19,210 nucleotides of DNA from Methanotrichaceae archaeon (GCA_963803145.1 CAWDLW010000028.1:1-19210), one strand, 5' to 3'. Shown: positions 1-19,210, counted from the first letter of the stretch. The notes: generated by a model not told the origin, from the letters alone. Translations and numbers: made by a program.

Positions 1-171
1 TCCTGGATATGATTTTATTGTTTTGATTTGGAATATATCGCTTCCTATTAATCTCTGTATTTTCTTTGCTGTTACTTCTGTGTTTCCAATTGGCAGGTTT
101 ACAATGCTGCCTCCCACATAATTATTTCCTTTGCGTGAAAAATAGGCTATAAGGCTCTTTGAATTTGCCAT
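1..171 (-). CDS. Flavodoxin (Flavodoxin_4-like), N-terminal part; runs off the window edge; not in the ORF track
   Basis: Manual translation from ATG at 171: MANSKSLIAYFSRKGNNYVGGSIVNLPIGNTEVTAKKIQRLIGSDIFQIKTIKSYPG. The IAYFS..G(N)...GNT..A..I pattern is typical of these flavodoxins. It lies directly downstream of the cupin gene. Confidence 0.88.
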   Translation of the reverse strand, partial: MANSKSLIAYFSRKGNNYVGGSIVNLPIGNTEVTAKKIQRLIGSDIFQIKTIKSYPG

Positions 172-205
172 TTCCTATCCCTTTCTAATCAATTACCTTT
201 TAATT

Positions 206-622
206 CTACCTTAAATTGTTGTAATCTTCATCCGTTACATGTTCCAGCCATACGGCATCTCCCTTTTGGGGATTGGCAATTATCGCAATATGTATAAGCC
301 AGCTATCCGGCGTGGCACCATGCCAATGTTCCACATTAGGATAGATTTTTACTACGTCCCCTTCCTGAATCACCTGTGCCGGTTTGCCCTCCTCTTGAAA
401 ATACCCTATGCCGCCGGTAACAAGCAGAATCTGTCCGCCCGGATGCTTATGCCAATTATTTCTTGCCCTCGGTTCAAAAGTCACATTAGCTATCTGACAA
501 TTGAACATGCTGTCCATAGGAACCAATGTATCAACCCATACTGCCCCTATGAAATGACCATCCGTAATTTTTTGGCCTTTCGGGAAGATTACACTTTCAC
601 TTAAATCGTTTGGTTTATTCAT
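206..622 (-). CDS. Cupin domain protein
   Basis: Cupin motifs WHKHPGGQILLVTGG.G and GDVVKIYPNVEHWHGA. Purine-rich AAGGATGA just upstream of the start. Confidence 0.9.
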   Translation of the reverse strand: MNKPNDLSESVIFPKGQKITDGHFIGAVWVDTLVPMDSMFNCQIANVTFEPRARNNWHKHPGGQILLVTGGIGYFQEEGKPAQVIQEGDVVKIYPNVEHWHGATPDSWLIHIAIIANPQKGDAVWLEHVTDEDYNNLR

Positions 623-637
623 GTCCGATCATCCTTT

Positions 638-1311
638 TCATTTATAAGATTCTCTGTAAATAGCAACACATTCATCCACACCGATCTCTCTTCTGTCACA
701 CGTAAACAAAAATCCCATCGTATACTTTGCGTTTTTAGCCATGGTTTCAAATTCTTCATGCTTAATGCCGAAATCGGACATTTTGAGGTCTGCGACCCCA
801 CAATCCTTCTGCAATTTCACTAACATTGTTATAAAATCCATCGGCTCTTTAGCATTCTCCATCCCCATGGCCTTTGCCATCTGAACGAACCTGTCATCAC
901 ATACATGCTTATCAATGAGATGCGTGAAATACGCCTTGCTGATCATGATCAGCCCTGCACCATGCGGAAGTTCCTGATGAAATGCTGACATTGCATGCTC
1001 CAAAGAATGCTCACTGGTGCATAACCCAACACTCTCCACTACACCGGAAAGCGTATTACCAAAAGCGACCTTTTCACGTGCATCAATGTCCTTTCCATTC
1101 TTTACAGCCTTTGCAAGATTATGGCTTATATTTTCAATAGCAGTAATTGCAAACATATCGCTCATAAGATTGACACCTTTCGAAACATAGCCTTCTACAC
1201 TATGAAATAAAGCATCAAATCCTTGATAAGCGGTAAATTTCGACGGTACAGATTGTTCAATTCACCTGCCCCAAATAGAATTCTGGTAGGTATATACATA
1301 TTAAAACTCAT
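638..1311 (-). pseudogene. Iron-containing alcohol dehydrogenase with a large internal deletion and frameshift
   Basis: ATG at 1311 gives the typical N-terminus MSFNMYIPTRILFGAGELNNL. At about 1249 this joins, in another frame, VPSKFTAYQGFDALFHSVEGY...HSLEHAMS...PHGAGL, which carries the Fe-ADH metal ligands. The NAD-binding GGGS region is absent. Confidence 0.88.
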
Positions 1312-1459
1312 ATCAAATCATCCGTATTCAATAGCACTTTTTGCCATCTCCTGGACTTGAAGCTAGTGACAGTACATTTTCCATTTTTATTATCTTGCAA
1401 CTACTTTTGCCTGCACCGTCTGATGTAATAGTATACATTAAGCACGTAAGGTATAAATA

Positions 1460-1471
1460 GTTTGTACAAAC
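1460..1471. promoter_or_regulatory. 12-bp palindrome GTTTGTACAAAC, candidate operator in the divergent ADH/HxlR promoter
   Basis: Perfect palindrome next to the TATA-like TATAAATA (1452-1459), upstream of the regulator. Confidence 0.35.
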
Positions 1472-1494
1472 ATAAATGATACATACTAACAGGA

Positions 1495-1857
1495 TTGATA
1501 CTAATGGACCCCACTCCTAAAGAATACAAGTATGATTGGCCGATCGATGCAACCCTGGATGTGATCGGTGGCAAATGGAAACCGCTGATCATATATGCGC
1601 TAAATGATGAAACGCTACGTTTTAGCCAGTTACTGGATAAGCTGCAGCCCAGGATTACCCAGAGAATGCTTACAAAACAGCTTCGCCAGCTTGAAGAAGA
1701 CGGCCTTATCACCAGAAAAGTTTACACGCAGGTCCCGCCGAAAGTGGAGTATTCGCTCACGGAATTAGGAAAGTCCCTTATGCCGATCCTCGACCAGCTC
1801 TGCGAGTGGGGAACCGAACATATGGGAATCCTCATTAAGTACCAGTGTGAAGAATAA
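1495..1857 (+). CDS. HxlR-family winged-helix transcriptional regulator (likely start ATG 1504)
   Basis: Motifs TLDVIGGKWKPLI, LRFSQL, ITQRMLTKQLRQLEEDGLI.RKVY.QVPPKVEYSLT.LG.SL. Confidence 0.95.
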   Translation: MILMDPTPKEYKYDWPIDATLDVIGGKWKPLIIYALNDETLRFSQLLDKLQPRITQRMLTKQLRQLEEDGLITRKVYTQVPPKVEYSLTELGKSLMPILDQLCEWGTEHMGILIKYQCEE

Positions 1858-1885
1858 ATGGCGCTTTTTCATCAAATCATTATAA

Positions 1886-1908
1886 GCCTGAAAATCGAGT
1901 TTTCAGGC
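1886..1908. terminator. Hairpin between convergent genes
   Basis: GCCTGAAAA-tcgag-TTTTCAGGC forms a perfect 9-bp stem, followed by ATTTT. Confidence 0.5.
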
Positions 1909-1988
1909 ATTTTATCGTATAAAACATAAATAATTATTTAAAGTCGATCCAAGAGCTGGGATATAAGTCTGCAATTAACCCATAAGCT

Positions 1989-2360
1989 TCATGGCGTGGT
2001 CACTGGGCTTGTAGGGCTTTTTATATCCTCCTTCATCTGCAAATACTGATCTCGGGTTATCTCCCCCTTTGCATATCTTTCATCCAGAATCTCTGCCAGG
2101 GTTCTTCTATCTACAGGAGGAATACTGCCGGTTGTGCCAAAAGGAGCACGATATCCACTCTCTCGGAGGAAGAGATACAGCGCCAGGAAGACTATGCCTA
2201 CCCATGGCACCAGGACGGGCAGTCCCCAGAGAAGTCCATTCATGCCTCTCTTCTCTGCATCTTTATAGACCAAATAAGCCAAGACAACGAAAACTAACCA
2301 TGTAAGAATCATCCAGCCTCCTATGAATGGGAACCAACCCATCATGTGATAATACGGCAT
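1989..2360 (-). CDS. Small membrane protein with C-terminal SHOCT domain
   Basis: Two hydrophobic helices and the motif EILDERYAKGEITRDQYLQMKEDI. GAGGT RBS upstream. Confidence 0.85.
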   Translation of the reverse strand: MPYYHMMGWFPFIGGWMILTWLVFVVLAYLVYKDAEKRGMNGLLWGLPVLVPWVGIVFLALYLFLRESGYRAPFGTTGSIPPVDRRTLAEILDERYAKGEITRDQYLQMKEDIKSPTSPVTTP

Positions 2361-2485
2361 TCTGTGTACCTCTTGGTTCAGAAGTCCCGAAAATGCTTCT
2401 ATCTAATCGGCTTCTGTCAAGATATTATTCGGCGTTTAACGTATAAAAAGACATAGTACCGCCAGCTGGCGGGCAGAGTGCTATC

Positions 2486-3043
2486 TCATTTTATCCATTT
2501 CAGTATCTTAGTCTCTTTTGGTTTTGAAGCAGGGCTCTCAGCAGGATAGCCGAATATTAGTGGTGCCATAAGCTCATAGTCCTGGGGTATACCGACCTCC
2601 GCTAAAGCCTTCGGCTCCTGATTCAGAAATGATGCAAATCCAATAAAGCAGCTTCCCAAGCCATCCTGGTAGGCTGTGAGGAACATATTTTGTGCCGCCA
2701 GGCCGCAATCCAGGAGGTTCACGGTTTTCATTTCTTCCTTTTTGGGTACTGAAACCAGGATCAAGAGTGGAGCCCCGTAGAATATCACATCCTTGTCAGA
2801 CTGAAATGACTTCTTGAACTCCTCAGGCCAGGGTGCTTTGAGAAGAAGGGACTTAGTCTTTTTAGAGAGATCGTTAATAGTGTCCCTACTCTCTATCACA
2901 ACAAAGTTCCACGGTTGCGCGTTCATACCAGAAGGCGCCGAGGTTCCTGCTTTGAGAATCTTATTTATAATCTCTTTTGGAACCGCCATTTCTTTGTATT
3001 TTCGGATGCTTCTTCTTCCGCCGATACATTCATCAAGTTCCAT
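2486..3043 (-). CDS. Nitroreductase family protein
   Basis: Motifs RRSIRKY, APSGMNAQPWNFVV, DCGLAAQNMFLTA...GLGSCFIG and FGYP. Confidence 0.95.
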   Translation of the reverse strand: MELDECIGGRRSIRKYKEMAVPKEIINKILKAGTSAPSGMNAQPWNFVVIESRDTINDLSKKTKSLLLKAPWPEEFKKSFQSDKDVIFYGAPLLILVSVPKKEEMKTVNLLDCGLAAQNMFLTAYQDGLGSCFIGFASFLNQEPKALAEVGIPQDYELMAPLIFGYPAESPASKPKETKILKWIK

Positions 3044-3152
3044 AGCAGGAGATTTCCACGCTAATCTATTTAAATTATCTCAGAGGCTTTAACTGTCGCG
3101 TTCGACAGATAATGTTCGATAGCTTATTTATGTTGGGGATGGAACTGTAGGG

Positions 3153-3818
3153 TTGATGCGTTCCATTAGTGACTTTAAAACAGATGCTTTGATGGATGAG
3201 ATCAAGTCGATGTATAGTGGGGCAGATCCCGCTCATGATTTTTCCCATATACTCAGAGTTTACAGCAATGCTAAATGGATCGGAGAAAAGGAATGCTCCG
3301 ACATGACGGTTCTTCTTCTGGCAGCCCTCCTTCACGATGTCGGGTCCGAATCAAAATTGGAAGAAAAATCAGTGAAGCTGAAGGAAACAAAAGCCGCTGA
3401 GGATTTCCTGAAGAAGAAAGGCATTCCCGATGATATTAGCGATAAAATCATTTACGCAATAAGAGTGCACAGGTTCTCCAAGGGAATCGTGCCGAGCACG
3501 TTTGAGGCAAAGATCTTGCAGGATGCTGATAGGCTAGACGCCATGGGTGCGATAGGGATCGCTAGAGTTTTTATGACTGGAGGAGCCCTGGGAAGGGCTC
3601 TTTACAATCTCAATGATCCTTTTTGCGCGGCAAGGGAGCCTGAAGATAAAATATGGAATCTGGATCATTTCTATAGAAAGCTCTTGAAGCTTGAATCGGG
3701 AATGCACACAGATACTGCAAAGAGGCTTGCCAGGAGGAGAGCGGCAGTGCTTGAGAGATATCTAATAGATCTCAAGGAAGAGCTGGAGGGCCTAGATATG
3801 GAGACAATCGAAGGATAA
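3153..3818 (+). CDS. HD-domain metal-dependent phosphohydrolase (YedJ-like); true start may be slightly downstream
   Basis: Motifs HDFSHILRV, LLHDVG, HRFS, LQDADRLDAMGAIGIAR and HFYRKLLKL. Confidence 0.92.
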   Translation: MMRSISDFKTDALMDEIKSMYSGADPAHDFSHILRVYSNAKWIGEKECSDMTVLLLAALLHDVGSESKLEEKSVKLKETKAAEDFLKKKGIPDDISDKIIYAIRVHRFSKGIVPSTFEAKILQDADRLDAMGAIGIARVFMTGGALGRALYNLNDPFCAAREPEDKIWNLDHFYRKLLKLESGMHTDTAKRLARRRAAVLERYLIDLKEELEGLDMETIEG

Positions 3819-3827
3819 GGATCCAAG

Positions 3828-5009
3828 GTGATGGAATTGGAGTATATTCTGCATCCGAAGTCGGAAATCATCGACAGGATAAAAAGATTCCAGGATCAGA
3901 TGGACGATATTACAGGAGCCATTTTGTTTCAGTCGGTGGACATGGGCTATTTTTCAGGAACTGCACAAGACGGTCTTATCTACATCCCATACGATTCAGA
4001 GCCTATTGTTATGGTAAGGAGAAGTCTCGAGCGGGCCAAATATGAATCGTCCTTGGATGTTCAGCCGCTAAAGAGCTTAAAGACCCTAAAATCTGATCTG
4101 AAAATACCAACAGGCGCAACAATTGGCCTGGAACTGGATATTCTCCCATTCAATAACTACTCTAGGATAGCGAAAGCTTTGGGCGACGCCAGGCTCACAG
4201 ATGTTTCTGAGGAGATCAAGCATATCCGCTCTGTAAAGTCGGAATTCGAGATAGGTCTGATCAAAGAGGCTGCAAAGATACTCGATATAGGACTTGCCTC
4301 AGTCCCAGATTACCTCAAAGAAGGTATAAGGGAGATTGAACTGGCCGCAAAAGTAGAAGCTACTATGAGGGAAATCGGGCATCAGGGCATTGTGCGTTTC
4401 CGCAGGTTCAACCAGGTTCTGCCAATGGGCCATCTCATGGCTGGACCTGAGGCTGCCGTTCAAAGCTTTGTATCTTCGCCCACAGGCGGAAAGGGGGCAT
4501 CACTGTTCCACCCACAGGGACCAGGGTTTCGGAGAATCAAGCGAAATGAGCCCGTGCTTGTAGATTACGCAGGAACCTATAATGGATACATCGCGGATGA
4601 GACTAGGATATTTTCGCTTGGCAAGCTGCCAAGTGCACTGGAGGACGCTCATCAGGCTGCCCTAGAGATTGAGAGATCCATAGCTGATGAACTTAAGCCG
4701 GGGAAGATCGGGCGAGATCTATTCAACCTCTCTGAAACAGTAGGCGAGAAGCTTGGATTCAAAGAGTTCCTTGGCGGTCCTCCTGGGGGCAAATGTGGAT
4801 TTGTTGGCCATGGCGTGGGACTGGAGATAGATGAATATCCAGTTTTAGGACCTGTAGATCATATAATCAAAGAAAATATGACCATCGCAGTAGAGCCGAA
4901 GATTATCTACCCTGAAATGGGCGTTGTAGGCATAGAAGATACGTTCTTGACCACTCCACAGAAAGCGAAGAGACTGACTGGGCTGCCGCTGGATATATGG
5001 TATGTATGA
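3828..5009 (+). CDS. M24 family Xaa-Pro aminopeptidase / prolidase-like
   Basis: Motifs RSVKSEFEI, VD.AG.YNGY.ADETR, GHGVGLE.DE.P, AVEPK and GIED (metal ligands). Follows the HD gene with a 9-bp gap. Confidence 0.93.
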   Translation: MMELEYILHPKSEIIDRIKRFQDQMDDITGAILFQSVDMGYFSGTAQDGLIYIPYDSEPIVMVRRSLERAKYESSLDVQPLKSLKTLKSDLKIPTGATIGLELDILPFNNYSRIAKALGDARLTDVSEEIKHIRSVKSEFEIGLIKEAAKILDIGLASVPDYLKEGIREIELAAKVEATMREIGHQGIVRFRRFNQVLPMGHLMAGPEAAVQSFVSSPTGGKGASLFHPQGPGFRRIKRNEPVLVDYAGTYNGYIADETRIFSLGKLPSALEDAHQAALEIERSIADELKPGKIGRDLFNLSETVGEKLGFKEFLGGPPGGKCGFVGHGVGLEIDEYPVLGPVDHIIKENMTIAVEPKIIYPEMGVVGIEDTFLTTPQKAKRLTGLPLDIWYV

Positions 5010-5239
5010 GGGTTCTGTTGCATATGGTGGTGTTGCGGCAAAAAAAGTGGCTAAAGGATTGTGATTTTCCCTATCATCACCCCTCAATGCAACAGTACAA
5101 TAGTTATTGCCACTACAAGAACAAATGATACTAATTTTTGATAAATGTGCGCCTTAATCCCTCCCTTTATTGCAAATTAATTGTGATCAATGTTTAAGAC
5201 TATATAAAGATTTTGTGTATTGGAATTCTCCTTTGCTCT

Positions 5240-5466
5240 CTCTTTGACCCCCCTTTCACGTCATGGGTTGTTTTCTTTTTGTCAGGGAATACGTCTACTG
5301 TGGCGATTCAGGTTACTTTATAGGTATCGTTGATAGTCTGCACTGCCTTCGATCCTCCATTTTATGAGATCGAGTTCATGGAGGCATCTGCTATAGCTAC
5401 TATGGTTATCGTCTATAAAATCAGCACTATAAGTGCTATTGCCAATATCCTATTGAGGGGATACAT
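5240..5466 (-). pseudogene. Decayed gene for a secreted protein
   Basis: From ATG 5466: MYPLNRILAIALIVLIL*TITIVAIADASMNSIS*NGGSKAVQTINDTYKVT*IATVDVFPD. A signal-peptide-like start is interrupted by three in-frame stops. Confidence 0.45.
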
Positions 5467-5621
5467 CGATCATATTTTCGAAAATATCTTCATAACGTTA
5501 TTTTCTAGGTTCTTAATTGATCTCTCAGTGGGTTAAACTATCGATAACTTATAAATACTTGCTTACTTTTTATAATGTAAAATTTTAACTACACAAAATC
5601 CGCGCAAAGGATGAGACCTAT

Positions 5622-7046
5622 ATGAGATGGATGGAGATTCTATGCGTAATGCTGATGGCTGCCATGGTGGCATCATCGGCATCTGCTTCTAGTGTAACGG
5701 ATTTCAGCTCACTGGATAAAGCCATCCAGGAAGAGCTGAAAGCGACTAACACCCCGGGGTGTGCCGTAGTTATGGTCAGCGGCGACAAGATAATTTATGC
5801 CAAGAGCTTCGGAGTGGCCAATCTGGAGACGGGCCAGCCTTTAAAGCCTGATGCTCTGTTTAATATAGGGTCCACTACCAAAATGTTCACCGCCTGTACC
5901 CTTCTCTCCCTGGCAGAGGAAGGAAAGCTGGATATCAACATGCCCATTGGCAACTACATTAAGGGCCTGAGCCCAGGGCTGTCCAAGGTGACTGCAAGCC
6001 AGCTTCTCAGCCACACCGCAGGCTTAGAAGACCTATCCAGCAACCCAGTGGAAGATTGGGATTACCAATCCGGCCTCGGGAGATATGTACGCTCTATGAA
6101 CGACTCCATGTTGTTCACAGAGCCAGGAGATATCTTCTCTTACTCAAACCCCGGATTCGATATTGCAGGCTATTTGATAGAGGTCGTTTCAGGGAAGCCC
6201 TATGCCGATGCAGTGGATGAGAAAGTCCTGAGGCCTCTTGGCATGAACAATTCCACCTTCCATCTGGAGTATGCCGTCACCTATCCATGCCAGATGTCCA
6301 TGGGGCATGAGAGCTTTAGGACTGTAAAGATGGAGGTTCTCCGGCCCTATGATGAGGTCGCTAACCAGTGGCCTGCCGGGTTCCTAATCTCCAACATCTA
6401 CGACATGGCCAAGTTCGCCACAGCCATGATGAATAACGGTACCCTAGACGGAAAGCAGGTCCTATCCCCGTCCGTAATAAAGGAGATGTGTACACCCCAT
6501 GTCCGGCAGTACGAAGTGAATGCAAATATGAGCTACGGCTATGGCACGGATATCAACACCTTTGATTCCGAGGACATAGGGCATATGGGAAATGCCATGG
6601 GCTTCAACAGTATATGCACGATAGTCCCTGAGCGCAAGATTGCCGTGATAATCCTATCTAATAACGCTGGAAGTGGTAACATGCTTACTTCAACCAAAGC
6701 GGCTCTTGGGCTCATGATGCCCCTGAAACCTGAAGTACAGAAGGCGCCCCTTCCCATGAACCAGTCGGAGATGGCTGAGTATGTGGGCAACTATACTACG
6801 GGCGCCGGGACTGTGCATAGAATCAGAGTTGTAAATGGCAATTTATCCTGGAGTCAGGGTGGAAAACTTCTGCCGGACCAGCATCCAATGGAATTGCCCT
6901 TGCTGAAGCTGAGCAATAACGATGAATTCGGCATCCAATATCCTCAATATAACAATTTAATAGTTCCTGTCCAGTTTGCAAGAGGCAAGGATGGAAAGGT
7001 CAAATACTTCCACATACATACAAGAGCCTTCCTGAAGGAGTCTTGA
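5622..7046 (+). CDS. Secreted serine hydrolase, beta-lactamase class C / PBP-like family
   Basis: Signal peptide, SxxK (GSTTK), LLSHTAG, YxN (YSN) and GHMG triad, plus a C-terminal extension (EYVGNY). Confidence 0.93.
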   Translation: MRWMEILCVMLMAAMVASSASASSVTDFSSLDKAIQEELKATNTPGCAVVMVSGDKIIYAKSFGVANLETGQPLKPDALFNIGSTTKMFTACTLLSLAEEGKLDINMPIGNYIKGLSPGLSKVTASQLLSHTAGLEDLSSNPVEDWDYQSGLGRYVRSMNDSMLFTEPGDIFSYSNPGFDIAGYLIEVVSGKPYADAVDEKVLRPLGMNNSTFHLEYAVTYPCQMSMGHESFRTVKMEVLRPYDEVANQWPAGFLISNIYDMAKFATAMMNNGTLDGKQVLSPSVIKEMCTPHVRQYEVNANMSYGYGTDINTFDSEDIGHMGNAMGFNSICTIVPERKIAVIILSNNAGSGNMLTSTKAALGLMMPLKPEVQKAPLPMNQSEMAEYVGNYTTGAGTVHRIRVVNGNLSWSQGGKLLPDQHPMELPLLKLSNNDEFGIQYPQYNNLIVPVQFARGKDGKVKYFHIHTRAFLKES

Positions 7047-7504
7047 GAAAAATCAGTGCTTGGAGGGCGCTTAAGGCGCTCTGCCAGGCATAATGTTTTA
7101 CCGGCTTATATTTTTATCTTTTCTATTGTGTGACCCTGCTGCAGCTGAAGCCGCATGCAGCAGTCGTGTGCGTTCGTTCCCTTCTGAGTGAATTCATCCA
7201 TATCCATGCTGTCAGCCGTCATCTCAGCATCAGAAATAGCGATGATTCCCATAAGCACCTTCACAAGGAAACGCGGTTTTAAGATCGATTATGCCCATAC
7301 GATAGACTTTTGCATTTTGGGTTTTACTGCTGGGATTTCACCAATCTACCTCATACACAGAGTTCGATAATATAATTAGATAATATAGTGGGCTCTGTAA
7401 TAGTTATGGCATGTTAGGCGAAAATAATAGGAAGAGGTACGGGCTGTACCCCGCTAATTCATATGCGGGAATTAGCCCTGCCTTCCTCCTAAAAAAGGGC
7501 CGGG

Positions 7505-9076
7505 CTAGATCTTTTTAAAGCTACCGTCCAGGAGCCCTCCCATCTCAGTTGTAAGTCCCTCAGCACTTCCCTCAGGACCGATCTGGAAAGTGGCAAATCC
7601 CCCGCTGTACTCAGGGAAGTCAGGGAGATCCATTAGGAAGGTATCCCTGTTATAGGGCTTCAGAATTATCTCCGAGTTCCTGGGACCGAGAGCCATAGCC
7701 AGGCTTCCATTATCCACAAAGATCCTGAGATTGCCGTAGACATCATTGGTATAGTTGCCCGCATAGCTCTCATAAGGAAGAGGCTCTGGGTGCTGTGCCT
7801 GGGACGCTGTTTGACTATCTTTGATGCTAGCGATTGCATTCTCTTTCGCTTTCTGTTCCTCTAGGTAATCCGTGCTTGGATTTTCGAAGTACATGTCCAT
7901 GAACTTCCTTGCCAGTATGGTCGGCGCTATCTCGAACCTATTGGCAAACACTAGTATGCCTACCTTGGACTGAGGTGCAAAGGCAACTATGGTCAGGTGG
8001 CCTGTAGTCCCGCCGGTGTGCCAGAGGAGGGGATCTGGATGGTAGTTTCCATATCTCCAGCCAAGGCAATAATAATCTATGGGCATAGGCCAGTAGCCTG
8101 CTTTCATCCCTGGATCTGTCACTGTTATCTCAGGAGTCAGCACGTACCTGAGGTTGTCCTCGCTTATGATCTGCTTTCCTTGGTACGTCCCATTGTTCAT
8201 AAGCATGGCCAGCCACTTGGCCATATCGTAGATATTGGAGTTTATTGCACCAGAAGGACCTACGTTATATGTCCAGTCCAGGTATTTCCAATCCATGGAG
8301 ATGGGCTCTAATGTGCCGTTTACCTCCCTGTGAAGGTACGCCACATTGCGGCCATTCTTGAAGGATTGGAGGTCTGTCGATGAGTTTCTCATGCCCAAGG
8401 GTGAGAATATATCTTCCATGACTGTCTCGCCCCAGGGCTTGCCAGTGAGCTTCTCGGTGAGGTTTTGGGCTACTACATATTCCAGGTTCTGATAAGCATA
8501 AGCCGACCTGAAGCTCGTGACCGACTTTTCGTATTTAAGAGCGTTTATCAACTGGGATCTGTTGTAATCCATTTCCATCATCATATCCCCGAAATGATGG
8601 GGCAGGCCGCTCCTGTGGCAGAGCATATCGGTGATGGTGAACTCCCTGGTGACCCAGGGGTCGTACATCCGAAACTCGGGCAGATAATCAATGATCTTGT
8701 CATTCCAATTCAACTTGCCCTGGTCAACCTGCATGGCCAGAAGGGCAGACCCAAAGGCTTTGGAGCAGGACCCTATCTGGAATATCGTATCAGGAGTGAT
8801 AGGATCTGTGCCGCCAACTTTTCTCACACCGAAGCCCTTGGCATAAACCAGCTTATCTCCGTAGACTATGCCTATAGCCATGCCAGGCACCTCTAACTCC
8901 TTCATAGAGTCCTGGGCATACTTCTCAAACGCTGGCAGAATTTCTTTGATTCTATCCTCGCCACTAGATGCTGAAGCGCAGCACGAGGATATTATCATTA
9001 TCGTCAGCATTAATGCCAACATCATCAATCTATGATGATACTCCAACTTCATCCCTCTATTTTCGTAAACTAGCAA
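7505..9076 (-). CDS. Secreted serine hydrolase, beta-lactamase family with DUF3471-like C-terminus (likely start ATG 9052)
   Basis: Signal peptide, GSCSK, MLCHRSGL, YQN, WHTGG and a C-terminal YAGNYTNDVYG. AGAGGG precedes ATG 9052. Confidence 0.93.
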   Translation of the reverse strand: MLVYENRGMKLEYHHRLMMLALMLTIMIISSCCASASSGEDRIKEILPAFEKYAQDSMKELEVPGMAIGIVYGDKLVYAKGFGVRKVGGTDPITPDTIFQIGSCSKAFGSALLAMQVDQGKLNWNDKIIDYLPEFRMYDPWVTREFTITDMLCHRSGLPHHFGDMMMEMDYNRSQLINALKYEKSVTSFRSAYAYQNLEYVVAQNLTEKLTGKPWGETVMEDIFSPLGMRNSSTDLQSFKNGRNVAYLHREVNGTLEPISMDWKYLDWTYNVGPSGAINSNIYDMAKWLAMLMNNGTYQGKQIISEDNLRYVLTPEITVTDPGMKAGYWPMPIDYYCLGWRYGNYHPDPLLWHTGGTTGHLTIVAFAPQSKVGILVFANRFEIAPTILARKFMDMYFENPSTDYLEEQKAKENAIASIKDSQTASQAQHPEPLPYESYAGNYTNDVYGNLRIFVDNGSLAMALGPRNSEIILKPYNRDTFLMDLPDFPEYSGGFATFQIGPEGSAEGLTTEMGGLLDGSFKKI

Positions 9077-9947
9077 AAAAAGAATTTACAGCTATATAAG
9101 GATTCGCTGCCTTCACAAAGATGTACATGACGAAGATATCCCTATGCCAGGAGCATTGATATAACCACGCCATCTGGCAGTCTTCACTGGAAGAAGTTCA
9201 GATAGGGCGTATGGTCCGGATTTATCTTCCCTGGAAGAAATTGAGGGTGGCCGCTTGGATTTTCAGAGGACTTGACCTTCATTTGAATCTATAACGGATC
9301 GGCCAGATCATAAGTTTTTATTTTTTGGACTTAGAACCATACAGGTACAGGCATAATTCCACTCATTATAATTAATGCCCAGTTCTCCTCAATCCACTGT
9401 TCGATCATTTTAACCCTCTGTGAGCCAGGCAACAGTGCAGAGGCTGATTTCTACCTCCTGATTTAGCTTTGCCAGATCGACATAGTGTTTATTGCTGTCT
9501 TCGACATATTCCCTAGTGGCTGAGCAGCAGGCCCAGAATGTAGGGCAACATTTTCTAAGTACGAGTTCTATCATGTCTATTGCAGCTCCTTCTTGTTGAA
9601 CAGCCTGGGCTTTTTCGCATCTATAAAGTGCTCTGGGTCCTGCGAGTTCCATCTGACTTTACGGTGAAAATGTATTCGTTGATCTCGATCGTTCAGCAGA
9701 TTCTTGTTTATTGTGATATTTGGAGATACACTGATAACCATAACCTGGGCTATATTCAATAAGATCTCATTTAACATTTAGAAAATTTATACACCTTATA
9801 CTTCTTAAATTTTTCTATAATTTCTGTAATTATGATAAGAGCTTGCCTAAAATTCGGTATATACATAAGTTTCGCAATAACTAACTTCTAGATTTATTTA
9901 ATTTAGTGAGCAATAAGCTGACATTATATTCCGTAAATAGCTCAGAA

Positions 9948-10053
9948 GGGATTATCATGGGATTATCATGGGATTATCATGGGGTTATCATGGGGTTATC
10001 ATGGGGTTATCATGGGGTTATCATGGGGTTATCATGGGGTTATCATGGGATTA
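9948..10053. repeat. Tandem array of an 11-bp unit GGG(A/G)TTATCAT
   Basis: Counted directly: 3 x GGGATTATCAT, 6 x GGGGTTATCAT, then a partial GGGATTA. Confidence 0.97.
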
Positions 10054-10411
10054 GCTCCGTAAAACTTGCATTTATCATCAAAATAAACAAGGCAAATAGC
10101 CAGCAGTCTATTGTATATACTTCATGTAGACTGCCCTCGACTGTCAATCCCAAGATAAACCAGATGGTTGGAAAATATGAAGGTATTCAATATTTGGGAG
10201 GGAACAAGAGTTCAATTGGTTTACTGGAGAACTGCTCCTAATCCTTTTCCATATCTCCAGAAATGTGAAATAATTCATAGATCAGTACAAATATTGAATG
10301 CGCTGTAAATCCCAGGCGGTTAGCCCAGAATATGATACGGGTGTACTCTAAATATTTATAATTTCAGAAACCTATTTAATATGAGGTGGAAAAATTACTA
10401 GCTGTACTGAT

Positions 10412-10564
10412 ATGAAGGCAGGACAGGTCTATTCCTGTGGAAATTGCGGGCTTGAAATGAAGGTTGTCAGAGAATGCGAGGGATGTAAAACATCCTCCGA
10501 GTCGTGCTGCTCTGATGAGTGTTCTTTTCAGTGTTGCGGCGAGCAAATGAAGCTGGTCGGCTAG
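10412..10564 (+). CDS. 50-aa Cys-rich desulforedoxin-like metal-binding protein (not in the ORF track)
   Basis: Translates as MKAGQVYSCGNCGLEMKVVRECEGCKTSSESCCSDECSFQCCGEQMKLVG*. Y.CxxCG...CCG..M is the desulforedoxin signature. TATA-like TTTATA at about 10355 upstream and a T-run downstream. Confidence 0.82.
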   Translation: MKAGQVYSCGNCGLEMKVVRECEGCKTSSESCCSDECSFQCCGEQMKLVG

Positions 10565-10707
10565 GCTAGCATCATTGCGAACTTATCTTTTTGGTGTATT
10601 TTAAGGAAGCTATAAGGCAAATCGATTTTGTAAAATAGCTTAATGGCCATGTAGGTGCCAGATGAACGGCCAAGTCTGCAATTCATCTATGCTATAGGCT
10701 GCTTGAA

Positions 10708-11496
10708 TTAATCAGCGTATCCCAGGTCCTTTGCCTTTGCGAACGCGTTCTCCGCCTCAAGATATCGACCAATGCCCAAGAGAGCAAGACCATTGTTATA
10801 CCAGGCCACAGCATAACTTGGATTGATCTCAATGGCCCTATCATATGCTCTATTGGCTTCAGCGTATTTGAACTGAGCAGCGAGTTCATGGCCTTTGTTG
10901 TACCAAGCCATTGCACAATTTGGATCGATCTCGATCGCCTTTTCGTAGGCCTTGACAGATTCTTCGTAATTAAATTGAGCACTGAATGCATTGCCTTTAT
11001 TATTCCAGGCGTTGACGTATTGCGGGTTTAATTCGATGGCCCTATTAAATGCAACTATTGCCTCATCATATCTGCCAAGCTTGCCGAGAGCAATGCCTTT
11101 GTTATTCCAGGCACCAATACACTCTGGATCCAACTCAATGGCTTTGTCATAAGCTTCGATTGCCTTGTCGTACTTGCAGATGCTATCGAGAACAGAGCCT
11201 TTATTATACCACGCGTCAATCGATTCCGGATTTAAACTAATGACTGTATCGAATGCCTGTATAGCCTCGTCATACTTGCCCAAATTATTAAGTATAAAAC
11301 CCTTGTTGATCCAAGCGTTGACATACTGCGAACTAAGCTCAATGGCCTTATCGAATGCTTGCAATGCCTCATTGCATTTTTTCATTATAAAGAGATCGAT
11401 GCCTTTGTTATACCAATCATCTGCCGTTATCTGCCTAGGTGCTCGTGAAGTAACCGATAATAGGATAAGCGGAAAAATAATAATCAAATATATCAT
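10708..11496 (-). CDS. TPR repeat protein with N-terminal signal/anchor
   Basis: Seven W(Y/I/N)N(K/N)G...A...D.AI units at 34-aa spacing, with a hydrophobic N-terminus. Confidence 0.93.
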   Translation of the reverse strand: MIYLIIIFPLILLSVTSRAPRQITADDWYNKGIDLFIMKKCNEALQAFDKAIELSSQYVNAWINKGFILNNLGKYDEAIQAFDTVISLNPESIDAWYNKGSVLDSICKYDKAIEAYDKAIELDPECIGAWNNKGIALGKLGRYDEAIVAFNRAIELNPQYVNAWNNKGNAFSAQFNYEESVKAYEKAIEIDPNCAMAWYNKGHELAAQFKYAEANRAYDRAIEINPSYAVAWYNNGLALLGIGRYLEAENAFAKAKDLGYAD

Positions 11497-11945
11497 CGAA
11501 GCATATCACCAATAGAATATTGGCTTGAGTTGTCTTAAAGATTTTGGGATAGTTGATAGTTAGGCCTTGCCATTTACTTTCAATATGTTACCCCAGAAAA
11601 TCGATTGTGAACCTACTTAAACCGTCTTTATGGTTAATAGTTCATCGCTTGTTTGATATCCAGGCCAATGAACTTTCACCGCGAATACCTTAAAGGATTA
11701 ACTTCCTATTTTCTACAGAACTTATTCATTCAGCTTTATGTAGTTCTACGGTTGATAGTAATGCACAGTATGTTTAATAATAGAGCTGACTACTTTTCAC
11801 AACAAAGGCAAAAGAAATAATTTATCCTCAGGGAGCAAAATAAATTGCAGTTTTTAGGATCAGCTCAGCGATAGCAATCGATATTGTAGTAATAGGTAAC
11901 ATATAATATTGAAAACCCACATTAAACTTTTGCAGGTGACAAAGA

Positions 11946-12503
11946 ATGAAAATCCTGATTCCACTGGCAAATGGATTTGAAGAGATAGAGTTTGTTACAG
12001 TAGCCGATATCTTAAGGCGAGCGGGGCTCGATGTAGTTACTGCCGGACTTTCAGAAGGGCTTGTCGAAGGAAGCCACAAGATTAAGATGATGCCTGACAC
12101 CACCTTAGATAAGATCAAACCTGATGAGTTCGATGCAGTGGTCCTGCCTGGAGGAGCACCAGGCTTCATAAATCTGAAAAATGATGAGAGAGTACTGAAT
12201 ATCCTCCAGAGCATGAACCGGGCAGGAAAATATGTGTGTGCAATCTGCGCTGCGCCATCGGTCCTGATAAAAGCCGGAGTTCTTGAGGGCAGGAAGGCCA
12301 CTGTAAGTCCTTCGGGCCGAGAGGAGATGAAGGCCAGCACTGAGTACGTGGATGAGAGGGTTGTGGCCGACAGAAAGCTCATCACAAGCCAATCTCCCGG
12401 AACTGCGATGGAGTTTGCGCTGAAGCTGGTGGAGGCTTTTGCAGGGCAGGAGATGATGAAGGAGATCAAAAGGCAGACACTGGCAATATGTACGGGAGAT
12501 TGA
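11946..12503 (+). CDS. DJ-1/PfpI (ThiJ/YajL-like) protein
   Basis: Motifs GFEEIE, VVLPGG.PG, AICAAP (catalytic Cys) and ITSQSPGTAMEFAL. Confidence 0.95.
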   Translation: MKILIPLANGFEEIEFVTVADILRRAGLDVVTAGLSEGLVEGSHKIKMMPDTTLDKIKPDEFDAVVLPGGAPGFINLKNDERVLNILQSMNRAGKYVCAICAAPSVLIKAGVLEGRKATVSPSGREEMKASTEYVDERVVADRKLITSQSPGTAMEFALKLVEAFAGQEMMKEIKRQTLAICTGD

Positions 12504-12526
12504 GCTATAGGACTAAACTAGAATAG

Positions 12527-12618
12527 CTGATTGCAGTTCTGAACGATCTTATGGACAAAGGCAACACTGTGGTTGTGATTGAGCACAATCTGGATGTGAT
12601 CAAGTCCCAGACTATACT
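12527..12618 (+). pseudogene. uvrA: Short uvrA C-terminal remnant
   Basis: Reads [27 protein letters not shown], then (A)DY in a shifted frame. This matches the UvrA second-ABC H-loop [18 protein letters not shown]. An in-frame TAG precedes it. Confidence 0.8.
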
Positions 12619-12733
12619 CGTGGCAGGGTCCAGATGGCAACGACGCAATATTCAGGGCTGCATGTACTCCGATGAAGCCAACAGGAAGATTGAATATTTA
12701 AGAAATCCAATCACTATGAATGGAGATGCTAAT

Positions 12734-12925
12734 ATGGGTTCATCCAAGATTATAGAATGTGTTTACGAAGATGGTGTTTTTAAGCCGCTGGGAAGGGTGG
12801 ATCTGAAGCAGGGCACGAGGCTATTGATCAAAGTGGGCAGAGCAGACCTATCTAAATATTGGGGCATACTGGGCAAGGCATCAGCGGAAAAACTTGCAGA
12901 GCTTGAAGAAGAGGCCCAGCTTTGA
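12734..12925 (+). CDS. AF2212/DUF104-family antitoxin (true start ATG 12734, not 12551)
   Basis: Translates as [27 protein letters not shown]..., with the I..VYE.GVFKPL..V.L..G signature. GGAGA upstream. The stop overlaps the toxin start (TTGA). Confidence 0.88.
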
Positions 12926-13377
12926 TATTTGTCGATACAAACGTATTTTATAATTCGTTATTTGATACGAAATTCTCTATATCGGCGAGAAGATTCATCG
13001 AATTGAATCAAGAACTTGTAACCTCCTCTTCGGTCATTAATGAGTTGATCCTTGTGGCCATTCGAAATCTTTGCGAGGAAAGATATGGCACCAGAAGCCA
13101 TTCTTCTTTTAGGAGTTTCATAGCGCAAAGAGGATATGAGCCTTTCAAAGAGGATCTGAATGCGGTTCTACAGTTTTTTGAAGACAGCGATATCTGCATT
13201 GTGTCCACTAATGAGAATATCGATGATTGGAGCACGATTATGCAAAAGTATAGGCTCTTACCTTATGATGCTCTAATTGTCTCCACGTGCATCTCCAATG
13301 GTATCAAGGAGATCGCCACATTCGACAAGGATTTTAGGAGGGTAGATATCCTTAATGTGCTTGATTTGAACGAATGA
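12922..13377 (+). CDS. vapC: VapC-type PIN domain toxin
   Basis: Acidic PIN motifs IFVDTNV, VINE, PYDALIV and TFDKDF. Translationally coupled to the antitoxin. Confidence 0.9.
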
Positions 13378-13524
13378 TATTTATCAAGAAATCTGAGGCG
13401 AACTGGGGGTATTACTTTTAAAAACAAGATAATATATCGTTGAAGAATTTTAATTTATTTAATAATCAACGACTGAGAACACGTAATTATATAAAAAAGT
13501 TGTAAGCCGATTTAGCTTTATTGA

Positions 13525-13749
13525 TCAACACCACCAAGGCCAGATCCAGGGTGGATAGAAGGGCGGATGGAACGGGAAATGTCCTGGCCCATGTCCACCA
13601 GGATGCCAACCAGGTCCGTGCCCATCTGGCCCATGTCCACCAGGCCCGTGCCCGTGATCAAGAATAGTGGCTGGTTCGGCGTTCGCAGCTCCAATCATTC
13701 CTACTGCTAATGTTACAATTAGCAGTAACACCATCAATTCTTTTCTCAT
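13525..13749 (-). CDS. Small secreted His/Gly/Pro-repeat peptide with a Trp/Pro-rich tail (start likely ATG 13749)
   Basis: Signal peptide MRKELMVLLLIVTLAVGMIGAANA, then GHGP repeats, ending PPWIWPWWC. Exact 19-bp internal repeat at 13584-13602 and 13626-13644. Confidence 0.8.
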   Translation of the reverse strand: MRKELMVLLLIVTLAVGMIGAANAEPATILDHGHGPGGHGPDGHGPGWHPGGHGPGHFPFHPPFYPPWIWPWWC

Positions 13750-13884
13750 ATTCTTTTCCTCTACCAAACTTTACAGTTTTGGGCTTTACTAAACGATACT
13801 AGTCTACAATAGGATTTAAATTCTAGTTTTATGAATATTTTACCTAAAATTTATATTGATTTCAGCTAAAATCTATATGAAACT
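13701..13884 (-). repeat. Copy 1 of a duplicated promoter + 5' leader + signal-peptide cassette
   Basis: Colinear blocks shared with 17378-17551: a 28-bp identity, TTTTCTCATATT, CTTTACAGTTTT, GATTTAAAT (TATA-like) and ATATGAAACT. Confidence 0.9.
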
Positions 13885-14097
13885 ATGGTTTTTTCAGACA
13901 AAGATGGCTAGAATGGTACAAAAACGCTCCATTGGTAGGTTCAACATTTTATATGAATCCCTTCCATAGGCTAAATGAAGCCTATGAAAACGCCTCCTTT
14001 TGCGCCTTGAATTTCGTGCGATCATGCGCGGCGATAATTTAGGCATACGTAATAGTATAGACAATTATATTATTCGCCAATGTCTTTGAATCTCGCT

Positions 14098-15318
14098 CTA
14101 GAACCACCGCTTCATCCGCTGCTCGAAGCTGAACCCTTCGCGAGTGCAATTGAACCTGAGGATTATCCTATCATCCTTGTTTATGACATTGTAATCCCCG
14201 CGGATAAACTCGAGTTTAGAACGCTGCCCTTTTGGTACCATCAGGCTGAGCGTAACTGGAACCATTGTCAAGTTGTTGGATAGAGACAGCCGCACGCTTG
14301 CATCACTATTGGTGCCTAATCTGATAGATGTACTGCTATCACTAGATATTGTTATTACTCCACCTCTGGAGATCACACTTTTATAAATGTTAGGGGGGAG
14401 CACCATCTCTATTTCATCATTAAACCCTTCTTTGTTGGTGATATTCAAATCGAGGAAATTGCCCTGGCTTGTATCTGAGAGTAACAAGGAATAATCCACT
14501 GGCTTAAAACCGAAGGGATCCATTATTATTGCTATGACGACAATTAGAGCAGCAAGCCCCAGAGCAGCAATCTTGATCTTGCCTCTAGAGTCTTCGCCTT
14601 TTCCTGTAAGTTTTTGTGTCTTTGACTCGTAGGTCGGTGCAGTGGTTTCAAGGGATTGGCTACCCTCGACAAGATTATTCTTAGCTTCCTCTGTTATGCC
14701 CCGAGCAGTCTCTCCCGCGACATTTGCAGGCGACTCTGGCGCACGCTCCGAGTGAGCTGCATCTTGCAGTGTATCGGCCGCTATATCTATCTGATTCAGA
14801 GAATCCTTCTCTGCTTCGATGGAAACTATGTCTTTCTGCTGTTGGTCGGATTTCTCCAATTCTGGCAAAGAGGCTTCCGCCTTGGTTGGCACCTTTCTCC
14901 TGGTGGGAAACACAACCGTGCCCTCGTCGAAGTTGAACGCGAGTTCAGTATAGGTGCCTGACGCATCTACGAACATTTTCGCTTTTGGCACAAGGTATGT
15001 TACCCAAGAGATCTTGACCTCTTCAAAGAACTCGGTATTCTTAATGAGACGGTCCTTGAATGCATAGACTGAGCCGCTTTCCATCCTAGCATCTATTTCA
15101 CTCAGGCTTGGGAATCGGTCCTCCTGGGCAGCCAGCTCTTTGGTTGCCCTGGCGTAGGCCTCGAAGAAAACCTTGCTCATCCGGTTGAGCCTGTTCATAT
15201 ACCGCCGATCAAAGAGAAAAGAGAAGTTTTCCCCTTTAAGCGTCAATCTCTCTTCTGCTAATTGCTGCCAGGCGGAATACGAAACATCCATTGCTGGGAC
15301 ATCTATCTTGGCCAACAA
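14098..15318 (-). CDS. Hypothetical single-pass membrane protein
   Basis: 406-aa ORF with a globular N-terminus, an acidic low-complexity linker, a TM helix IAALGLAALIVVIAIIM and a beta-rich C-terminus. Confidence 0.75.
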   Translation of the reverse strand: MLAKIDVPAMDVSYSAWQQLAEERLTLKGENFSFLFDRRYMNRLNRMSKVFFEAYARATKELAAQEDRFPSLSEIDARMESGSVYAFKDRLIKNTEFFEEVKISWVTYLVPKAKMFVDASGTYTELAFNFDEGTVVFPTRRKVPTKAEASLPELEKSDQQQKDIVSIEAEKDSLNQIDIAADTLQDAAHSERAPESPANVAGETARGITEEAKNNLVEGSQSLETTAPTYESKTQKLTGKGEDSRGKIKIAALGLAALIVVIAIIMDPFGFKPVDYSLLLSDTSQGNFLDLNITNKEGFNDEIEMVLPPNIYKSVISRGGVITISSDSSTSIRLGTNSDASVRLSLSNNLTMVPVTLSLMVPKGQRSKLEFIRGDYNVINKDDRIILRFNCTREGFSFEQRMKRWF

Positions 15319-15419
15319 TAAGTAATTTATGTAAGAGGCATTAGGCCCTATCTTTAGTTTTCATATAAATTTCATATAAAAGGTATCTTTAAATCTTGAG
15401 CTGCGGAGAATAATACCTA

Positions 15420-15830
15420 ATGAGTCAAGTGGGAGTGTCAGTGCCAATTCTTCTGCTCATTGGGATTGGTATCATTAGCGGTCAAGCTGCAGCATTTGCA
15501 TTAACTGCCAACCAACAGGTGCAACCGTCAACCGTAGCTGTTGGTGAGACCGCAACGGTGAACCTTATGCTTTCCTACAACGGAGACGACGGCATTCAAG
15601 TTACAGTTACACCTGGCTTTACTCCAGGGGTCTCGGCAGACTCCGGAGCCAAAACAGTCTTCCTGTCTCCGGGAAGCCAACAGACGATCAGCTATCCCAT
15701 CGTAGCCGAAAAAAGTGGGACATATTGGGTAACTTCTACAATCTCCTATGCGGATGGGGGATCTATGCGGCAGCTAAGCAAGGAATCGCGCTTCACTGTG
15801 ACAGGTGCGTCCAGAGAGAATATGGAATGA
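15420..15830 (+). CDS. Secreted Ig-like (CARDB/BatD-like) domain protein, possibly 3'-truncated
   Basis: Signal peptide, P..V.VGETATV.L.L and L.PG..QTISY.I.AEK.GTY patterns. Confidence 0.7.
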   Translation: MSQVGVSVPILLLIGIGIISGQAAAFALTANQQVQPSTVAVGETATVNLMLSYNGDDGIQVTVTPGFTPGVSADSGAKTVFLSPGSQQTISYPIVAEKSGTYWVTSTISYADGGSMRQLSKESRFTVTGASRENME

Positions 15831-16367
15831 ATCCATAAGCCACTCAAATTCCGTTTCATTCATTGAGGGATTTACTCCATCTGGTTCTACCCCAAGAATG
15901 ATGAAAGTCTTTCCTTTATCATCCTTCGCATCGATACAGGATATGGCAGCCATTTCAGTGGTATTAGAAGAGGTATTGGTTCGAATCTTCACTATCGCTG
16001 GCCGTCCATCAATTTTTCGCCAGTAAGTCTCATCAATATCCATAGGGGACGCGTTTTCAAAACAGTTGTTCACTTCTGCTTGGAATAGAGATCTGTTCAA
16101 TACAAGGGCTGAAGGATACTGCCTCAGGACAGTTATATTGATATCCAGATATGTTATGATTGTATCCGGTATGTTTATCAGGCCAACATACTGCACATAA
16201 TCCTTTCCAGTAACGCTATCCCAGGCGTTCAAGGGCCCTACTACAACTAGCGTTGAATTAGAGCCCGGAATATCAAAGGAGATTTTATATGGGCCTAGAT
16301 AGCTGATGGTTCCTGAAGTCAGGCTGATAGTTAGGGCCAATGCCAATATGGGAAATATATACTTCAA
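15774..16367 (-). CDS. Hypothetical secreted protein (likely start TTG 16367)
   Basis: GGGAGGGT precedes TTG AAG TAT. Signal peptide KYIFPILALALTISL and motifs GPYKISFDI and IDGRPA. Confidence 0.7.
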   Translation of the reverse strand: MKYIFPILALALTISLTSGTISYLGPYKISFDIPGSNSTLVVVGPLNAWDSVTGKDYVQYVGLINIPDTIITYLDINITVLRQYPSALVLNRSLFQAEVNNCFENASPMDIDETYWRKIDGRPAIVKIRTNTSSNTTEMAAISCIDAKDDKGKTFIILGVEPDGVNPSMNETEFEWLMDSFHILSGRTCHSEARFLA

Positions 16368-16483
16368 AGCTAAACCCTCCCACCAATTATCTCGAAAATT
16401 TGAATTTCTATTAATAAAGTTATTGTTGGTTGCATGCGATCGGTAATTCAATGGAAGTGTTACCGATTCTTACTTTTCATATA

Positions 16484-16620
16484 GGGCTTATCCCTAAACA
16501 ATCCTCTATGCTGAACTACAAAAATGTTATCACATATCCATATTTAAGGACATAGGATATGCATTTTTTCAAAAAAAGCTATGCTTGAATTAAAGATGCA
16601 ATAACTTTAGGGATAAGCTC
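16484..16620. mobile_element. Putative MITE / internally deleted IS, 137 bp
   Basis: Terminal inverted repeats GGGCTTATCCCTAAA (16484-16498) and TTTAGGGATAAGCTC (16606-16620), matching 14/15. AT-rich non-coding interior. No clear target duplication. Confidence 0.65.
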
Positions 16621-16667
16621 AGAATTTTAAACTACTCTAAATAAAAATATATGAAAATTAGAGATGT

Positions 16668-17426
16668 CTACCAGACATATATAGGTAATACGTTGCTCCA
16701 TCCGGATCTACTGCCCCACATTGCTACCAAATGCCAACCCCTCTGGTCCCCATAGAATGAAGAAAACGTGAATCCTGGCCATCTAAATCCCCAGTTAGAC
16801 CACATCGGGAAGCCATTCGAATCATATCCCCATAGGTTTTGGGTCTGATCATTCAATACCGCTATATTCTCTTGTTGATATAGAGATACTGACGAAGGTC
16901 CTTGTGTCCACTGGCCGTTGTAAAACGCCCAAATCTGGATGCCACTAGGTGCTGGAGGAGCAGCAAAGAGCTTTGGAGTAGGAGCACTTGTAGCAACACC
17001 TGAAACTCCTTCTGATGAGGATTCCGGTTCAGAACCGAAATTTGCAATTATACTTTGGGTATCAAGAGTTTGTCCCCCTTCTAGATTTTCCAAAACATTA
17101 CCTGTGTTTGCAGAAGGCGCATGTGAGGGAATTGCTGCCTGCGGACCTTCTGTAGGATGTTCTGAATTCGATTCTTCTCCTGGGATAGGACTAAGTTGAT
17201 TCTCGGGCGGAACAGGTCCTTCATAACCAAAGGGGTTATATGGTACAAGACCGGATTGACTTCCGGAAGGATTGGGCACTTGATAACCAGAGGGGCTACT
17301 TGGTCCCACATTAGGTATCGCATAAGGGAAACCTCCTGGAGTGGGTTGCGCTACGCTTTCATCCATAAATAGCCCGACTACTGCTAATGTTACAATTAGC
17401 AGTAATATCATCGATTGTTTTCTCAT
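16668..17426 (-). CDS. Secreted protein with a Pro/Ser/Gly-rich stalk and a Trp-rich C-terminal domain
   Basis: Signal peptide MRKQSMILLLIVTLAVVG, AGGTGG RBS, and a C-terminus GWHLVAMWGSRSGWSNVLPIYVW. Confidence 0.82.
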   Translation of the reverse strand: MRKQSMILLLIVTLAVVGLFMDESVAQPTPGGFPYAIPNVGPSSPSGYQVPNPSGSQSGLVPYNPFGYEGPVPPENQLSPIPGEESNSEHPTEGPQAAIPSHAPSANTGNVLENLEGGQTLDTQSIIANFGSEPESSSEGVSGVATSAPTPKLFAAPPAPSGIQIWAFYNGQWTQGPSSVSLYQQENIAVLNDQTQNLWGYDSNGFPMWSNWGFRWPGFTFSSFYGDQRGWHLVAMWGSRSGWSNVLPIYVW

Positions 17427-17551
17427 ATTTCCACCTTTACAGTTTTTAGTTTTACTATAACGACGATAGTCTTCAATTAGATTTAAATCTATTTTTTATA
17501 TATATTTTATCTAACATTTATGTTAGTTCCATCTTAACTTCATATGAAACT
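17378..17551 (-). repeat. Copy 2 of the duplicated promoter + signal-peptide cassette
   Basis: Colinear homology with 13701-13884. Confidence 0.9.
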
Positions 17552-17725
17552 CTTATCTTTGCGATAAACCAAGCCAGAAGAGTGCAAAAGTTCTATAGTT
17601 TTATCCAGCAATATGCCATTAATTCTATAAATTTATAAGTAGCCCTCTATCTAGCTGTAAATAATGGGGAAGATAAAATGTGAATAAGAATCATACCTTA
17701 TTCACATTCAAATCTTCTTCGAATA

Positions 17726-18856
17726 TCAAGCCTCTGCACAACATTTCTGGGTCAAACGTACATCGTTAATAGATACTTGCCCTATGGGACTATCACCAGG
17801 CATTGAGATATCTAGATATATATCGTCTGGGTCGTCATATATTCCATTCCCGTTAGTGTCATAGTAGCGTATTGCGCCTAGATTCTTCGGATATGCTGGG
17901 AAAGTGACCAATATTATATTGGATAGTAATTTGTTATGATCCAGGTCGAAGTCCAAAACTTTTGTACCAGCACAATTTGAGCCGATCGTGTTCAATCTAA
18001 CATCGTTTGTAACTATATGCTGAGAATTCTTGGATAAATTGTTAACTGTATTTGTTAAATATCCTATATATTCTCTATCACTTGTGATAGTTTTATTTAA
18101 CGAATCTACTGCCTTTGAAAGTGATGCATCTAATATCTTTAGCTTATTTGTACCACAAATATGATAGTAATATTTGCTTGTCCCTTTAATCACCTCAACG
18201 TTTTTCCCATCGCAAACCCCACAATCCATTGGTTTAGGATCAGCGATCTCATCGAATACACATAAACTATATTTGTCGGTAAATTTTATGGTTATAGCCC
18301 CTGCGCATTTTCCGCAGCAACTTTTTTTACCAGCCGTGTCGAAATTTATGAACCCCTCGCAGAACTGTTGGTCCACATTTGAACCAAAATTTAGGTCAAT
18401 ATGTTCTAGTGAGTTTTGATGGAGATAAACAGGGTCCTCTATATCGTATAATTCACTACCTTCTAAATTCAAGAACCCTATATAAGCGAATTTTAATGGC
18501 TTAAGTTCCTTTCCGATATCATTATCAAAAGCAGTTACCTTGCTTCCAGGAGGTTTATCACCATATGATGTAAGCCTGACGTCATTGGCGTTTACCACTC
18601 CAGTGGGCCGTAGATCTAAATAAACGATATCTTCTGCATCATAAATATCTGGATTTGGTCCAATATCCCAAAAGCCTATCAATGCTTGTTCTTTGCCTTG
18701 CACATCTATATTCTTAAGGAGCCGACCGATATCAGGATCTCCTGGCAAAACCTTGCTCCCAAAGGAACAATCTTGTGCCAATGCCGTGCCCAAGACAAGC
18801 AAGATGCTAACGGCTATCAGCGCAATTTTCGAATAGCTTTTCATATAATTTCCCAC
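17726..18856 (-). CDS. Secreted three-repeat Asp-rich protein with a Cys-rich insert (likely start ATG 18844)
   Basis: Signal peptide, three G(S/T)KV...D.D....L / YD..D..YL / NDVRL units, and AGGTGGG upstream of ATG 18844. Confidence 0.82.
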   Translation of the reverse strand: MGNYMKSYSKIALIAVSILLVLGTALAQDCSFGSKVLPGDPDIGRLLKNIDVQGKEQALIGFWDIGPNPDIYDAEDIVYLDLRPTGVVNANDVRLTSYGDKPPGSKVTAFDNDIGKELKPLKFAYIGFLNLEGSELYDIEDPVYLHQNSLEHIDLNFGSNVDQQFCEGFINFDTAGKKSCCGKCAGAITIKFTDKYSLCVFDEIADPKPMDCGVCDGKNVEVIKGTSKYYYHICGTNKLKILDASLSKAVDSLNKTITSDREYIGYLTNTVNNLSKNSQHIVTNDVRLNTIGSNCAGTKVLDFDLDHNKLLSNIILVTFPAYPKNLGAIRYYDTNGNGIYDDPDDIYLDISMPGDSPIGQVSINDVRLTQKCCAEA

Positions 18857-19210
18857 CTGAAATTATTCTATTTTCCCTAAATTAACCTACCAATTTTCGG
18901 TATTATTGTGAGGATATTTAACTAAAATATAAAAAATTAACTTTGCTTCAATACAAAGAATTAATCTCGCTTCAAAAAATGAAATAATTATGGAAACATA
19001 CGGTTAAATCTCATATCATAATATGGATATTTTGCATTGGATTTAAATTTTCTTGTTTTGCATCTTGAAGGATTGATAGCTAATGTCTGCATTGCTTGCT
19101 AATTTGAAATATTTATGATGCAGAGTGCTATATTATACAAACAATTTCATTCAATTTTTCCTCAATGATGAAATATCCAGCGATAAATTTATTAGATAGC
19201 TCTCCCAATT

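Follow-up and report, generated by a model that had tools for sequence, protein, structure and literature searches.

A promoter-leader module ending in a palindromic signal-peptide core precedes two unrelated secreted-protein genes of a Methanotrichaceae archaeon

Introduction

Upstream regions and leaders that are common to several genes and are joined to mature parts of different families are known from the Erp/Elp ('OspE/F-like leader peptide') lipoproteins of Borrelia burgdorferi. In 1999, Akins et al. reportedly concluded that recombination had made these mosaics. PMC12242104 names the Elp family along with a three-way classification. The locus analyzed here has the same general architecture but differs from the Erp/Elp case in that two archaeal genes are involved, the leader is of the Sec type and not that of a lipoprotein, a perfect palindrome lies at the junction, and the genes are not in the context of a plasmid or prophage.

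Xer/dif sites (XerA in archaea) are, like the palindrome under study, 28 bp long and consist of two arms around a 6-bp spacer. A dif site is single per replicon, intergenic and conserved among relatives, and its arms are imperfect. By contrast, the 28-mer occurs as two direct copies in coding regions, has perfect arms, is found in none of 104 other genomes of the family, and has no recombinase nearby. In integron attC/cassette systems, a palindrome, imperfect or perfect, likewise borders a gene-sized unit; however, the 28-mers are located inside a leader and not after a gene, there are only two sites with no integrase next to the array, and the interval between them holds four genes and a promoter.

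Short intragenic inverted repeats with perfect arms, such as the 28-mer, can also result from quasi-palindrome or template-switch mutation, which, according to PMC8794818, PMC3820800, PMC7202029 and PMC8604942, makes arms perfect in one step and may give rise to RNA hairpins. Here, however, copying of the other arm explains only part of the extra sequence of the 28-mer. Finally, the signal-sequence coding regions of exported proteins are known to carry nucleotide-level information, in the form of 5' coding-region mRNA signals, with effects on secretion or translation. For the mRNA of an E. coli enterotoxin, PMC7610253 describes an effect of AU richness in the 5' coding region on secretion; that case is bacterial and concerns composition, whereas the feature at our locus is a perfect predicted stem-loop.

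The window analyzed here is the whole 19,210-nt stretch of DNA. A preliminary description had proposed that identical 28-bp palindromes in two signal-peptide coding regions form a recombination site at which the cargoes of the two genes are swapped.

Results

Table 1. Features of the locus, in coordinates of the window
Feature	Coordinates	Strand	Remarks
Gene A	13525..13749	-	74 aa, secreted His/Gly/Pro-rich peptide, no Pfam family
Palindrome copy 1	13701..13728	-	gene A signal peptide; 10-bp perfect stem, 6-nt loop
Module copy A	13701..13932	-	upstream region, 5'UTR, first 16 codons
Imperfect 10-6-10 inverted repeat upstream of gene A	13853..13878	-	9/10 pairs
o406	14098..15318	-	between the copies; membrane-anchored, no Pfam family, not a recombinase
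o136	15420..15830	+	small secreted protein; BatD/DUF11-like match of 23.5 bits, below the cut-off of 24.1
o225	15774..16451	-	putative secreted protein, no Pfam family
Gene B	16668..17426	-	252 aa, secreted Pro-rich/Trp-rich protein, no Pfam family
Palindrome copy 2	17378..17405	-	identical to copy 1; gene B signal peptide, codons 8-16
Module copy B	17378..17596	-	74% identity with copy A (186 alignment columns)
Separate perfect inverted repeat	17679..17706	.	just downstream of o376; T-run follows on the minus strand

A perfect palindrome encodes the hydrophobic core of two signal peptides

Searching the plus strand, we recovered the exact 28-mer at the two places given in the preliminary description (Table 1), and none of 200 shuffles contained a match. 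The coding (minus) strand reads TTACTGCTAAT-TGTAAC-ATTAGCAGTAG. Recomputation of the geometry gave the same result as before, namely 10 perfect base pairs around an asymmetric 6-nt spacer, with an outer T/G position, mismatched in DNA but a U.G wobble in RNA. The reading frame is also the same in both copies, as had been stated. Each encodes LLLIVTLAV at codons 8-16, 22-49 nt into the coding sequence (beginning 22 nt past the A of AUG), and constitutes the hydrophobic core of the signal peptide of a minus-strand gene. The leaders of gene A (MRKELM-VLLLIVTLAVGMIGA-ANA/E) and gene B (MRKQSM-ILLLIVTLAVVGLF...SVA/QP) show the features of Sec-type signal peptides, that is, a basic n-region, a hydrophobic core of ~10-15 residues and a small-residue cleavage motif, and the gene B signal peptide passes a heuristic test.

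Perfect inverted repeats of this size are not rare in this genome, where 78 with arms of at least 10 and a spacer of 3-8 are present in 4.13 Mb, compared to ~24 naively expected. Within the palindrome, the rarest leucine codons are used, TTA twice (0.10) and CTA once (0.11). None of 5000 synonymous recodings with genome codon usage gave a perfect stem of at least 9 (the best was 8), which implies that the palindrome is not a mere by-product of the encoded peptide.

The two genes share a module that ends at the palindrome

Genes A and B share a promoter/5'UTR/leader module of ~186 bp, in which 138 of the 186 alignment columns match (74%). Identity drops to 70% outside the 28-nt run, in agreement with the earlier observation that the duplicated DNA around the 28-mer has diverged. 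The longest perfect run in the alignment is exactly the 28 nt, a length that is reached in 999 of 200,000 column shuffles. The homology stops at the 3' end of the palindrome (17378 in copy B), so that the alignment bears out the boundary drawn previously, and nothing is common beyond it. The pair has the hallmarks of a mosaic gene: the upstream regions and leaders are similar, the mature parts are unrelated, and homologues of the mature part of gene B, detected in 18 of the 41 genomes searched (G000 included), follow other leaders. No further copy of the upstream module was found in the genome with nhmmer. The alignments show that leader and cargo were re-paired at the palindrome boundary at least once, and to this extent the cargo-swapping proposal stands; that the module was captured is, in our assessment, highly probable.

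Ongoing short-tract gene conversion between copies 3.7 kb apart might keep the 28 nt identical, and both the proximity and direct orientation of the copies and the sharp bounds of the identity are compatible with such a process. However, the flanks are only 70% identical and offer no homology to support a conversion tract on either side, the 3' boundary coincides with the end of all homology, and an identical 28-mer in another genus (L055, see below) is left unexplained. We regard gene conversion as very improbable.

Upstream of gene A, the imperfect inverted repeat listed in Table 1 resembles the operator-like palindrome of a promoter that is conserved family-wide and has a 10-6-10 palindrome just upstream of a TATA-like box; homology of the two elements is only suggestive (nhmmer E = 6-9 genome-wide). 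This second palindrome, together with the presence of a perfect DNA palindrome in two genes with a common promoter module, could indicate that the 28-mer is an intragenic operator through which a dimeric regulator controls A and B jointly. But the 28-mer shows no sequence similarity to the upstream palindrome, lies within the coding sequence well downstream of any promoter, and is retained in L055 although the promoter there has been replaced. There is no regulon either: similar sites elsewhere in the genome are limited to 3 weak matches, compared to 7 for the reversed control. An operator function thus seems very unlikely indeed. The separate repeat next to o376 lies outside the module and looks like a terminator.

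The palindrome has no further copies and no nearby recombinase

A third exact 28-mer is present on contig C24 (81570-81597). Positions 14704-19210 of the window correspond to the end of this contig at 99.6% identity, with all 16 differences inside 14720-15816, and because of this overlap the C24 occurrence is not independent. The genome accordingly contains only two independent copies. Allowing up to 3 mismatches, the 28-mer was detected in 0 of 60 relatives and in 0 of the 104 other family genomes, so that the search for further copies, which was to check the cargo-swapping model, went against it. No match was found in viral contigs, and among the 12 exact-arm matches in genome and metagenome collections, only L055 is related, with a cargo of the same kind as that of gene A. 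Pfam scans of 20 ORFs identified no recombinase domain, and none is encoded between or beside the copies; the 13 matches to PF00589 in the genome are all located off contigs C28 and C24, in accord with the earlier statement that the window lacks a recombinase. Four read runs listed no recombinant joints, but these consist only of 2-4x Logan contigs covering parts of the stretch and are too thin to count.

In the genome G001, o406 and o136 are found elsewhere, beside a DJ-1 gene, and A, o225 and B are absent at that locus, so the 3.7-kb interval does not behave as a unit in relatives. An integrative element with att repeats was considered and rejected, given the absence of an integrase in or beside the segment and of the segment as a unit in G001. 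An integron-like cassette array was likewise rejected, as the genome has just two sites and neither lies next to an integrase.

These findings bear on the possibility that a tyrosine recombinase, Xer-like or not, acts on the 28-mer, or that the 28-mer provides a homology anchor, so that cargo can be exchanged or a 3,677-bp circle excised. The 10/11-6-10/11 geometry within 28 bp, the direct orientation of the repeats and the end of homology at the site would fit such a role, as would the PF00589 proteins encoded elsewhere in the genome. So would the situation in the other genus, where the leader is flanked by unrelated upstream and diverged downstream sequence and where, as a second case, an upstream block is duplicated before two different genes. 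Against this stand the presence of only two independent copies, the lack of the 28-mer in relatives, in the rest of the family and in viral contigs, the absence of a recombinase from C28 and C24, the G001 arrangement, and a junction between A and L055 that is 15 nt beyond that between A and B. Furthermore, two active recombination sites in direct repeat would delete the intervening DNA, and according to the preliminary description the sequence deviates from the dif consensus. We therefore consider this role to be very unlikely; the 28-mer is very probably not a site-specific recombination site. There is no evidence here for a new recombination system, and an active Xer/dif-like or cassette system, the other part of the cargo-swapping proposal, found no support.

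The leader is conserved across genera

L055 is a metagenome contig of genus g2, with ABC-transporter genes that are 89% identical to those of G109 and 70% identical to those of the genome studied here (G000). Its leader is 95% identical to that of gene A over 64 nt and 100% identical over 43 nt that include the palindrome, whereas the upstream sequence is unalignable and the downstream sequence strongly diverged. The palindrome is kept at every synonymous site in L055, the sole homologous leader available as DNA; loss at synonymous sites, which the preliminary description had named as evidence against its model, was not observed. The block conserved between A and L055 runs 15 nt past the palindrome, and hence the two known junctions do not coincide. 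L055 has its own upstream block, which is duplicated before two different genes. Two homologues known as proteins only, P0003 and P0004, contain VLLLIVTLAV, followed by G/A-x-IGA...AE and HG-rich sequence; in P0004, the gene A-type leader precedes a longer cargo.

When A, B and L055 are compared, a minimum of 6 substitutions is needed to account for the 21 nt that precede the palindrome and none for its 28 nt, a contrast with a Poisson P of ~3e-4 at equal rates. For comparison, the canonical family gene has a leader with only ~75% identity between the genus of L055 and this genus, by hand count on the alignment. Within g2, however, the canonical leaders show high conservation without any palindrome, so that conservation of a leader need not depend on a hairpin.

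The predicted mRNA stem-loop

The RNA stem-loop is predicted at -15.2, -15.3 and -11.9 kcal/mol (z = -2.59, -2.65 and -2.15), with 3, 6 and 5 of 200 shuffles, respectively, folding as well. In local structure, gene B ranks 4th-5th among 476 signal-peptide-like ORFs. Structure is not a general property of signal-peptide regions in this genome (mean z = -0.52, compared to -0.43 for internal hydrophobic segments; P = 0.36). Unrelated B-family leaders of this genus form an 8-10-bp hairpin from +20 (z = -2.2 to -3.4), with G.U pairs and a shifted register in one species, whereas B-family leaders outside the genus have no hairpin (z = +0.3 to -1.2). The leader of G123, a more distant homologue of the His-rich family, also lacks a hairpin (z = -0.97).

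Of the 5000 synonymous recodings, 292 fold at least as stably as the native sequence and none attains its stem; thus, what is exceptional is the perfect Watson-Crick symmetry and not how stably the RNA folds, and for an RNA element such symmetry would not be required. Because the stem is identical in A, B and L055, the only copies with DNA, covariation is not demonstrable, and more distant leaders lack the stem. A selected mRNA hairpin, mentioned in the preliminary description as an alternative, fits the data better than a recombination site. We entertain an RNA-level function of the palindrome with somewhat more doubt than confidence.

It is also conceivable, if rather unlikely, that the palindrome is incidental: it would have arisen once by chance or by a quasi-palindrome template-switch mutation, would encode a hydrophobic core that is good enough, and would itself be functionless. 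In that case, general constraint on the leader, or its recent spread by horizontal transfer or recombination, would explain the identity of A, B and L055, and the breakpoint at the end of the palindrome would be hairpin-stimulated or coincidental. The exceptional symmetry coupled with unexceptional stability fits this explanation, template switching can yield such symmetry in one step (PMC8794818, PMC3820800 and PMC7202029), and the excess of perfect repeats in the genome, the palindrome-free conservation of the canonical leaders in g2 and the hairpin-free distant homologues all point the same way. In addition, gene A and the L055 gene are located in variable, non-syntenic regions, which is consistent with mobility. 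However, a simple template switch accounts for only 4 of the 9 extra nucleotides relative to the canonical leaders, a weak comparison in itself, and recent transfer should have left the mature part similar as well, which it is not. Moreover, an incidental palindrome does not readily account for its complete lack of changes in three copies next to a substituted 21-nt segment, or for the 43 nt of 100% identity shared by genera whose housekeeping genes are 70% identical.

Discussion

The best overall explanation of these observations, in which our confidence falls just short of even, is a single promoter-leader capture, after which the palindrome was kept by selection, most likely as a stem-loop. 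Under this model, the 28-mer would be the segment coding for the hydrophobic core of a Sec-type signal peptide, and the promoter/5'UTR/leader module of ~190-230 bp would belong to a lineage of small secreted His/Gly/Pro-rich proteins (gene A, L055, P0003 and P0004). A single illegitimate recombination would have placed a copy of the module before the unrelated secreted-protein gene B, 3.7 kb away, with the 3' breakpoint of the capture at the end of the hairpin-forming palindrome, in which the hairpin itself may have had a role. The direction, from the gene A lineage to gene B, is suggested by comparison of the leaders but not proven; the ancestral leader of gene B would be unrecognizable in any case because its closest paralogue is only ~40% identical. 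Subsequently, the non-coding part of the module would have drifted to ~70% identity, with the palindrome held unchanged by purifying selection on the nucleotide sequence. The selected form would most likely be an mRNA stem-loop of 11-12 bp, starting 22 nt after the AUG and thus just past the initiating ribosome, and could influence early translation of the secreted product or the stability of its mRNA.

If this model is correct, the locus would be a clear illustration, from an archaeon, of how a new gene for a secreted protein arises by capture of the promoter and signal peptide of a neighbor, with the capture breakpoint at a hairpin-forming repeat, and a candidate case of nucleotide-level selection on a stem-loop within a signal-peptide coding region. 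Possibly more useful leads are the rare cross-genus leader on hypervariable His-rich peptides and the promoter-leader block that is conserved family-wide.

In a broader scenario, which we view as improbable, the palindromic core of the leader would act as a portable junction where accessory genes for secreted proteins acquire new pairings of promoter, leader and cargo, within a genome and between genera of this mcrA-bearing archaeal family, through hairpin-stimulated template switching or some recombinase. Several observations hint in this direction. Genes A and B combine a common promoter and leader with different cargo; L055 has the leader of A behind another promoter block, itself duplicated before a second gene; P0004 joins the leader to a longer cargo; and between genera with an identity of 70% elsewhere, the leaders agree at 95-100%.

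A palindrome and upstream module shared by two secreted-protein genes

A 28-bp palindrome had been described in two exact copies inside the signal peptides of genes A and B; both copies were recovered, and 0 of 200 shuffles yielded a match. The observation is real and beyond chance. On the coding (minus) strand of both genes, the element reads TTACTGCTAAT-TGTAAC-ATTAGCAGTAG, begins 22 nt past the A of the start codon AUG, with LLLIVTLAV as its translation. No Pfam family matches either protein, and Rfam returned for the palindromes only mir-155 matches at chance level (E = 0.3-0.6).

Genes A and B have about 186 bp in common, spanning the upstream region, the 5'UTR and the first 16 codons, with a BLAST identity of 78%; in our own 186-column alignment 138 columns match, including 110 of the 158 outside the 28-mer. 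The longest perfect run in this alignment is exactly the 28-mer, and a run of 28 arose in 999 of 200,000 column shuffles. The preliminary description placed the end of the homology at the palindrome, and indeed no A/B alignment extends past its last base. Within the host genome, G000, an HMM built from the A and B upstream regions found no further module copies, and a six-frame search with the leader peptide returned A and B only.

A third exact 28-mer is present on contig C24, whose last 4.5 kb (C24:79765-84271) match window positions 14704-19210, on contig C28, at 99.6% identity. All 16 differences between the two ends are confined to 14720-15816, and both contigs stop at the match borders. 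Two contig ends that overlap would give this pattern, by which the third copy does not appear to be independent, although the match may be a true duplication. The assembly (4.13 Mb, 51 contigs, mcrA present) probably holds redundant strain variants, because it shows 6.8% contamination and is about 1 Mb larger than the genomes of its two congeners.

Coordinates of the features discussed (window positions unless a contig is named)
Feature	Location	Strand	Remarks
Gene A	13525-13749	minus	74-aa secreted His/Gly/Pro-rich peptide, MRKELMVLLLIVTLAVGMIGAANA/EP...
Gene B	16668-17426	minus	252-aa secreted Pro-rich/Trp-rich protein, MRKQSMILLLIVTLAVVGLFMDESVA/QP...
28-mer, two window copies	13701-13728; 17378-17405		
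28-mer, third copy	C24:81570-81597		
Palindrome upstream of gene A	13853-13878		9/10 version of the family-wide promoter's 10-6-10 palindrome
Family-wide block, orthologue and paralogue in G000	C12:172333-172507; C15:288707-288842		
B-family leader hairpin	G000 C18:~122914-122990; L005, L006		two genomes with two G.U pairs; register altered in the third, which has two substitutions
N8 palindrome, seven copies	C2:11339; C3:3940; C12:30916; C12:35089; C15:402594; C18:81841; C25:24713		28 bp, ATTTCTGATT-N8-AATCAGAAAT
Inverted repeat	17679-17706		perfect 10-bp arms, then T-run on minus strand
Antitoxin and toxin genes	12551-13377		AF2212-like and PIN-domain, 4-nt overlap
Divergent paralogues	5622-7046; 7505-9076	plus; minus	Beta-lactamase family domain + DUF3471

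Occurrence of the palindrome and leader in other genomes

The proposed search for the 28-mer in relatives gave nothing at three or fewer mismatches, either in 60 relatives or in 104 other family genomes. Its exact arms with any spacer occur in 4 stretches of genome_contigs, all from bacterial MAGs, in 8 of metagenome_contigs and in no viral contigs; among these stretches, the metagenome contig L055 is the sole one with the same spacer and reading frame. Over 64 nt (L055 positions 177-240), L055 and the gene A leader share 95% identity, with the last 43 nt at 100%. Upstream of the start codon L055 and gene A do not align, and the His-rich peptide downstream of the L055 leader is strongly diverged from that of gene A. 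The ABC-transporter genes of L055 are 89% identical to those of G109, a relative of genus g2, and 70% to those of G000; L055 is from another genus than G000. Its peptide gene has no synteny in G109, G115 or G120.

At the protein level, a profile search of 1.84 billion representatives (E <= 0.001) returned only P0003, P0004 and the gene A protein, P0001. The same leader occurs in the His-rich P0003 (66 aa) and in P0004 (262 aa as called), where it starts at M85, ahead of a stretch rich in HG and of a beta-rich domain. The translated upstream region of P0004 resembles the A/B module; because this match includes the leader, the upstream similarity taken without it is only suggestive. A protein word search for longer proteins with the leader gave no match, which is weak evidence. 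Two weak DNA matches, L026 and L027, were rejected as AT-rich chance matches.

In L055, the codon directly after the predicted cleavage site of the His-rich peptide is a TAA (~249-251), at a position where P0003 and the gene A product carry Glu; a pseudogene, an error in the sequence or recoding might account for it. The contig also carries a ~150-bp direct repeat (1-149 and 496-645, 95-98% identical) ahead of two different small genes, one encoding the His-rich secreted peptide, the other a helical protein of 57 aa. It is the second instance of an upstream block present in duplicate.

Recombination, operator function and gene conversion

The 28-mer had been proposed to be an Xer/dif-like site for the swapping of cargo. 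This mechanism is not supported: there is no recombinase nearby, the interval between the copies is no unit, and the junctions differ. In agreement with the preliminary description, a domain search found no recombinase among the 20 window ORFs; PF00589 has 13 matches in G000, none of them on C28 or C24. The three ORFs between the copies (o406, o136 and o225) encode one membrane protein and two secreted proteins. In the related genome G001 the locus is rearranged, with o406 and o136 directly behind the gene for DJ-1, and with A, o225 and B missing from this place; the 3.7-kb interval is therefore no insertion unit. The A/B junction is the palindrome end and the block shared by A and L055 runs 15 nt further, so that the two known junctions do not coincide. 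A pair of directly repeated Xer sites, if active, would delete the DNA between them. Recombinant reads were sought in four DNA runs (word shares 0.05-0.09) as Logan contigs; at 2-4x, with only 3-12 of 30 bins covered per run, no joints were seen.

An operator function of the palindrome is unlikely, because similar palindromes elsewhere in G000 amount to three weak matches compared to seven for the reversed control, and because the element sits inside the coding region and persists in L055 despite replacement of the promoter. Gene conversion, also raised as an alternative, cannot explain L055.

A different palindrome, with an 8-nt spacer, occurs seven times in G000 (Table), and one copy (C12:30916-30943) is separated by 44 bp from a match to a tyrosine recombinase (C12:30345-30872). 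As a recombinase-associated site, this element is a better candidate than the A/B 28-mer.

Proposed capture of the module by gene B

Homologues of the gene B mature part occur in 18 of 41 genomes, among them G000 (E <= 0.01), and the Atlas places gene B relatives in Methanobacteriota. The nearest paralogue is only ~40% identical, and the leaders of the homologues differ from that of B (MKRTMLLIAMMIVVIITS...AQP in this genus, g1), which by itself is no proof of leader replacement. A by-eye likeness of the B upstream region and leader to the B-family leaders of g1 was not supported: an nhmmer HMM of the paralogue upstream region and leader gave no window match, even against the window alone with --max. 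The A/B leader is joined to His-rich cargo in four sequences, which represent at least two genera, and to B-type cargo only in G000, by which parsimony makes gene B the likely recipient of the module.

The best account, which we advance tentatively and with slightly less than even confidence in the whole, is that one promoter-leader capture took place, that its breakpoint fell at the hairpin-forming palindrome, and that selection at the nucleotide level has since kept this palindrome unchanged, most likely in the role of an mRNA stem-loop. The closest known kind is that of mosaic exported-protein genes with a common promoter and leader, such as the Erp/Elp genes of Borrelia (PMC12242104). Recombination is reported to have produced those mosaics (Akins 1999).

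Possible selection on the palindrome

In favour of selection, among A, B and L055 at least 6 substitutions are needed in the 21 nt ahead of the palindrome and none in its 28 nt. The 43 nt of leader are 100% identical between genera with housekeeping genes at 70% and with the canonical leader of a family-wide secreted-protein gene at ~75% (hand count). Among Leu codons, the rarest are those used in the palindrome, and a perfect stem of at least 9 bp appeared in 0 of 5000 synonymous recodings. Its predicted RNA fold is an 11-12-bp stem (z = -2.2 to -2.65). The B-family leaders of g1, unrelated to the A/B leader, have an 8-10-bp hairpin from +20 (z = -2.2 to -3.4); in a survey of 13 loci, 5 without a usable start being dropped, it was found only within this genus.

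Other results speak against selection. Of the 5000 synonymous recodings, 292 fold at least as stably, the stem is missing in distant homologues, and the invariant stems of A, B and L055 have nothing to show covariation. Moreover, perfect symmetry is the product expected of template switching, according to PMC8794818, PMC3820800 and PMC7202029; no complete path of such an origin could be traced. Nor are signal-peptide regions generally structured: a general hairpin was rejected, the mean z being -0.52 in 476 signal-peptide-like ORFs (ORFs < 100 aa, gene A among them, excluded), compared to -0.43 in 349 internal hydrophobic segments (P = 0.36), -0.36 in 476 non-signal-peptide ORFs (P = 0.054) and -0.24 at +241..+288 of the same signal-peptide-like ORFs (P = 0.0002).

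Much stronger leader-coding hairpins occur in three other signal-peptide-like ORFs, at C8:181557 (stem ~20 bp), C8:142332 (minus) and C45:25028 (z = -8.9, -5.5 and -5.3, respectively).

A family-wide promoter and leader block

A secreted protein of the related genome G123, a distant one rich in His/Asp/Gly and in Tyr, led to a promoter/5'UTR/leader block of ~170 nt with 69-88% conservation in 66 of 105 family genomes (loci L079-L108). The secreted protein encoded behind this block combines a Tyr-rich 'YDWLSPGG' domain with a His/Asp/Gly-rich stretch that is hypervariable, as are the mature parts. Directly ahead of the TATA-like TTTTAATATTAA stands an operator-like 10-6-10 palindrome, ATGTAGATAT-TAGGTG-ATATCTACAT, with arms that are perfect in some genomes and 8-9/10 in others. 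A similar palindrome lies upstream of gene A (Table), and the gene A c-region, GMIGAANAE, resembles that of the family-wide gene (LGMLMAIGAANGE at C12). For the A/B upstream region, homology to this promoter is no more than suggestive, because nhmmer gave E = 6-9 genome-wide.

Behind the conserved GGAGG of the family gene (L079-L108 alignment; G000 C12 near 172440, C15 near 288740), ATT is the only in-frame codon at the usual 7 nt. A start there would yield an n-region of basic character, I-N-S-I-K-L-M...; from the first ATG, 22 nt beyond, the leader has no charge. ATT is a possible start codon here.

Additional features of the window

The inverted repeat at 17679-17706, 20 nt past the stop of ORF o376, looks like a terminator. 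The AF2212-like/PIN pair of the window is also present at the rearranged G001 locus, along with another toxin-antitoxin-like pair. The window also holds two paralogues in divergent orientation, each combining a Beta-lactamase family domain with DUF3471 (Table).
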